NCBI GenBank assembly: GCA_016193315.1
Contig: JACPSJ010000001.1
Location: forward strand, 155,981 to 219,980
Length of the DNA stretch: 64,000 bases
Direction of reading: 5' to 3'
From: Candidatus Kerfeldbacteria bacterium
Lineage (GTDB): Bacteria > Patescibacteriota > Patescibacteriia > SBBC01 > CAIJZX01
The notes under the pieces were generated by a model. That model searched no databases. It saw only the letters and a program-made list of their open reading frames with translations, and had not been told where the DNA came from. A program made the position numbers and the translations under genes. Positions 1 to 64,000 of this stretch are shown piece by piece. Every line of letters starts with the position of its first letter. Position 1 is the stretch's first letter.

Positions 1-159
1 CCGTACGTTGCAACTCGGCCGCGCGGCACACGGCGAACCATGTTGTAGATCCGAAAATAGAGGTTTTGCCCACGTCCCATGCTGCCATTGTACCGGATAT
101 GACCGAATACCAAAACCGCCGTCTCAAGTCTGGACGGCGGCTTGGGCTCTCTGGCTCCC

Positions 160-1320
160 TCAAGGTGCAGTCAGATCGAATAGACTCTGTATCCGCATAT
201 TCGTATTGCTGATGATCGATTCTGGAGGTTGCGGCCGCTGCGGCCTGGGAATTGGCAATGGCCGTGGGCGATGGATTGATGGCGGGGTGATATTGACGTT
301 CGGACGGGGAGAGGCATTGGCGTTCAACTTGACGGAGATGTTGATATTGAGTGCCTGCCGCACCCGAACGAGCAGTTTCGCCTCTTGGGCCAGCATGTGC
401 GCCCGCTGGAAGAGACGGAAGGCTTCAGCGAACTCATCCGCTTCCAGCTTGGCCTGGCCCTCAGCCACCAGATCTTTCGCCGACTCAAGTTTTACTTTGG
501 CCTCGGCCACTACCTCGGTCCCCAGACGGTCTTCCCACTTGGCGATAAACTTTTCCACTTCGGCTATTTTGTGGTTGGCGGCCTTCAGCCGGCGAGTGGC
601 CGCCGCCTCAAGGTTGGGGCGAGCCGAGGCCACCGCGGCTTCGTGCTTGATCCGTACTTCGGCCGCCGCCGCGGCCGCCGATTCGACGGTGGTGACGATG
701 CTAATGCTAGCCGTTCCACCTTGCTCGGCCGCGCTGGTGGCGGTCGCGGACAGGCGAGTCAGAATGCTTTGGTGGGCATGGAGGGTAGCTTCGAGGTTCG
801 AACTTAGGCGAGCTGCTTGTTCATGTCCATCGGCGGCCATTCGGTCGATCAGTGCACGGATCTTCATCTCACCGTGTTTGAAACTCGCTTCAATGGCCGC
901 TTGGGCCGTGGCATCTAATCTGCCGCTGGCTGCCAGCGCCTCCGCTTCCTCCAGTCGGCGCTCCAAGCGGCGCATGTCCCAGTTCGCCCGTGCCTCCGAG
1001 GAGAAACTGAACGCCGCCCGAACTTCTTCGTTGACACCAACTTTCCATTGGTAGAGCGGATCGCCCGGCCGAGCGCTTTCGGCGGCCGCGGCCACGCCGC
1101 TGCTAACCACCACGGCGGCGGCGATGATGACACTGAGGATGGGCATCAGCTGAAGACGATGAGGGATAAGAATAGTTTTCCAGCGTCGCCACCCATGACG
1201 GTCGATCGACTCACCTCTTACCAGGCGTTCAAGTTTGTGCCGCAGCGACGCCGACTCCGCATCGGTCAGCCGGACGGATTGTAGACGCCGCAGGAATTGT
1301 GACCAGTTCTTAGATTCCAT
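160..1320 (-). CDS. Membrane-anchored anti-sigma-factor-like protein (single N-terminal TM helix, long Ala/Glu-rich coiled-coil periplasmic domain, Pro-rich C-terminus); 4-bp overlap with upstream ECF sigma gene
   Basis: 386-aa ORF; TM segment ILSVIIAAAVVVSSGVAAAA; coiled-coil low-complexity; translationally coupled downstream of the sigma factor gene on same strand. Confidence 0.5.
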   Translation of the reverse strand: MESKNWSQFLRRLQSVRLTDAESASLRHKLERLVRGESIDRHGWRRWKTILIPHRLQLMPILSVIIAAAVVVSSGVAAAAESARPGDPLYQWKVGVNEEVRAAFSFSSEARANWDMRRLERRLEEAEALAASGRLDATAQAAIEASFKHGEMKIRALIDRMAADGHEQAARLSSNLEATLHAHQSILTRLSATATSAAEQGGTASISIVTTVESAAAAAAEVRIKHEAAVASARPNLEAAATRRLKAANHKIAEVEKFIAKWEDRLGTEVVAEAKVKLESAKDLVAEGQAKLEADEFAEAFRLFQRAHMLAQEAKLLVRVRQALNINISVKLNANASPRPNVNITPPSIHRPRPLPIPRPQRPQPPESIISNTNMRIQSLFDLTAP

Positions 1321-1804
1321 AGGCCAGCGTTTGTTTTAACTGCCGGATGGCTCGATGCAGTCGAACGGAGATAACATTTGGCGATTCGCCGAGTATCTCA
1401 GCGATCTCACGGGGTTCGAGGCCGTTGACATAACGCATCACAAAGACTTCGCGGTAATCAGGGTTGAGATCCTTAACGATCCGGAGCACCGCATCGGCGT
1501 CAAGTTTCGTTTCCGTCACTTCCGCCCCCGGTCCAGCCGGCTCAAATCCCTCGGCTTGAAGCTGATCAAGCGACAGCGCCCGCTTTTTGCGGGATTCGTC
1601 GATCAGTAAGTTGTTGGCCACCCGGTAGAGAAAAGCTTTCATGTTGAGAATCTTTTGGCCACGCTGCATGTATTCCCAGGCCCGGAGATAGGTTTCCTGG
1701 ACTAAGTCTTTCGCTCGCTCGCGATCGAAAACCCGGTAGTAGCAATGCCGAAAAAGGGCGTCGGCGAGTTGATCATAGAGCTGAAGGAATTCATCGGCCG
1801 ACAT
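1310..1804 (-). CDS. RNA polymerase ECF-type sigma-70 factor
   Basis: 164 aa; sigma70 region 2 (LVQETYLRAWEY) and region 4 HTH (REVFVMRYVNGLEPREIAEILGESPNVISVRLHRAIRQL). Confidence 0.85.
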   Translation of the reverse strand: MSADEFLQLYDQLADALFRHCYYRVFDRERAKDLVQETYLRAWEYMQRGQKILNMKAFLYRVANNLLIDESRKKRALSLDQLQAEGFEPAGPGAEVTETKLDADAVLRIVKDLNPDYREVFVMRYVNGLEPREIAEILGESPNVISVRLHRAIRQLKQTLAYGI

Positions 1805-1843
1805 GGGGCTAGTATTACTTATGACGAGACGATCGCATTGTTC

Positions 1844-2587
1844 TTACACCAACCTGGGTAGCCACCCGGCTTTTATCATCGTCTCCCGCTGCAATCCAAA
1901 CCATTCCCGGTAGCCGATCCCGTTCGGGTGGAACCGGTCGGCCGAGTAATAGTGGGCGGGATTCTTTAACCAGCGGTCTTCTCCGCGCTCGACAAAGGGA
2001 TCGATGTACATCACGCCATGTCGATCGGTGGCCGCCCGGAAAATTTCCCGCAGGCGGCGTGAGCGGCGGGTGAACAAACGACTGAAGAATGGTGGAAAGA
2101 GCGGCGCATTGCCGATGTTACCCTGACTCATGAGCAAAACATGTGTACCAATTCGTCTGGCTAGGGTCAACACCGAGTCAATCGCGGCCGGGAGTTCTTG
2201 GTCACTGGTGAATTGAACTACATCATTGCCACCCACCAGGATGATGATCACGTCAAAGTGTTGATCAGTGACGCGACGCAGTTGTTTGACTACCGTTGCC
2301 GTGCGCGTCCCGTTTTGACCGCCGTTGACGATCCTGGCGTCCGGGTAGGCCTGACCGAAATACCCAACCACAGTCTGGTCCGGCCGGTCAGCGCCGGTGC
2401 CGACGACGGTACTGTCGCCCACGAAGAGTAGGCGTGGTCGGCCGGGACTGACTGGTCGCTGAAAAGCGACCGCCAAAGCTGGGGCCGGCCGGCCAATGCC
2501 GATCTGCTTGATGGTCTCGCGGATAACCAGAAACAGCTGCCCCCGCAGGAGTAGCAGAAAACCAATCAACGGGAGCGGAATCTGCAT
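1844..2587 (-). CDS. SGNH/GDSL family hydrolase (lipase/acylhydrolase-like)
   Basis: GDS motif in LLFVGDSTVVG near N-terminus, GGND block (ILVGGNDVV), size 247 aa, N-terminal hydrophobic segment. Confidence 0.7.
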   Translation of the reverse strand: MQIPLPLIGFLLLLRGQLFLVIRETIKQIGIGRPAPALAVAFQRPVSPGRPRLLFVGDSTVVGTGADRPDQTVVGYFGQAYPDARIVNGGQNGTRTATVVKQLRRVTDQHFDVIIILVGGNDVVQFTSDQELPAAIDSVLTLARRIGTHVLLMSQGNIGNAPLFPPFFSRLFTRRSRRLREIFRAATDRHGVMYIDPFVERGEDRWLKNPAHYYSADRFHPNGIGYREWFGLQRETMIKAGWLPRLV

Positions 2588-2598
2588 TGGGTAATGGT

Positions 2599-3144
2599 CT
2601 AGGCTTGGTCGAGTCGGGCGTGCCAGTAGAGCCCGATGATCGGCCTGACCGGTTTACCACGCCTGGTACCAAAGGTCCAGTGGTGAAGAGTTGGCACGCC
2701 GGTCGAACTGCGGTTGCTAATGGCGCGGCCGCGGCCGAGGTAGAAACCGAGATGCTGGTGCTCTTCGCCATCGGCGAACTTCTGCGATGCCCAGCGAATG
2801 ACCCACCCCGGCCGCGGCCGCGCACCACCCCTCGGCCTTCGGCCGTTTCCCCTCCTCAATCCCCGCTGGCGCGGGGAGGAGGGGAGATGACGCCAACCGG
2901 AGCGCTTCATGTCGGCGACGGTGCCGGCCACGGTCAGATGGACACCACGGAGAAGATTAAAAAGACGGAGGATGCTGGAGACGTAAAAGGCGCACGATAG
3001 CTCACCGCGCCGGACGAGATTCTGCCGCCGGTCGTCAGCCAGGCCGTACGCCGAGCGCCAGATCTTGGACCCAGCGCTGTTCTTCAGTACCGCCAGATAG
3101 GTGTCAGCGGTCAGGAGCCTTATTGCTGCCTGTTTCTTTGTCAT
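2599..3144 (-). CDS. Hypothetical protein (C-terminal half translates a GC-rich Arg/Gly/Pro low-complexity stretch; may be shorter or spurious)
   Basis: ORF only; overlaps cutA start by ~40 bp; reads through a large GC hairpin at 2830-2890. Confidence 0.2.
   Translation of the reverse strand: MTKKQAAIRLLTADTYLAVLKNSAGSKIWRSAYGLADDRRQNLVRRGELSCAFYVSSILRLFNLLRGVHLTVAGTVADMKRSGWRHLPSSPRQRGLRRGNGRRPRGGARPRPGWVIRWASQKFADGEEHQHLGFYLGRGRAISNRSSTGVPTLHHWTFGTRRGKPVRPIIGLYWHARLDQA
2820..2895. other. Long GC hairpin (CCCCTCCTC...GAGGAGGGG with 17-nt loop)
   Basis: Perfect 9-bp inverted repeat read directly. Confidence 0.4.
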
Positions 3145-3478
3145 GGCCGTGTTCTCGCAATTCATGGCGTAGCCAATTGGCGTAGGCCCTCGATAGATGC
3201 CCGACCCGGACTGAGCCGAAAAACGGCACTTGGTCGGAGTGGAGTTGTTTGACCACCCGCTCGATGGCGCGAACTCGGGTGGGCGTGGTGGTCAGGACTA
3301 AGGTCGTACCCTGGCCTCGCTCCAGCTGACCGGATCGCGGCGGCCAGAAATAGCCGCTGGCTTGGCGCAGCCAGACGTCGAAGCAAGCGGCCAAACGCTT
3401 GGCGACCACCGCTTCGCCGATGGTTTGTGCCTCCGCCAATGACTTACAGTTGACGATCACCCAGATGGCAGTTTTCAT
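3104..3478 (-). CDS. cutA: Divalent-cation tolerance protein CutA
   Basis: 124 aa; CutA1 family pattern (RLAACFDVW... VLTTTPTRVRAIERVVKQLHSDQVPFF). Confidence 0.8.
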   Translation of the reverse strand: MKTAIWVIVNCKSLAEAQTIGEAVVAKRLAACFDVWLRQASGYFWPPRSGQLERGQGTTLVLTTTPTRVRAIERVVKQLHSDQVPFFGSVRVGHLSRAYANWLRHELREHGHDKETGSNKAPDR

Positions 3479-3796
3479 GTCGCTAGTATAGCAGACTCAG
3501 CCGGATGCTGGCGGGACGCCAGGCATGGTATGCTTTCAACTAGCGGACGTGACGATGAGTCCTGACCACCCTCAACTCCCAGCACACACGACTCGTTTCG
3601 ACGATCAAGCCGGACCGGTGTGGCAGTTTTTTCTCCACTACTACGAAGGGATTATCGTCGGCCTCGGCTTGGTTCTGTTCGGCATTCTGTGGTGGCGCCA
3701 ACGGCGCCGGCAGCCACGTCACAGTCAAAACTGAACAACCCCGCCGGCCGGCGGGGTTGTGCTTTATACCAAAACGTTGGTACGTACCTCTGAGAC

Positions 3797-4210
3797 TTAC
3801 ATCTGGCCACCCGGTTGGCCACCCATTGGGCCGCCCATTGAACCACCTGATGGCGGCATGTTTGGCATGGTTGGCGCGGCGGGCGCTGACTTCATGCCTC
3901 CTTTGGCGCCGGCCCAGACGATCAAGCCGAGGATACCGAGCACGGCGTGGACGATGGTGATCCAGATCGGCAAGTTGATGATGCCGAACAGGTCTTTGGT
4001 AAACAAGCCGACGACGGCCAGCAGGACGCCGACGATACCAACCCACATGGTGTATCCTTTATGCATTTTCGGCAGGGCCACACCCAAGAAGCCGGCGACA
4101 ATGTGGAAAACGGCGTGGGCGGGCAAGAGTTTGATCGACTCGAAGAAGAAGTTGAGAATCCCAACAACGATCAGGACCCACCCGACGATCATAGCAAATT
4201 GTTTGGTCAC
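3797..4210 (-). CDS. Small multi-pass membrane protein (DUF4383-like) with Gly/Pro/Met-rich C-terminal tail
   Basis: 137 aa, 3-4 predicted TM helices, GGxMGG repeats at C-terminus. Confidence 0.45.
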   Translation of the reverse strand: MTKQFAMIVGWVLIVVGILNFFFESIKLLPAHAVFHIVAGFLGVALPKMHKGYTMWVGIVGVLLAVVGLFTKDLFGIINLPIWITIVHAVLGILGLIVWAGAKGGMKSAPAAPTMPNMPPSGGSMGGPMGGQPGGQM

Positions 4211-4666
4211 ACTCTCACCCCCTTTCGGTCAGTCATAAACGATTTCCACAGGTAGTATAGCATACCTGTTTAATGTTGCTTGACTGAGCGAAATCGGTAA
4301 CCTGACCAGCGGTACAAACGGTCGGTCAGGCGGGTGAATGGGATGGCTAGACCGATGATGGCGGCCAGAAAGAGGACCAACCCCCACGGCCAAACTAGAA
4401 CCAAAGGCTGGCGCCATGGCCACGAACCGATAGCATAGCGGACGAGGACGAGTTGAGTGCACGGTGCGTTGAGTGTTTTTTTGGTATATCACGATGCGAA
4501 GCGTTACTTCTATTCTATGTTGAACTGTGACCCCGAAGCAAATGCGATCTTGCTCGGTCCGACCGCCCGTGATACTGTAGCTCCGCTAGTGTCCCGGCTC
4601 CCCGTTGAAACGACTCGCACCGCTCGTCGTTCACGGGGCAAGCAGCAGATAGTCTGGCACCAAATC

Positions 4667-4739
4667 GCGCCCGTAGCTCAGTGGATAGAGTACATGGCTT
4701 CGGACCATGGGGTCGCAGGTTCGAATCCTGCCGGGCGCG
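4667..4739 (+). tRNA. tRNA-Arg (anticodon TCG)
   Basis: Cloverleaf read by hand: acceptor GCGCCCG/CGGGCGC, D-arm GCTCAGTGGATAGAGT, anticodon loop CTTCGGA, T-arm GCAGG-TTCGAAT-CCTGC. Confidence 0.8.
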
Positions 4740-5380
4740 GTTTGGCGCTAGCTTCGGACCAGAAGGGTCGCGGCCGGTTGCGAAGCAAAGAAGATGAACT
4801 GCTTCATCTTCGTCCGGCCGCGACGGGTGACGCCATGCTTCGAAGGAGCAGGCGGCACCCAGGAACGGGGTTCGAATCCCTCAGGGCGCACCATTGAAAA
4901 TACGTCCCGCGAAGGCGGGACCTTCATTCGGTTGCGACCGAGGGATGAGAAGGGCAGGAGTGAGGCCGAGCAGAGCGACGGCCGAACGTCCGCCGAGCTG
5001 CCAGTGGCAGGTCGGCGCTGACCAGGGTCGAATCCCTCAGGGCGCGCCCGCGCCCGTTTGGATTCGAAGGGGTCGAGACTACAAGCGAAGCCAACTGCTT
5101 GGCTTCGCTCGCGACCGCCGAGACGGGCGAGCCGATGTTCCGAAGGAACAGCGAGACCCAGGCTCGAGCACCCCTGGTCCCGGATCAAGTCTGGGATGGC
5201 GGGAGAGCGCAAGCCCCGGCCTCGAAGAGGCGAATCCCTCAGGGCGCGATTCGACAAATAATTTGCTTTTGGCCCGGTCCGGACGCAGGCCGCGTCCCAT
5301 AAATCAGCCCCGGCTTTCGCCCGGGGTAAACTCCGCGAATTTTGCGGGATTCGAATCCTGCCGAGCGCTGGGACTTGTCT
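4740..5380 (+). repeat. Four tandem ~150-200-nt highly structured tRNA-like repeats; three end in the identical 3' element GAATCCCTCAGGGCGC (one followed by ACCA) and a fourth in GGGATTCGAATCCTGCCGAGCGC; contain nested GC hairpins including loops AACTGCTT
   Basis: Direct reading: repeated T-arm/acceptor-like 3' ends at ~4871-4893, 5027-5050, 5228-5250, 5347-5372; no matching 5' acceptor strands found, so not canonical tRNAs; track ORFs here are spurious. Confidence 0.45.
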
Positions 5381-5869
5381 TTTCCCATGATTTGTGTATA
5401 CTCATGGTGTGCGGTTGTTGATCGGTTGGTCGTCGACTGCATCCGCAACAAAAGGCGTCAAAACAAAACGGAGGACTCTATGTCCGAACACGCGCTGGAA
5501 GTACTGCCGAGCGGCGAAGGAGAGCCGTCGGAGTTTGCGCGCTCGGGCGGCGAGATCCTCGAGCGCGACGATGCCGGCCGCCCGCGACGGTGGCTTTGTG
5601 GCTTTGACAAGGAGGGGCACAAGATCGACCCGCCCGATCTCAACGGCTCACCCGTTCTCCATGAGCTTGATGCTCGAGGAAGATGGGAGGGGCGTCGTTC
5701 CGGACGCGGAGGATTTGGCCGAATATGACACCTGGCCTCACCACTAGCCCCGACTCGACGGAGCCGCGGCTTCGAAACGTCGACCACGAGACTGGGCCCC
5801 TGGCCGCAGTCTCTTTTTTTGAGTGGACGATTCTAGTACAGTTGCCAGAGGCACCGCTTTTTGCTTCAA

Positions 5870-6035
5870 TGCAGGCATCGGGGTGTGGCCTAGCGGTAAG
5901 GCGTCCCGCACCGAATCGGGGATTAGCGCCCCGTAAAATGCCGTCTCTCGGCAAGCTCGAGACGGAATCACGGGGCAAGCAGTTGGAAGCCCGCCTGCTT
6001 CTTGCCCGTCACAACACCATCAAGAGTTTCCCGCA
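5870..6035 (+). ncRNA. tRNA-like element: canonical-looking 5' half (acceptor, D-arm GGCC-TAGCGGTAA-GGC, anticodon-like loop CACCGAA) followed by ~100 nt of extra hairpins instead of a normal T-arm/acceptor; possible pseudo-tRNA or interrupted tRNA
   Basis: Hand folding; contains CAAGCAGTTGG hairpin shared with other repeats in window. Confidence 0.25.
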
Positions 6036-6039
6036 GAGT

Positions 6040-6112
6040 CGGGGCGTGGCGCAGCTGGTAGCGCGCGTGGTTTGGGACCACGAGGTCGCGAGTTCAAATC
6101 TCGCCGCCCCGA
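6040..6112 (+). tRNA. tRNA-Pro (anticodon TGG)
   Basis: Acceptor CGGGGCG/CGCCCCG, D-arm GCGCAGCTGGTAGCGC, anticodon loop TTTGGGA, T-arm GCGAG-TTCAAAT-CTCGC; flanked by a 10-bp extension of the acceptor helix (CCGCAGAGTC/GACTCTGCGG). Confidence 0.8.
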
Positions 6113-6300
6113 CTCTGCGGACAATACGCGATGGGAGCGGGAGGGTCGAGGCCGCGAGCGAAGCGTCAGCGACAGAACTGCTTCTGTCGCGGCGGCTGAG
6201 ACGGGCGTCGCCCTGCTACGCAAGAGCGGCGGCGCTCCGGACGCGGTTCGAGTCTCGGTACCCCGACCATTCGAAACACAATCTAAAAAACACAGACCTC
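6113..6300 (+). repeat. Structured repeat downstream of tRNA-Pro (CAGAACTGCTTCTG hairpin; homologous in inverted orientation to part of 34080-34150)
   Basis: Sequence similarity read by eye between 6160-6225 and reverse complement of 34080-34150. Confidence 0.4.
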
Positions 6301-6377
6301 GGCCCGATGAATATTGGTCGGGCCTGAGTTCGAACCAAGCGGATCCGTCTCAACACCATTGTTGAACCATCGGTCTT

Positions 6378-7214
6378 ATGGGATACGAAATCAAATTGGA
6401 TAACGTTTTAAGTACAGCACGCGTTGGTATAAACCGTGCGTGGGTGTTTATGGGCCTCGGTGTCAATGCTGCTTCGATTGAGACCCTTACCCCAAACGTT
6501 ACGGGCGCTTCTTACCTTAAGCTTCTCCCGGACGAAATCTCCGCAGACAGTCTGCGAGAATTTAAAACTGAGTTCAGGACATGGGTCGTTGTCAAGGGTT
6601 TAGAGGAACTAATCGAAGTGTTTGGCGTTTTTCTTGAACAGCTATATTCTATGGTGCTGTTCGTTGATGCCTGGAAAAGTAAGGGGCAAGTTGACCAAAA
6701 ACAAATAAGCCAATTTACCGAAATGGGTATTAGGGAAAAACTGAATATCCTTAATCGAAATTTTGGCATTGGCACAGCGTTTAACGATGACATCGTGTCT
6801 GTAAATCAAGCGAGACACTGTCTTACCCATAGGCTGGGTATCGTCGCAACTCGAGACCTGAATACGTCCTCAGGCTTGAAAGTTCAGTGGCGCACACTTC
6901 AGCTCTACGGACACAATGAGGATGGCTCTGAGTTTGTCCCTGACATGGAACGATTTGAACCGGAAGGATTAAAAAAAGAACCAGTAGTGTTTCCAAGGGG
7001 CTCCCCTGCAAAGATGAGGAACGACCCACGTTCCAAAGTATTTCCGATCGGATCACGAGTAGTGCTGGAACCTCGCGATCTAAAAGAAATTTGTTTGTGG
7101 TTCTCTCTATTGCTGAATGAATTGAATGAGAGCGTAATTAAATATTGCGAGAAATCGGGTGTTCATGTTACGCGGCTTGCTGGACAAACTCCCGGAGCGA
7201 CTTCGAAGAGTTAA
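6378..7214 (+). CDS. Hypothetical protein with HEPN-like Rx4H motif (ARHCLTHR); possible Abi/HEPN-type defence or RNA-targeting protein; lies in a low-GC island next to tRNA-Pro
   Basis: 278 aa ORF in AT-richer segment (6.3-7.6 kb); R-HCLT-H motif; no other recognisable domain. Confidence 0.4.
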   Translation: MGYEIKLDNVLSTARVGINRAWVFMGLGVNAASIETLTPNVTGASYLKLLPDEISADSLREFKTEFRTWVVVKGLEELIEVFGVFLEQLYSMVLFVDAWKSKGQVDQKQISQFTEMGIREKLNILNRNFGIGTAFNDDIVSVNQARHCLTHRLGIVATRDLNTSSGLKVQWRTLQLYGHNEDGSEFVPDMERFEPEGLKKEPVVFPRGSPAKMRNDPRSKVFPIGSRVVLEPRDLKEICLWFSLLLNELNESVIKYCEKSGVHVTRLAGQTPGATSKS

Positions 7215-7575
7215 TGGAACAGATAAGGCGGAAGAGTGGGTGTCCGTCGCTAAGAATCATTGTTCTAACATCATCCACCAACCCCGACCAAGTTAGACAT
7301 TGAGAATTTTCGGAAGAAGGTACGCGCTCGCTTCGCTCGCGCGCTGGGGGGATTTTATTCTGATTTTCCGCCACAATTCGCCATTCGCCAGACCAATCCC
7401 AGCCGACTTTTTTGGCAAGCAGGCGGCGGTTCGTTCCAATTTTTTCCACCAACGATTTTATTTCATCAAAATCGATGGACGAAGCCAGTTTTTCGGCGTG
7501 GTGAGCGGTTAAAATCCATTCGCGCAAAGATTCGATCCAATTGTTTCCCTTTCGCCCAAAATCTGTCTTTTCCAA
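7168..7575 (-). CDS. Hypothetical protein (low-GC island)
   Basis: 135 aa ORF, overlaps 3' end of previous gene by ~45 bp. Confidence 0.3.
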   Translation of the reverse strand: MEKTDFGRKGNNWIESLREWILTAHHAEKLASSIDFDEIKSLVEKIGTNRRLLAKKVGWDWSGEWRIVAENQNKIPPARERSERVPSSENSQCLTWSGLVDDVRTMILSDGHPLFRLICSINSSKSLREFVQQAA

Positions 7576-7657
7576 TTGAGGTCGTGTGAACCACTATATG
7601 TCTGGGTACGTTACGTTTTCGACTGATTCCTTTGTCAAAATATGGTACACTACACAA

Positions 7658-9274
7658 ATGATAAAAACCAAGCAAAAGACTGTTCTACACATCCTCGCCC
7701 CCACAGCGGTCATCGCACTGGGTTTCTCGCTGCTCGGCGTCAGTGCTTTTGTTTTTTGGAATAGCGTTCGGCGGCCTACGACCACCATTAATAGAAATGT
7801 AACTTCCGCACCCACGCTGACGACGGACGTTGATACGACGCCGCCGACAGTTTTTTTTGTAAGCCCAACCAACGGACAGACCGTTTCGGGTTTGGCGGAC
7901 ATTACGGCGAACGCCAGCGACAATTCCGGGATTCTCAAGGTTGATTTTTTCCTTGATGAAACAAAGCTGCTCGGCACGGTCACACCAATAGCCCGAGGAA
8001 TCTGGTTATCGCCCGATGAGATCATGGCGTTGCCGATCACAAGTCAGCTTGGTTGTGAGACCGGCACACCGTGCGCCGCGGCGTGGACCGCCATGCGGAG
8101 CGAAGCGGAGAGGCTGGTTCCAGGCAACGCTGATATTTCCGATCAGGATTCCTATCATGATGTCCAGACCATGGCCGCGGCCTTGGTTTGCGTTCGAACT
8201 GGTGAATTCTGTGCCCCAGCCCGACAGGCCGTACTGGCGGCAATCGGTACCGAGGAAAGAACCTTAACGACGCCGACTGAACCCCCGGGAAATCAGTGGT
8301 TGGCAGTGGGCAGAAACCTCGGCGCCTACGTCATTGCCGCGGACCTGCTCGATTTGCGGGCAAGCGCTAGCCCCGAGGGCCGACAGGTCCAAGACTGGAT
8401 CCAAAGTTTCATCGGCCGCGTGGCGAGTTTAGGCGCCTCCTTCGGCGCCTTTCAAAGCGGTTCAAACGCCTCGGCCCAAGAGGGCTTTGTCTATGCCGCC
8501 GTCGCCGCTTTCTTGCATGACGCCGATGAGCTGGCATACGTTTGGAATCGATTTCAATTTTTTACCGGCGCCAGCAACGAGGGAACAGATGACATTGATC
8601 TCAACAAGGGCCTTGAGTATGGCTGGGCTCACAACGACGATCCCAACCTGGCGCTTCCGATTAATCCAATTGGTTCGACCAAGGTCGTTCCATCGGGATA
8701 TCCGGGCGCGGGCACGACGCATCGAGTTGACGGCGCCGTGATCAATGATCAGCGGAGAGGCGCTCAGTACCAGTGGCCACCCGTCTATACGCATTACCCC
8801 TGGGTCGGCCTGGAAGGGTCGATTCCGGCGGCGCTGATTCTTGAGCGCGCTGGGTATCGCTCGTTTGCCTCGGCCGATCAGGCTTTGTTCCGCGCGGTCG
8901 ATTACCAATGGTGGTTGGGTCAGGAATTGGGTCAAAGCCCGGCTTGCACTTTTGACTGTTGGTGGGATTACAACCGGGCCCTGGATATTAAGCACCTGGC
9001 CAACTGGCGGTACGGCACTGACCATCCGCACCTGACACCAGTGGCCGGCGGCCGAACAGTCGGTTTTACGGACTGGACGCATCCCACGTTGCTCGACATA
9101 GTCGCGATCGTTCCATACAGCATGACCTGGGATTTAACCCAACTAGTGAGCCTGGGTAATCACGTCTTGAGCGCCAAGTCCTGGGATACATCCGGTAATC
9201 TAGCGACCGCAGAGATTACAGTCTCTGTCTCCGACGATGGCGGCGGTGGCGGTATAAGAAAAATCCCAGAGTAA
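7658..9274 (+). CDS. Secreted/membrane-anchored protein with N- and C-terminal Ig-like (Big) domains and a central polysaccharide-lyase-like (alginate lyase/heparinase-like) region
   Basis: Start moved to ATG 7658 (MIKTKQK..); signal-anchor helix; Ig-like strands TPPTVFFVSPTNGQTVSG.. and SWDTSGNLATAEITVSVSDDGGGGG. Confidence 0.45.
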   Translation: MIKTKQKTVLHILAPTAVIALGFSLLGVSAFVFWNSVRRPTTTINRNVTSAPTLTTDVDTTPPTVFFVSPTNGQTVSGLADITANASDNSGILKVDFFLDETKLLGTVTPIARGIWLSPDEIMALPITSQLGCETGTPCAAAWTAMRSEAERLVPGNADISDQDSYHDVQTMAAALVCVRTGEFCAPARQAVLAAIGTEERTLTTPTEPPGNQWLAVGRNLGAYVIAADLLDLRASASPEGRQVQDWIQSFIGRVASLGASFGAFQSGSNASAQEGFVYAAVAAFLHDADELAYVWNRFQFFTGASNEGTDDIDLNKGLEYGWAHNDDPNLALPINPIGSTKVVPSGYPGAGTTHRVDGAVINDQRRGAQYQWPPVYTHYPWVGLEGSIPAALILERAGYRSFASADQALFRAVDYQWWLGQELGQSPACTFDCWWDYNRALDIKHLANWRYGTDHPHLTPVAGGRTVGFTDWTHPTLLDIVAIVPYSMTWDLTQLVSLGNHVLSAKSWDTSGNLATAEITVSVSDDGGGGGIRKIPE

Positions 9275-9684
9275 GGCTGCCGAAAAAAAGCGGCGACGGG
9301 CGGCCCTCGGTAAACTCGGGACAGGCAGGCGGGCGGAATTTTTACCCCGCACCCGAAGTGGTGCGGCGGCCCCCTTGAACCCCCTTCCGCCCGCCCGCCA
9401 GAAGGCTAAAAATTCGCCCTCTCCGGCAGAGCCGGATCCGGCTTCGCCGGAAAAAAAGGTTCGCGCAGCGTTCAGCAAATTCGACCACATAAAACAAAGT
9501 TTCGAAGATAAGCTCTCCAGCTCTCCGGGGATTGATGGGTAGTGAGTTCAAACCAAACCGCAAGACTTCCTTATCATCGCATGAACCGACACCCCATCGG
9601 GCTTTGGGGTACGAGGGCACAGCCGGTTTTTAGTTATTTTGATATATTGACAAAATTGATTTTCTTCGATATATATACGGTGAT

Positions 9685-10818
9685 ATGTCGTTTTCCCCAT
9701 TACACCCCCATAAGCTACCAAAGCTTAGCCCAATTAGAATCACTAACGCCGAATACTGGCCCGAATTGATCCGTGCTCGCACATTGATTGCCGAGCTTCG
9801 GGGATTGAGTCTTACGCTCCCTAACCCCCTTCTGCTTATTTCTCCAGCAGTTATTCGAGAATCCATCGCTAGCTCTCAAATCGAAAATATTAATACTACA
9901 GTACAAGAAGTGTTACAGAGCCAACTGTTTCCTCTTGATGAGCAGCGATCTGTTGACAAAGAAGTTTTGCGGTACCGTGAAGCAGTTCTGTGGGGGTTCA
10001 AGCATAAGCGACTTCCCATCTCGACCCGTTTAATCCTTGGTATACATGAAAAGCTGATCCCAAGTGGGGGTGGACAATATCGAAAACAGCAAAACAAGAT
10101 CGAAGATAGCACCACACACGAAGTGCTTTATACACCGCCAATCGCTCCCGATGTCCCTATGCTGATGAGTGATTGGGAAAATACCGCCAATCAGCAGACG
10201 GAGGACCCCGATCCACTATTACGCTGTGCGATGCTTCATTATCAATTTGAGGCCATTCACCCCTTCCTTGATGGCAACGGTAGGACTGGGAGGATCTTGA
10301 TGGTCTTACAATTGGTCCGAGAGAAGCTGTTGCCCCTACCTACGCTTTTCGTTAGTGGGTACCTCGATCATCACCGCAGCGAATATTACAAACTTCTTCG
10401 CAACATTACCGCGCAAGGGGATTGGACACCGTATTTGCGATTCATGTTAGTTGCCTTTGCTGAACAGGCAGAGGAGACCCGTAATTTATTGTTAGCTATC
10501 CGGGGACTCTACTTTAGTACGAAACGAATTCTAAAGAAACGATTTAGCAGAATCTATTCTGTCGAGTTACTGGACGCTCTATTCTCAACGCCAATTATTT
10601 CTCCAGTGCGGCTTAGTGAAATCATCGGTACCCATTACGCTACTGCGAGTAAGTATCTGCAGCAACTTGCGAAGGCTGGATACTTAAGAGAGAGGTGGGT
10701 CGGGAAATACCATTTATACGCCAACACTCAATTGGTGAAAGTGTTTAGTATGCCACGTTTGGCGATCAGGCATGGTCGGGGTAAGAGTAATGCTGGACAA
10801 GATCGGAAGACGGCCTAA
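9685..10818 (+). CDS. Fic family protein (AMPylation/Fic-DOC) with C-terminal winged-helix domain
   Basis: Canonical Fic motif HPFLDGNGRTGR; low-GC segment. Confidence 0.85.
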   Translation: MSFSPLHPHKLPKLSPIRITNAEYWPELIRARTLIAELRGLSLTLPNPLLLISPAVIRESIASSQIENINTTVQEVLQSQLFPLDEQRSVDKEVLRYREAVLWGFKHKRLPISTRLILGIHEKLIPSGGGQYRKQQNKIEDSTTHEVLYTPPIAPDVPMLMSDWENTANQQTEDPDPLLRCAMLHYQFEAIHPFLDGNGRTGRILMVLQLVREKLLPLPTLFVSGYLDHHRSEYYKLLRNITAQGDWTPYLRFMLVAFAEQAEETRNLLLAIRGLYFSTKRILKKRFSRIYSVELLDALFSTPIISPVRLSEIIGTHYATASKYLQQLAKAGYLRERWVGKYHLYANTQLVKVFSMPRLAIRHGRGKSNAGQDRKTA

Positions 10819-11026
10819 ATGAGTTTAGCATTGTGAGACTCCTGGGCCCCATTTCTAGTATCATAGTTCTAACGTCGTCTACCAACCCCGACCCGACGAA
10901 CTATGATGCATGCCTGTCCGCCGTAGCGATGTGAAGGCGGCAATTATTAAACTCTGCTCGAACCTATTTTGAAATGATTTGCTTAGATAAAACGCTGTCG
11001 ACTCAAAAATCATTTCGAGAATATAT

Positions 11027-11494
11027 ATGAAAATGCGTATCGGTACAGATCACGCCATTATGAACTATTCTCGTATTACCCCGGGGACATACCTTGGTAC
11101 GAACGCCTGTTGCCAACGGCACTTTGACCTAAAGCTTTTGCACCGAGGGATCACTGCCGACATTTCCCTCGAAGCTGAGCGTATTGATGCCCCACGCGGA
11201 GTAGACTACTTTCTGTGGTTACCGACGCCAGATCATTCTTCGCCAACGCAAAATGATCTGGAGCTGGGAAGCCAGGCCATTGATTGGTTCATGCGCCATA
11301 AAGAAAAAGTTTATATTCACTGTAAAAATGGCCATGGCCGCAGCCCAACCTTACTTGCCGCTTACTTTATCCGCTACCAAGGAATGACGGTTCAGCAAGC
11401 AATGACTATTATCAAACATCGTCGGCCAGAGATCCATCTCGAAACAAGTCAGCTCCATGCCCTAGAGGTATTCGCCAGACATCACCTCCGCTAG
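11027..11494 (+). CDS. Protein tyrosine / dual-specificity phosphatase
   Basis: CX5R P-loop HCKNGHGRS. Confidence 0.75.
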   Translation: MKMRIGTDHAIMNYSRITPGTYLGTNACCQRHFDLKLLHRGITADISLEAERIDAPRGVDYFLWLPTPDHSSPTQNDLELGSQAIDWFMRHKEKVYIHCKNGHGRSPTLLAAYFIRYQGMTVQQAMTIIKHRRPEIHLETSQLHALEVFARHHLR

Positions 11495-11538
11495 GGAGCT
11501 TTTTTAACCAGGGGCTTAGCCGCACTTGACGGCTCTTT

Positions 11539-11916
11539 TTGCGCTTGATAGTATTTCAATACTTATGGAAATATTTAATCACTAGTACTATGCTTGATCT
11601 CCATTCTCGCGAAGCTGAACGGATTCGCTCCACCCTCGCCAAAGATCACGTTGATGATAAAGCTCGGGCTTTTGATCTCCTGAGCGATCCGAGTAGGTAT
11701 CGTATCCTTAGGGCTTTATCGCTTCACCCGGAGCTGTGCGTTAGCGATCTGACCGAGCTGTTTGATATGACCATGCCGGCGGTCTCTCATCACCTGCGGT
11801 TGCTGAAAGACGCCAAGGCGGTCACCTGTTGGCGTCACGGCCAGATGATATGCTACTCGCTGGAAAAAACTCCACTCGCAAACTTCATTCGCCAAGCCCT
11901 CGACAAACCTTTGTAG
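11539..11916 (+). CDS. ArsR/SmtB family transcriptional regulator
   Basis: HTH LSDPSRYRILRAL...CVSDLTELFDMTMPAVSHHLRLLKDA. Confidence 0.75.
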   Translation: MRLIVFQYLWKYLITSTMLDLHSREAERIRSTLAKDHVDDKARAFDLLSDPSRYRILRALSLHPELCVSDLTELFDMTMPAVSHHLRLLKDAKAVTCWRHGQMICYSLEKTPLANFIRQALDKPL

Positions 11917-11920
11917 TTCC

Positions 11921-12250
11921 ATGAAAGCCAGAGTGACTATTTTTCGGTATACGGGGAAGCAGGGGTTTTTTACCGTTTCCGCCGAAGCGTGCGAAGAGTG
12001 CGACGCGACCATCCATCTCGCGAAATCGCTGATCGCTCAGCTTCCACCTGGTAACGTCAAGCTCACAACCCGGCCATGGTGGCTGTGCTTCTGGAAAGTG
12101 CTGTATCGCGGCGGCTGGCATCCGCCGATTGTCACGATTAATGGGCGGGTTTTCAGTCAAGGGGTTGTCCCTGATGCGAGTTGTTTCAAGCAAGCGTTAG
12201 CCCAAGTTATCAATGGCTATACGTTTACGCCCTGCACCCATGCCGTTTGA
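11921..12250 (+). CDS. Small thioredoxin-fold-like protein with CxxC (CEEC) motif
   Basis: 109 aa; CEEC; positioned between ArsR and CcdA. Confidence 0.35.
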   Translation: MKARVTIFRYTGKQGFFTVSAEACEECDATIHLAKSLIAQLPPGNVKLTTRPWWLCFWKVLYRGGWHPPIVTINGRVFSQGVVPDASCFKQALAQVINGYTFTPCTHAV

Positions 12251-12986
12251 TGTGACGCAGCCGAGCTTTTTTCTAGCCTTTGTCGGTGGGCTGATTGCAT
12301 TTCTCTCCCCTTGCTTCTTTCCGCTGATCCCGGCCTACATCAGCTATTTCGGAGGAACATCACTCAATCACCAAGCCGAGAAGCCGCTGGGTTGGGAAAA
12401 CCGCACTCTCGGTCACACCTTGCTCTTCATTGCCGGGTTTCTGATTATATTTACTGCGTTGGGAGCCAGTGTTGGGAGTGTCGGCCGAAGCTTACTCGTG
12501 CACCGGCAGATCTTCATGCAGCTGGGGGGAGTATTGTTTATCTTCTTCGGTCTGTTTATGCTCGGCGCATTTCAGCATTTTACGCGACTGGGTGGCGAGA
12601 TAAAATTTCACATCGGGCCGCACCAAACCAAATATCATGGCTTCAACGCTTTCTTGCTCGGCCTCACCTTTGCTTTTTCCTGGACGCCATGCATTGGGCC
12701 GGTGCTCGGAGCAATCCTCACGCTAGCCGCGACTTCAACGACTGCCGGAACCGGCGCCGTCTTGCTCTTCGTGTTCGGTCTCGGCATCGCCTTCCCGTTT
12801 CTGATCATCAGCCTGTTTTTGGATCGCCTGTCCGCCTGGTTGCGCCGATTCCGGCAGGTGACGATCTACGCCCAGCGTGCGGCCGGGACACTCTTGTTGC
12901 TCTTGGGAATCTTTATGATCCTGGGGAAATACGGCCAACTGACCGCCTGGATCTTGAACGTCACTAAATTTCAACCAGCGCTTTAA
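12213..12986 (+). CDS. ccdA: Cytochrome c biogenesis / thiol-disulfide electron transporter CcdA (DsbD beta-domain family)
   Basis: 6-TM protein with conserved LSPC..PL..P motif (FLSPCFFPLIPAY) and second Cys in TM4 (WTPCIGP). Confidence 0.8.
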   Translation: MAIRLRPAPMPFDVTQPSFFLAFVGGLIAFLSPCFFPLIPAYISYFGGTSLNHQAEKPLGWENRTLGHTLLFIAGFLIIFTALGASVGSVGRSLLVHRQIFMQLGGVLFIFFGLFMLGAFQHFTRLGGEIKFHIGPHQTKYHGFNAFLLGLTFAFSWTPCIGPVLGAILTLAATSTTAGTGAVLLFVFGLGIAFPFLIISLFLDRLSAWLRRFRQVTIYAQRAAGTLLLLLGIFMILGKYGQLTAWILNVTKFQPAL

Positions 12987-12996
12987 TTCGCACGCT

Positions 12997-13455
12997 ATGG
13001 CAAAACATCGCTCCCAATCAAAGACCGGTTACTGGATAACAGGCGTTGTCATTATCGGCGTATTGATTTGGGGACTGGCCAGCCTTGGCAGTCGTCAAGG
13101 TCAGAATCGCACGGATAATCAAAGCTCCGGAGCCGCCATGTACCTCAAACCCTCACCGGCGGTTACCGCCAACCTGGCAAATCCAGGCAAGCGAACCGTG
13201 CTGTGGTTCTCGGCCACCTGGTGTGAAATCTGTAAATCAATGAGTCCGTACGTCCAAGCTGTCGTGGAGCGGCACGTCGATCAGGTGGTGATTACCGAGC
13301 GGGATGTTGACCGTGAACCGGGGCTGGCCCGCCAGTATGCGGTCCGGGGCACGCCGACCTTTGTCCTGCTCGATGAAAACGGCCAGACCATTACAACGCG
13401 GGTCGGTTATCTGTCGGAAAGCCAGTTTGAGTCTTTCATCACCCAGGGAACGTGA
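12997..13455 (+). CDS. Membrane-anchored thioredoxin (TlpA/ResA-like thiol:disulfide oxidoreductase)
   Basis: N-terminal TM; WCxxC motif (WFSATWCEICKSM). Confidence 0.75.
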   Translation: MAKHRSQSKTGYWITGVVIIGVLIWGLASLGSRQGQNRTDNQSSGAAMYLKPSPAVTANLANPGKRTVLWFSATWCEICKSMSPYVQAVVERHVDQVVITERDVDREPGLARQYAVRGTPTFVLLDENGQTITTRVGYLSESQFESFITQGT

Positions 13456-14411
13456 CCTCCCGTCGGGTCACTTTCCTCGCCGTCATCATCATCGGCGCCG
13501 GCGCCGCGATCTGGGGAATACTATCTCAACAAAGAAACGTGTTCACGTACTCAAATACCAACACGAAAGCACTTATCCCGATCGAGGACATTGTCGAGGG
13601 TGGGCCGGGTAAGGACGGCATTCCGTCGATTGACACGCCGAAGTTCGTCGACGTCGCTGCTGCCGACCAGTCGGGGATCTATGCCGACGATGGTTTAGGT
13701 ATCAGCGTCGTGTCAGGGACAACTGCTCGGTTTTATCCCTTCCAAATTCTCGTTTGGCACGAAATTGTCAACGATACTGTCGGCGGCCGGCCGCTCGCGG
13801 TCACCTACTGCCCACTGTGCGGCACCGGCATCGTCTACGACCGAACGATCGACGGCCAGGCGGTCGAATTCGGCGTTTCCGGGAAGCTTTATCAATCCGA
13901 CCTACTGATGTACGACCGGAAGACAGAATCTCTGTGGGCGCAAATCGAGGGGCGGGCTGTAGTCGGGCCGCTCGTTGGTCGCCGATTGACATTGATCGAG
14001 GCTCAAAACATCACTTGGAAAGAGTTCAAGACGAAATATCCGAATGGCCAAGTGCTGTCAACGGATACCGGTTACACCCGAAACTATCAGAGTTCCCCAT
14101 ATGGGGGTTATGATACAAACGAGGAAATCTACTTTCCGATCAACAACCGTGACAACCGAATCGATCTAAAAACACGAGTCCTTGGCATTGAAATCAACGG
14201 GAAATTTAAGGCCTATCCGGTCGAGGACGTCCAGCGGCTCAAGAACGTGACTGATACGTTCGCCGGCCGGATGCTACGTCTCACCGCCGATGGCGAGGAA
14301 GTGACCATTTTGGATACGTCATCGCGCCAGGTGATCGTGCCTGTCCACTCATTCTGGTTTGCCTGGGCGACGTTTCATCCGGGGACGGAACTCTACCAGC
14401 CCAACAGATGA
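13452..14411 (+). CDS. DUF3179 domain-containing protein
   Basis: Characteristic DUF3179 segment (LAVTYCPLCGTGIVYDR...SGKLYQSDLLMYDRKTESLW); commonly co-located with CcdA/thioredoxin. Confidence 0.65.
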   Translation: MTSRRVTFLAVIIIGAGAAIWGILSQQRNVFTYSNTNTKALIPIEDIVEGGPGKDGIPSIDTPKFVDVAAADQSGIYADDGLGISVVSGTTARFYPFQILVWHEIVNDTVGGRPLAVTYCPLCGTGIVYDRTIDGQAVEFGVSGKLYQSDLLMYDRKTESLWAQIEGRAVVGPLVGRRLTLIEAQNITWKEFKTKYPNGQVLSTDTGYTRNYQSSPYGGYDTNEEIYFPINNRDNRIDLKTRVLGIEINGKFKAYPVEDVQRLKNVTDTFAGRMLRLTADGEEVTILDTSSRQVIVPVHSFWFAWATFHPGTELYQPNR

Positions 14412-14519
14412 ATTCTGGATCGGTATTCTTGACCAAAATCCCGGAACAGTACTAAGGTCATTCGGCTACAGAGTTCAGCCACAGAAGTACGGAACGATCA
14501 TTTCACAAAGGAGAGTTCA

Positions 14520-15152
14520 ATGAATGCTTCGAAGGAGCCGACCCAAGACCCGCGCCGTGTGCGCGAACCGTTAACCCCCGAAGAGGTGGGGAAGTTCGAG
14601 GGCTATGCCAGCGAGATCTTTCATCGGCTCGGTCTCGAACAGGGGCCAGGAACGGAGACAACCCCCCAGCGTTGGCTCAAGGCAATGGTCGACATGACCA
14701 GCGGATACGACGGTGACGAAAAAATCCGTACCGTCTTCCCGAACGAGTGCCCGGGTTGTCCGCCTGATCACTTGGCGCACATCGTCGAAGGGCCGATTCA
14801 CCTGATGAGCAGCTGCGAGCACCACATTGTGCCGATCATCGGGGAAGCTTACGTCGCCGCCCACAGCCTGATCGGCATCTCCAAGTTCGTCCGCCTGGTG
14901 CGCGTCTACGCGCGTCGCTTCACCAGCCAGGAGCGGATCACCCAGCAAGTCGCCGGGGATCTGATGAAGCTCATCAATCCCCAGGGCACGGCCGTGCTGA
15001 TCAAAGCGCATCACCTGTGCTCGATTGCTCGCGGGGTCCGTGAGGTCACCTCGGCCACGACCACCATGGCCTTCCGCGGCGTCTACTTGACGGATCTCCA
15101 CCGCCGTGACGAATTCACGCAGCTGGTCGCGCACCGTATGGGTAATTACTAG
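14520..15152 (+). CDS. folE: GTP cyclohydrolase I
   Basis: Zinc-site motif region (SSCEHHIVP) and conserved central block (ISKFVRLVRVYARRFTSQERITQQVAGDL). Confidence 0.85.
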   Translation: MNASKEPTQDPRRVREPLTPEEVGKFEGYASEIFHRLGLEQGPGTETTPQRWLKAMVDMTSGYDGDEKIRTVFPNECPGCPPDHLAHIVEGPIHLMSSCEHHIVPIIGEAYVAAHSLIGISKFVRLVRVYARRFTSQERITQQVAGDLMKLINPQGTAVLIKAHHLCSIARGVREVTSATTTMAFRGVYLTDLHRRDEFTQLVAHRMGNY

Positions 15153-15160
15153 GAGGACGC

Positions 15161-16003
15161 ATGGACCCGCTCAAGACCTTAGTCGATAACCAAACCCGGG
15201 CCGATCCGGCGTGGCTACCCGAGGAGCTCCGTCGGCTGTATGATGGTGATCTCGTCTTCACCCGGCGGACCGATCGCCCGACGGTCGTGGCGAACTTTGT
15301 CTCGTCGCTTGATGGCGTCGTCTCGCTGAATATTCCCGGCCGTTCCGGCGGCGGAGAAATCAGCGGCCACGATTCCGGGGATCGGCTGATCATGGGGTTG
15401 TTGCGAACCGTCGCTGACGCGGTCGTAGTCGGCGCCGGAACGCTCCACGGCGATCCCGGGCACGTCCGAATTTCACGGTACATCGCTCCCGAGCTCGAGA
15501 CACTGCTCTCACGCTGGCGTCAAGATCGCGGACTGCCATCGCTTCCTCTGAACGTCATCGTCAGCGCCAGCGGCCGAGTCGACCTGAACGAACCGACGTT
15601 TCACACGCCCGATTTGCCAACGGTCATCATGACGACATTGACTGGGCAGCAGCGCCTGATCCGTGATCACGGTCAGGGCGTGTCCGCCACTCAGGTTCGG
15701 GTAGCGGGCGACGAAGCCCTGCTCCAGCCGCACGATATCCTGAACGCGCTCCATTCGGAATTCGGCGTTCAACTGCTGCTCCACGAAGGGGGCCCGACGC
15801 TGTTCGGCCAGTTCCTCAAGGAGCGGCTGATCGACGAGCTGTTCCTGACTATCGCGCCGCAAATCGTGGGGCGATCCAGGGACACCCGGCGGCTGGGCTT
15901 GGTGGAAGGGGCAGCTTTGGCCCCAGAGACGAATAGCTGGTGGGGTGTCCTCAGCGAAAAGGCCGCCGGAAGCTATCGCTACTTTCGTTTGGTGACCCCA
16001 TGA
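15161..16003 (+). CDS. RibD C-terminal domain / dihydrofolate-reductase-family reductase
   Basis: VVANFVSSLDGVVS...GGPTLFGQFLKERLIDELFLTIAPQIVG pattern. Confidence 0.6.
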   Translation: MDPLKTLVDNQTRADPAWLPEELRRLYDGDLVFTRRTDRPTVVANFVSSLDGVVSLNIPGRSGGGEISGHDSGDRLIMGLLRTVADAVVVGAGTLHGDPGHVRISRYIAPELETLLSRWRQDRGLPSLPLNVIVSASGRVDLNEPTFHTPDLPTVIMTTLTGQQRLIRDHGQGVSATQVRVAGDEALLQPHDILNALHSEFGVQLLLHEGGPTLFGQFLKERLIDELFLTIAPQIVGRSRDTRRLGLVEGAALAPETNSWWGVLSEKAAGSYRYFRLVTP

Positions 16004-16194
16004 AATTGTTTCTTCCACGGTGTCGAATCCGACCCGTTTCCCCCGCTCTGTTTAGGGCGGGGTTTTCTTTTCCTCCTCCCGTTCGAATCGGCGGCCCGTT
16101 CCTCCGAACTATTGACTCCTTGCGGGCTGTCTGTCAAGATTCGCGGGGAATTCCAGATACGCTGCTTAAACACTCATCGCTCAGGAGGCAGTCT

Positions 16195-16923
16195 ATGGCG
16201 GGTGCAAAGGGCCTGGAGATACACCGCGATCGCGTGATGATCGTGACGGGTGGAACCGGCGGACTCGGTCAAGCCGTCACCCGCAAGCTTTTGGACGGTG
16301 GCGCGACCGTAATCGCAACGTATCTCAACCAAGACGAAGCCGATCGGCTGGCCGCATCCACGTCTAGCGACCAGCGTCAGCGGTTAAACCTCACGTTGGT
16401 GGACGTCACCAATCCGTCGTCGGTCAACGCGTTGGTGGCTCACGTCCTCGAGTCGCATGGCCGGATCGATGGTCTCGTCAACGTCGTCGGCGGCTACCAG
16501 TACCGACCCTTCCTCGAAATCTCACCGGCCGACTGGCAACGGCAGCTCCAGCTGAATCTCGACACGACCTTCCTCGTCACCCGGGCGGTCCTCAAGCCGA
16601 TGGTGGAGGCGGGCTACGGCCGGATCGTCAGCGTCGGATCGCAGAGCGCGATGGCAGCCGCTCCCTTCGCCGCCCATTACAATGCGGCCAAGGCCGCCGT
16701 GGCAAGCCTGATGGCCACCCTGAGTCACGAATTCGGTCCAAATATCACAGCCAATACCGTTCTACCCGGCACGATTGATACGCTGGCGAATCGTCAGGCC
16801 ATGCCCGAGGCTGACACGAGTCAGTGGGTATCGCCCGAGACCATCGCGCACATGATTTCGCGGCTGTTGGAAGCCAGCAACGTAACCTCTGGACAACATA
16901 TCCCGGTCACGCGCAACCGTTAG
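16195..16923 (+). CDS. Short-chain dehydrogenase/reductase (SDR) family oxidoreductase
   Basis: Start moved to ATG 16195 after AGGAGG RBS; TGGTGGLG cofactor motif; YNAAK catalytic Y-x3-K. Confidence 0.8.
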   Translation: MAGAKGLEIHRDRVMIVTGGTGGLGQAVTRKLLDGGATVIATYLNQDEADRLAASTSSDQRQRLNLTLVDVTNPSSVNALVAHVLESHGRIDGLVNVVGGYQYRPFLEISPADWQRQLQLNLDTTFLVTRAVLKPMVEAGYGRIVSVGSQSAMAAAPFAAHYNAAKAAVASLMATLSHEFGPNITANTVLPGTIDTLANRQAMPEADTSQWVSPETIAHMISRLLEASNVTSGQHIPVTRNR

Positions 16924-17104
16924 CTACGCCCCCGTCCGACCAGACGGGGTTTTCTTTTCTTTGACGCTCGGCATGCGATCTGCCGGGTGCTTGATCAGTT
17001 CAGGCAACTGTTTCGTAGCCCGGGTCGGCGAGTAGAAGTTTTCCACACCGGGACGCTTGACAGCAATACGGAACGTATGTAATATATAAACATATCTACA
17101 TATA

Positions 17105-17443
17105 TTGATTTATATGCTACTCACCAAGCCGAAAGAGGCTACCGCATTGCGGCGGACCCTGGAAACTCTCCAAACCGACGGACCGAGCCGTGTATTTGCC
17201 GCGCTCGGTGACCCGATTCGCTTGCGGATGACCGTTTTGCTCAGTCTCAAACCCGACATTTGCGTGACCGACTTGACGGAACTTCTCGGTATTTCGCAGC
17301 CACTCGTGTCGCACCACCTGCGGATTTTGCGGGAAGCGGGTGTGGTCGTAGTCGAACGAATGGGCCAAATGCAGTGCCCGCGCCTGGCGAACGAACAGAT
17401 CAAGCGGATGGTTATGAAGTTTATTATGTCCGAAAGGGGGTGA
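17105..17443 (+). CDS. ArsR/SmtB family metal-responsive regulator
   Basis: LGDPIRLRMTVLLSL..ICVTDLTELLGISQPLVSHHLRILREAG. Confidence 0.75.
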   Translation: MIYMLLTKPKEATALRRTLETLQTDGPSRVFAALGDPIRLRMTVLLSLKPDICVTDLTELLGISQPLVSHHLRILREAGVVVVERMGQMQCPRLANEQIKRMVMKFIMSERG

Positions 17444-17448
17444 GCAAC

Positions 17449-17592
17449 ATGCCGCAATGTCCAGTCTGTAACGATGATGTGGATAATGTTGATGAGCATT
17501 CCATGAAACGTGCCGATGAAGGTGATCAGCCGCATAAGGAAGCGGTCGAGAAAATGGAAAAAATGAAGGGCCACGAAGGTCACAACCACTAA
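17449..17592 (+). CDS. Small Cys/His-rich putative metal-binding peptide (MPQCPVCNDD...KMKGHEGHNH)
   Basis: 47-aa ORF immediately after ArsR stop with GGGGG RBS; CPVC and His-rich tail. Confidence 0.35.
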   Translation: MPQCPVCNDDVDNVDEHSMKRADEGDQPHKEAVEKMEKMKGHEGHNH

Positions 17593-17660
17593 GTTCGGGG
17601 AGTAGCGGCGAATGTTCATTCGCCGACTCTCCCTGATCTGAGTAAACTCGTATCACACCT

Positions 17661-18158
17661 ATGGATCTCAAAACCTTTCGTTCAGAAAAAGACCAATTCT
17701 TCCGATCGCCCGACTCTCCGTTGCAACCTGTCCAGCGATCTTCTTTTACCGGATTATTATATTTTCCCGAAAATTCCAAGCTGCGGTTTCGATTGAAACT
17801 CAAGGAAAACGTGGCGCATGATTTTGTCATGATGCAGACCAGCACTGGCAGCCAGCGTCGTTATGTTCGGGCCGGAAAGATAGTCTTCGCCGTCAACGGG
17901 CAAGCAACGGAACTCTCCATCTTCAAGGATGAGCATGGTTACTTCCTGCCGTTTCGGGACGCGACGGGCGAAATGGAGACGTATCCTGCCGGGCGCTATC
18001 TCGAACCGGAGGTTGGGCCGGACGGATTGCTCGTGGTCGACTTCAATCAAGCATACAACCCATACTGTGCGTACAACGAGCAGTACTCCTGCCCGGTCCC
18101 GCCGCCAGAGAACCAGATTGCGGCGCGAATTGAAGCCGGAGAGAAACGATTTCACTAA
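17661..18158 (+). CDS. DUF1684 domain protein
   Basis: Characteristic DUF1684 segment (FRDATGEMETYPAGRYLE...DFNQAYNPYCAY). Confidence 0.65.
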   Translation: MDLKTFRSEKDQFFRSPDSPLQPVQRSSFTGLLYFPENSKLRFRLKLKENVAHDFVMMQTSTGSQRRYVRAGKIVFAVNGQATELSIFKDEHGYFLPFRDATGEMETYPAGRYLEPEVGPDGLLVVDFNQAYNPYCAYNEQYSCPVPPPENQIAARIEAGEKRFH

Positions 18159-18165
18159 AAAGATG

Positions 18166-18576
18166 ACCGTGCCAATTTTTCATCCGTCTGCCAAAAATCT
18201 ATTGACGAGAATGACGCCAATCCTTGGGGCCGGCGCGGTCGGCGCCTGCCCGCTATGCTGGATCGGTTCAGCTTCGTTCCTAACGTATATTGGGCTGGGC
18301 GCAGTTATTCCGATATGGCGATGGATCGTCTTGACCATGTTGGGCTTGAGTATTGTTGGTTTTGCGCTGGATTACCGTTCGCATCAAACAATGTATCCAC
18401 TCATCCTGCTGGTCCTTGGCGGCACGCTTCTCTATCTTGGTCGATACACTTTTGGCGGGGCCGGCTTCACCGGATGGCAAATCTGGGTGCCAGGTGCGAT
18501 TTTCGTCATCATCGCGGTTGTCTATAATAAACGTCAATTTTCTAAACCATCACATTACCCCCATGCCCACATTTGA
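18166..18576 (+). CDS. Small 4-TM membrane protein with GACPLCW motif (MerT/MerF-like metal transporter candidate)
   Basis: 136 aa; vicinal Cys pair CPLC at first TM; directly upstream of disulfide reductase. Confidence 0.4.
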   Translation, partial: TVPIFHPSAKNLLTRMTPILGAGAVGACPLCWIGSASFLTYIGLGAVIPIWRWIVLTMLGLSIVGFALDYRSHQTMYPLILLVLGGTLLYLGRYTFGGAGFTGWQIWVPGAIFVIIAVVYNKRQFSKPSHYPHAHI

Positions 18577-19963
18577 TCTGATCGTCATCGGCGGCGGCTC
18601 AGCCGGGTTTGTCAGCGCCATCAAAGCTCGTTCCTTCGGCCTGAACGTTGCCCTTGTAGAAAAACACAAGCTTGGCGGCGAATGCCCGAACTACGCCTGC
18701 TTGCCATCCAAAGCATTGCTCCGCGCGGCCGAGATCTTATCACTGGCCGAACGGGCCGAGGAATTCGGTCTGACGATGAGCGGCGTCAGTGCATCACTAC
18801 CGGCGATGATGGCGATGAAGGACACCATCGTCAATAAGCTGACTGGCTCGCCGCGACTGGAACGGATGTTGGAGCGCCATGACATCAATCTGATCCGCGG
18901 AGAAGCTTTGTTTGTCGACCCGTACACTATTCAGGTCGGCCACAAACATTATTCAGCCAAGCAGTTCGTGCTGGCCAACGGTTCCGACCCGTTGATCCCG
19001 CCCGTTCCTGGTCTCAAGGAGGCCGGTTTCCTCACCAGCATTGACGCCAGTATGCTTCAGCACCAGCCGCCACGGATCGCTATTATTGGGGGCGGTGCAG
19101 TCGGGAGTGAATACGCACAGTTATTTATCCGGTTGCATTCGGAAGTTTGGTTGATTCAAAAAGGCGAACGTATCCTCGACCGTGAAGACCAGGAAACCTC
19201 AGCCGCCATTACCGAATCTTTCAAAAAACAGGGCGTGAACATTCTCACCAACGCCGAAGTGCTGACGGTCAAGAAAGATCAGACAAGCAAGCTCTTAACG
19301 ATTAGACGCGGCGCTGATGAACAATCCATTGCCGTCGATGAAATCTTGGTTGTGCCAGGACGCCAGCCGGATATCTCAGGCCTGCATCTGGAGAAAACTG
19401 GTGTTAGCTTGGATGAACGTGGCAAACTTGTTCTCAACGACTACCTTCAGACATCCCAACCGCACATCTGGGCGGCTGGGGACGTAGCTGGCCGAATGCT
19501 CTTTACCCACGTGGCCGCCTACGAAGGCGATATTGTCGGCTGGAATCTCACCCATCCCGATCAGCTCAAGAAACCCGACTATCGGGTCGTGCCCCGCGCC
19601 ACCTTTACTTCCCCAGAGATCGGAAGTGTCGGGCTGACAGAGGAACAAGCTCGGTTAGCAGGATATGACGTTGTCGCTTCATCCTATCCACTTAGAGTGA
19701 TGGGCCGAGGCATGACGGTCCATGAGACCGACGGCTTCATTAAACTCGTCGTTGACGCCAAGACTGAACAGATCCTCGGCGGACATATGGCTGGCAGCCA
19801 GGCCGGAGAAGTTATTCACGAAATCGCCTTAGCCATGCACGCCCGCGTGCCGATCACGACCCTGGCCACTATGATTCACGCCTTTCCGACCATGGCCGAG
19901 GCCGTCAGTTTCGTCAGCGAGCGCTTAGTTTCTCAGCGCGACAAGATTCGCGGAGCTGTCTAA
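18572..19963 (+). CDS. Class I FAD-dependent pyridine nucleotide-disulfide oxidoreductase (dihydrolipoamide dehydrogenase / mercuric-reductase-like core)
   Basis: GxGxxG FAD site (IGGGSAGF), redox-active GGECPNYACLPSK disulfide, second NAD GxGxxG (IGGGAVGSE), C-terminal HAFPTMAE dimerisation motif; lacks MerA C-terminal CC pair. Confidence 0.75.
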   Translation, partial: FDLIVIGGGSAGFVSAIKARSFGLNVALVEKHKLGGECPNYACLPSKALLRAAEILSLAERAEEFGLTMSGVSASLPAMMAMKDTIVNKLTGSPRLERMLERHDINLIRGEALFVDPYTIQVGHKHYSAKQFVLANGSDPLIPPVPGLKEAGFLTSIDASMLQHQPPRIAIIGGGAVGSEYAQLFIRLHSEVWLIQKGERILDREDQETSAAITESFKKQGVNILTNAEVLTVKKDQTSKLLTIRRGADEQSIAVDEILVVPGRQPDISGLHLEKTGVSLDERGKLVLNDYLQTSQPHIWAAGDVAGRMLFTHVAAYEGDIVGWNLTHPDQLKKPDYRVVPRATFTSPEIGSVGLTEEQARLAGYDVVASSYPLRVMGRGMTVHETDGFIKLVVDAKTEQILGGHMAGSQAGEVIHEIALAMHARVPITTLATMIHAFPTMAEAVSFVSERLVSQRDKIRGAV

Positions 19964-19979
19964 AAATCCAGACTTTCCA

Positions 19980-22319
19980 GTGCGAAACCGTCAACCACGC
20001 CTGCCACCTCCAAAGAATGATTCGCGTGGTCGTCCCCCGACCATACTTGTCGTGTTTGGCGCGACAGGTGACTTGATGGCGCGCAAGCTGATTCCCGCTC
20101 TTCGACACATGTTCACTAGTAAAAGCCTGCCCGAACGGGTCACCGTGGTTAGCACATCTCGGCTAGCAATGAATGATGGCGCCTTCCGCCTTCATGTCCG
20201 CGAAGCACTCTTGAAGTCCGGCAACGCACAAGCCGTTGATGAGCAGTTTCTCAACTTGTTTCAGTACCTCCCCGGAGATTTTTCCTCCCCGGAATTTTAC
20301 CAAGCCCTTAAGGTAAAACTTGATCAGGTGGATATTGACTGGGGCGTTTGTACGAACAAACTCTTTTATTTTGCGGTTCCGCCAAATGCGTACGCGGTCC
20401 TGTTCCAAGGACTGGCGCGGGTTCGCCTCAATGAACCGTGCAGCTCGGCCACCGGCTGGACGCGGATCCTCGTTGAGAAACCGTACGGGTCAACGCTGCC
20501 AGAAGCGGAAACAATCAACGCGCTGTTGGAAAAACATTTTCGGCCCGAGCAAGTGTATCGGATCGATCATTACCTAGGCAAGCAAGCCGTTCAGAATATT
20601 CTTTCGTTCCGCTTTTCTAACACCTTTCTTGAGCCGTCATGGAGCCGGGAGTTCGTTGAGCGGGTCGAGGTTCGGATTCACGAAAAGATAACGATCGAAG
20701 GTCGCGGTGCGTTCTACGACCAGGTTGGTGCACTGCTGGACGTCGGACAGAATCACGCGCTTCAGCTCTTGGCGCTGGTGGCCATGGAACACCCATCGAG
20801 CTTGAACGCCAACGTCATTTGGCAAAAGCGCACCGAAATCCTAGAGGCGTTGCGGCCGGTTACTGACTCAGCGGCGCAAACATTTCGGGCGCAGTACGAA
20901 GGGTATCGGGAGCAACCTGGCGTCGCGACAGATTCGACGACCGAAACGTTTTTCCGCGTCACCACTACGCTCGATCATCCCCGCTGGCGCGGCGTTCCGA
21001 TTATTATCGAGGGCGGAAAGAATCTGCCCGCGGACGACAAGCAGGTGATCGTCACGTTCAAACACCCCACCCCATGTCTGTGTCCGCCGGGGCAACACTA
21101 CCAGACCAAGGCCCACTTTCGCTTAGCCCCTAACCCGGGTGTAGCTATTCAGTTTTGGTCGCGCAAGTCAGGCTCTACGACCGAGCTTCAAGAACGGTGG
21201 CTCACGTTTGATTATCCAGCAGATGAGCAACAACGGTACCTGGCTGAGTATGCCCAGTTATTGTCTGAGGCGATCATGGGAAACCAGCTCCTGTTCATTT
21301 CCGGTCGTGAAGCCTTGGCGAGTTGGCGTTTTGTTGATCCGATCCGTCAAGCGTGGAAAACGATGGGGCGACCACAAACGTACGCGCCGCAAACGCTACC
21401 CAACACTCCGACAGTCCCAGCCAAAGAAAAAGTTCAGACGATCGGTATGGTAGGTTTGGGCAAAATGGGGCTCAACTTAAGTTTGCGTTTGGCGGAGAAG
21501 CGGTGGAGCGTGGCTGGATTTGATCCGCAAGCGAAATCTGTTCAAGGCGTCAGTGTCGTTGACTCACTGTCGAGTCTCGTCGAACAACTTCCGTCTCCAA
21601 AGGTGGTCTGGTTGATGGTCCCGCATCAAGTAGTTGATCAAACGCTTTTCGGTAAAGTCGGACTCGCGTCCTTACTCCATAAGGGCGACATCGTGATTGA
21701 TGGTGGTAACTCGTATTACCGAGACTCGATCCGGCGAGCGAAGAAACTAAGCATCAAAGGAATCAAGTTTATTGATGTCGGCGTTTCGGGTGGCCCCGGC
21801 GGAGCTCGTTACGGACCGTCGTTGATGGTTGGCGGACAGCGACAGGATGTCGAGCAGGTCGAGCATCTGTTTCTTGACCTCGCCTTGTCGGACGGTTACC
21901 AATTCTTTCCAGGTCACGGTGCCGGACACTTTGTGAAGATGGTCCACAACGGGATCGAGTATGGCATGATGCAGGCGGTTGCCGAAGGGTTCACGATCCT
22001 CAAAAAATCTTCATTCAAGCTGGACCTTGCCAAGGTTGCCGAGGTCTATAACCACGGGAGCGTCATTGAATCGCGGCTGATGGAGTGGCTACGCCGTGGC
22101 CTCGTACTACACGGCCCGGATTTCAAGGGAGTGAGCGGAACTGTAGCCCATACGGGCGAAGGCGAGTGGACTGTAAAAACCGCGAAAGCCTTAAAAGTCC
22201 AGACTAAGATTATTGAGGCATCGCTCCAATTCCGGAAACTGTCAGCAAAAAAACCTTCATACACTGCAAAAATTCTTTCAGCTCTTCGTGAACAATTTGG
22301 TGGACACGCCTCACGCTAA
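19980..22319 (+). CDS. zwf: Fusion protein: glucose-6-phosphate 1-dehydrogenase (N-terminal ~470 aa) plus 6-phosphogluconate-dehydrogenase-like NAD(P)-binding domain (C-terminal ~300 aa)
   Basis: G6PD motifs GATGDLMARK and RIDHYLGKQ; C-terminal domain GMVGLGKMGLNLSLRL and 6PGDH-like DGGNSYYRD...GVSGG blocks; single 779-aa ORF. Confidence 0.7.
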   Translation: MRNRQPRLPPPKNDSRGRPPTILVVFGATGDLMARKLIPALRHMFTSKSLPERVTVVSTSRLAMNDGAFRLHVREALLKSGNAQAVDEQFLNLFQYLPGDFSSPEFYQALKVKLDQVDIDWGVCTNKLFYFAVPPNAYAVLFQGLARVRLNEPCSSATGWTRILVEKPYGSTLPEAETINALLEKHFRPEQVYRIDHYLGKQAVQNILSFRFSNTFLEPSWSREFVERVEVRIHEKITIEGRGAFYDQVGALLDVGQNHALQLLALVAMEHPSSLNANVIWQKRTEILEALRPVTDSAAQTFRAQYEGYREQPGVATDSTTETFFRVTTTLDHPRWRGVPIIIEGGKNLPADDKQVIVTFKHPTPCLCPPGQHYQTKAHFRLAPNPGVAIQFWSRKSGSTTELQERWLTFDYPADEQQRYLAEYAQLLSEAIMGNQLLFISGREALASWRFVDPIRQAWKTMGRPQTYAPQTLPNTPTVPAKEKVQTIGMVGLGKMGLNLSLRLAEKRWSVAGFDPQAKSVQGVSVVDSLSSLVEQLPSPKVVWLMVPHQVVDQTLFGKVGLASLLHKGDIVIDGGNSYYRDSIRRAKKLSIKGIKFIDVGVSGGPGGARYGPSLMVGGQRQDVEQVEHLFLDLALSDGYQFFPGHGAGHFVKMVHNGIEYGMMQAVAEGFTILKKSSFKLDLAKVAEVYNHGSVIESRLMEWLRRGLVLHGPDFKGVSGTVAHTGEGEWTVKTAKALKVQTKIIEASLQFRKLSAKKPSYTAKILSALREQFGGHASR

Positions 22320-22488
22320 GTGACATGCCCTTCATAAGAGCGGCGGCGCCCCGCAGAGCGGGGCACGAACCCCCTCGGGCGGCGGGCGGGCGGCCAGCAG
22401 GAAATCGACCGACCGAGAGATCGGCCGCCGACGACTTGGTCACATCCAAGAAAATACATGAACCCGCTAAACCTGCTATACTCCGTGA

Positions 22489-23742
22489 GTGCAAAGTCCC
22501 GTTTCTGGTCCCCCGTCATTCTACGGTCTCGGCATCGCGCCGCGGCTGCTTGAGGTCCTCGATCGGTTGCGCTTCACCGTCCCGACTCCGATCCAGCAGC
22601 GCTCGATTCCCATCGCCATTGAAGGTAAGGACATGATCGGCGTGGCCCAGACTGGCACCGGCAAAACCCTGGCCTTCGGCCTACCGATGGTCCAGCGCCT
22701 GGCGGCGGTCAAAGGTCGGGGACTGGTGCTCCTGCCGACCCGCGAGTTGGCCATTCAGGTTGATGAAACGCTGCATCAGCTCGGGCGCAGCTTTGGTTTA
22801 CGGACGGCCGTGCTGATCGGCGGCGCCTCGATGCATCTGCAAATCCAACAACTGAAAGCCAAGCCGCACATAATCGTCGCCACACCCGGCCGCCTCAACG
22901 ACCATCTCCAGCAAGGCACGGCTCATTTGGACCAGGTGAAAATCCTGGTGCTCGATGAGGCCGACCGGATGCTCGACATGGGTTTTGCCCCGCAGATCAA
23001 CCGGATCATCGGGAAACTACCATCCGATCGTCAAACGTTGCTATTCTCGGCCACCATGCCGAGGGAAATAGTGGCCATCGCCAAACGCACCATGCGCCTG
23101 CCGTTGCGGGTGGAAGTGGCGCCGTCGGGGACGACCGTCGAACAGGTCGAACACGAACTGTTTATCGTCCCGAAACCGGACAAGGCTCGCCTGCTAGAAA
23201 AGCTCCTGGCCGAGTACCGCGGCTCGATCTTGGTTTTCACCCGGACGAAGTTCGGCGCCAAGAAACTGACTCGTCAGGTCAAGGGCTGGGGACACACGGT
23301 GGCCGAACTCCACTCGAACCGCAGCCTAAGCCAACGTCGGGCGGCCCTCGAGGGATTCAAGTCCGGGGCTTACCGGGTGTTGATCGCCACGGACATTGCC
23401 GCCCGGGGCATTGATGTGACCGGCATCGAGGTGGTCCTGAACTACGACTTGCCGACCCAAGCCGAAGATTATGTCCACCGGATCGGGCGAACGGCCCGGG
23501 CTGGCCGGCGCGGCAAAGCGGTTTCCTTTGCCCAACCAGAACAGCAACGGGACATCCACAACATCGAACGGTTAATCCGGTTGAAGATTCCGGTTGGGCG
23601 CTTGCCCGAACTTCCTGTCGGGCCGCTGCCGGGCTTTGCTCGTCGCGGGGAATCCGGTCATGGCGCCCACGCCTGGCGTCGTTCACCGGGGGCTCGCCAA
23701 TTCCGCGGCCGCCGATATCCGGGTAGATTCAGGCGTCGGTGA
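22489..23742 (+). CDS. DEAD-box ATP-dependent RNA helicase with Arg-rich C-terminal tail
   Basis: Q-motif, AQTGTGKT, PTRELA, DEAD, SAT, HRIGRTAR motifs all present. Confidence 0.85.
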   Translation: MQSPVSGPPSFYGLGIAPRLLEVLDRLRFTVPTPIQQRSIPIAIEGKDMIGVAQTGTGKTLAFGLPMVQRLAAVKGRGLVLLPTRELAIQVDETLHQLGRSFGLRTAVLIGGASMHLQIQQLKAKPHIIVATPGRLNDHLQQGTAHLDQVKILVLDEADRMLDMGFAPQINRIIGKLPSDRQTLLFSATMPREIVAIAKRTMRLPLRVEVAPSGTTVEQVEHELFIVPKPDKARLLEKLLAEYRGSILVFTRTKFGAKKLTRQVKGWGHTVAELHSNRSLSQRRAALEGFKSGAYRVLIATDIAARGIDVTGIEVVLNYDLPTQAEDYVHRIGRTARAGRRGKAVSFAQPEQQRDIHNIERLIRLKIPVGRLPELPVGPLPGFARRGESGHGAHAWRRSPGARQFRGRRYPGRFRRR

Positions 23743-23806
23743 TGATCGGATCGGTTTGCTTGCGACTCAGCGCGAATATCTTCGGCCGGCACACACGAAT
23801 GAACGC

Positions 23807-24523
23807 ATGACCGGCAAAGTCATTATTATTCGTGGACCTCTCGGTGTCGGGAAGTCGACCATCGGTCGGCATTTGGCGGCCGACCTTTCAAGTCTCTACG
23901 TCCCCCTCGACGATGTCTTAGCGGATCATGGGCTTGATCGCGTCCCGGCGGATGCCGAGTGTATTCCGGCCGAAAACTTTCTGCTAGTCCTTCGTAGTCT
24001 GCTTCCGAAATTACAACAGACTGTCGCGGCGGGGCAAAGCGTGGTTGTTGATGCTTGTTTCTACCATCGAGAGATGATTCAGTTCCTGGACACACACTTC
24101 CCCGGGCAGACAGCTGTGTTTACTCTCAGTGCTCCCGTCGAGATTTGCATTGCCCGTGACCGGGAACGGAGTAAGAGTCATGGCGAAGATGCTGCTCGGG
24201 CTGTTCATGACCTGGTTTCCAGATTTACAGCCGGCAAAAAAATTGACGCCACGAAATCCAAAAAGTCTATTCTCCAGGAGATCATGAAGAATCTTGCCCG
24301 CGGGGCCTGGAGGGCATATGAACGCCGCTGGCCACCCCAACCCACGGCGGATATTTCTGAAAATGAAAACGACCCGCCCGCAAAAAGCAAGAGTTTCACC
24401 CGGCCAATGAAAAAACGACCAGCCGAGAGGTTGGTCGTGGTGCCACCGGAGGAAGCCCGCCCGCCTCAGCGGATGACAGCCAGCTTGCCGGTGGCAATGA
24501 ACGAATCGAGTTGGAGTCGGTAG
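23807..24523 (+). CDS. P-loop NTPase / AAA-domain kinase-like protein
   Basis: Start moved to ATG 23807; Walker A GPLGVGKST; ~239 aa; acidic C-terminus. Confidence 0.5.
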   Translation: MTGKVIIIRGPLGVGKSTIGRHLAADLSSLYVPLDDVLADHGLDRVPADAECIPAENFLLVLRSLLPKLQQTVAAGQSVVVDACFYHREMIQFLDTHFPGQTAVFTLSAPVEICIARDRERSKSHGEDAARAVHDLVSRFTAGKKIDATKSKKSILQEIMKNLARGAWRAYERRWPPQPTADISENENDPPAKSKSFTRPMKKRPAERLVVVPPEEARPPQRMTASLPVAMNESSWSR

Positions 24524-25005
24524 AGGTAGATACCGACGGCGACGGACCGCCCGGACTCATCGCGGAGGTCCCAGTTCGTCCGATAGACGCCGGCGTGGAG
24601 CGGGCCGTGGACCAGCCGTTTCTGCCGCCGGCCCTGGAGGTCGAAAATCTCGAGCGAGGCGCGGGCTTCCTGTGCTGCGCCGAACTCGATAGTCAGCGAT
24701 CCGCGCGCCGGATTCGGCTGGGCTTGTCCGAGGAAATCGACCATCGTCACCCGCGGCCGGTCATTGACGTCGAGGAGCTGGTGGACGTTGCCCGCCCAGA
24801 AGCCGTGTTCGACGATCGTGCTGCCGCCCGGGGCCATGCTGATGCCGGAGATGACGTCGCCGACATTGCCATTGATCTCGTAGATGCCGCTGGCCATCAG
24901 TTGACCGCCGGCGGAGAAGAGGGATTTGGGCTGCACCGTTTGCGCGCTCGCTGTCGAAGCAGCCAGGAAGGCAGCGATGATGAGCGTGAAGACTCTGGTT
25001 TTCAT
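24466..25005 (-). CDS. Small secreted protein with T9SS (Por) C-terminal sorting domain
   Basis: Signal peptide; C-terminal ~80 aa matches Por_Secre_tail pattern (NPARGSLTIEF...LEIFDLQGRR...GVYRTNWD...GIYLYRLQ). Confidence 0.6.
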   Translation of the reverse strand: MKTRVFTLIIAAFLAASTASAQTVQPKSLFSAGGQLMASGIYEINGNVGDVISGISMAPGGSTIVEHGFWAGNVHQLLDVNDRPRVTMVDFLGQAQPNPARGSLTIEFGAAQEARASLEIFDLQGRRQKRLVHGPLHAGVYRTNWDLRDESGRSVAVGIYLYRLQLDSFIATGKLAVIR

Positions 25006-25024
25006 TGGAGCACCTCCTTACTGG

Positions 25025-25951
25025 TCACTGCTTTACCCAGACTTCGAGTTCAGTAGCCGATGAACCACTTGGATATGCCGCACCACAGAACTCAATCTGA
25101 CACTCTGGGTTTGGAGGTTGTTCTACTCCGTTGCAGGTGTATCCATAAGGGAAGTAGCTGTATCCAAGGTCCATCTGCTCATTGATGAACAGGTTGGGCC
25201 CGCCTCCAAAGCATGGCCCGCTGTTAATGTTGTGGTAGACGGACCAAGAACGAAGTTCTCCACCCTGTGAGTATTTCTTGTTGGACGTCAGGGAGAAAAT
25301 GAAGTTGTGTCCGTACGGCCGTAAACAACCGCCGGCGCAACTGCTCGTCCAAGCGATGTCGGTATAACCACCGATGGTGTATCCATTCACCAATTGCACG
25401 ACGGTCAGCGATGGACCGCGGTTGTCACAGAGATTATGAAACGTCGTCGGGCTGGCTCCGTTCACGCTCTTTCGATAGCACAGCGTCCAGGTCTGGAACA
25501 CATTGCCAACCCAGGAATTGACCTGAAATTGCTGTGCCGGTGTAAGGATTGTGCTCCCAGGAAACGGCTGTTCGGGGATACTGACAAGCCGTTCCGCAAC
25601 ACCCGCTCGCACCGCATACGGCACGCTGCCGATCTTCGTCCGTGGCGTGAGTTCCGTTCCGCCGTTGACGCTAATACCTAGCCAACGAACCGATCCATCC
25701 CAGACGCTCTGGTCCGGATTGAGGTTGAGGTGGTAGACGCCGTTCCGGACGCTGACACCGGCGAAGGTCTCGCTGTACAGCGCTGAACCACCAGTAGAAT
25801 CGGCGTAGACGCTGATCGTGAGGTCTCTGCTGCCCATGACTAGCGACCCACTCTCCGACAACTGTCCGGAGTATGGGATTTGAAGGGGGACGGCGAGGGT
25901 GATCACCGGGAGTAAGAGCCCCAGCAATGCCATTAAGATTGTGCGCTTCAT
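25025..25951 (-). CDS. Secreted protein, paralog 1 of a tandem family (conserved N-terminal IPYSGQLSE...NLNPDQSVWDGSVRWLGISVNGG..TPRTKIGSVPYAVRAG module; Cys-rich divergent C-terminal domain)
   Basis: Signal peptide; ~110-aa module shared with the next three genes at >70% identity (DNA-level repeat also visible). Confidence 0.6.
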   Translation of the reverse strand: MKRTILMALLGLLLPVITLAVPLQIPYSGQLSESGSLVMGSRDLTISVYADSTGGSALYSETFAGVSVRNGVYHLNLNPDQSVWDGSVRWLGISVNGGTELTPRTKIGSVPYAVRAGVAERLVSIPEQPFPGSTILTPAQQFQVNSWVGNVFQTWTLCYRKSVNGASPTTFHNLCDNRGPSLTVVQLVNGYTIGGYTDIAWTSSCAGGCLRPYGHNFIFSLTSNKKYSQGGELRSWSVYHNINSGPCFGGGPNLFINEQMDLGYSYFPYGYTCNGVEQPPNPECQIEFCGAAYPSGSSATELEVWVKQ

Positions 25952-25969
25952 TACCGACCTCCTTACAAT

Positions 25970-26758
25970 CTACTGGTAGCGGTTGGGGAACCACATCGCA
26001 AACATGCTGCGATAGGTGATTTTCACGGTTCCCGTAGGACAGAACAGCGAGGCCATGAGGTAGAACGTCCGCGGGCCAGCGTTCACCTGGTAGGACCCTG
26101 TCATGGCCAATGGAACGTAGGTCACCCCCGGCCCAGTAACGGCAGTATGGAAATCGCCGTTTAGGTTTGGGGGGTTATCCGTCAATATGAGGTTGAGGCA
26201 ACCTGCGTCGGTCAGCCAACACAGTCCCCCTGTGTGGACCATGACATACCCATCCTCTGGGCAGTTGATGGAGATGCTGTCAACAGCCGTCCATTGCGTT
26301 TGCGTGATAGTAAGAATGGTTGTGGTGTTAACCATCCAGTTCAGACCGGGCGCGATGGCCGGATTCGTCAGAGCATCCGCATGCGATGCCACGCCCGCCC
26401 GCACCGCATACGGCACCGTGCCGACCTTGGTCCTAGGCGTGAGTTCGGCTCCGCCGTTGACGCTAATACCTAGCCAACGAACCGATCCGTCCCAGACGCT
26501 CTGGTCCGGGTTGAGGTTGAGGTGGTAGATGCCGTTTTGGACGGTCGCGCCCGCGAAGGTTTCGGCGTAGACTGGTGATCCACCGACTGAATCGGCATAG
26601 ATGTTGATGGTGAGGTCCCGTGTCCCATTCACGAGTTGCCCATTCTCCGACAGCTGACCGGAGTATGGGATTTGAAGGGGGACGGCGAGGGTGAGGGTTG
26701 GGACGAGGAGTCCCAGCAGAACTGCGAGGTACATCCGTTTCATTGTTTCCTCCTTCAT
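25970..26758 (-). CDS. Secreted protein, paralog 2 of tandem family (same N-terminal module, different C-terminal domain)
   Basis: As above. Confidence 0.6.
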   Translation of the reverse strand: MKEETMKRMYLAVLLGLLVPTLTLAVPLQIPYSGQLSENGQLVNGTRDLTINIYADSVGGSPVYAETFAGATVQNGIYHLNLNPDQSVWDGSVRWLGISVNGGAELTPRTKVGTVPYAVRAGVASHADALTNPAIAPGLNWMVNTTTILTITQTQWTAVDSISINCPEDGYVMVHTGGLCWLTDAGCLNLILTDNPPNLNGDFHTAVTGPGVTYVPLAMTGSYQVNAGPRTFYLMASLFCPTGTVKITYRSMFAMWFPNRYQ

Positions 26759-26782
26759 GGTGAGCTTGTCGAACCATGCTAC

Positions 26783-27610
26783 CTACTGGTAGCGGTTGGG
26801 GAACCACAAGACCTGTATAGCATGTCGGCGGTACCGGTAGTTCTGATCTGTCAAATTCTCTTTCTTCGCCCAAACCGAGATGGTGTGCGGTCCTTGGACA
26901 ATAGGCTGCATCTGGGCAATAGAAACTGGGATGTACTGCCAATCAATGCCAGACGATGCGGCCCCCAAAAGATAGCCACCATCAAAGTCGGACGGTGTTC
27001 CTTCTTGGATGCGCAATCTTCCGAGATACCTGGACGAGGCGTCGAGAATGACGCTTCCAGATGCGCTCATGAAGAGGAATCCATCAGCTGGGCAGGTCAC
27101 GGTGATCGAATCAACCACCACCCACAAGATTGATGTGACATCGAAAGCTCCTTGTTCTGATCCAGAGTACCTGAAGCTGGCTCCGGGCAAAAGTGGCGCG
27201 TTCGCGACAGCATCTGCAGTACCCGCCCGCACCGCATACGGCACGCTGCCGATTTTGGTGCGGGGTGTGAGTTCTGCTCCACCGTTGACTGACACCCCGA
27301 GCCACCGAACCGATCCATCCCAGACGCTCTGGTCTGGATTGAGGTTGAAGTGGTAGATGCCGTTCTGCAGATTGACTCTGGTGAAGGTTTCGGTGTAGAT
27401 CGCCGCGCCACCGGTTGAATCCGCGTAGACGGCGATGGTCAGGTCCCGTGAGCCAGTGACCAGCGTCCCGTTCTCCGACAGCTGGCCGGAGTACGGAATA
27501 CCATTCGGAACCGCTCCTACAGCTGAAGGAAAACAGAACAGCAAAAGCACGGGTACCACCGACTTCATGAGTTTCATCAGCATTCCCCTTTTCGTGTTGT
27601 CAAGGAGCAA
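26783..27610 (-). CDS. Secreted protein, paralog 3 of tandem family
   Basis: As above. Confidence 0.6.
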   Translation of the reverse strand: MLLDNTKRGMLMKLMKSVVPVLLLFCFPSAVGAVPNGIPYSGQLSENGTLVTGSRDLTIAVYADSTGGAAIYTETFTRVNLQNGIYHFNLNPDQSVWDGSVRWLGVSVNGGAELTPRTKIGSVPYAVRAGTADAVANAPLLPGASFRYSGSEQGAFDVTSILWVVVDSITVTCPADGFLFMSASGSVILDASSRYLGRLRIQEGTPSDFDGGYLLGAASSGIDWQYIPVSIAQMQPIVQGPHTISVWAKKENLTDQNYRYRRHAIQVLWFPNRYQ

Positions 27611-27623
27611 CAGCAGGAATCTG

Positions 27624-28040
27624 CTAGCTCCTGGACAGCGTGTCCCAAAGCACTCTCAACCTACCCTTCTCAAATAATATGTCAAGGGATGGTACAATCA
27701 TTTCATGGCTGGTGTCATACCTGAAAAGGTCAATCAAGAACAGCGGCGAGCCACCGTTGACTGAGATAGCTAGCCAACGATCCGAGCCGTCCCACACTGT
27801 CGTTGAGACGTTAAGCATCACGTGGTAGACGCCGTTGACGACGTTGAGCACGTCATCTTGGCTGTACACCGGCGAACCACCTGCAGGCACGGGATAGATT
27901 CGGAACGTGAAACTGCGCGTCCCGTTGACGAGTTGCCCGTTTTCGGTCAGTTGCCCGGAGTACGGGACTTGGGTGGGGACGGCGAATACAACTGCCGGTC
28001 CGGACAACAGCAACAACGCGAACATGAGCTTGCGAACCAT
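27624..28040 (-). CDS. Secreted protein, paralog 4 (short; N-terminal module only plus short tail)
   Basis: 138 aa; signal peptide; module VPTQVPYSGQLTENGQLVNGTRSFTFRIY... Confidence 0.5.
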   Translation of the reverse strand: MVRKLMFALLLLSGPAVVFAVPTQVPYSGQLTENGQLVNGTRSFTFRIYPVPAGGSPVYSQDDVLNVVNGVYHVMLNVSTTVWDGSDRWLAISVNGGSPLFLIDLFRYDTSHEMIVPSLDILFEKGRLRVLWDTLSRS

Positions 28041-28490
28041 GACTGTCTCCTTGTCCCGCTCAGCGGGACGTTGAAGGGTTGTTTCTCTACCGATCTGTCA
28101 AAGAACCACCAGATCGGATGGATCACGACTTGCTACAATGGCCCTACCCTACAAGTGCCTGGTGGTCGTGTCAAGCAAAACACAGCGGGCCTGGTCCGGC
28201 GGCGGAAAATCCCCAGGCGCGGTTGTCGTATACTCCAAACTAGTCGGCACTTCGCAACGAGAGAGCGACCGATCGGCAATTGAGCTGCAGTCAGAACAAA
28301 CACCTCCTGGCAGAACAAGCGGAAGAACAAGAGGAGCATATTAATCCTTCCTAAACCCTTGCTGATCTGAGCGAGAGCGTTTTTTGCATCTTGCTCCCGT
28401 GCGAACTGGGTCAGACGTGGTCTCGAAACTTGGCTTTTGAAGCAAATCATGTTATAATGAATGAAGAATTGAAAAAAAACAAAACATCGC

Positions 28491-31016
28491 ATGGGTAATA
28501 ACCCCAAAGATCAAAGCGGCCAGGAATGGACTCGGATCTCGTGGCGCCAACGGTTGAACACCAAGCTGTTGCTGTGGTTTTTTATGGGCGCCATGCTGCC
28601 CGTGCTGATCGTCGGTTTCTGGAGTCTCGATGTCGCCAGGCAGTCATTGCTGAGCGTCACGCTTCGCGACGCCCGGGTTGACTCACAAGTTTTTGCCCAG
28701 CGGACACATGAGTCGTTGGAAGCGCTGGCCGAGACAGTCATAGATCTTAGCCGCACCCCGGCGGCGGTAGGCCTGGCCAGGGCACAAGGAAACGAGGGCC
28801 TTGACCCGGTCGACGGCACGACCGTGGAGACGTGGGCCAATCGGCTGGCCGAAGAATTTCGTTCGCTGGCCGAGGAGGCTTTGGAGGAGGAAGAGTTCGT
28901 ACTCTACCCGATCTTCCGTTACGTTGACACCAGGGGGCAGGAAATGGTGCGTCTCGAGGTCACCATGGAAGGAGAAATTGAACGCACCCCCACCGACGAA
29001 CTGGGGTCGGTGACGGATCGCGACTTCTTTGTCGGTACTATGGCCGCCGGCGTTGGAGGAGTGTACCGGTCGCGGCTGGAATATAACCAAGACGTCGACC
29101 CCAAGGAGACGATCGGTCCCCACCAGTCTGTCATTCGATCAGGCACCCCAGTGGTCGACGACCGTGGTGTTGTTCGGGGCGCGGTGGTCGTCAGTCACGA
29201 CCCGGAATTCTTCCTCGAGCATTTGTATCCCGACGCCGACAAGTTCGGACCAGTTGACCTAGCCGCCATCGAAGAACTGAAATTGCTGATCGATGCGGAC
29301 GGGTACTACCTGCTGCATCCCGATTTGGACAAGCGCTGGGGCGGACCGCTGGATCTGGGGACCGGCATCAATATTAAGACGGAATTCCCGGCCATTGGTG
29401 ACTCCATTTTTGGCTCGCAGTTACGACAAATGGTCGACCAGGAATTCGCCGCCGCCCAGGTCCGGGAGCGAGTGACCGAAGGCAAACCGACGGTCGACGG
29501 GGAAATAACACTATTTTCCGACTTTGCCGTCCACTACCGTCCGATTTTCCCCGATCCGGACGACCGAAGTCAGTACTGGATCGAAGTTCATTTTCTGCCC
29601 GGCCGGCTGGTCATTAGTCCGGTCCGGGATCTACAGCGCCTGTTACTGATGTTGGTCGCCGCTTTTGCCGGCATGGTGATTGTCACCTCATATCTGGCCT
29701 CGCGCACCATTTCCCGACCAGTGACTGCCCTCCAGCGTGGGGTCGAGATCATCCAGGGTGGGAACCTCAATCATCGCGTGGCGGTTACGGGCCAGGATGA
29801 GATCGGCCGGCTGGGGCGAGCCTTTAACCACATGACCGCCAGCCTCAAGGACCTGTATGACAATCTTGAAGACAAGGTTCGAGCCAGGACGGCTGAGGTC
29901 CACAAGTTTCAACAAGCGGTTGAGTCGTCGACGGATGGGGTGATGATGATGACGCCGCAGGCCGAGATCGCCTACGTTAACCCGGCTTGGCAAAGACAGA
30001 GCGGTTTCCCAGCGGCGATGATCATCGGCCAAAACCTGGATCGGGTGATTAGCGAACACACACCACTTGACGTTCGTCAGCAACTCCGCCGGCACCTTCA
30101 GGAAGGTCAACCGTTCTTCTCCGAGGCGATTTTTGCCCGGCGCCAGGATGATCAGGAGTACCAAATTCAGCTGTCGATCGTTCCCGTCCACGAGGACGAC
30201 CGCGTGGTCTTCCTGGTCGGCCTGCAGCAAGACATCACCCAGCGGATGGAAGTTGACAAAGCCAAAACCGAATTCGTGTCCTTGGCCTCGCACCAGCTCC
30301 GCACCCCGTTGTCGACGATCAACTGGTACACTGAACGGCTCTTGGGCGGCGACCTTGGCCCGGTCAACGAGTCCCAGCAGAAGTATCTCCAGGAGATCTA
30401 CGACAGCAACCAGCGGATGACGAAGTTGGTCAATGATCTGCTCAACGTTTCCCGCCTCGAACTGGGAACGTTTGTCGTCGAACCCGAACCGACCGACATC
30501 AAGCGCATCATCCACGAGACGATCACCGACCTGACCGCCTTGATCCAGCACAAACGTCTGACGGTCGATGAGCAGTATGACCGTGGCTTGCAGCCGATGT
30601 CGCTCGATCCGAATCTGATGCGCCTGATCATCCAGAATCTGGTGACTAATGCCGCTAAATATACGTCCGAGGGCGGTCACGTTTCTATTATCATTAGCCT
30701 AGCCAAAGAAGGGCAAACGATCGAGGATCAGCGAGTGACGGTACCGAGTTTAGTCGCCCAAGTGGCGGACAATGGGGTCGGCATCCCGGCCGACCAGCAG
30801 TCAAAGATCTTCACCAAGTTGTTCCGGGCCGACAATGCTCGGGAAAAGGTGCCGGATGGAACCGGACTCGGACTATACATGGTGAAATCGATCATTGACC
30901 ATTCCGGCGGCCGAATCTGGTTCCGGTCGAAGGAGAACCGCGGCAGCACGTTCGTGGTCGCCATCCCGCTCAGCGGGATGAAGAAGAAAGCGGGTACCAA
31001 GCCGCTGACGACTTGA
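28491..31016 (+). CDS. Sensor histidine kinase (2 TM, large periplasmic sensor domain, HAMP, PAS, HisKA, HATPase_c)
   Basis: HAMP (RPVTALQRGVEIIQGGNLNHRV...GRLGRAFNHM), H-box SHQLRTPL, N/G boxes (NLVTNAAKYT, DNGVGIP, GTGLGL). Confidence 0.85.
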   Translation: MGNNPKDQSGQEWTRISWRQRLNTKLLLWFFMGAMLPVLIVGFWSLDVARQSLLSVTLRDARVDSQVFAQRTHESLEALAETVIDLSRTPAAVGLARAQGNEGLDPVDGTTVETWANRLAEEFRSLAEEALEEEEFVLYPIFRYVDTRGQEMVRLEVTMEGEIERTPTDELGSVTDRDFFVGTMAAGVGGVYRSRLEYNQDVDPKETIGPHQSVIRSGTPVVDDRGVVRGAVVVSHDPEFFLEHLYPDADKFGPVDLAAIEELKLLIDADGYYLLHPDLDKRWGGPLDLGTGINIKTEFPAIGDSIFGSQLRQMVDQEFAAAQVRERVTEGKPTVDGEITLFSDFAVHYRPIFPDPDDRSQYWIEVHFLPGRLVISPVRDLQRLLLMLVAAFAGMVIVTSYLASRTISRPVTALQRGVEIIQGGNLNHRVAVTGQDEIGRLGRAFNHMTASLKDLYDNLEDKVRARTAEVHKFQQAVESSTDGVMMMTPQAEIAYVNPAWQRQSGFPAAMIIGQNLDRVISEHTPLDVRQQLRRHLQEGQPFFSEAIFARRQDDQEYQIQLSIVPVHEDDRVVFLVGLQQDITQRMEVDKAKTEFVSLASHQLRTPLSTINWYTERLLGGDLGPVNESQQKYLQEIYDSNQRMTKLVNDLLNVSRLELGTFVVEPEPTDIKRIIHETITDLTALIQHKRLTVDEQYDRGLQPMSLDPNLMRLIIQNLVTNAAKYTSEGGHVSIIISLAKEGQTIEDQRVTVPSLVAQVADNGVGIPADQQSKIFTKLFRADNAREKVPDGTGLGLYMVKSIIDHSGGRIWFRSKENRGSTFVVAIPLSGMKKKAGTKPLTT

Positions 31017-31062
31017 TTTTTTGCCGGCCTTTGTCATACTTTCCCCCAGGCACCACTACTTC

Positions 31063-31482
31063 ATGACTACCAAAGCACCAGCCATGCCCCCGGCCCCGCC
31101 CCGCCAGCGAGTTCTCCTGATCGAGGACGAACTGCCGCTGATTGACGTCGTCAAAGGTAAACTCGAGGCCGAGCAATTCGAGGTGGTCGTGGCTCGCTCG
31201 GTGGAGCAAGCGCTGGCTAGCCTCACATCCGACGGCCAAATCGACGCTATTTGGCTCGACCATTTCTTGCTCGGCCGACAGACCGGATTGGATTTCATCA
31301 CCGACTTGAAGAAGCCTGGATCGCGCTGGCGCGCGACCCCGATTTTTCTGGTGACGAATACCGCCGGATCAGAGACCGACGCCGAGTACCTCCGTCTGGG
31401 GGTCGAGAAAGTGTACAGCAAAGCAGCCGCCCGTCTGGACACCATCGTGGCCGACATCAAGGCCAGACTCAAGCCCCACTAA
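31063..31482 (+). CDS. Response regulator receiver-domain protein (REC only)
   Basis: RVLLIEDE...DAIWLDHFL pattern (phospho-acceptor Asp); start placed at ATG 31063. Confidence 0.65.
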   Translation: MTTKAPAMPPAPPRQRVLLIEDELPLIDVVKGKLEAEQFEVVVARSVEQALASLTSDGQIDAIWLDHFLLGRQTGLDFITDLKKPGSRWRATPIFLVTNTAGSETDAEYLRLGVEKVYSKAAARLDTIVADIKARLKPH

Positions 31483-31485
31483 TCT

Positions 31486-31860
31486 ATGGACGGCAAGAAA
31501 GTGCTCATCGTTGACGACGAGGAGCCACTTCGTCGGGTGTTAGTCGACGAACTGGCCCAGCAAGGATTTACCGCTTTGAGCGCCAAGGATGGACTGGAGG
31601 GTTTACGTATCGCCAAGACCGAGCATCCCGACGTCATCCTGCTCGATCTGATCATGCCAAACATGGATGGACTGACGATGCTGGAAAAACTGCGGCGGGA
31701 CTCTTGGGGGGCGACGGCCCAGGTAATCTTGCTGACGAACTCGAGCGATCTCCGCGACGTTGAGCGGGCACTCCGCTTCCAAGCCTATGATTTCCTGGTC
31801 AAATCAAACTGGAGTCTCGATAACGTTGTCAAAAAGATCAGAGAAAAAATCAATTCCTGA
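31486..31860 (+). CDS. CheY-like response regulator receiver protein
   Basis: KVLIVDDEEPLRRVL..DVILLDLIMPNMDGLTML. Confidence 0.8.
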   Translation: MDGKKVLIVDDEEPLRRVLVDELAQQGFTALSAKDGLEGLRIAKTEHPDVILLDLIMPNMDGLTMLEKLRRDSWGATAQVILLTNSSDLRDVERALRFQAYDFLVKSNWSLDNVVKKIREKINS

Positions 31861-31984
31861 AGCCCGGCGAAACGATCGCCTGACCGATGGGAGAAGAAGC
31901 CTCTTTTTGTGCCGCCGGCCAGGAAGTAAAACCAGCCGGTCATTTTATGGTATCGTGGGGGTACCAGTTTGAACATCGATCGTC

Positions 31985-32440
31985 ATGTCCATCATCACTT
32001 CCACCGTCAGTATCAACGCCCCAGCCGAAAAGGCATTTCACGTGGTGACCGACCCGAAAACGGCGGTCAAGCTTATCCCCGGCGCGGTCGGCGTGAGTAA
32101 CGTGCCGAAACTGCCGCTGGTTCGGGGTTCGATTTTCTCCTGGGAGTACATTCTGCTCGGCCTACCGCTCCGCGGCAAGTGGATGGTCGAAGAAATTAAC
32201 GGGCCGAATTTCTATATTTCCCGCACCACCGGCAGCGTTGACAGCCGCTGGATCTACACCATTATCCCCCGCGGGAAAACCTGCCGGCTGACGCTCGATC
32301 TTGATTATACTTTGCCGGGTTCGCTCCTCCGCCGCTATACGCTCGGCCTGGTCGAACCCCACGCCCAGCGGATTATTGACACCTACCTGGCGAGCTTGAA
32401 AGCCTTCCTCGAATTGCCGCCGACAAAAACAAAAGGATAG
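31985..32440 (+). CDS. SRPBCC (polyketide cyclase/START-like) family protein
   Basis: 151 aa, typical SRPBCC N-terminal strand-helix pattern. Confidence 0.6.
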   Translation: MSIITSTVSINAPAEKAFHVVTDPKTAVKLIPGAVGVSNVPKLPLVRGSIFSWEYILLGLPLRGKWMVEEINGPNFYISRTTGSVDSRWIYTIIPRGKTCRLTLDLDYTLPGSLLRRYTLGLVEPHAQRIIDTYLASLKAFLELPPTKTKG

Positions 32441-32463
32441 TCACTCATTCTTAACCGACCACC

Positions 32464-33258
32464 ATGCCTCGACCCCTGATCATTCCCGCCAGTCTCCTGG
32501 TCTTGACCCTGCTCGGCGCTGGCTGTTGGCCAAAAACGAAGACCAACACCAATTCGACCAATGGAGCAATTCGCCCAAGCAATGTTAATGATGCCACGAA
32601 TACCGGTCAGCCGCCGCTGACATTTACTTTTTCCGATCCCAAAAAGAGCGCCCACTATGAATCGAACACCCCGGCGCACGGCGCCATCCTGCCGGCGCCG
32701 CCAGTCAACGTCGTCATCAACTTCAATTTTGACTTGTCGACGAAGTCGAGCATCGCGATCAACAAAGACGGGCAAGAATACGGGACCGGTGAAACGACAG
32801 TCGACGGTAACAAACTTACACTGCGGCACGGTTTCAACGGCGACGCACCGGACGGTCTCTACACGGTCACCTACAATGCCTGCTGGCCGGACGGCAGTTG
32901 TCACGATGGCTCGTTCCAATTTGCCATTGATCGCTCGTCGGCCGCGTCAGCCGTCGACCTGACGAACCAAGGAGAAATCACGATTCGTCTCAAAGACCTC
33001 GCTTTCAGCCCGCGGCTGATCCGGATCTGGCGCGGAACGACGGTCACCTGGGTCAATGACGACAGCGTTGACCATTACATCAATACCGACAGCCACCCGG
33101 CTCATACATACTTTTTGGAACAGAATTCATCAGCTCTGAAAAATGGCCAGTCTTTCAGCCAGACCTTCAGTCGAGCCGGCGTCTATCCTTACCACTGCAG
33201 CGCGCACGCCGGATTCATGACTGGTACCATCATCGTCGAGCCGAGCGTGGTCGAGTAA
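32464..33258 (+). CDS. Lipoprotein with CopC-like N-terminal domain and C-terminal type-1 copper cupredoxin domain
   Basis: Lipobox LLGAGC; cupredoxin ligands in YPYHCSAHAGFMTG (C..H....M). Confidence 0.65.
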   Translation: MPRPLIIPASLLVLTLLGAGCWPKTKTNTNSTNGAIRPSNVNDATNTGQPPLTFTFSDPKKSAHYESNTPAHGAILPAPPVNVVINFNFDLSTKSSIAINKDGQEYGTGETTVDGNKLTLRHGFNGDAPDGLYTVTYNACWPDGSCHDGSFQFAIDRSSAASAVDLTNQGEITIRLKDLAFSPRLIRIWRGTTVTWVNDDSVDHYINTDSHPAHTYFLEQNSSALKNGQSFSQTFSRAGVYPYHCSAHAGFMTGTIIVEPSVVE

Positions 33259-33306
33259 CCAGCGGCGGCAGTTGACAAGACAACAATACCGGCTCACAAT
33301 TCCACC

Positions 33307-33489
33307 ATGGACGGACCACAATCGTCACCCCCGGCTGGCTACGGCAAACGCCCGCGCTGGCAGTGGGTCGTCATCTACCTCGTCATCGGTGGCTTGGTGT
33401 ACGGCGCGATCTATTACTTCGCCTACGCCAATAAAGGCGGTTACCAGTCGTCGGGGAACGCAAACCAAAATAGTCGCAGCCTATACTAG
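33307..33489 (+). CDS. Small single-TM membrane protein
   Basis: 60 aa; one clear TM helix; downstream of cupredoxin gene. Confidence 0.3.
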   Translation: MDGPQSSPPAGYGKRPRWQWVVIYLVIGGLVYGAIYYFAYANKGGYQSSGNANQNSRSLY

Positions 33490-33505
33490 GTCCGGATCGG
33501 CTACC

Positions 33506-34045
33506 TTACTGCTTCCGAAGCGCGACGAACTTTTTTCTGAAGCTGGCTAGTTTCGGAGTGATGACCACCTGACAATACGGCTGGTCGGGGTTCTTGGCGT
33601 AGTAGTCGCGATGGTAGTCTTCGGCCGGGAAAAATTTTTCGGCCGGCACGATGGCGGTGACGATGGATTTGTCAAAGACTTTTTCCCGTTCCAGTCGGCC
33701 TTTGACCGCTTCGGCGATGCGTCGCTGCTCATCATCATGGAAGAAGATAACTGACCGGTACTGTTCACCGACGTCGTGGCCTTGGCGGTTCAGCTGGGTC
33801 GGATCGTGGGTCAGGAAGAAAACCTCAACCAGCTGTTGATAGGAGATTGCGGACGGGTCAAACTCGATCCGGATCGCTTCGGCGTGACCGGTCCGCCCGG
33901 AGCTTACTTGTTCGTATCCCGGATCATCCATCGTGCCGCCGGCGTAGCCGGGCATAACGCTACGCACGCCACGGAGTTCTTTGAACATGGCTTCGGTGCA
34001 CCAGAAGCAGCCGCCCCCAAAGGTCGCAATTTGTACGTTGCCCAT
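33506..34045 (-). CDS. msrA: Peptide methionine sulfoxide reductase MsrA
   Basis: GCFWCTEA active-site motif at N-terminus. Confidence 0.9.
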   Translation of the reverse strand: MGNVQIATFGGGCFWCTEAMFKELRGVRSVMPGYAGGTMDDPGYEQVSSGRTGHAEAIRIEFDPSAISYQQLVEVFFLTHDPTQLNRQGHDVGEQYRSVIFFHDDEQRRIAEAVKGRLEREKVFDKSIVTAIVPAEKFFPAEDYHRDYYAKNPDQPYCQVVITPKLASFRKKFVALRKQ

Positions 34046-34560
34046 CTTTATTCGTGGTTATGTGAAGACCTGGGCGCCGCGGCTCCTCGTCCCTCGCCAA
34101 CTCGGGACTTCGTAGCATCGCGCCGCCCGTCGCGTCGGCCGCGACAGAAGCAACCCCCACCGAATGTTGCAGTTTGTGTGTCGCTCATTTCCAACTCGAG
34201 TTATACAGAGACCGGGGTGCGTCGGCTCCTACGAAGCATCGCCGCACCCGTCTCGGCCGCCGCGAGTCAAGCAGTTGGCTCGCTCTCGCTTTCAGCGAGT
34301 CGGCCTCGACCCAAAAACATGCACCCCCGAAAGTCGCTATACTCCACAGATGATAGAGAATCGATGCAATCGTCTAGGCCTCGCCGTTCCTTCCCCCGCG
34401 GCAAGCTCGGGGTCGAAACATGCTCGGCCCGTCGCGCCCGGACGCGAGTCAAGCAGTTGACTCGCTTTCCTTCGGAACCGGGCGCGACCCAGAAGCCACC
34501 CCCACCGAACGTTGGGATATATATTTGTCGACGCTCCATCGCCGCAGTATAGCATGCTTA
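34046..34560. repeat. ~500-bp intergenic block of three imperfect tandem ~150-bp structured repeats; each ends in ACCCCCACCGAA(T/C)GTTG-like motif and contains GCGAGTCAAGCAGTTG(G/A)CTCGC hairpins; inverted homolog of repeat at 48995-49100 and of 6160-6225
   Basis: Direct comparison: 34365-34460 is approximately the reverse complement of 48995-49100 (GCTCGGGGTCGAAACATGCTCGGCCC shared exactly). Confidence 0.5.
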
Positions 34561-34587
34561 GCCAACGTAAGAAAAAACCGCGCTCGG

Positions 34588-34956
34588 CTATGAGGCGGTT
34601 CGTGGCGGCTGCTCGGCCAAGTCGACCAGCTCGAGTCCGCTGGCGTGGTGGCTCAGCCAGTGCGCCAGTTCATCAGCGCAGTCCAGATCGAGGATGGTCA
34701 ACCAGAAAGTGCTGTTGCGCTCGTCGAGACGGCTTCGCCCGTCCCATAGGTGGTTGACGGTCACGATTCCCCGCCCCTCGAGCCGAAAGGCACGGCCGTG
34801 GCCAAGGCGCAAGAACTCGATCGCGCCCAGGGGGTACGTGCCGTCGAGCGTGAACTTGATGGACCGTTCTCCTCGCACCGACTTCTCGATGACGACCAGC
34901 CACTGATTGAGCGAGGGGTGGGCGACGGTGGATCCGGCCTGCACTCCGGTGGTCAT
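34588..34956 (-). CDS. Small VOC-family (glyoxalase/bleomycin-resistance-like) protein, tentative
   Basis: 122-aa ORF only; weak pattern resemblance. Confidence 0.3.
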   Translation of the reverse strand: MTTGVQAGSTVAHPSLNQWLVVIEKSVRGERSIKFTLDGTYPLGAIEFLRLGHGRAFRLEGRGIVTVNHLWDGRSRLDERNSTFWLTILDLDCADELAHWLSHHASGLELVDLAEQPPRTAS

Positions 34957-35065
34957 GGAAAGATCCTCCTTGAGCGACTGAACGGTAGTTCGTGATTATT
35001 TCGAACCGACCAGCCAACGCTAGCAAAACGAGTTGAGTGATGTCAACCCGCCCGGTCGTGAATTA

Positions 35066-35944
35066 TCACTTCCGCCCAGTGAAAATTCCGTAACCGATCA
35101 AACCCAGTTCGTAAGCGGATCGCTGGGCGCTGGTAGCCTGGAGCAATAGCTGTTCTTCGTCCGAGGCCAAGCCAAGTCGATGGAGAAAACGGAGGACCAG
35201 TCCGGCCAAACGTCGCCGCCGATCGACGTCCAAGACTGATTTAGCGATGGCCTGGGTTTGGTCGATGAATTCGAGTTCGTGAAAACCGGCATTACGGAAA
35301 ACAGCTTGCACCTCGTCAGCGGTGTTCCACCCGGACAGGAAGTAACCACCTGCACAGTCGCCGACCAGCTGGCGTTCGACAGCATCGGTCGGCCGTCGGC
35401 GCAAGATTCCATCCGACATCACGATCCGTCCTCCTGGTGTGAGCAGGCGGTGCATTTCGGTGAGCAGCGGTCGGAGGTCAGGATAGGCGTAGCAAAAAGA
35501 TTCGATGCCGAAGACCTTGTCAAAAGCCGCATTCGGGAAAGCCGTCCGGCGGTAATCCATTTGATAAAATTCAACCTGATCCTCGAGGTGGCGCTGACGG
35601 GCGTAGCGCTGGGCCAGACCGCGCTGAACGGACGACAGCGTGATGCCGACGTAATGCCCGGGGCCGTGCGCGGATAACCACAGCGCCGCGCCGCCCACGC
35701 CACAACCAGCATCGAGGATGTGCTCACCCGGCTGCGGTTCCAGCAGGGTTGATACTGCTCGGTACTGGTTGGTTAGAGCCTCGGCCCGATTGCGCGTGGT
35801 GGTGTCCCAGAAGCCGTAATGCAGACCGAGACTCTGGCGGTCTGAATAGGCCCAGGTAAACCACCGCTGTGTCCGGTCGTAAAATCTAGCTACCGCTTGG
35901 CTGTCCATAAGCCCGACCTTATCATACTCGGTGGTTGACGCCAA
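35066..35944 (-). CDS. Class I SAM-dependent methyltransferase
   Basis: Motif I LDAGCGVGGAA; motif post-I/II spacing typical. Confidence 0.8.
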   Translation of the reverse strand: MASTTEYDKVGLMDSQAVARFYDRTQRWFTWAYSDRQSLGLHYGFWDTTTRNRAEALTNQYRAVSTLLEPQPGEHILDAGCGVGGAALWLSAHGPGHYVGITLSSVQRGLAQRYARQRHLEDQVEFYQMDYRRTAFPNAAFDKVFGIESFCYAYPDLRPLLTEMHRLLTPGGRIVMSDGILRRRPTDAVERQLVGDCAGGYFLSGWNTADEVQAVFRNAGFHELEFIDQTQAIAKSVLDVDRRRRLAGLVLRFLHRLGLASDEEQLLLQATSAQRSAYELGLIGYGIFTGRK

Positions 35945-36031
35945 AGATGGAATGTAGTATGACTAGCCGGGTATCGGCCGCCTGGGCCGATGAGTCGTTA
36001 TCGCACACTCTTTGACAAGGGGGCACGAACC

Positions 36032-37615
36032 ATGAGGCAGCTGCGCGGCTTCCTCAACAGTACCTGGGTTGATGGTCAACCGAGCCGGACCAAACTCTAC
36101 AATCCCTCAACCGGCGAGGCAGTGGCCGAAGTTCTCGAGCCGTCTTCATCAGACCTCGTCGCTGGGCTGGAATTGGCCCGGACAAAAGGCGGACCGGAGC
36201 TGCGGCAAATGACGTATGCTCAGCGCGCGGAGATCCTGACCGGCATGGCCGAAGTGAACGCGGCCCACGCCCAAGAGCTCGACGAGTTGGCGATGGTCAA
36301 CGGCGGCAAGACCAAGGCCGGCGCCCAGTTCGATGTCGGTGGAGGCACATACACGCTCCAGCACTACGCCGAACTCGGACGCGGCATCGGGGATGCCAAA
36401 TACCGCACCGACGGCCGATGGCTACAGCTGTCCAGTCGGCACTTGCAGTTCATCGGCCAGCACGTCTGGGTACCGGTTTCAGGGGTGGCCATCGGCATCA
36501 ACGCCGACAACTTCCCGGCCTGGAGTCTAGCTCAGAAAGTAGCGCGGTCCATCTTGGCTGGCGTGTCGTTCCTGTGCAAGCCCGCTACGGCCACGGCCCT
36601 CGTGGCGCACCGGATGGTCGAGTTGTGGGTCGAGGCCGGTATCCTTCCGGACGGCGTTCTCCAGCTGTTCATGGGCGACTTCTCTTCGCACCTCGGCAAC
36701 CTCCAGGAGGATGATGTCATCGCCTTTACCGGGTCGGCGGAGACGGGCGGGCGCATCGCTTACCACACGCGGCGGATCGGCTATCGCTTCTCCGCCGAGA
36801 CCGACAGTTCCAACGCTGCTGCTCTCGGCCCGGATGTTCAGGACGGCAGCCCGACCTGGCAGCTGTTCATCGACCACGCGGTTTTCGCCACCACCTTCCT
36901 GACTGGCCAGATGTGTACCTCGCTGCGCCGGCTACTGGTCCCGCGAGAAAAGACTCAAGCCGTGGTTGATGCACTGGTGGCCGAACTCTCGAAGGTCGTA
37001 GTCGGCAATCCGGCCGATCCCAGCGTCACCATAGGGCCACTGACGACGGCCGACCGGCTGCGGGAAGTGCAACGAGGCCTTAGATTACTGCGCCAGGAGG
37101 GCCGAGTGGTCTATGAGGGTCAAGGATCGCGATCCCCGGTCGGGGGCACGCCGAGCGGCAACTTCTTCTGGCCGACGGTGGTACTCGTGAATGAGGGGAT
37201 CGAAGCCCTGATGTCACAGCACTTGGAGGTCTTCGGCCCGGTCATCCAAATCACGGCTGTTGATCCGAAGCCGTCAGTAGTCAGCGAGGTCAGCGCCCGT
37301 GGTGGCGGTAGCCTGGTCGGAGCCGTGTACTCGGACGACGTCCCATGGGTGACGGCGGTGGCCCAAGGCCTGATGGGCCACACCGGCCGAGTCTATGTCG
37401 CCAACTCCCGCGTCGATCGTAAAGCGCCGAATCCAGCCACCGTTCTGCCGCACCTGGTTCACGGCGGGCCCGGTCGGGCTGGCGGCGGCGAGGAACTCGG
37501 CGGTCTTCGCGGGCTCGAGGCGTTTCAGCGACGGGTCGCCTTGGAAGGTGACGAGTGGTTGGTCAACGCCGTGATTGGGACACCCAGGACCCGGGAAGCA
37601 GTCGCAGCGAGCTGA
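36032..37615 (+). CDS. Aldehyde dehydrogenase family protein with C-terminal extension
   Basis: ALDH motifs FTGSAETG and catalytic-Cys region GQMCTSLRRLLV; start at ATG 36032 after AGGGGG. Confidence 0.7.
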   Translation: MRQLRGFLNSTWVDGQPSRTKLYNPSTGEAVAEVLEPSSSDLVAGLELARTKGGPELRQMTYAQRAEILTGMAEVNAAHAQELDELAMVNGGKTKAGAQFDVGGGTYTLQHYAELGRGIGDAKYRTDGRWLQLSSRHLQFIGQHVWVPVSGVAIGINADNFPAWSLAQKVARSILAGVSFLCKPATATALVAHRMVELWVEAGILPDGVLQLFMGDFSSHLGNLQEDDVIAFTGSAETGGRIAYHTRRIGYRFSAETDSSNAAALGPDVQDGSPTWQLFIDHAVFATTFLTGQMCTSLRRLLVPREKTQAVVDALVAELSKVVVGNPADPSVTIGPLTTADRLREVQRGLRLLRQEGRVVYEGQGSRSPVGGTPSGNFFWPTVVLVNEGIEALMSQHLEVFGPVIQITAVDPKPSVVSEVSARGGGSLVGAVYSDDVPWVTAVAQGLMGHTGRVYVANSRVDRKAPNPATVLPHLVHGGPGRAGGGEELGGLRGLEAFQRRVALEGDEWLVNAVIGTPRTREAVAAS

Positions 37616-37767
37616 ACGATCTTTCACTTCATCGAATGCCCCGCGCCAGGGAGGTGGTGCGGGTTTTTTCATATTGAGATCTTGAGACGCCGGTTGTTTG
37701 TGGTCACTCGGGATATCCGATCCGAGTAATCCCCCTGGTTATCGCTCAAGGTGACTACGGGGCAAGG

Positions 37768-38838
37768 TTACCTCAATTCGGATGGGTTGGCCATGTAGGC
37801 CAGCGCGGTCTCCTCACTGATCATCCCGTCGAGGTAGAGTTTCTTGATGTTCTGGTCCATGGTGAACATCCCATCCTCGGCGCTGGTTTGGATGGCGGTC
37901 TTGACTTGGGCGATTTTGTTTTCGCGGATCAAGTTGGCGATGGCCGGGGTGTTGATGAGAACCTCGCGAGCGGCCAGGCGTCCGCCGCGAGACGATTGCA
38001 TCAGCTGTTGCGAAATGATGCCGCGCAGGAAGAGCGAGATCTGCAGTCGGACCTGGGATTGTTGATACGGCGGGAAGACATCAATAATCCGGTCGACCGT
38101 TTGGGCAGCGTTGAGCGTGTGCAGGGTGGCCAACACCAGGTGGCCGGTTTCGGCCAGGGTGATGGTCGAGGCGATCGTCTCGAGGTCGCGCATCTCGCCG
38201 ACCAGAATGACGTTTGGATCCTGCCGCAGAACGTGTTTCAACCCTTGGGCAAAGCTCATGATGTCCATACCGAGTTGCCGTTGCTTGATGATGGCTTTCT
38301 TCGGGCTGTAGAGGAACTCGATGGGGTCTTCGAGGGTGACGATGTGGACCGAGCGTTCGTGGTTGATAAGGTTGATCATCGCCGCCAGGGTGGTTGATTT
38401 TCCCATGCCGGTCGGACCGGTGACCAGTACCAAGCCCTGCTTCAGCCGACACAGATCGTAGGTGATCGGTGGCATCCCGAGCTCCTCCATGGTGGGGATC
38501 TTGTTGCTGATCACCCGGGCTACCAGGCCGGCGTTGTTCTTCTCCCAATGGAGGTTAACGCGAAAACGCGAGAGGCCATGAATTTCATACCCCAAATCGA
38601 GCTCGCGCTCGGTATCGAATACTTCCCGCTGCTGGTCCGTCAGCATACTATAGCAGATGTCGAGCGTGTCGCGGCCGGTCAGCGGTCGATAGTCCTTGAG
38701 CGGGCGGAGTTCGCCGTTAATCCGGAGGATTGGCGGCAAGCCCTCAACGATGTGGACGTCAGAAGCGGCGTGGTCAACGCCGATCCGGAAGATGGTATCA
38801 ATGAATTTTTCGCTGGCCACCATGGCGTGCGTGTCCAC
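37768..38838 (-). CDS. pilT: Type IV pilus twitching-motility ATPase PilT
   Basis: Walker A GPTGMGKST, Asp box, His box, PilT signature AIANLIRENK. Confidence 0.85.
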   Translation of the reverse strand: MDTHAMVASEKFIDTIFRIGVDHAASDVHIVEGLPPILRINGELRPLKDYRPLTGRDTLDICYSMLTDQQREVFDTERELDLGYEIHGLSRFRVNLHWEKNNAGLVARVISNKIPTMEELGMPPITYDLCRLKQGLVLVTGPTGMGKSTTLAAMINLINHERSVHIVTLEDPIEFLYSPKKAIIKQRQLGMDIMSFAQGLKHVLRQDPNVILVGEMRDLETIASTITLAETGHLVLATLHTLNAAQTVDRIIDVFPPYQQSQVRLQISLFLRGIISQQLMQSSRGGRLAAREVLINTPAIANLIRENKIAQVKTAIQTSAEDGMFTMDQNIKKLYLDGMISEETALAYMANPSELR

Positions 38839-38888
38839 CCCAGCTTACCATCGTTTTGACCGACGGTCAAACGCGATGCTAGACTGGA

Positions 38889-39143
38889 TTGGTGAACGGT
38901 CCGACCGCACCCAACCAACAGCCAGACGTCCGACGCGAAGTTCGTAACCAAATCGTCACCCTGCTGCTGGGCGGATTGAGCCTGGTAGCCGCGTTGGCCT
39001 GGAATGAGGCAATTCTTGGCTTGTTTCGGGAACTTTTCCCGCAGGGTGGGGGACTCGTCTATAAGTTTGGGTACGCAATCGTGGTCACGGTATTGATCGT
39101 GCTGATCTCGACCCGGCTACGCCGGTTCTTAAACAAACAATAA
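38889..39143 (+). CDS. Small 2-TM membrane protein
   Basis: 84-aa ORF with two hydrophobic helices. Confidence 0.35.
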   Translation: MVNGPTAPNQQPDVRREVRNQIVTLLLGGLSLVAALAWNEAILGLFRELFPQGGGLVYKFGYAIVVTVLIVLISTRLRRFLNKQ

Positions 39144-39184
39144 ATCGCCCAACCGAAGAGTTGGTTGGAAACTGCGGCCGCGCG

Positions 39185-39970
39185 TTACCCTGAAGCCAGC
39201 GCGCGGTCGAGTTCGGTCTTGACTTGGCTATACGGCAGGGCGCCGGGGAAAACCGTAATGGTCTTACCATCCCGGCCGACGACAAACGTGGTCGGTGTGC
39301 CGCCCGCCCCGGCATTAGTACCGTCCGCGGTTTCGGCCTGGACGCGGGCCGCCATCTGGCCGCTGTCAAGGCAGTCTTTGAACTTGGATTCGTTCACCCC
39401 GACTTCTTTGGCCAGGGCCGGCAGCTGTTCGAGCGAGAACCCGGTGCCGTTCGAAGCGGTCCGTTCGAAGATCTTGTCGGTGAAATCCCAGAACGCGTTG
39501 CTGTCGCCGAGGCTGCCGACGCACAAGCCGGCCTCGGCTTCCTTGGCCGCGTTGGCATGAAAACTGAGTGGGAAGTGACGATAGACCCAGGCGACCTGGT
39601 CCTTGTAATCAGTCATCACCTGCTGCATGGTCGGATGGAAGCTCTTGCAGAACGGACACTCGTAGTCCGAATACTCGATTAAGGTCAGCTTGGCGTTCGG
39701 CGACCCGCGGACGTAATCATCATCGCCGACGACCTTGACGTTGCCGTAGCTCGGCTGGCTGGTGGTTGAACTATTCGTCGGGGTGGTCGTGGCGGCACTC
39801 TTCTTCGTTGCTCCCGAAGCCCGCGGCAAGAGAATGAAGATACTAACCAAGGTCGCTGCCGCGACGCCGGCGATGACGCCGAAAATAAAGGCCAGCTGCG
39901 GCGAAGTGCCTTGCCAGATGCTGCCGACTAGTTTGGGAGTTGGTGTTGGGTGTGGCGCTGGGTGTTCCAT
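39185..39970 (-). CDS. DsbA-family thiol:disulfide oxidoreductase, membrane-anchored
   Basis: N-terminal TM; CPFC active site (LIEYSDYECPFCKSF). Confidence 0.75.
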   Translation of the reverse strand: MEHPAPHPTPTPKLVGSIWQGTSPQLAFIFGVIAGVAAATLVSIFILLPRASGATKKSAATTTPTNSSTTSQPSYGNVKVVGDDDYVRGSPNAKLTLIEYSDYECPFCKSFHPTMQQVMTDYKDQVAWVYRHFPLSFHANAAKEAEAGLCVGSLGDSNAFWDFTDKIFERTASNGTGFSLEQLPALAKEVGVNESKFKDCLDSGQMAARVQAETADGTNAGAGGTPTTFVVGRDGKTITVFPGALPYSQVKTELDRALASG

Positions 39971-40044
39971 GGGGAAAACGGGGCTAGGCTACTACAATGT
40001 GTAGTATACAGAGTCGCACCAGGGCGCGCAAGGGGAGAAAAGAA

Positions 40045-40308
40045 TCATATTTCCGGAGCCGGGTAGAGGCGTTTGCCGGATTGATCGTAAAGGTAGATCG
40101 CTAAGGTCGGGCAGACCTTAGCGGCGTTGAGGAATTCCTCATCGCTGGCGCGGTGATTGGGTTTGAGAATGGCCTTGTTCTCTTTATCGAGCGCAAAGGC
40201 GGCCGGCAGAACGTTGACGCACGACGCCGCGCCAATGCAGAACTCGCGGTCGATTTCGACGCGAGCGATGCGATTCGTGGTTGGGCCCTGACTTTCATCC
40301 ATGACCAT
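40045..40308 (-). CDS. Small ferredoxin
   Basis: 87 aa; Cys pattern CIGAASC...CP typical of single-cluster Fd. Confidence 0.6.
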   Translation of the reverse strand: MVMDESQGPTTNRIARVEIDREFCIGAASCVNVLPAAFALDKENKAILKPNHRASDEEFLNAAKVCPTLAIYLYDQSGKRLYPAPEI

Positions 40309-40752
40309 GGCAGCCTACCATGGCTTTACGCATCCAGGCAAAGCCTCCGGCGTTGGCCATAAAACGCAGACATGGTACAAGAAGGCCGTTGTTCCGTCCC
40401 GATCTTTCCACCATCGCCCGCCCGGTACGCCGGACCCCTAACGCTCGACGTTTTTGGAGTCAGCTTGGGCGATGGCCCGGTCAAGGGCCTGACACACGAA
40501 GCAGGTCCCGGTTGGGTCATCGACTTTGAGAGCTCCCCGCCGCGTTACACCTCGAACATGGAGTTCCTGGTCGATGCTCGTGTCTTAGCGACACCTGCCT
40601 AACCGGCGGGTGTTTTTCTTTCGGCCCCCTCACCGCTACCTAGTCGAGAACGCTAGGCGGCCGTTGACAGCTGCACGCGAACTTGGTTCTATGAATCCAT
40701 CCTACAGCTACTCGTCCTTTTTTGTCCCGCCCAAACCTGATGGAGGCGTACC

Positions 40753-41244
40753 ATGCGACTGACCATCCCCACCGATGTCCGCGATCAATTTCGCCCCCTG
40801 CTCTGGCCCGGATTAGGAGCACTCGTTCTCGTGACCATCGTGATCCTCGCCACGCAACTTGGTTTGGTCAAGCCGGGTCCTCAGCCGACGGACTACTCAG
40901 TTCCGGTGACAGTCACGGACCAGGCCGGTACGCGCGTCGAGAGTCGGGGACTGCCTCTGCCGGCGGTAGACGACAGCCTCGTTCGTGAGGTGAGCGAGGT
41001 TCGCGGTATCATCCGGCTGTTTCCGAAAGGCGGCAATGAATACCAGGCCCTCATTCGGTCCGAACGGGATCGTTTCCGCTTCTACCAGATTTACAGCAAT
41101 GCGAGAGAGGTGGCTGTAGTAATCGATCAGCCGCCGGAAGCCGATGGTTGGTACCACGAGGTATGGTACCAGTACGATCAGGTCGAGGCCATCTTCCATT
41201 TACCGACGACGGCCATGATTGGCGGATCGATGCGGAATGAGTAA
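40753..41244 (+). CDS. Hypothetical membrane-anchored protein
   Basis: 163-aa ORF with one N-terminal TM helix. Confidence 0.35.
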   Translation: MRLTIPTDVRDQFRPLLWPGLGALVLVTIVILATQLGLVKPGPQPTDYSVPVTVTDQAGTRVESRGLPLPAVDDSLVREVSEVRGIIRLFPKGGNEYQALIRSERDRFRFYQIYSNAREVAVVIDQPPEADGWYHEVWYQYDQVEAIFHLPTTAMIGGSMRNE

Positions 41245-41311
41245 GTGCCTGGACTAGCTCTCGCTAACCAAGACCCACCCACCGACAGGACGGTGGGATT
41301 TTTTCGATCGG

Positions 41312-41563
41312 CTACTCCTGTTCCAGAATTTTCTTGTCGTGCCCGGTATCGAGCAACGCCATCGCCTCCGACCAGCGATGTCGCAGCTTGTCTTCCAGCT
41401 CCTCAATGTTGGCGTCGTCGTCGAGTTCGCCCGCTTCCCGTTTTTCCTCCAACACCTCTTCAACCAAATCAAAGTACGCCTGTTGCTCAAAGGCGCCTTC
41501 TTCCTGCATGCGGTTGATTATTTCGTGGAAAACTTCGTTCAGGTCGAAGGTCAGGTTTTGCAC
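41312..41563 (-). CDS. Small acidic hypothetical protein
   Basis: 83-aa ORF, highly acidic, helical. Confidence 0.35.
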   Translation of the reverse strand: MQNLTFDLNEVFHEIINRMQEEGAFEQQAYFDLVEEVLEEKREAGELDDDANIEELEDKLRHRWSEAMALLDTGHDKKILEQE

Positions 41564-41968
41564 GCCGGGATCATAGCACGGATCGATCTAGAGAGTGAAG
41601 TTATCAAATTTCCGCGAGTAACTAGAACTCATTCCAAATCCTGCTTTCAGGGCGAAATGGCAGATTTCGCGGGCGCGGCGCCGCGGCGGAGGGTGAAATG
41701 TATTTGGAGATACACTGAACCCGAGCCGCCAGCCGGAGCCCGAAATCTGGCCTGGCAGCCGAAATGAGGTTTTGCAATGAGTTCTAGTCAAAAGTAGTGT
41801 ATATTCTTTTTCTGCTTGTCGATCGTCAAAGACCTGCGTACATGGTTGCTCACGTTACGAGACTTCCGCCTCCCCGCGCTCACGCGCCGAGACAAGCGTC
41901 GGCGTGGAGCGCGAGTTGCCTAGCGGGGCGGTAGCATGCGGGGGATGCTTCTCCCGTTCAGCGGGGGA

Positions 41969-42211
41969 CTACTGTTTCTCGTCGTCCATCCTCGGCGGCA
42001 GCGCCTCAAGGAGACGCTTGGCGAAGGCCAGAAGCTCAATCGCTCTGGCCCAGGCCTGGCGATTCGTGAGCACCACGCCGAACTCCTTGGCGATGATCTG
42101 TCGCAAGCGATCGACCTCCTGTTGGGTAAGGCCCAAAGCGCCAGTTTCAGGACCGATCGCGTCCCGGATGCTTTCTGGCATGTCGTTCAGACTGTCCCTT
42201 CGCTGAGACAT
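41969..42211 (-). CDS. Hypothetical small protein
   Basis: 80-aa ORF only. Confidence 0.25.
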   Translation of the reverse strand: MSQRRDSLNDMPESIRDAIGPETGALGLTQQEVDRLRQIIAKEFGVVLTNRQAWARAIELLAFAKRLLEALPPRMDDEKQ

Positions 42212-43508
42212 AGGCTCATGGGTTGGTGGATAAACCCATCGAGCCCAGCAGAGAGAGTGATAGCTGGAGGAATGCGCGAAAAACCCTCTCGGATGGAGGG
42301 CTGCTCTGTGATGTGGAAGCTACCTAGACGAGTTTCAGGTCTTCGTCGCTAACGACGCGCTTGGACATGAGTACTTCAGCCAGCCGATCGTGGCGGGCTT
42401 TCAAGACGGCAAACTCTTGATGCCAGTCTTCGGTTCGCTTCAGGTAGCGGTCGACCGCGCTGTGAAGGTCAAAGACACTCTCACGAGTGGTTGCGCCCTC
42501 GTCTTGCACCAGCGCCTTCAGCTCGCGGATATCTGCTGTCAGTCCCGCCATATCTTCTTTCGTGGCTTGGTTGGCGTTGCTTGTAGGCGTGTCCATAATC
42601 AATAATAGAACTTGTGCTTCGTAGAGTATCATAGCGAGGCAACTCGTCAAGGCCAGATCTGATGAAGTATTTGTACGCACGTCCTCGCTTCTGTGGAGTT
42701 GCGTGGCTCCCTTCCTCGTCACGACATCGTCTCCAGTCAGACTCCCGCTCGGTAGAGCGAAAAGCCTGGGCTCAATCCACACTGTGCACTATACTCAGTG
42801 CGTTAACCCCTCTGCTTGAACAGAAGAAGAACCAAGAAGATTCTCCGGCGTAGCCGGATCCGCCTTGCCCGGCTCCCGCCGTGGCTCCGCCGGAAAGCGC
42901 CGGCCAAACTTGCTCGCCTCGTATCTCACGCCAGGCTCGCTCGGACAGTGGCCGGCGCGGGTTTTGGGTACTTTCAATGTCGTTCTTGCAGCGGAGTTGA
43001 CTGAGTGGATGGAGTTGAGAAGCACGAGAACGAAGAAGCCCCCTTCGTATCCCTGAGCTCGCGTTCTAGAACCGTCCCCGGCGGCCGCGCGAGGCCCGAC
43101 AAAGAAAACACCGCCTCGAAGTCCGCGCAGGGTCTCTGGGACCCAAAGCCCGGGCGGCACCAGAGATCCCTCGCCGGTTACCGCGCGACGGTGCTAGGAT
43201 TGGGCTCGGGAATATGGCCGTATGCCTGAGCCCACGTGTTAGAATCGTGTTCTGTATCGGCGCCGCGCCCGACTAGGAAAATACTGTTTCGAAGCCCGCC
43301 CAGGGCCCCCTCCGCCACAAAGCCAGCGGCGAGCCGTTTCCTCGACCGCCCCGTCTCCGCCATGCGGCGGAGCCACCCCGCCTAAGATAGGCGGGGATGT
43401 TGTGGCCTCGCCACTAGTAGATCTCCTCCCTTTTTTCCCTCAGGAATCCCAAACTCCCTCCCCACCCATCCTCCCCTCAGGCAGGGGAGGCCAACGCCCA
43501 AGGGCATG

Positions 43509-45155
43509 TTAGTATATCTCCTCTCTTTTCTCCCTGAGGAAGCCGAGGAAACCTTCCGTCGCCTCGAGGAACGCCTTGAACGGCGCCTCGATGATGACAT
43601 CGAGGAAGAAAATGAATACATTGATCTTCGGCGCCCGTAAGGCGATCCAGCGACCAACCTGCAGGATCGGCACGGTCAGGAAATCGAATAGTACAGTGAA
43701 GATGTTTTCACGTTGGTCGACGACGAGCAACTCCTTGGCCAATAGGCGAACGCGAATGCCGAAGAAGCTGACGATGGTCAGGAAGAGCAAGAAGATGAAG
43801 GTGCTGACCGGGGTGAAGTGGTAGTAGGTCAACATGGCGATTAGGAAACCGAAGACGACGAAGAACGTCAGACCGTAGACGATCCGGTAGATGGCGGTGA
43901 ACAAGGCGCTGCGGCGAATCGGTTTACGCGGTTTGACCAGGGCGTGCCGCTCATCGCCGCGATAGACGAGATCCTGAACTTTGGCCATCACCGCCTGTTC
44001 GTTCTTCCGACCCGGCGGCCGGATGGTGATGCCGATGAGGAGTAGCAGCAGCGGCGGGAAAACGGTGTTGATGATCAGCGGCGTGTAATCGATGTTCTGA
44101 CCGAAGAACAGGCGGTCGACCGGCACCTCGATCACCAGCGTCAACAGCATCTTGGTCAGGAAGACGTAGATGATCGAACGGATCACGTTACGGGCGATTT
44201 TCCAGGTCACCGTTTTCCGTCGCCCCGCGTAGGCGGTGGCGATAGTTTCCACCAGCTCGTCCGGCTGGCTGAGGAGGGTCGGGCCGGCTGAGTCCTCGGT
44301 TTTGATGATGTCGCCCAGCAGCAGAAAGATGATAGTATATTTTTTCATCAGCCGCTGGAGCAGTTCGCCGGCGGGATGGAGCAGTTGAGATTCGATGTGT
44401 TGTCGAATCTGCGGCAGGGCCCGGCCCAGACGTTGAATCACTTCCGCGCTCGGTTGTTGCCATTCTGGGTGCTGGCGGAGAAAGAGGTGGAAGCGGATGA
44501 TGTTCGAGTCGGACTTCAGCAGGGCCCGGTGGATGGCGACGTAGAGCTGAGTATTTTTCTCGGCCTCGCCCATTTCCCCCTCGGCAAAGGCGATGTCGCG
44601 GTGGGTGACGTGGAACATCAGATGAACCAGCGCTTCATCGTGTGTCGGCGGAGTGAATAGCTCGTTCAGCTGCACGGCCAACAAGCCAAGATACCAATCG
44701 AACAAGCGTTGCTGATCGCGCTCGTTAGGCTGCGTCGGCGCGGCCGACCACAGATGGATGTAGCGGTTGATGATTTCCTCCGCTTGCTGGATGACCGTCG
44801 TCGGCAGGGTATTGTTCGGCAGGTAGCGGCCGCGGATTAGCTCGAGGACCAGCGGGTCGGCTAGCTGTTCAGCGGTCACACCCGAGGTCAGTCGACGCCG
44901 CAAAATTCTCTCGATGGCGTTCTTCCGGAGGAGGTGCTCGTCTTGGTAATCGATGGCTTGGCGCAGCTTTTCATAGGCCCAGGCGACATTGCTGACCGTG
45001 TCGTGTACTTCGATCTTCGGCACGTCTTCGTCTATCTGTGCGCTCGACTGCTTGGCCAGCGTCTCCACCATTCGACTGACCGATGGCGTCAAAGACTTCG
45101 GTGGGGTCGGTTCCGGCGTCCGGCTGGTCGGCAGGATTTTCGGCAGATACGGCAT
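43509..45155 (-). CDS. Large hypothetical membrane protein (soluble N-terminal ~270 aa, 6+ TM C-terminal half)
   Basis: 548-aa ORF; followed by GC hairpin terminator-like element at ~43440-43480. Confidence 0.5.
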   Translation of the reverse strand: MPYLPKILPTSRTPEPTPPKSLTPSVSRMVETLAKQSSAQIDEDVPKIEVHDTVSNVAWAYEKLRQAIDYQDEHLLRKNAIERILRRRLTSGVTAEQLADPLVLELIRGRYLPNNTLPTTVIQQAEEIINRYIHLWSAAPTQPNERDQQRLFDWYLGLLAVQLNELFTPPTHDEALVHLMFHVTHRDIAFAEGEMGEAEKNTQLYVAIHRALLKSDSNIIRFHLFLRQHPEWQQPSAEVIQRLGRALPQIRQHIESQLLHPAGELLQRLMKKYTIIFLLLGDIIKTEDSAGPTLLSQPDELVETIATAYAGRRKTVTWKIARNVIRSIIYVFLTKMLLTLVIEVPVDRLFFGQNIDYTPLIINTVFPPLLLLLIGITIRPPGRKNEQAVMAKVQDLVYRGDERHALVKPRKPIRRSALFTAIYRIVYGLTFFVVFGFLIAMLTYYHFTPVSTFIFLLFLTIVSFFGIRVRLLAKELLVVDQRENIFTVLFDFLTVPILQVGRWIALRAPKINVFIFFLDVIIEAPFKAFLEATEGFLGFLREKREEIY

Positions 45156-45209
45156 CCCGTTAGAGTTCTTGGACGGCGCTGTGCATCATCTCACGATCAT
45201 CCTCCGGCG

Positions 45210-45926
45210 CTAGGTGAAGCGAACGATCAAGTCGAAGATGACGGTCAACAAGATTTGGGTGGCCGCCACCGGCACGAAGGAACGAGTTTGCCAAGCCATC
45301 CAGGCCAGGAGCACGGTTAGTGGCGCGGCAAAGTAGCGGATCGAACCAGGGACCGCCAGTTGCCCGGCGGCCAAGATCAGTCCGACCAGCAAAACGGCCG
45401 CCCACGGCTTGAGCAGGTGGGTCAGGCGAAAGAGAAGGAGGCCAGTAAAGAAGGCGGCTTGGGCCAGGATGATGATGGCCACCGCGCCCTGGCCAAGGAA
45501 CCACGACGACCAAGGCAGCTGTGGCGCCACCGCCACATACTGATCTGGTTGCTTAACGGACAGGAACAAGATTAGTGGTAGGCAGGCCATGATGATAACC
45601 GCCGCGCCAAAGAAGGCGGGTTGCCGCGGCCGTTCCGGCGGTTGCCAGCCGAGGTGTTCCAACTTCAACGCCGGCCAGGCGTCACGGAGAACGGTGACTG
45701 GCAAAACGAGCAGGAGCAGAACGCTGCCCAACAGACGAATCAGGACCGGCAGTGGCAAGAGGAGAAAAATCAAGCCAATCACGGCGGTGGTCAGGAGGAA
45801 CGTCACCTCACCGCCGACGTGGTAGGGGCGGTAGCGGTGAGGAGCGATCGCTTGGAGTTGGGCCAGGGGTGCCTTGCTTTTCGTCCGAACCGGTCGACGC
45901 CCGGCGTTCCGTTTCGCAGTAGCCAA
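45210..45926 (-). CDS. Polytopic hypothetical membrane protein
   Basis: 238 aa, 6 predicted TM helices. Confidence 0.45.
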   Translation of the reverse strand: MATAKRNAGRRPVRTKSKAPLAQLQAIAPHRYRPYHVGGEVTFLLTTAVIGLIFLLLPLPVLIRLLGSVLLLLVLPVTVLRDAWPALKLEHLGWQPPERPRQPAFFGAAVIIMACLPLILFLSVKQPDQYVAVAPQLPWSSWFLGQGAVAIIILAQAAFFTGLLLFRLTHLLKPWAAVLLVGLILAAGQLAVPGSIRYFAAPLTVLLAWMAWQTRSFVPVAATQILLTVIFDLIVRFT

Positions 45927-46011
45927 GGATGGAGAAAATAAAAAATGACTATATGAGTATACTGGGGCAAAGCAAAAAAATCAACCGCCGCAGTCCACGT
46001 GAGCTATGGTT

Positions 46012-46869
46012 TTAGTTTATGCCCGACGATGTATGTTCGAGTGCTCGAATGGCGCGGAACTTTCGCCAACAGTAGAGACCGCCGCCAGCAATGAGCATGA
46101 ATAAGGGTACGTTTAGGAAGTAATCAATCGCACGAATGAAGGGACGAGGAACGAAGCTCAGGGAAAACCAGAGGAGGAGTAAGGTGAATACCGCGGCCAA
46201 GAGTAATTGGAATCGCAGGTGCTGACGGTACCGAGGGTTGGGAATATGTCGGGACGACCATGAGGACAAAAAGACGCCGACAAAACCGGCCGCCGCAGCC
46301 ATCGTGGTAGTCAGCAGAGCAATAAAGAGGGCGCTGAAGACCAGGCCACTGTTTGTATCCGGCACATCGATGTCTTGCCGCCCGGTATAAAGATCATTCA
46401 TCAACCCGAACGTCGCTCCGATAATCATGGTTATGATCCAGGTAGCGGTAAACAACCTGGCCGCTTGGTGGTAACGAGCGATGATTCGCCCCAGCAGGGC
46501 GGCCGAGACCAAAGGGAACAGAAGTTGGACATAGAGATACAATGAAAAACCACGATCGTCCTCCTGAAGGAGGTTCCAGCCCGGCCAATGGTGCCGGAAG
46601 CTGGCGAGTTCCCACCATTTCATGACGGCCACGAACACCACGTAGAGTATGGCCGCGGACGTGACTTTCCATGGCCGGTCAAGCAGGCCGAGGTACAAGC
46701 GATTGTAACCAGTAGCCATGTCCGCCGGACGACCGAGGGCTTGGTCCGGGTCGTCGTCAGGACCAAGTTCAAGTAAATGTGCTTTCAGTTCGGCAATAAG
46801 TTCGGCCCGCTTTGGTTGGCCGACGCGCAGAGCCGCCTCAAAGTTCGAAAGGTACTTGTTATGTGTCAT
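46012..46869 (-). CDS. DUF1700-like membrane protein (PadR-operon partner)
   Basis: N-terminal cytoplasmic helix segment (EAALRVGQPKRAELIAELKAHLLE) then 4-5 TM; 4-bp overlap with upstream PadR. Confidence 0.5.
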   Translation of the reverse strand: MTHNKYLSNFEAALRVGQPKRAELIAELKAHLLELGPDDDPDQALGRPADMATGYNRLYLGLLDRPWKVTSAAILYVVFVAVMKWWELASFRHHWPGWNLLQEDDRGFSLYLYVQLLFPLVSAALLGRIIARYHQAARLFTATWIITMIIGATFGLMNDLYTGRQDIDVPDTNSGLVFSALFIALLTTTMAAAAGFVGVFLSSWSSRHIPNPRYRQHLRFQLLLAAVFTLLLLWFSLSFVPRPFIRAIDYFLNVPLFMLIAGGGLYCWRKFRAIRALEHTSSGIN

Positions 46870-47240
46870 GTCGGCTGATGGATCATCCGTGAAACAAGCG
46901 ACGAAAACAGCCGCCAGTCGTGTTTCTTAGCTGCCAACATTCGCTGTCCGCGATGGGTCAGGGCGTAGACTTTACGATCTGCCCCCAGGATCCGTTGCCA
47001 GCGTCCGCGGATGAGTTTGTCTTTCTCCATCCGGTGGAGCAGCGGATAGATCATGCCGACCCCAAAACGGAAACTCTCCGGCATCCGCTGCCGCAAATGC
47101 TCGGACAGGGCGTAGCCATGCATCGGTCGCCTGGCCAGGGCGGCCAGAATGATCAGTTGGGAATGGCCCTTGAGAATTTCGCGGTTTAACCCCATATATC
47201 GTGTAACGATATTATGAGGCGCACAGAAACTAGCCGTCAA
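46866..47240 (-). CDS. PadR family transcriptional regulator
   Basis: Winged-helix pattern LIILAALARRPMHGYALSEHL...MIYPLLHRMEKDKLI. Confidence 0.8.
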   Translation of the reverse strand: MTASFCAPHNIVTRYMGLNREILKGHSQLIILAALARRPMHGYALSEHLRQRMPESFRFGVGMIYPLLHRMEKDKLIRGRWQRILGADRKVYALTHRGQRMLAAKKHDWRLFSSLVSRMIHQPT

Positions 47241-47258
47241 GCCGAGGCGGTGGATAGG

Positions 47259-47735
47259 TTACCCTAGTTTTCTGACTAGCTGCCCGGCCCACTCAAGCAC
47301 GCGCTGGCGATTATTCTTCAGATCGAAGAACCAACTGTCTATCCGGAGTGTCGGAATAATTGTATTTCCACCGACATCATGCACCAGCGTTTCCAGCAAA
47401 TCAGCGGCCTGGCAAAAATCGGTGTAGCCCCGGTCGCCTAGAGCGAAGACAGCGAAATGCTGTCGCGGAAGTTTCCGATCTTTCAGTTCCATGGCTAAAT
47501 CGTGCATGTGCTGCTGCAACTGGCCTTCCAAGCGTTTGCCATCAATGAATAGTTCCCAAGTGCACGAACCAAGAATAACCAAATCACGGCCGTCCAGATC
47601 AGCCGGCTTTGTGTCGCGAGCGTGTTGCATCACAACCTTGTGTTTGTGTTCAGACAGAACATCTTGGACGATCCGCGCGGCTTCGGCTGTGCCGCTGGAA
47701 TTGGTGGCGTAGACAATGAGAACCCTCATCTTCAT
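47259..47735 (-). CDS. Flavodoxin
   Basis: MKMRVLIVYATNSSGTAE FMN-phosphate-binding start; 158 aa. Confidence 0.7.
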   Translation of the reverse strand: MKMRVLIVYATNSSGTAEAARIVQDVLSEHKHKVVMQHARDTKPADLDGRDLVILGSCTWELFIDGKRLEGQLQQHMHDLAMELKDRKLPRQHFAVFALGDRGYTDFCQAADLLETLVHDVGGNTIIPTLRIDSWFFDLKNNRQRVLEWAGQLVRKLG

Positions 47736-47787
47736 TCGCTTATTCGTAGCATTCGTAGATGTTGTTCCATTCGTCTATTCGTAGATC

Positions 47788-48507
47788 TCAGTAGGTTGGG
47801 ATCACCGCTGGAATAGTGCCTTGTACATGGAGCCGTCCATTCTCGACCGCCATCCGGGCGATGGTGAGGTGAGGGATGTTTTTTATCAATCCCTCCGCAT
47901 AGGTGACTAGGCCCGCGGCAAAGGGACCGGGCGAGAGCGACAACCGCCCGAGTTCTGTCTTTTCGAGGGTCAATGAGGCCTGACCATCGGTGATCTCGCC
48001 TGTGCCACGCAGGTAGAAGATTGGATTGCCGAGTAAGTATCGGTCGAACACCGACAGAACTCCTAACTGGTCGACTTCATCAACGCCGGCCGCGCGGAGT
48101 AATCCGCGAATTCGTCCGCGATCGATCCGACCGGAGGCCTCGAAAGATCCGTCGTCATGGAATAGGAGTTGGAGATCTTTGACTGGGTGGATGGTCATGA
48201 AATGGGCGGCGTATTCGGCCGGCGTCAAGTTGGCATCAACGGATACCTCATCAGCGGCTTGCCAGATGGTATGCGGATCTTGTCCGCGGGCGAGTGCCAC
48301 TTGGGACTGGCCGAGCTTACTATTGGCGGACTGCAAATCCGCGGCGGTGACGGATACGCCCAGGTCCCGCGGCCGGTCCGAACCGAACAGTTTCGACACG
48401 CCGGGCAAGAAACCGTAGTAACCAAGCACGAGAGCTACCACGAGCACTGGCAGGACGAGAATCTTGATCAGCCGAATGACCAGTTTGCGTAGCCAGCCGA
48501 GGAGCAT
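47788..48507 (-). CDS. Hypothetical membrane-anchored protein
   Basis: 239-aa ORF with N-terminal TM. Confidence 0.4.
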   Translation of the reverse strand: MLLGWLRKLVIRLIKILVLPVLVVALVLGYYGFLPGVSKLFGSDRPRDLGVSVTAADLQSANSKLGQSQVALARGQDPHTIWQAADEVSVDANLTPAEYAAHFMTIHPVKDLQLLFHDDGSFEASGRIDRGRIRGLLRAAGVDEVDQLGVLSVFDRYLLGNPIFYLRGTGEITDGQASLTLEKTELGRLSLSPGPFAAGLVTYAEGLIKNIPHLTIARMAVENGRLHVQGTIPAVIPTY

Positions 48508-48755
48508 ACCTTTGTACTCTACTGCACTGAACTGTAAATGGCCAGGCGCGTATCGTTGAATTGACGGAGACGAGTTTTTGCGCTATTTTCTGCGTGCCGT
48601 GGTGACCATGGTGCCCCGTAAAGGTCGACCGGCGTAGCCGGTTTCCCCACGGGGCAAGTAGCGACAGTACCCCGCATAATTCCTCACTTTGAATGGTAAT
48701 CCGCGGGGCAGACAGGGGCTTGACAACCAGAGGCAAGGTATCTCGTGCTCAGGCC

Positions 48756-48828
48756 GGTGGCTATGGTGTAGCGGTAGCACAGGGGCTTGTGGAGCCCTTA
48801 GCACCGGTTCAAATCCGGTTAGCCACCC
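48756..48828 (+). tRNA. tRNA-His (anticodon GTG) with extra 5' G(-1)
   Basis: Acceptor GGTGGCT/AGCCACC, D-loop TAGCGGTAG, anticodon loop TTGTGGA, T-arm ACCGG-TTCAAAT-CCGGT. Confidence 0.8.
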
Positions 48829-49154
48829 CAAAGGTGGTAACCACCGGCCTGGGTATTGAGCCTCTATCTCGGGGTCGCGATCACTACCGATGGCGACGGG
48901 CGAGGACGGTTGCCGGTGGCAACCGTCCGCAGCCCAGGCCCGAAGGGCGAATCCCGATGGTCACCCCATGCCCTCATAGCGAAATGGGTCTCGGCCGCAT
49001 CGAGCCAGGCGAGATAGCGAGCCAAACTACTTGGCTCGCGGCGGCCGGGACGGGCCGAGCATGTTTCGACCCCGAGCCTGCCGAGGGGGAGGAACGGCGA
49101 GGCCCCGGAACACAGCGACTTCGCCAGATAGGCGGCACGTCTTCCTCTGTCTTT

Positions 49155-49226
49155 GCCCTCGTAGCACAAAGGACAGTGCAAGGGACTTCTAAGCCCGAGA
49201 TGATGGTTCGATTCCATCCGAGGGCA
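49155..49226 (+). tRNA. Possible tRNA-Arg (anticodon TCT) with imperfect anticodon stem (may be pseudo-tRNA)
   Basis: 72 nt: acceptor GCCCTCG/CGAGGGC, D-arm GCAC-AAAGGACA-GTGC, loop CTTCTAA, T-arm GATGG-TTCGATT-CCATC; anticodon stem only 3 WC pairs. Confidence 0.35.
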
Positions 49227-49291
49227 GAGACATTGGCGGACGCATAGGCGTTCTAAGCCTTGAGGTGTAGGTTCGAATCCTACCGGGGGCA
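49227..49291 (+). pseudogene. tRNA 3'-half-like fragment (anticodon-arm AGGC-GTTCTAA-GCCT, T-arm GTAGG-TTCGAAT-CCTAC, acceptor-3' CGGGGGC) without matching 5' half
   Basis: Hand folding; directly abuts previous tRNA-like gene. Confidence 0.3.
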
Positions 49292-49416
49292 AATCCATGA
49301 CAGTCATGATCTCCTCAATTTTTTTGGGTTTCTTGCTATTGACGCTAGAGCCGTCTTTTGTCACCATAGCCACAATTTCAGTCGCTCCTTCCATCGACCC
49401 CAAAACCGAGGAGGTG

Positions 49417-50286
49417 ATGAACGTGATCCGCCTGTCGAATGGGTATGAGTTTGAGTACGTCGCCGCCAGCGGCGCGCTCGGCTTCGACGGCCAAGGCTGG
49501 CCGTGGGAGCAGCCGCTCCGGGTACTCGGACTATTCGATCCGTCGCTCTTCAAGCCGGTGACGAAAAGCCTGACCTGGAAACCGCGCCGTGGCAACCTCC
49601 GGTGGCACGACCCGTTCCGGGCGGTCAGGTTCATCGATGGCGGCGTGGTCAATGCAGTTGATCTCACCAACCTAGGTTTCGACTGGTGGCTGGAAACCGT
49701 CGGACGCCGACTCGAGAGTGGCCGGCAGTCGCTGATCGTCTCGATCTACACCGAGGACGAAACCGAGTTGCGCCAGATGGCTGAGCGGTTAAACGATATC
49801 GACCTTGCCGCAGTCGAGCTCAACGCGCACTGTCCCAATCATCATGGCGATTTCCACCATAACGCCTGGCAGGTCGTCTGGTTCTGCGAACTCTACCGTC
49901 GGTTGTGCCGTCATCCGTTGATCCTCAAGGTCTCGGTCCTCCACAACTTGAACCTGATCGTCCCGAAGGCCGAACCATACATTGAGGCGATTGACATCAA
50001 CTCGGTCCCCTGGTCATACGTGTTCCCCCACCGCAGCCCCCTCCGGCGATTGGGTGGGGGAGCCGTCTCCGGCCAACCCGCGCAGGCGGTGACCTGGTCG
50101 ATCTTGCGGCAACTCGTCAACTTGACCGATATCCCGGTCATCGGCCCGAGCGTCTGGCGCTACCAGGATATCCAAGCACTCCGCGGGCGCGGCGCCCAGG
50201 CCATCAGCTTCGGCTCGATCTTCCTCCGTTACCCGTGGCGGCCGACGATCTTCGTCCGGCGTGATCAGCGGGAGAACGGACGATGA
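49417..50286 (+). CDS. Dihydroorotate-dehydrogenase-family TIM-barrel protein (PyrD-like)
   Basis: Start at ATG 49417 after GGAGG; DHOD-like motifs VELNAHCPN and N-terminal substrate-loop pattern; followed by hairpin terminator CCACCAGTCGCAAGCTGGTGG+T5. Confidence 0.6.
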   Translation: MNVIRLSNGYEFEYVAASGALGFDGQGWPWEQPLRVLGLFDPSLFKPVTKSLTWKPRRGNLRWHDPFRAVRFIDGGVVNAVDLTNLGFDWWLETVGRRLESGRQSLIVSIYTEDETELRQMAERLNDIDLAAVELNAHCPNHHGDFHHNAWQVVWFCELYRRLCRHPLILKVSVLHNLNLIVPKAEPYIEAIDINSVPWSYVFPHRSPLRRLGGGAVSGQPAQAVTWSILRQLVNLTDIPVIGPSVWRYQDIQALRGRGAQAISFGSIFLRYPWRPTIFVRRDQRENGR

Positions 50287-50330
50287 GGCCCCGAATACAT
50301 CGGTTGTTGTCCCTTCCACGGCCGGCGGGA

Positions 50331-50376
50331 CCTGTCGGCCAAGTGGCGATCTTTGACTCGCATCCACCAGTCGCAA
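50331..50376 (+). terminator. Rho-independent terminator of pyrD-like gene (CCACCAGTCGCAAGCTGGTGG + CTTTTT), immediately followed by first TTGACA of the minigene array
   Basis: Hairpin plus T-tract read directly. Confidence 0.6.
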
Positions 50377-53300
50377 GCTGGTGGCTTTTTCTGTTCACAT
50401 GGCGTTTGACAATGAACGAATGATTCGCTTGAATGGCGGGGCTGCGCCTAGCCCCGGATGGGTGCTGTTCCGCGTCCAAGTCCACGTCTCGGTCTGGCAA
50501 GGCATTCTTTGGGGCCCCGCGCCATTCAAGGTGCGGGGCGTTTTCTTGACATCAATCCATCCGGGTGGTTCTCTGTGACAGCGGTGACTAGGTTTGGCGC
50601 GCCGTCGAAGTCATGTCCGGCCACAGCCAAGCAATCGCAGCGTTCTCTCCGGAGCCCCGATGATGAAATCGGGGCTGTTTCTTGACATTCTCGAAATCCT
50701 TCTGTACATTGCTGTCGCTCACCTGGCAGGGTTTCCACCCGTTGACCACGCTCCGCAACGTTGGCGACAGCCACGACGACGTGCGGCCGGGACCGCTATT
50801 CTTTGGGGCCCCGATCAATCTGTCGGGGCTGTTTTTCTTGACAGACCGTCAGGTGTCATGTAAAAAAGTCTTCATCTTCGGTCAGCGCTGTCGCTTGGAT
50901 CGCCAACCTTGCGTCGGGCGCGCTGCGCCTAAGCCGACAGTGCCCAGCCTAGCTCCTCTCTGGATCCCGATCACTCACCTGGTCGGGATGTTTTTCTTGA
51001 CTAGCCCACGTACTCGTGGTACATAGCTGTCGATTGTATCCATTGCGGATGGGTGCGGACAGGTAGCCCGCGGCATAACAGGCCCAGCCAAGCCCGGGTC
51101 AGCCATTGTGGTCTTTGGGTCCCGATCTGACAACAGGTCGGGACATCTTTTTATTGACACGGGAACAGCCTAACGATATAGTACGGCGAACTCGGTTAGG
51201 TCCGGCTGCCTATGCCATGCTTCGCCCAAGCAAGCACCGGCCCCGCATCGACCGCCGTGCCAAGCCGTTCTCCGGATCCTCCGTCTCTGACGGAGGATAT
51301 TTCTTGACATGAAACTGTTCTCTTGTTAAAGCGGGGCTGGCTCCTTGCCCAGGTCAGGTGACGCCAGTTGCGCCGGGCTCAGCTGTCCCGGTACAGCCAA
51401 CGGCCAGCATTGCCGCCGCCAGCACAGGCATGTCTATCTTTCCTTCGGGTCCCGATCGCGCTAGATCGGGACTCTTCGCTTGACTTTTTTAAAAACTTTA
51501 GTATAAAATTATTGCGTTTCTCGCGGCTGTGTTCGCCCGGCCGAGCTAAGGAGTTGACAGCTCCGGCACGCTGCTGAACGGTAGGCTCCTCTTTGGGCCC
51601 CGCATCATTCTCGGAATGGCGTGGGGCTGTTTTCTTGACAACCATTGCTCGGACAGGTACTTTCCACTGCGCTCCGCGCGACGGGACATTTTCTTGACAA
51701 ACAGGCCGGGGTGTCCTAGGTTGTCTCGCGAACCACCTGGCCCGCCTGCGCGAGACAGGCAGCGCCGACGCAGGGTACTGATTGACTGGCCGTGGTGTAC
51801 TTGCGAGTTCTATGGGGCCCCGTCTGGTATTACCGAGCGGGGCCGTTTTTTTGACGAACCAAGACGAAACGAATATAGTGTTCGAGTCGTTTTCCGGCCA
51901 GGCCTGGTTGGGATAGCCACCCCATCCAGCGCCATGCCTCCCCGTGTCAGGGATAGGCCAGCACCTCTCCGGGCCCCGATCACGTTGATCGGGACTGTTT
52001 TCTTGACAGGGTGTGTATTTGCTCCTACCCTTAGCCAACGCCCCACGCCGACCTAGTCTGACGACAGCAAGGGTCAAGCAGACTATCACGCCGCAGGCCA
52101 CTTCAGGCTCCGGGTCCCGATCTGACAACAGGCCGGGACTTTTTTCTTGACAACTTTTGATATTGCACCTATCGTCTCGCCAGACAGTATTGCCGTACGG
52201 CACTGTTCGTCTAGCAACGGCACCGCTTCCCAACGAAGACCTAGCTAGCCTACGGGTCCCGGTCTGAAAACAGGTCGGGACGTTTTATTGACGAAAAAGG
52301 GATAAACAACTAAGGTGTCGAAGTTCTATCCGGCCAGGTACGCCGGGCACAGGCGGCCAGCGGAAAGCCACCGTCAGCCCCCGCTCGCCAACGTCCGTCG
52401 CGCTCCGCACAGCCCGTCTCTGGGTCCTCCGCCTCTGGCGGAGGACGTTTTTCTTGACGCGAATGGGAAGTCGGTGATACGGTGCGCCTTGCGTTGGCAA
52501 AACCCGGCTGACCATCGTTGGGCATCGTATGTTCCTCACCGCCGGACAAGCGCGTCAAACGCCAGGCAACTCTTTGGGTCCCGATTCTCACGACTCGGGA
52601 CTATTTATTGACACAGATTATTAACTCGAGTAGGCTCGCGGGAGTATCACGGCTGGGCGATACTTCCAACGCACCCGCATCCCGATCAGTGTCATGCTCC
52701 TCTGTGGGTCCCGGCCGCTATACGTTGCCGGGACATTTTCTTGACGCGCATACACCATTTTGCTAGTTTGCGCATTGGATTGGCTGGCCATGTTAAGGTC
52801 GGGCCCGACAGAGTGCCGCCAGCTGCGCAAGAGCATGCCCTACTATGGGTCCCGGTTCTGATGAATCGGGACTTTTTCTTGACATGCGCTCAATCCTCGC
52901 TTAGGGTGAAACGCGCCTCATGCAGTCCAGGCGAGGTCCGCTTTGGCTGAGTAAGGCATGAATGGCCTAGGTGCGGTTGGCTGCTCTACGGGTCCCGATT
53001 CTCACGACTCGGGACATTTTCTCGACACGACTTTTTCGATAATGTACTTTCTGACAACTTGGCCCGCCGGGCATTGGATGAGTAGGCCATGGCATCCTTC
53101 GGTCCACTTCGGGGCTCCCGCAAACACGGGAGCCGATTTTTTCTTGACTCTTGTTGGTTGATCAAGTAACTTGCCTATCGTCAAGTTTCACGGCTCGGTG
53201 AGGATAGCTCCGCACTGCCTAGCCGGAGCGCCGTCAGGTGACGTTCGCTTGGGATAGCTTTGGAGGCGGGACGCCAGTCTCGCCTTTTTGCTTGACAAGT

Positions 53301-53575
53301 TTCGATCGCAACCCTAAAGTTTCAGCTCTCGCCTCGCTCCGGTTCTGTGTGACAGGGCCAAGTACCGCAGCACGAACCTCTCTTTGGGGCTCCCCCATCA
53401 TGATGGGAGCCTTTTGTTTGACAATCTCATCCGGTAGGGTCTAAGTTCACACAGTACGCAGGGCCTCGGATAGCCGCGGAGCCCATTTCCTTCCCGTGTT
53501 TCGGCTAGGCCAGCCGTTCTAAGGGTCCCGACTTCATCGGTCGGGACTTATTCTTGCTTGACAAAATTGTGCATC
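50340..53575 (+). repeat. Array part 1: ~23 tandem promoter-body-terminator minigene units (~135-175 bp each). Unit = TTGACA -35 / 17 bp / TAnnnT -10 in variable region, ~70-100-nt variable GC-rich body, conserved tail (..CCTAGG..TCTTTGGG + GC hairpin of conserved structure but variable/covarying sequence + T4-6) directly abutting next TTGACA
   Basis: Read directly: -35 boxes at 50406, 50546, 50681, 50838, 50996, 51164, 51304, 51479, 51645, 51693, 51850, 52003, 52147, 52287, 52453, 52608, 52741, 52878, 53021, 53144, 53292, 53427, 53568; each followed at 17+-1 bp by TAnnnT (TACATT, TAAAAA, TACATA, TATAGT, TAAAGC, TATAAA, TATCGT, TAAGGT..). Confidence 0.7.
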
Positions 53576-53684
53576 TCCGTTAAGGCTGGTGTACGCTCCT
53601 TCCAATCCATCACTGGACTATCGGATCCGAAGGCGCGCTTCGTCCACGCTGTTTGCCTCTTCACCACATCTTTGGAGGCTCACC

Positions 53685-55532
53685 GTGAAGCGTCAGAAGC
53701 CGCGGCCACCATTGCCGCGCAAGCTCAACCTGCTGGAGTATTTTCCGTACCATCTGTACCCAGTCATGCGACCGAATCAGCGGCTTGGTCTCGAGACTAT
53801 TGAGGCCAACGACGGATTGGCGACCCTCGAAGCGCCGACCGGCAGCGGCAAGATGGCCATCGGCTACACCTTCCTCAAGGCGCTGGCCGCTCAGCGCCTG
53901 GGGCCGCTGTTCTACATCGTGCCGACGAAGACGCAGGTCGACCAACTCGTCCGGTACCACCCGGATCTCATCCCGGTCTACGGGCGGAACGAGCACGACT
54001 GTCTGTATTACCCGGACCTGTCGCTGAAGGCGGATGAAATTCCAACCGTCCTCTGCCCAGGCTGCGATCACTTCGTCAACCAGGAGACCGGCGCCGTCAA
54101 CGTACCCGGCGTCGTGCCCTGTCCGTACTACCTCCAGAAGTACCAGGCGAAGCAGGCGCCGATCGTCGTCTGCACCATGGCCTTCTACCTCTTCACCCAG
54201 CTCTTCTCGCAGGAGTGGGAGGAGCCGGCCGGCCTGGTCATCGATGAAGCGCACCAGTTCCCCCGGGTCGTCCGTAACTGCCTCAGCTACGAGATTACCG
54301 ACTACCACTTGTGGCGGTCGGCCGACCTCTTGGCGGAGATCGACGGCGTCGCCGCGCACCAACTGCGGGACTTCGGCCGGAAGATGATTTCGATCATCAA
54401 GCGGAAGCCAGCCGGGCAGGGAACGCTGCTCAAGGACGAGGAGATCATTCAGCTTATCGAGCTGCTCGACGTCATCGACGCCGGGGCGGTCGAACGCGCC
54501 CTCAGCCGGGCCATTCGGCAGGGGCTGATCGACGTCAAGCAGGACCGCGAGACGTTGAAGCAGCTGGAGACGATCGTTCGCGACCTGCGGCGGTACCTCC
54601 ACACCCTCGAGTACTCGCTGCCGACGAAGCAGCGGCACGCCCTGAACTACACCTACGGCTTCTACGAGGAGGAGATGGGGCCGAACGACAAGGCTCAGTA
54701 CCGTCTGGTCATCAAGGCGCACTACGTCGCGCCGATTATCGCCAAGATCCTGAGCCCGCGGACGGTGGCGTATTCGGCCACCATCGGCGATCCGCCGATC
54801 TTCCAGGGCGAGACGGGTATCCGCGCCGACGTCTTCGAGTTCGGTTCGGAATTCTCTCATCTGAAGACGCGGGTGTTCATGCCGACGGACACTAAGAACC
54901 TGGCCTTCAACACCCGGGGTCGACAGGATGTTACCCGGACGCTGCGGCTGGTGGCCAAAGCGGCCCGTCGCTTCGCCCAACGGGGTCACCGCTCTCTGGT
55001 GGTGATCGTGTCGGAGAAGGAGCGGCAGAAGTTCTTGACCCTGGCCGAGGAGGAGCGGCTGAAGGTCCTGAGCTACGGGAATGGGTCACCCGCTAAGACA
55101 GTGGCAGCCCGGTTTCTTGGCGGTGAAGGAGATTGCCTGGTCGGCACCACCGCCCAGTACGGCGAGGGGATCGATTTGCCACGGCAGTCGGCGCCGGTCA
55201 TCTTTATGCTCCGGCCTGGCTACCCGCATCCGGACGATCCGGGCACGCAGTTCGAGGAGCGGCGCTTCAGCACCGGGCAGGTCTGGGCCATCCGCCAGTG
55301 GCGGGTGATGATGGAAGCGCTCCAGGTGCGGGGCCGGAACATCCGTTCCAGCGACGACCTCGGCGTAACCTTCTTCATGTCCCAGCAGTTCCGGAAGTTC
55401 CTGCGCAGCAGCCTGCCGAAGTGGCTCGAGCGGGCCTACCGCAACACCCGCACCTTTGACCAGTGCGTCGAGGAGACGATGGAGTTGTTGAGCCGAGGCG
55501 ATCGAGGTCTGACGGCTGGAATACAGCAGTGA
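53685..55532 (+). CDS. DinG/XPD/Rad3-family superfamily-2 DNA helicase with FeS-cluster cysteines (type IV CRISPR Csf4-like size)
   Basis: Start GTG 53685 after GGAGG; Walker A-like TGSGKM, DEAH box (VIDEAHQF), four Cys (HDCLYY, CPGCDHF, CPYY) in FeS insertion, C-terminal helicase motifs (GTTAQYGEGIDLP); expressed from the -35/-10 of the last array-1 unit and terminated by first array-2 hairpin. Confidence 0.8.
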   Translation: MKRQKPRPPLPRKLNLLEYFPYHLYPVMRPNQRLGLETIEANDGLATLEAPTGSGKMAIGYTFLKALAAQRLGPLFYIVPTKTQVDQLVRYHPDLIPVYGRNEHDCLYYPDLSLKADEIPTVLCPGCDHFVNQETGAVNVPGVVPCPYYLQKYQAKQAPIVVCTMAFYLFTQLFSQEWEEPAGLVIDEAHQFPRVVRNCLSYEITDYHLWRSADLLAEIDGVAAHQLRDFGRKMISIIKRKPAGQGTLLKDEEIIQLIELLDVIDAGAVERALSRAIRQGLIDVKQDRETLKQLETIVRDLRRYLHTLEYSLPTKQRHALNYTYGFYEEEMGPNDKAQYRLVIKAHYVAPIIAKILSPRTVAYSATIGDPPIFQGETGIRADVFEFGSEFSHLKTRVFMPTDTKNLAFNTRGRQDVTRTLRLVAKAARRFAQRGHRSLVVIVSEKERQKFLTLAEEERLKVLSYGNGSPAKTVAARFLGGEGDCLVGTTAQYGEGIDLPRQSAPVIFMLRPGYPHPDDPGTQFEERRFSTGQVWAIRQWRVMMEALQVRGRNIRSSDDLGVTFFMSQQFRKFLRSSLPKWLERAYRNTRTFDQCVEETMELLSRGDRGLTAGIQQ

Positions 55533-55559
55533 ACAACGAATAGGCAAAACCTGGGTTAC

Positions 55560-58500
55560 CAAGTGTAGGCAACCCCCAGGCAAGAAAGAGTGCTCTCTGG
55601 GACCCCCGATCGAATGATCGGGGGTCGTTTTCTTGACAGGTGTTGAGCTTATCATTAACCTGCAGCCGCTAGCTACGGACCGGCTAGGAACGGTGGGCCA
55701 CGTTTTGGCTGAGTCCGGACGGCCGGACCCAGGTCGCCTAGAGTGTTCTATGGGGCCCCGATCATTTGGTCGGGGTCGTTTTTTGACTTCCTCCAAGGTT
55801 GGGTGTAGGGTCTTCCAATCCGCCAGCCTTCGGCAGGTAACGGTAGTTCTGGGTAGCCAGTCCTGTGGCACGGGCTCCAACGCGCGGATGGGATCGCCTT
55901 GGTTTTGCATGGTTTGTCTCGCTCCGGGTCCTCCGCCTTTGGTGGAGGACTTCTTTCTTGACATAAAGCAACCAAGCGAGTAGGAAGTTGATACCGGAGT
56001 GGTACGCGCCGCCCCGGAAAGCTAGGCTCTTTGGCGGTATGCCACGCTGGCCTGCACTGCGGGACCTCATTCGGAAGAATGAGGTCGTTTTTCTTGACAT
56101 GCCCACGAAATAATTCTAGTGTGCGAGCGCCGCGCCTAGGAATTCTTTGGAGCCCCGTTCGCAAGAACGGGGCTGCTTTCTTGACACGACCTATTTTTTC
56201 CTGTAAGACCTTTTGCACCCGGTGCTGAATCCAATGCACTGGTGCGCCATCGCGCGGCAGCCGCATCAATCGGCACGCTGGGCTACGCTTCGGGACGGTG
56301 ACTCACCATGGTCGCCGTCTTTTTTCTTGACACGACGAATGCAATGCAATAGGCTTGCCCAGCAGTATTCCCGCTGCGGACAGCCATGACCCGCACCGTT
56401 CCGCTAGGCTGCGGTCAGCCGTTCTTTGGAGCTCCGTTCGCAAGAATGGGGTCAATTTCTTGACAAACTGCCTGATTCAGTTAGCCTACCCAATCACCAG
56501 AAGTCCCATCCTCAGCCTTGGTGTCCCGTGACAACCATCGCTATGGTTGGGCCTGGTCCGGAGGGCCGTCCTTTGGAGCCCCGTTCGTCAGAGCGGGGCT
56601 TTTTCTTGACTGCCGTTATTACTTTTGATAGGGTCGGCCGACACGCCTAGGCTTGCCTTGGTTAACCAAGCACCGCCGTCGTCGGCCACCCCAGCGCCAT
56701 CTTCGGAGCCCCTGATCATTCGATCGGGGGCGTTTTTCTTGACTCTCGCTGGATCATCCTGTACAACGTCCAAACCAGGTGTGCCTGACCTGCCAGGACC
56801 ATGCCTGTGTGGGCCTTGGAATGCACGGCCATACTCTGGGGCCAGCTCGTCTTTACGCGAGTTGGCCTACTTCTTGACAGCGTGAAAGCATTACTCTAGT
56901 TTTCAGCCATTCCATGCGCCTCGGATAGCTGCGCTATCGCGCGATGCGTAGCGGAACGGACTGGTGGAGTAGTCATTGGTTCTCTGTGGGGTCCCATCAG
57001 TCGGTGGGGGCTTCTTCTTGACTGAACGAAAAATACGCTGATAGATTCTGTCGACCCGCCAGGGAAAGCAAAGCCGCGGAATTCCTCGGATCGCCGCGCC
57101 TCGCCTGCCTGTGCCATGACAGCCTGATCTTCGGTGCCTCATCCATCCGGGTGGGGCATGTTTCATGACATCCCCTGGGGAGAGAGAATAATCTTGGTTG
57201 TCCACGCGCCTCGGAAAGCTTTCCTAATGGCGATACGTAATTGAACTGATTTCGTGGTTGTAAGTGGCTATCCTTGGTTTCCCGACGTAATGTGGGGCTT
57301 TCTCCTTGACCAGAACACTCAATTGTCTGTAATTTTCCAATCCTCGGAAAACCATGGTCCGGCGGGCCTGTCTCTGCCTGCGTCAGCCTCGCTCTTCCAG
57401 GCTTAGCCTCGCTTTGGGTCCTCCGTCGCTGACGGAGGACATTTTCTATTGCGATTGCTTGACAAATCCGGGGATGACGATTAGGTTGCCGACACTAGGC
57501 TGGCCCGGCTTTCCTAGGGCAAGTCGGCCTGTCCCGGAGCATCCGGCGGACAGCTCAGCATAGCCATTCTTTGGATCCCACGCAACCGCGGTGGGACTTT
57601 TCTTGACTTTCCGAGGGCCCCGTTCTAAAGTGCCGCGGCTGGATCAAGGCTCGGATAGGCCTCCTTGGCCCCGCAAAGCCTAGGAACCTCTGGCCGCGGA
57701 CGGCCCCGGACAGGATCTCCCTCCCGTTCTTTGGGTCCCCATCAGCCATGGTGGGGATGCTTTCTTGACCGACGAAAATGGATTTGCTAGTTTCTTGCGG
57801 CCATATGGTTAGGCCGGGAACGGCGGCCATCGGTGTTCCAAGCACCGCCTTGGCCAGGCTCGCCTTGCTCCACTTCGGGACCCTGCAGAAATGCGGGGTC
57901 ATTTTCTTGACCTTCTGAAGTTCGAAGCTTATGTCCGTCTGACGTGGTATGGTCGGCTTGGCTAGCGCTGCGTGTCCCTCGCCAGACTCCCCATCGCCAT
58001 CCCTGCTCTAGGCGTCGTGTTCTCCGGAGCCCCGTTCGAAAGAGCGGGGCTGCTTTCTTGACATCGCCCACACCGGGATGTACGGTCGAATGACGCGATG
58101 ATGAACTGTGCCAAGCCAGTCATCGGCCCGCCAGCGCGAGACGCCCCGCCCTTTGCTGCGCAATGCCTCCGCTCTCTATGGGGTCCGTTCGGCAGAACGG
58201 ATCTGTTTCTTGACAGCGTGTGAATTTGGCCGTAGATTTTTTTTGCTTAGGCCGTGGTTCATGATTGTCTTTGTAAGCGGAAACCAGCCCAGGCTAGGTG
58301 TCCCCAGCACTGGCATGGTCGGCTTGCAAGTGGCCAACCACGCCCTGGATGTCTACGGGCCCAGCCCGTGTTTCTGAATCATGACGGGCTGGGCTTTTTT
58401 CATGAGCTTCATCCGGGAACGCAATCTACTGACAAACCAACACGGTTCGGCTAATTTGTCTTGGCATCAGGCGGTTTTTTCGTCAGCCTTAGTGTCGCGT

Positions 58501-59060
58501 GATAACCATCGGTCTGGTTGGGTCTGTTCCGGAGGGCTGTACTTCGGGGCCTCGCTCCACATGAGCGAGGCTGCTTCTTGACGCTAAGTTCATCTCATGA
58601 TAAACACCCGGTCGTCGCAGTCGGCGCCTTGAAACTCATAGTACTCCCGGAACGCCAGCGATCGCCGCAGTGCGGAATTCCAGACCACCGCATCCCCAGC
58701 CGCCGCACGCTCCGTCAGACTTTGGGCCCGACCGCGCAAGCGCGTCGGGCATTTTTCTTGACTAGTTTCATGCTCTGTAGTAGGTTCGTCGGTGTCCGCC
58801 ATGCCCACGCCAGTTTCGGAATGGTATCCTCCCGCCAGTCGCGGCAGTCTGTGGCCCGCTCTGGAGTCCCGATGGTAACACCGCCTTGGGACTTTTCTTG
58901 ACGCCCTGCTCATTCGTTGATAAGAGTATGATGGTTCTGAAATTGATTTCTCGGAATCGACCCGGCAGGCCCAGGATTCCCGAGTCTCGCCATCCCAGCC
59001 ACACCCCAGCTCCTCTTCGGGGCCCCGCCAGCCATCGCGGGGCCATCTTCTTGACAAAAC
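55560..59060 (+). repeat. Array part 2: ~24 further promoter-body-terminator minigene units of the same family
   Basis: -35 boxes at 55633, 55782, 55959, 56095, 56181, 56328, 56460, 56605, 56739, 56873, 57018, 57165 (ATGACA), 57306, 57459, 57603, 57764, 57906, 58058, 58209, ~58398 (degenerate), 58578, 58758, 58898, 59050; same TCTTTGG-hairpin-Tn tails. Confidence 0.7.
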
Positions 59061-59166
59061 CAGGGCGGTTTTGCTAAGGTCGCGGATCGCCTTTTGTTTG
59101 GGCGAACCTGGCTACGCAGGACGCGTGGCAGCTGTACCATCCAATTCTTTGGAAAGGGGCCACCCA

Positions 59167-59811
59167 ATGGCCAACAAGCGGAAGCGCGTCACCGTCCGGT
59201 GCGTCGGGATCGAGCCGATCCTCTTCAACGCCATTCCCGAAGGCCTGCTCATGGACCTGCTGAAGGGCAAGAGCCGGCCGAAGGTGAAGGGCGACGACGT
59301 CGACCTCGACAAGATCTGCGAGGACAAGCTCTACGTCGACGACGACGGCACGCCGTGCATCCCGCGGCTGAACATGTTCGCCGCCCTGAAGTACGCCGGC
59401 AAGTTCGTCAAGGCCGGCAAGAAGAACATCACCGGTGGTGACTCGACCCAGCTGCCGTCGATCCTGACGGTCGAGGGAACGCTGTTCCGTCTCGACAACG
59501 GGACGGCGAACGGCAAGCCGGAGTGGAAGATGGATCTCCGCGCCGGCCGTCACCGCCAGGGCACCTCGAAGGTCATGGTCGCCCTCGTTCGGCCCCGCTT
59601 CGACCGCTGGGGCTTCACCGCCACGGTCTCCTGCGCCGACGACGACGCCACGATCAAGACGGTCAAGCAGCTGTTCTGGGAGGCCGGCGACAAGGCTGGT
59701 CTCGGCGACTACCGCCCCTCGTCGGGCGGCTTCTACGGCCGCTTCCGGCCGGTGGGCTTCACCGTCGAGGACATGGTCGAGGAGACCGAGTTCGCGGCGG
59801 CCGTGGCCTAG
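59167..59811 (+). CDS. Basic ~214-aa protein, paralog A (array-associated); C-terminal glycine-rich loop GLGDYRPSSGGFYGRF reminiscent of RAMP (Cas5/Cas6-type) G-rich loops - tentative
   Basis: ATG 59167 after AAAGGGG; driven by last array promoter (TTGACA 59050); N-terminus RKRVTVRCVGIEPILFN shared with paralog B. Confidence 0.55.
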   Translation: MANKRKRVTVRCVGIEPILFNAIPEGLLMDLLKGKSRPKVKGDDVDLDKICEDKLYVDDDGTPCIPRLNMFAALKYAGKFVKAGKKNITGGDSTQLPSILTVEGTLFRLDNGTANGKPEWKMDLRAGRHRQGTSKVMVALVRPRFDRWGFTATVSCADDDATIKTVKQLFWEAGDKAGLGDYRPSSGGFYGRFRPVGFTVEDMVEETEFAAAVA

Positions 59812-59893
59812 CCGCTGTACGGTCGTTTCCTTTCGGGACGGCGGGACGCGAAGCGTCCCGCCGCCGCTTCACCTACGGATCGGAGGAACTGCC

Positions 59894-60532
59894 ATGCTGC
59901 GGATTCACGTCCGATGTGTCGGCCTCGCCCCGCTATTGATGAACCGGCCCGACCAGCAAGCGCTGGTCGAGTGCGTCGCCGGCAACGGCCGCTCGTCCCG
60001 TTCGGACCAGGAGGTCTTCGAGTCGAAGATCTACCGGGCGCCGGACGGACGGATCGCCCTGCCGCGGCCGATGCTCCTGGCCGTGCTGAAGAACGCCGGT
60101 CGCGAGGTCAAGCTCGGTCGCCAGAAGGTGACCACCCCCGAATCGACGCTGCTCAGCAGCCTGCTGAGCATCAAGGAGGAGTATCTCACCCTCGACGGCG
60201 GCCGGCCTGGTTCGGAGCCGCTGGTCGAGCGGGATTCCCGTCGGGCCATCCAGCGGCAGGGTCGGAAGCAGGAGCGGGTGCGGGCCGTCCGCCCGAAGAT
60301 CAAGCGGTGGGGATTCGAGGTGACGCTCTGCGTCAGTTCGCCCTCCCAGGCGCGGATCGCCCGCCAGCTGTTCGATGTCGCCGGGGCCGAGGGCTACCTC
60401 GGCGATTTCCATCCATCGTCCAAGTTTCGCAAGAAGCTCAAGGCGAACGGCTGGAAGGCTCCGTTCAATCGGTTCGCCGTGACCGAATGGGCGGTCGAGG
60501 CGGTGCTCGAGGAAGCGATGGCAGCGGTGTAG
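59894..60532 (+). CDS. Basic ~212-aa protein, paralog B (N-terminus MLRIHVRCVGLAPLLMN; shared motifs K(I/L)Y..DG, RWGF..T)
   Basis: ATG 59894 after GGAGG; ~25-30% identity to paralog A by eye. Confidence 0.55.
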   Translation: MLRIHVRCVGLAPLLMNRPDQQALVECVAGNGRSSRSDQEVFESKIYRAPDGRIALPRPMLLAVLKNAGREVKLGRQKVTTPESTLLSSLLSIKEEYLTLDGGRPGSEPLVERDSRRAIQRQGRKQERVRAVRPKIKRWGFEVTLCVSSPSQARIARQLFDVAGAEGYLGDFHPSSKFRKKLKANGWKAPFNRFAVTEWAVEAVLEEAMAAV

Positions 60533-60747
60533 ATCTGGTATTCTCGACGGCGCCGTTCTGATCAGGCCTGTCAGGGACCCGATCGCCACAACTACATGAT
60601 GTGTCCTTTGGAGCGTCAGGAGAAATTCCTGGCGCTTTCTTTTTCGCCACAACAACTTGACAGCGAGCGTCTTTTCTGCTAGGCTGCTCGGTTGGTTAGC
60701 TGTCTTGTCGCTTGTCGTCACCGTCTCTCACAGCTACGGAGGCTTCC

Positions 60748-61071
60748 ATGTACATTCCCAAGCGAATTCTGCTCATGGTCGTGCTAGCGTTGGTGCTAGT
60801 GGGTACCACGGCCTTCACCCGTGTGCGACGCGCGACTACGGTCCCGAATGTGGAGATAATCTCCCTCGGGCTGAACGCCACGTTCGCCGACGGGAAGCCG
60901 ATTACCAAGCCGATCCGACTGGCTCTCCACCGCGTCGGCACGAAGCATCTCGGCGCACAGTACGTGGTGGTGACCGGGCAGCCCGACAGGAATGGCTTTA
61001 TGACTGTTACCGCCAAGGTCCCGGTTGACCCGAAGTTTCAACCGTTGGTGCGGCTGGCGCTTCAGAGATAA
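60748..61071 (+). CDS. Small secreted/membrane-anchored protein (signal peptide)
   Basis: ATG 60748 after GGAGG; preceded by a degenerate array-type tail+promoter (TCCTTTGG-hairpin-TTTTT..CTTGACA-17-TAGGCT at ~60595-60680). Confidence 0.45.
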   Translation: MYIPKRILLMVVLALVLVGTTAFTRVRRATTVPNVEIISLGLNATFADGKPITKPIRLALHRVGTKHLGAQYVVVTGQPDRNGFMTVTAKVPVDPKFQPLVRLALQR

Positions 61072-61081
61072 TGGAGGAATC

Positions 61082-61462
61082 GTGGACCACCCAACCTATA
61101 TTTATCTTCAGCCCGGCGAGCAAAACGAGCCGCGGCGAAGGCAGCTGGAAGCCAAGCTCGAGGCCTACCGGCGTCGGGTGGCCGAAGCCGGCGACAGTCC
61201 AAGCGGAGGCGTCGAACCGTTCTGGTTTTGGAACGACCGGGCCAAGCTGATCATCCTCGAGCGGTTGCTCAGAGACGGGCGGGTCGATCGGACCGAGCTG
61301 CATCGGGAACTCTGGCTCAATCATGCTACGAACCCGATCGTCAGATACTCGCACTGGCAGTACGGCAACCCCTTCCACACCGCCTTCGACGTGATATTCG
61401 ACTACGTTGAAACCGGCGGCGCGAACGTCATGGGAGGTTCTGGCCTGCCATCACCCCAGTGA
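61082..61462 (+). CDS. Hypothetical protein (~126 aa)
   Basis: GTG 61082 after GGAGG; Trp/aromatic-rich C-terminal half. Confidence 0.4.
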   Translation: MDHPTYIYLQPGEQNEPRRRQLEAKLEAYRRRVAEAGDSPSGGVEPFWFWNDRAKLIILERLLRDGRVDRTELHRELWLNHATNPIVRYSHWQYGNPFHTAFDVIFDYVETGGANVMGGSGLPSPQ

Positions 61463-61592
61463 GCTCCGTCAGAATGCTCCTTTGCCCCAAAGCTTTGCCA
61501 GTTGTCCCGCACAACTGGTTTTTTTCAACCAGCGATCTTTGACTTTTCTCCAGGGTTGTGCTATAGTAGTAAGAGAAAACAGAAAAAACCCC

Positions 61593-64000
61593 GTGGTGGA
61601 AGCAACAGACAAAAAGGAAAACACCCACCAGCGACACCGTCGGCATCTTCATATCCACATCGCCTGGACGACCGCGGCCTTGATTTTTTTTGGTTTGGGA
61701 GTTTTTCTTTCACTTCGGACGGAAGAGTTGCCGCGGGTGGAACGGCCGGCCGTGGTTCGGGCTGGCGAAAGCGGAACCGCCGCCTCAAACGAGTTGAGCA
61801 GTAGCTGCATTTTAACCCGAGCCGATTACGACGCCGACGGTCAGATTACCGAAACGGACGTCCAGCGGTACCTGAAGTATCGAGCGGCCCGAAGCACCGG
61901 TGCCGACCTCAATGCAGACGGGGCGAACGGAGACCTCCGCGACGACGCCTGCATGGAAGCCTTCTACTCGGCGGGCAAGCTGTGGCCGCAGATCGTGTCG
62001 CCTTCAGCCGGAGCCGAATTGCACGGCGTCGTGCCGCTCATCGCCGAGTCGTCAATTTTTCAAACCTTGGAGCGGTTGACGCTACGTTTCACCACCCCGG
62101 AGGGCACGACCTATGCCCGTGATTACCAAGTCAGCACGGTTCTCAATCCGGAGAATCACGAGGCGGTAGTTATTCCTTTCGACAGTTTAGCCATGGCCAA
62201 CGGCCGGGTGACGATCACCATCTGCCCGACCGGCGGAACGACCACGGAGTGCGCGCGACCGGTGGAGTACGTGGTTAAGAACACGGCCAAGATCCACGAA
62301 CCATCGTCCCAGGCCACCATCAGTGGCCAGCGGGCTAAATTCAGTGCGACCATCAGTGGGATTGTCACCTATGCCCGGTTTGAGATTCGTGCCACCTCCG
62401 GCGGTAGCTGCGGCGGCCAGTCGGCATTCTCCCTAACCACCTCAAAAGTCGACGGCAGCGGACGCCCATATTTCTACCTTGACACCACCGGCTGCACGAA
62501 CGGGGTCTACCTGGCTCGCCTGTCGTACCTGCCGATCTGGCAGACCTTCTATACGGCCGCCGGGAAATCCCCGGTGGCGGAAACTACCTTCACTGTCGCC
62601 AATGCGGTGACCACCACGAATAGTGCCAGTGATGCTGAAGAAGAATCAACCGCGGATACCACCAACACCTCCAATGCGTCCGACGGCAGTTCAACAACCA
62701 CTGACGAAGGAACAACCTCGACTGACGACAGCCAGCTCATTCACGACGACGATCAGCCAGACAACTCGACGACCACCACGCAGGCTTCCGACCTCACCGT
62801 CCCGGACATCACCAAGCCGAAAGCCAACACCAACCTCTACGAACTCAAGGCGGTCACCGGCCGGGTCAGCCGCGCTGACCGGGTCGGCTTGATCCTGAAA
62901 TACCACTCCGGTCTTGATAGCAGCGGGTGCAGTCTCAGCGGCGGCGACTACGTCATTCAGGAGCAGTCGGTGCCGATCGCTTCGGACGGAACATTCCGTC
63001 TCCCGGTACCGAAGGCGCTCAAGCCCGGGGTGTACGCCCTGGCCAGCGCGGCGTTTGACGACGGCCGCAGCGGCCCGACGAGAAGCCTCTGCTTCCGGGT
63101 ACTGAATCCATTGGTCAAATTAGCGACCGCCGATCAGGAACGCTTGTCAGGGAACGGTCGCCTCGACGCCTACGCCATCGGGCCGGTGAGCGCCGTGGAG
63201 TTCTATGCCGCCCAGGGCGATCTGCCGCCGCTGTTTGTTGGCCGGGCAAGTTCCTCGGTGTCGGGGAACGAGCGACTGTGGACGCTGGCTTTTGACACCC
63301 GCAACTATCAGCCCGGGACGTATCAGGTAACGGCCGAGGCCACCGCCTTGAACGGTGTGACGGTGACCAGCGCAACCATTGCCGTCACCATTGACAACCA
63401 GACGGAAAACGCCCCCCGCTCGAGCCTGACCGTCAGCCCGCCGACCATCGCTGACGAACCAGACGTGCCAGACGAAGTTGATGCCACGGAAGTTGAGCGT
63501 CAAACCGTCGCCACCCAGCCGAAGCCGGCCGCGACTCAGCCGATTGAACATCCTAAGCGAACGGGCACGGCGAACCCTGAGAAACTGAAAGTCCTGACCG
63601 TCGCTAATGTTGACCGAGCGGCGGAGGAAAAGCCGGTCCTCAAACTAACCGGTGTCGGGCCGCCGAACTCGATCGTTACCATCTTTATCTACTCGAATCC
63701 GATCGTCGTCACCACCCGCACCGACGCCAGCGGGAACTGGTCATACTCCCTCGACCGAAACCTGGTTGATGGGCAGCATGAGGTCTACGTCACCATCACC
63801 GACCAGACCGGGAAGATCGTCGAGAAAAGCAACCCGCTTAGTTTCTTCGTGGCTGAAGCGCGCGCGGTGAGTGAAGAAGAGTTCGTCCGGCGGGAAGTAC
63901 CGAGCACGCGACCGAGCGATACGTATCTGTTCCTCTATATCGCCGGCGCCAGCCTGATGGTTACCCTGACGATCCTCGTTTTCTTGCTGCTGAGGTTGAA
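61593..64000 (+). CDS. Large cell-surface protein, 3'-partial at window end: signal-anchor, dockerin-type Ca-binding repeat (DYDADGQITETDVQRY...DLNADGANGDLRDD), multiple Ig-like domains, Thr/Asp-rich linker, terminal hydrophobic anchor
   Basis: Continuous open frame (phase of 62166) from GTG ~61593 to the last base; not in ORF track because no stop inside window; translated by hand. Confidence 0.6.
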   Translation, partial: MVEATDKKENTHQRHRRHLHIHIAWTTAALIFFGLGVFLSLRTEELPRVERPAVVRAGESGTAASNELSSSCILTRADYDADGQITETDVQRYLKYRAARSTGADLNADGANGDLRDDACMEAFYSAGKLWPQIVSPSAGAELHGVVPLIAESSIFQTLERLTLRFTTPEGTTYARDYQVSTVLNPENHEAVVIPFDSLAMANGRVTITICPTGGTTTECARPVEYVVKNTAKIHEPSSQATISGQRAKFSATISGIVTYARFEIRATSGGSCGGQSAFSLTTSKVDGSGRPYFYLDTTGCTNGVYLARLSYLPIWQTFYTAAGKSPVAETTFTVANAVTTTNSASDAEEESTADTTNTSNASDGSSTTTDEGTTSTDDSQLIHDDDQPDNSTTTTQASDLTVPDITKPKANTNLYELKAVTGRVSRADRVGLILKYHSGLDSSGCSLSGGDYVIQEQSVPIASDGTFRLPVPKALKPGVYALASAAFDDGRSGPTRSLCFRVLNPLVKLATADQERLSGNGRLDAYAIGPVSAVEFYAAQGDLPPLFVGRASSSVSGNERLWTLAFDTRNYQPGTYQVTAEATALNGVTVTSATIAVTIDNQTENAPRSSLTVSPPTIADEPDVPDEVDATEVERQTVATQPKPAATQPIEHPKRTGTANPEKLKVLTVANVDRAAEEKPVLKLTGVGPPNSIVTIFIYSNPIVVTTRTDASGNWSYSLDRNLVDGQHEVYVTITDQTGKIVEKSNPLSFFVAEARAVSEEEFVRREVPSTRPSDTYLFLYIAGASLMVTLTILVFLLLRL

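What the first reader, a model, noticed from the sequence alone, without database searches (positions are those of the whole stretch)
60590..61070. Array-type tail/promoter element reused to drive a downstream secreted-protein gene
At ~60595-60680 there is a degenerate copy of the array tail (TCCTTTGG, hairpin AGCGTCAGG/CCTGGCGCT, T-tract, CTTGACA, 17 bp, TAGGCT) upstream of the 60748 gene. This shows the repeat element functions as a portable terminator-promoter module for protein genes too, like the helicase slot.
Basis: seen in the sequence. Interest (0 to 1): 0.55.

Follow-up and report, generated by a model that had tools for sequence, protein, structure and literature searches.

The report
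Array's last terminator beside ordinary promoter
The flagged stretch is a transcription terminator, the last and most degenerate repeat of an unusual CRISPR-like RNA array, which ends a two-gene Cas7-like operon and sits 12 bases before an ordinary promoter for the next, unrelated gene; the junction is ordinary, but the array it closes is not.

Summary

The two halves have different histories.

- **Tail.** It carries the locus signature, C-T-N-Y-G-G abutting a GC hairpin. All 45 array tails have it; no convincing terminator elsewhere in the window does. A tail-only structural model gives 15.6 bits, E=0.04. A similar tail follows the orthologous gene in three other genomes, where no promoter follows it.
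- **Promoter.** It is strong (14.5 bits, rank 3 of 119,121 non-array positions) but generic, and a 12-nt spacer separates it from the T-tract.
- **Whole module.** The tail+promoter model gives only 7.2 bits (E=6), against 27-64 for array copies.

So this is the terminal repeat and terminator of the Cas7-like operon next to an independent promoter, not one portable module.

The locus is the interesting part: a type-IV-DinG-like helicase, two Cas7-fold proteins and about 45 unique ~110-nt RNAs, each with its own promoter and terminator. Distant relatives have promoter-less hairpin-repeat arrays instead. The genome is labelled Candidatus Kerfeldbacteria.

The parts
50407..59085 (+). Array of about 45 small transcription units. 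Each is TTGACA-17-TAnnnT, a unique ~90-nt body, CTNYGG, a GC hairpin and a T-tract. The helicase gene interrupts it.
   Evidence: R1 scores 27-64 bits; hairpin covariation in 8 of 9 pairs; bodies all unique.
53685..55532 (+). DinG/XPD-type helicase gene sitting inside the array (the 'helicase slot'). The mechanical ORF starts at 53589; the gene call in the identical contig starts at 53685.
   Evidence: Pfam Helicase_C_2 and DEAD_2; PADLOC typeIV_DinG PDLC01439 E=4.9e-43 over its full length; canonical junctions upstream (38.5 bits) and downstream (46.6 bits); gene call in L009.
58999..59085 (+). Last canonical tail+promoter junction. Its promoter (TTGACA at 59051) drives the Cas7-like operon.
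   Evidence: R1 50.3 bits; sequence.
59167..59811 (+). Cas7-like gene a (214 aa).
   Evidence: AlphaFold2 model pLDDT 74, pTM 0.73; the top 50 Foldseek PDB hits shown are all Cas7-family (Csm3, type VII Cas7, Cas7-11), E 1e-6 to 1e-4; phrog_4652; no Pfam, NCBIfam or PADLOC hit.
59894..60532 (+). Cas7-like gene b (212 aa), a paralog of gene a.
   Evidence: About 34% identity to gene a; phrog_4652 E=5e-7.
60533..60603 (+). 3' untranslated stretch of the Cas7-like operon. Its length matches an array body, it has no promoter of its own, and it is not similar to the corresponding stretch of the relatives.
   Evidence: comparable 60-90-nt stretches follow every protein gene of the locus in the window, L001, L007 and L008.
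60604..60611 (+). TCCTTTGG, containing the locus-specific CTNYGG motif (core 60606-60611) that abuts the hairpin.
   Evidence: 45 of 45 array tails have it; none of the convincing terminators elsewhere in the window does; it is conserved as CTTTGG, CTGCGG and CTTCGG in L001, L007 and L008.
60612..60644 (+). Intrinsic terminator: 9-bp stem AGCGTCAGG/CCTGGCGCT, loop AGAAATT, tract TTCTTTTT.
   Evidence: -20.3 kcal/mol, z -2.9; R2 15.6 bits, E 0.042 for 60600-60645; L001 has the same 3' arm CCTGGCGC and also a single G.U wobble in the stem.
60645..60656 (+). 12-nt spacer CGCCACAACAAC between the T-tract and the -35 hexamer. It is absent from canonical array junctions.
60657..60685 (+). Sigma-70-type promoter TTGACA-17 bp-TAGGCT. 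The predicted start is near 60690-60693.
   Evidence: Matrix score 14.5 bits, rank 3 of 119,121. The consensus scan missed it because TAGGCT matches only 3 of 6 positions of TATAAT. The start site is inferred.
60583..60599 (+). Upstream copy of a 17-nt imperfect direct repeat (TCGCCACAACTACATGA). Its partner lies at 60644-60660 (TCGCCACAACAACTTGA). Together they flank the 44-nt tail.
   Evidence: 15 of 17 identical; 14 of 5000 shuffles do as well.
60748..61071 (+). orf107, an ORFan with an N-terminal hydrophobic segment. GGAGG lies at 60738-60742.
   Evidence: GC at codon positions 0.62/0.42/0.76, hydropathy 2.0-2.2 over the N-terminus; it matches only itself among 5.8 billion proteins; called as a gene in identical contigs.
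61082..61462 (+). orf126 (GTG start), apparently translationally coupled to orf107. A terminator follows at 61497-61519 and the next promoter at 61539-61567.

Best explanation
The segment 60604-60644 is the Rho-independent terminator of the two-gene Cas7-like operon. That operon's promoter is the last canonical array junction, with TTGACA at 59051. The terminator is also the last and most diverged member of the locus's repeat family, which has the form C-U-N-Y-G-G, then a GC hairpin, then a U-tract.

In distant relatives this repeat is a plain hairpin repeat of a CRISPR-like array that lies directly downstream of the cas7-like or helicase gene. In the window's lineage each repeat hairpin also carries a U-tract and is followed by a promoter, so every unit is its own transcription unit. 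Protein genes sit in the same frame of terminators and promoters.

Twelve nucleotides after the U-tract there is a separate promoter of the genome's common class (TTGACA-17-TAGGCT). It most likely starts transcription near 60690-60693 and drives orf107-orf126, an operon unrelated to the system.

Shown: the sequence features, their statistics, the similar tails at the equivalent position in relatives, and the generic nature of the promoter.

Inferred: that termination and initiation actually occur, and that the repeat hairpin is the RNA handle used by the Cas7-like proteins.
For: - Terminator.
- CTNYGG is in 45 of 45 array tails and in no convincing terminator elsewhere in the window.
- Tail-only model R2: window 15.6 bits (E 0.042). 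Equivalent tails score 23.2 in L007, 21.0 and 16.3 in L008, and 15.7 in L001.
- Those relatives have no promoter after the tail, and the next gene is convergent.
- Distant loci L003, L014, L015 and L016 carry hairpin repeats next to the cas7-like or helicase genes. In L003 and L014 these are clearly prefixed by CTNYGG-like motifs and lack promoters; in L015 and L016 the prefix is looser, and L015 may have AT-rich promoters.
- In L014, where the array follows the helicase instead, the terminator of the cas7-like gene lacks the motif.
- The promoter class is generic.
- Whole-module model R1 scores 7.2 bits.
- Terminator-then-promoter junctions are common elsewhere: 16930, 61497/61539, and L003 3431-3495 and 4838-4905.
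Against: - There are no transcript-end data, so function is inferred from sequence.
- The R2 score is borderline (E 0.04). A generic terminator at 16918 scores slightly higher (17.5 bits) through stem composition alone.
- The stem (AGCGTCAGG) is unlike the array consensus (GGGNCCCG).
- A 17-nt direct repeat flanking the tail (p about 0.003) is not explained by this account.
- Protein-gene junctions in L001 (7474-7576, 9864-9955) also have spacers between the tail and -35, so 'tail, spacer, promoter' may be a recurrent arrangement rather than two unrelated parts.
Confidence: 0.66

Rival explanations
1. The whole 60595-60685 segment is one degenerate copy of the array's tail+promoter cassette, moved or duplicated as a unit and co-opted to express orf107.
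For: - The order of elements matches array junctions.
- The promoter scores within the array range.
- A 17-nt direct repeat flanks the tail and could be an insertion scar.
- Junctions with spacers also occur at protein-gene slots: the helicase promoter at 53519-53563, and L001 7474-7576 and 9864-9955.
Against: - R1 scores 7.2 bits, E 6.2.
- The tail stands at the equivalent position in three genomes that lack the promoter and lack orf107.
- The promoter class is found at other genes.
- There are no other solitary copies in 64 kb.
- The direct repeat flanks only the tail, not tail plus promoter.
Confidence: 0.14
2. The 3' untranslated stretch plus tail (60533-60644) is a working, promoter-less last unit of the array. 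It would be co-transcribed with the cas7-like genes and then cut off or bound through the CUNYGG-hairpin handle, for example as a fixed guide or an autoregulatory RNA. Termination would be a second role.
For: - The stretch has the length of an array body, as it does after every protein gene of the locus.
- In L001, L007 and L008 the corresponding body is conserved (z 4.3-10.1 against shuffles; L001 against L007 is 80% identical, against 76% for the coding DNA), while array bodies share nothing.
- In distant relatives the array is read straight out of the cas7-like or helicase gene.
Against: - The window's own body is unrelated to that of the relatives (z about 0).
- It shows no complementarity to the cas7 or helicase promoter regions above chance.
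- In L014 the cas7-like gene ends with a motif-less terminator.
- Nothing is known about processing.
Confidence: 0.13
3. Chance resemblance: an ordinary terminator that happens to be preceded by CTTTGG, next to an ordinary promoter, with no relation to the array.
For: CTNYGG occurs at 0.0023 per nt in non-array sequence. R1 is not significant. The stem is unlike array stems.
Against: - The motif abuts the stem exactly as in 45 of 45 array tails, and no convincing terminator elsewhere has it.
- The element sits immediately after the array's own operon.
- Four genomes keep motif plus hairpin at the same place.
Confidence: 0.05

Closest known systems
Rho-independent (intrinsic) terminator followed by a sigma-70-type promoter at a junction between co-directional operons
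   Same: A GC-rich 9-bp hairpin with a U-tract lies 73-112 nt after a stop codon. TTGACA-17-TAnnnT, a 5' leader of about 56 nt and a GGAGG site then precede the next gene. Similar junctions occur elsewhere in this genome and in relatives (16930, 61497/61539, L003 3431-3495).
   Different: The hairpin is preceded by the locus-specific CTNYGG motif and belongs to a repeat family shared with about 45 small-RNA units.
Terminal (often degenerate) repeat of a CRISPR array, and standalone repeats next to cas genes that give crRNA-like regulatory RNAs (Shmakov et al., bioRxiv 10.1101/2023.03.03.530964; listed, abstract only read)
   Same: It is a solitary, diverged copy of the locus repeat at the edge of the array, directly beside cas-like genes. 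From my own knowledge, terminal CRISPR repeats are typically the most degenerate.
   Different: The repeat here doubles as a transcription terminator. The body in front of it is the 3' untranslated stretch of a cas7-like mRNA. No complementarity to cas promoters was found.
Type IV-A CRISPR-Cas (Csf complex plus CasDinG)
   Same: The helicase matches the typeIV_DinG profile over its full length (E 4.9e-43). The partner proteins have the Cas7 fold. There is an adjacent array of hairpin repeats with unique intervening sequences. No adaptation genes were seen near the array.
   Different: - No Cas5, Cas6 or Cas8 homologs were recognised.
- Repeats are not identical; their stems covary.
- Intervening sequences are about 60-100 nt rather than about 32.
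- In this lineage each unit has its own promoter and terminator.
- The context is chromosomal, in Candidate Phyla Radiation (CPR)-type genomes, rather than on plasmids.
Type II-C CRISPR arrays with a promoter inside each repeat (Neisseria and Campylobacter; Zhang et al. 2013, cited from memory and not checked here)
   Same: Guide RNAs are made from many internal promoters rather than by cutting one long precursor.
   Different: Those repeats carry no terminators, still need tracrRNA and RNase III for 3' trimming, and belong to Cas9 systems.

Membership tests
   CTTTGG at 60606-60611 abuts the stem. 45 of 45 array tails have it. Matrix score 8.7 bits, top 15 of 119,163 positions.
   The stem is AGCGTCAGG/CCTGGCGCT. 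It pairs well but is unlike the consensus. R2, which rewards pairing, gives 15.6 bits against an array median of about 30.
   A 12-nt spacer lies at 60645-60656. Only a few array junctions have spacers (57412-57464, 53519-53563).
   60657-60685; 14.5 bits against an array leave-one-out range of 7.7-23.8. The feature is not specific to the array.
   R1 gives 7.2 bits, E 6.2.
Intrinsic (Rho-independent) terminator | Stable GC-rich stem-loop immediately followed by a U-rich tract, downstream of a stop codon on the coding strand | tested here: met
   The stop codon is at 60530-60532.
Intrinsic (Rho-independent) terminator | Transcripts actually end at the U-tract | not testable with these tools
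   No RNA data are available. The runs holding this genome were reachable here only as assembled contigs, and no transcript data were available.
Sigma-70-type promoter | -35 and -10 hexamers at 17-bp spacing, placed upstream of a gene with a ribosome-binding site | tested here: met
Sigma-70-type promoter | Mapped transcription start | not testable with these tools
   No 5'-end data.
Type IV CRISPR-Cas | CasDinG-type helicase | tested here: met
   PADLOC typeIV_DinG PDLC01439, E 4.9e-43, residues 57-629 against profile positions 14-572 of 575. NCBIfam cas_csf4 matches only at E 0.025.
Type IV CRISPR-Cas | Cas7 (Csf2) backbone subunit | tested here: inconclusive
   The fold matches the Cas7 family (Csm3, type VII, Cas7-11) at TM about 0.5 and E 1e-6. 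There is no sequence-profile hit to any Cas family. The model's pLDDT is 74, built from only 6 sequences.
Type IV CRISPR-Cas | Cas5 (Csf3), Cas8-like (Csf1) and Cas6/Csf5 subunits | tested here: not met
   Only the helicase and two Cas7-like paralogs are conserved across loci. orf107 and orf126 had no family hits, and no third gene is shared between the related loci.
Type IV CRISPR-Cas | CRISPR array of near-identical direct repeats with spacers of about 30-40 nt | tested here: not met
   Tandem Repeats Finder finds no array. Repeats vary with compensatory stem changes. Bodies are about 60-100 nt.
crRNA-like regulatory standalone repeat | A spacer-like part partially complementary to a cas promoter or 5' leader | tested here: not met
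   The best local matches of 60533-60611 to the cas7 and helicase promoter regions are at chance level.

The most novel reading that the evidence does not exclude
The repeat (CUNYGG, hairpin, U-tract) would be the RNA handle of a Cas6-less, type-IV-derived effector made of Cas7-like proteins and a CasDinG-like helicase. The cas7-like mRNA would then end in a genuine promoter-less guide unit that is released or bound in cis. This would give the system a hard-wired guide or an autoregulatory loop.

The 17-nt direct repeat flanking the tail would be the scar of the mechanism that seeds new repeat units. Protein-gene boundaries would then be part of the same expandable array.
Probability: 0.12. 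Interest if true: 0.7.

Novelty: new variant of a known kind. Interest (0 to 1): 0.4.

Why it matters
On its own the element is an ordinary terminator-promoter junction, and it does not show a portable module. Its value is as a boundary marker. It shows that the repeat of this locus is used at the 3' end of the cas7-like operon as well as on the small RNAs, and that a tail stands at this position in four genomes.

Together with the promoter-less hairpin-repeat arrays of distant relatives, this supports one reading of the 8.7-kb array. The array would be a CRISPR-like guide array whose repeats have become terminator-promoter cassettes, so guide RNAs would be defined by transcription start and stop rather than by Cas6 cutting.

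I found no description of this in the literature searched. If that holds, it would be a new way of making guide RNAs in a minimal helicase + Cas7 system of CPR bacteria, and it would be directly testable by RNA end mapping.

Tried and rejected
- **Whole-module model R1 as a test of 'copy of the array element'.** The element scored 7.2 bits. I therefore split the analysis into tail and promoter.
- **Close relatives in IMG/VR.** Searching with the Cas7-like protein and orf107 found none.
- **Representative genomes (GTDB).** The scan found none. An alignment that included the paralogs was too diverse to search with.
- **JGI metagenome scan.** It returned only a duplicate of L001.
- **Strain contigs L009-L012.** They are at least 99.99% identical to the window, so they carry no comparative information.
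- **Targets of the array bodies.** I found no match in 50,697 phage records apart from one 28-nt hit at E=1. I found no significant match elsewhere in the window and none between bodies apart from one 16-nt motif.
- **Rfam.** Only the four tRNAs reach gathering score, and there is nothing at E<=1 in 59000-61700.
- **Complementarity of the 3' untranslated stretch to the cas7 or helicase promoters.** At chance level.
- **Integron-like cassette idea** (hairpin sites, with recombinase genes nearby in some loci). I considered it and set it aside. Gene order (helicase, mini-array, cas7 pair, tail) is conserved in L001 and, on the shorter contigs L007 and L008, for the genes they contain. The flanking motifs also do not resemble attC sites. 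I did not test it further.
- **CTNYGG as a UNCG-type tetraloop closed by C-G.** The motif fits that pattern, but there is no room for a supporting stem next to the terminator hairpin. This is left open.
- **Literature.** Six searches found no description of a Cas7-like + DinG system with promoter/terminator-bounded units. The library lacks most subscription papers, so absence is not proof.
Full report
**1. What is at the coordinates**

| Feature | Coordinates |
|---|---|
| Stop codon of the upstream ORF | 60530-60532 |
| TCCTTTGG | 60604-60611 |
| 9-bp stem AGCGTCAGG / CCTGGCGCT (one U.G pair), loop AGAAATT | 60612-60620 / 60628-60636 |
| TTCTTTTT | 60637-60644 |
| Spacer CGCCACAACAAC | 60645-60656 |
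| TTGACA | 60657-60662 |
| Spacer of 17 bp, then TAGGCT | 60680-60685 |
| GGAGG | 60738-60742 |
| ATG | 60748 |

- The terminator scan reports the hairpin and tract. The RNA folds at -20.3 kcal/mol, z = -2.9.
- The promoter scan misses the promoter only because TAGGCT matches 3 of 6 positions of TATAAT.
In nearly all array junctions the T-tract runs straight into the -35 hexamer as TTTTC-TTGACA.

**2. The array it is compared with**

From about 50407 to 59085 the + strand carries roughly 45 units of about 145 nt. Each unit has four parts:
- TTGACA-17-TAnnnT;
- a unique ~90-nt body (no two bodies are alike);
- the motif C-T-N-Y-G-G directly before a GC hairpin (45 of 45 tails);
- a T-tract.

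The hairpin arms covary. Eight of nine pairs show double changes, and 95% of cells are paired against 81% in shuffles.

Two stretches of protein-coding sequence sit in the same frame:
- a helicase gene (53685-55532), flanked by canonical junctions;
- a pair of paralogous genes (59167-59811 and 59894-60532), preceded by a canonical junction at 58999-59085.

The finding is what follows that pair.

**3. Is the element a copy of the array junction?**

A covariance model of the whole junction, R1 (41 copies, 87 positions), scores array copies 27-64 bits. It scores 60590-60691 at only 7.2 bits, E = 6.2. Two generic terminator/TTGAC sites, 16913+ and 28140-, score higher. As one module, the claim is not supported. 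I then tested the halves separately.

*Tail*
- The 18-nt matrix around CTNYGG gives 8.7 bits (array median 16). That is in the top 15 of 119,163 non-array positions.
- A tail-only structural model, R2 (15 tails, 9 pairs), gives 15.6 bits, E = 0.042 for the whole window. This is within the low end of true array tails, which range from about 8 to 52 bits.
- A survey of terminator-like hairpins on both strands found the motif before every array terminator and before this one. It was absent before every convincing terminator elsewhere (3739, 5788, 16041, 16930, 37640, 40590, 41278, 50364, 61497 and those on the minus strand). One weak 6-bp hairpin inside a coding region, at 46290-, has CTGCGG 2 nt away.
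- The motif is therefore specific to this locus. It is not a habit of this genome's terminators.

*Promoter*
- It scores 14.5 bits on a matrix built from 36 array promoters (leave-one-out range 7.7-23.8). That is rank 3 of 119,121 non-array positions.
- Equally good sites lie at 9647+, 28174-, 17057+ and 16112+.
- TTGAC-N16-18-TAnnnT occurs 12 times outside the array, against 2.5 expected.
- It is a strong promoter of the genome's ordinary class, not an array-specific one.

**4. Relatives decide which gene the tail belongs to**

- The exact protein of 59167-59811 is in an 857-kb contig of a metagenome-assembled genome labelled Candidatus Kerfeldbacteria.
- Homologs at 54-61% identity lie in three other genomes: L001 (also held as L002 and L013), L007 and L008. 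In L001 they sit next to a DinG-like helicase; L007 and L008 are short contigs with partial upstream ORFs I did not identify. All three carry mini-arrays of the same tail+promoter units.
- In all three, 68-92 nt after the stop of the second paralog, there is a CTNYGG-hairpin-T-tract element:
  - L001: CTTTGG-GGCGCTAGG-GAAA-CCTGGCGCC-TTTATTTTTTT. It has the same 3' arm as the window and also a single G.U wobble in the stem.
  - L007: CTGCGG-GGCACCGAA...
  - L008: CTTCGG-GGCACCGGAA..., and a second one, CTTCGG-AGCGTCGA...GGCGCT.
- R2 scores these at 15.7, 23.2, 16.3 and 21.0 bits.
- None is followed by TTGACA. In L001 and L007 the next gene is a convergent VTT-domain gene.
- The tail is therefore a conserved 3' end of the paralog operon. 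The promoter is particular to the window, where a different operon (orf107, orf126) lies downstream.

**5. What the locus is**

- The helicase has Pfam DEAD_2 and Helicase_C_2 domains. It matches PADLOC's typeIV_DinG profile over its full length at E = 4.9e-43.
- The paralogs have no Pfam, NCBIfam or PADLOC hit and match only phrog_4652, of unknown function.
- An AlphaFold2 model (pLDDT 74, pTM 0.73) gives Foldseek hits in the PDB whose top 50 are all Cas7-family subunits: Csm3, type VII Cas7 and Cas7-11, at E 1e-6 to 1e-4 and TM about 0.5.
- A profile search finds 47 protein clusters, all unnamed. Every context examined pairs the protein with a DinG-like helicase in genomes that otherwise carry housekeeping genes.
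- In the distant loci the neighbouring non-coding DNA holds hairpin repeats with a period of about 85-115 nt.
  - In L003 and L014 they have the form CTNYGGGG-stem-TGAAAGAT-stem-CCAG, with covarying stems, and no T-tracts or promoters.
  - L015 and L016 have similar repeats with a looser prefix; L015 may carry AT-rich promoters.
- The window's 'tail' is therefore the family's repeat. In the window's clade it has gained a U-tract and a promoter, so each unit is transcribed on its own.
- In L014 the array follows the helicase rather than the cas7-like gene, and the cas7-like gene ends with a plain, motif-less terminator. So the tail after the second paralog in the window reflects adjacency to the array. 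It is not a special requirement of the cas7 mRNA.

**6. Most likely mechanism**

Transcription from the junction at 59051 runs through both Cas7-like genes and a 71-nt untranslated stretch, and stops at the hairpin and U-tract at 60612-60644. RNA polymerase starts afresh at the promoter at 60657-60685, about 45 nt downstream. That gives a leader of about 56 nt, GGAGG, and orf107 followed by the coupled orf126. This transcript ends at the terminator at 61497.

Terminator-then-promoter junctions are a general style in these compact genomes. Examples are 16930, 61497/61539, and L003 3431-3495 and 4838-4905.

The termination and initiation steps are inferred from sequence only. I put this reading at about 0.66.

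**7. Rivals**

- Helped by a 17-nt imperfect direct repeat that brackets the 44-nt tail. The copies are at 60583-60599 and 60644-60660, 15 of 17 identical, and 14 of 5000 shuffles do as well.
- Also helped by spacer-containing junctions at other protein-gene slots.
- Hurt by the R1 score, by the promoter-less tails at the equivalent position in relatives, and by the absence of other solitary copies.

(b) *The untranslated stretch plus tail is a working promoter-less last unit (0.13).*
- For: the stretch has the length of an array body. In L001, L007 and L008 the corresponding stretch is conserved (z = 4.3-10.1; 80% identity for L001 against L007, compared with 76% for the coding DNA). Array bodies share nothing between genomes.
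- Against: the window's own stretch is unrelated to theirs (z about 0), and it shows no complementarity to the locus promoters.

(c) *Pure chance (0.05).*

**8. The downstream gene**

- orf107 has coding-like GC by codon position (0.62/0.42/0.76) and a hydrophobic N-terminus with hydropathy 2.0-2.2.
- It has no homolog other than itself among 5.8 billion proteins.
- 'Secreted' is plausible but unproven.
- It is not part of the conserved system: L001, L007 and L008 lack it.

**9. Comparison with what is known, and novelty**

- The element itself works like any intrinsic terminator next to a sigma-70-type promoter.
- As a solitary, degenerate repeat beside cas-like genes, it resembles the terminal repeat of a CRISPR array or a standalone crRNA-like repeat. 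It failed the one testable criterion for the latter, complementarity to a cas promoter.
- The locus resembles type IV-A CRISPR-Cas in its CasDinG-like helicase and Cas7-fold proteins. It fails other defining features:
  - no Cas5, Cas6 or Cas8;
  - repeats are not identical;
  - bodies are 60-100 nt;
  - each unit has its own promoter and terminator.
- Six literature searches found no description of such a system, with the caveat that the library is incomplete.
- I rate the finding itself as modestly interesting (0.4). It is a correct observation with an over-extended interpretation. The surrounding array deserves much more attention than this boundary element.

Noticed in passing
window 50407-59085 (+): About 45 tandem small transcription units, each with its own TTGACA-17-TAnnnT promoter, a unique ~90-nt GC-rich structured body and a CTNYGG-hairpin-T-tract end. 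There is no Rfam family and no tandem-repeat call. The bodies match nothing in the phage collection or elsewhere in the window.
   Followed up: partly
window 53685-55532, 59167-59811, 59894-60532: The helicase matches the type IV CasDinG profile (E 4.9e-43). The two paralogous unnamed proteins have a predicted Cas7 fold. The locus looks like a minimal, Cas6-less derivative of type IV CRISPR-Cas in a genome labelled Candidatus Kerfeldbacteria.
   Followed up: partly
L003 4290-4850 and 6790-7935; L014 5900-4600 (minus strand); L015 8690-10400; L016 7400-7980: Distant relatives of the Cas7-like + helicase pair carry hairpin-repeat arrays with a period of about 85-115 nt. In L003 and L014 the repeats read CTNYGGGG-stem-TGAAAGAT-stem-CCAG, with covarying stems, and lack promoters and T-tracts. 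These look like the ancestral form of the window's terminator-promoter repeats.
   Followed up: partly
window 60583-60599 and 60644-60660: A 17-nt imperfect direct repeat (TCGCCACAACTACATGA / TCGCCACAACAACTTGA) brackets the 44-nt tail. The downstream copy overlaps the first four bases of the -35 hexamer. It could be a scar of insertion or rearrangement, and it remains unexplained.
   Followed up: partly
L001 11478-11567, L007 2939-3030, L008 2148-2215: The untranslated stretch between the second cas7-like gene and its tail is conserved among these three genomes as well as the coding DNA is (z 4-10 against shuffles). The array bodies of the same genomes share nothing. The window's stretch is unrelated to theirs.
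   Followed up: partly
array bodies, e.g. window 50435, 50960, 52235, 55650, 56134, 56640, 57480; L014 5780, 5605, 5320: Many bodies contain a CTAG-centred motif (GCCTAGG, GCTAGC, or in L014 GCTAGTCTATGG), often a few bases before the CTNYGG motif or near the 5' end. Several also share CTCGGATAGC (53440, 56920, 57640). This may be a second conserved feature of the RNAs.
   Followed up: no
window 51635-51693 and 56094-56180: Two abnormally short units (59 and 87 nt from -35 to -35) look like truncated or collapsed array units.
   Followed up: no
window 49236-49295: Directly after tRNA-Arg (49154-49227) there is a stretch with a tRNA-like T-arm and acceptor end (GTAGGTTCGAATCCTACCGGGGGCA). Neither ARAGORN nor Rfam called it. 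It may be a tRNA fragment or a pseudo-tRNA.
   Followed up: no
L001 2789-3637 and 4988-6148; L010 8816-9787; L014 1058-2002 and 16214-16744: Tyrosine recombinase genes lie within a few kb of the locus in several genomes. L001 also has a gene with a Pfam AcrVA2-like hit next to it. The system may sit in a variable or mobile region.
   Followed up: no
window 16913-16995 (+): A generic terminator (CCCCGTC...GACGGGG) has a T-tract that runs into TTGACG, as in the array's fused arrangement, but it has no CTNYGG motif and no recognisable -10 hexamer. This shows that the fused T-tract/-35 layout is not exclusive to the array.
   Followed up: partly
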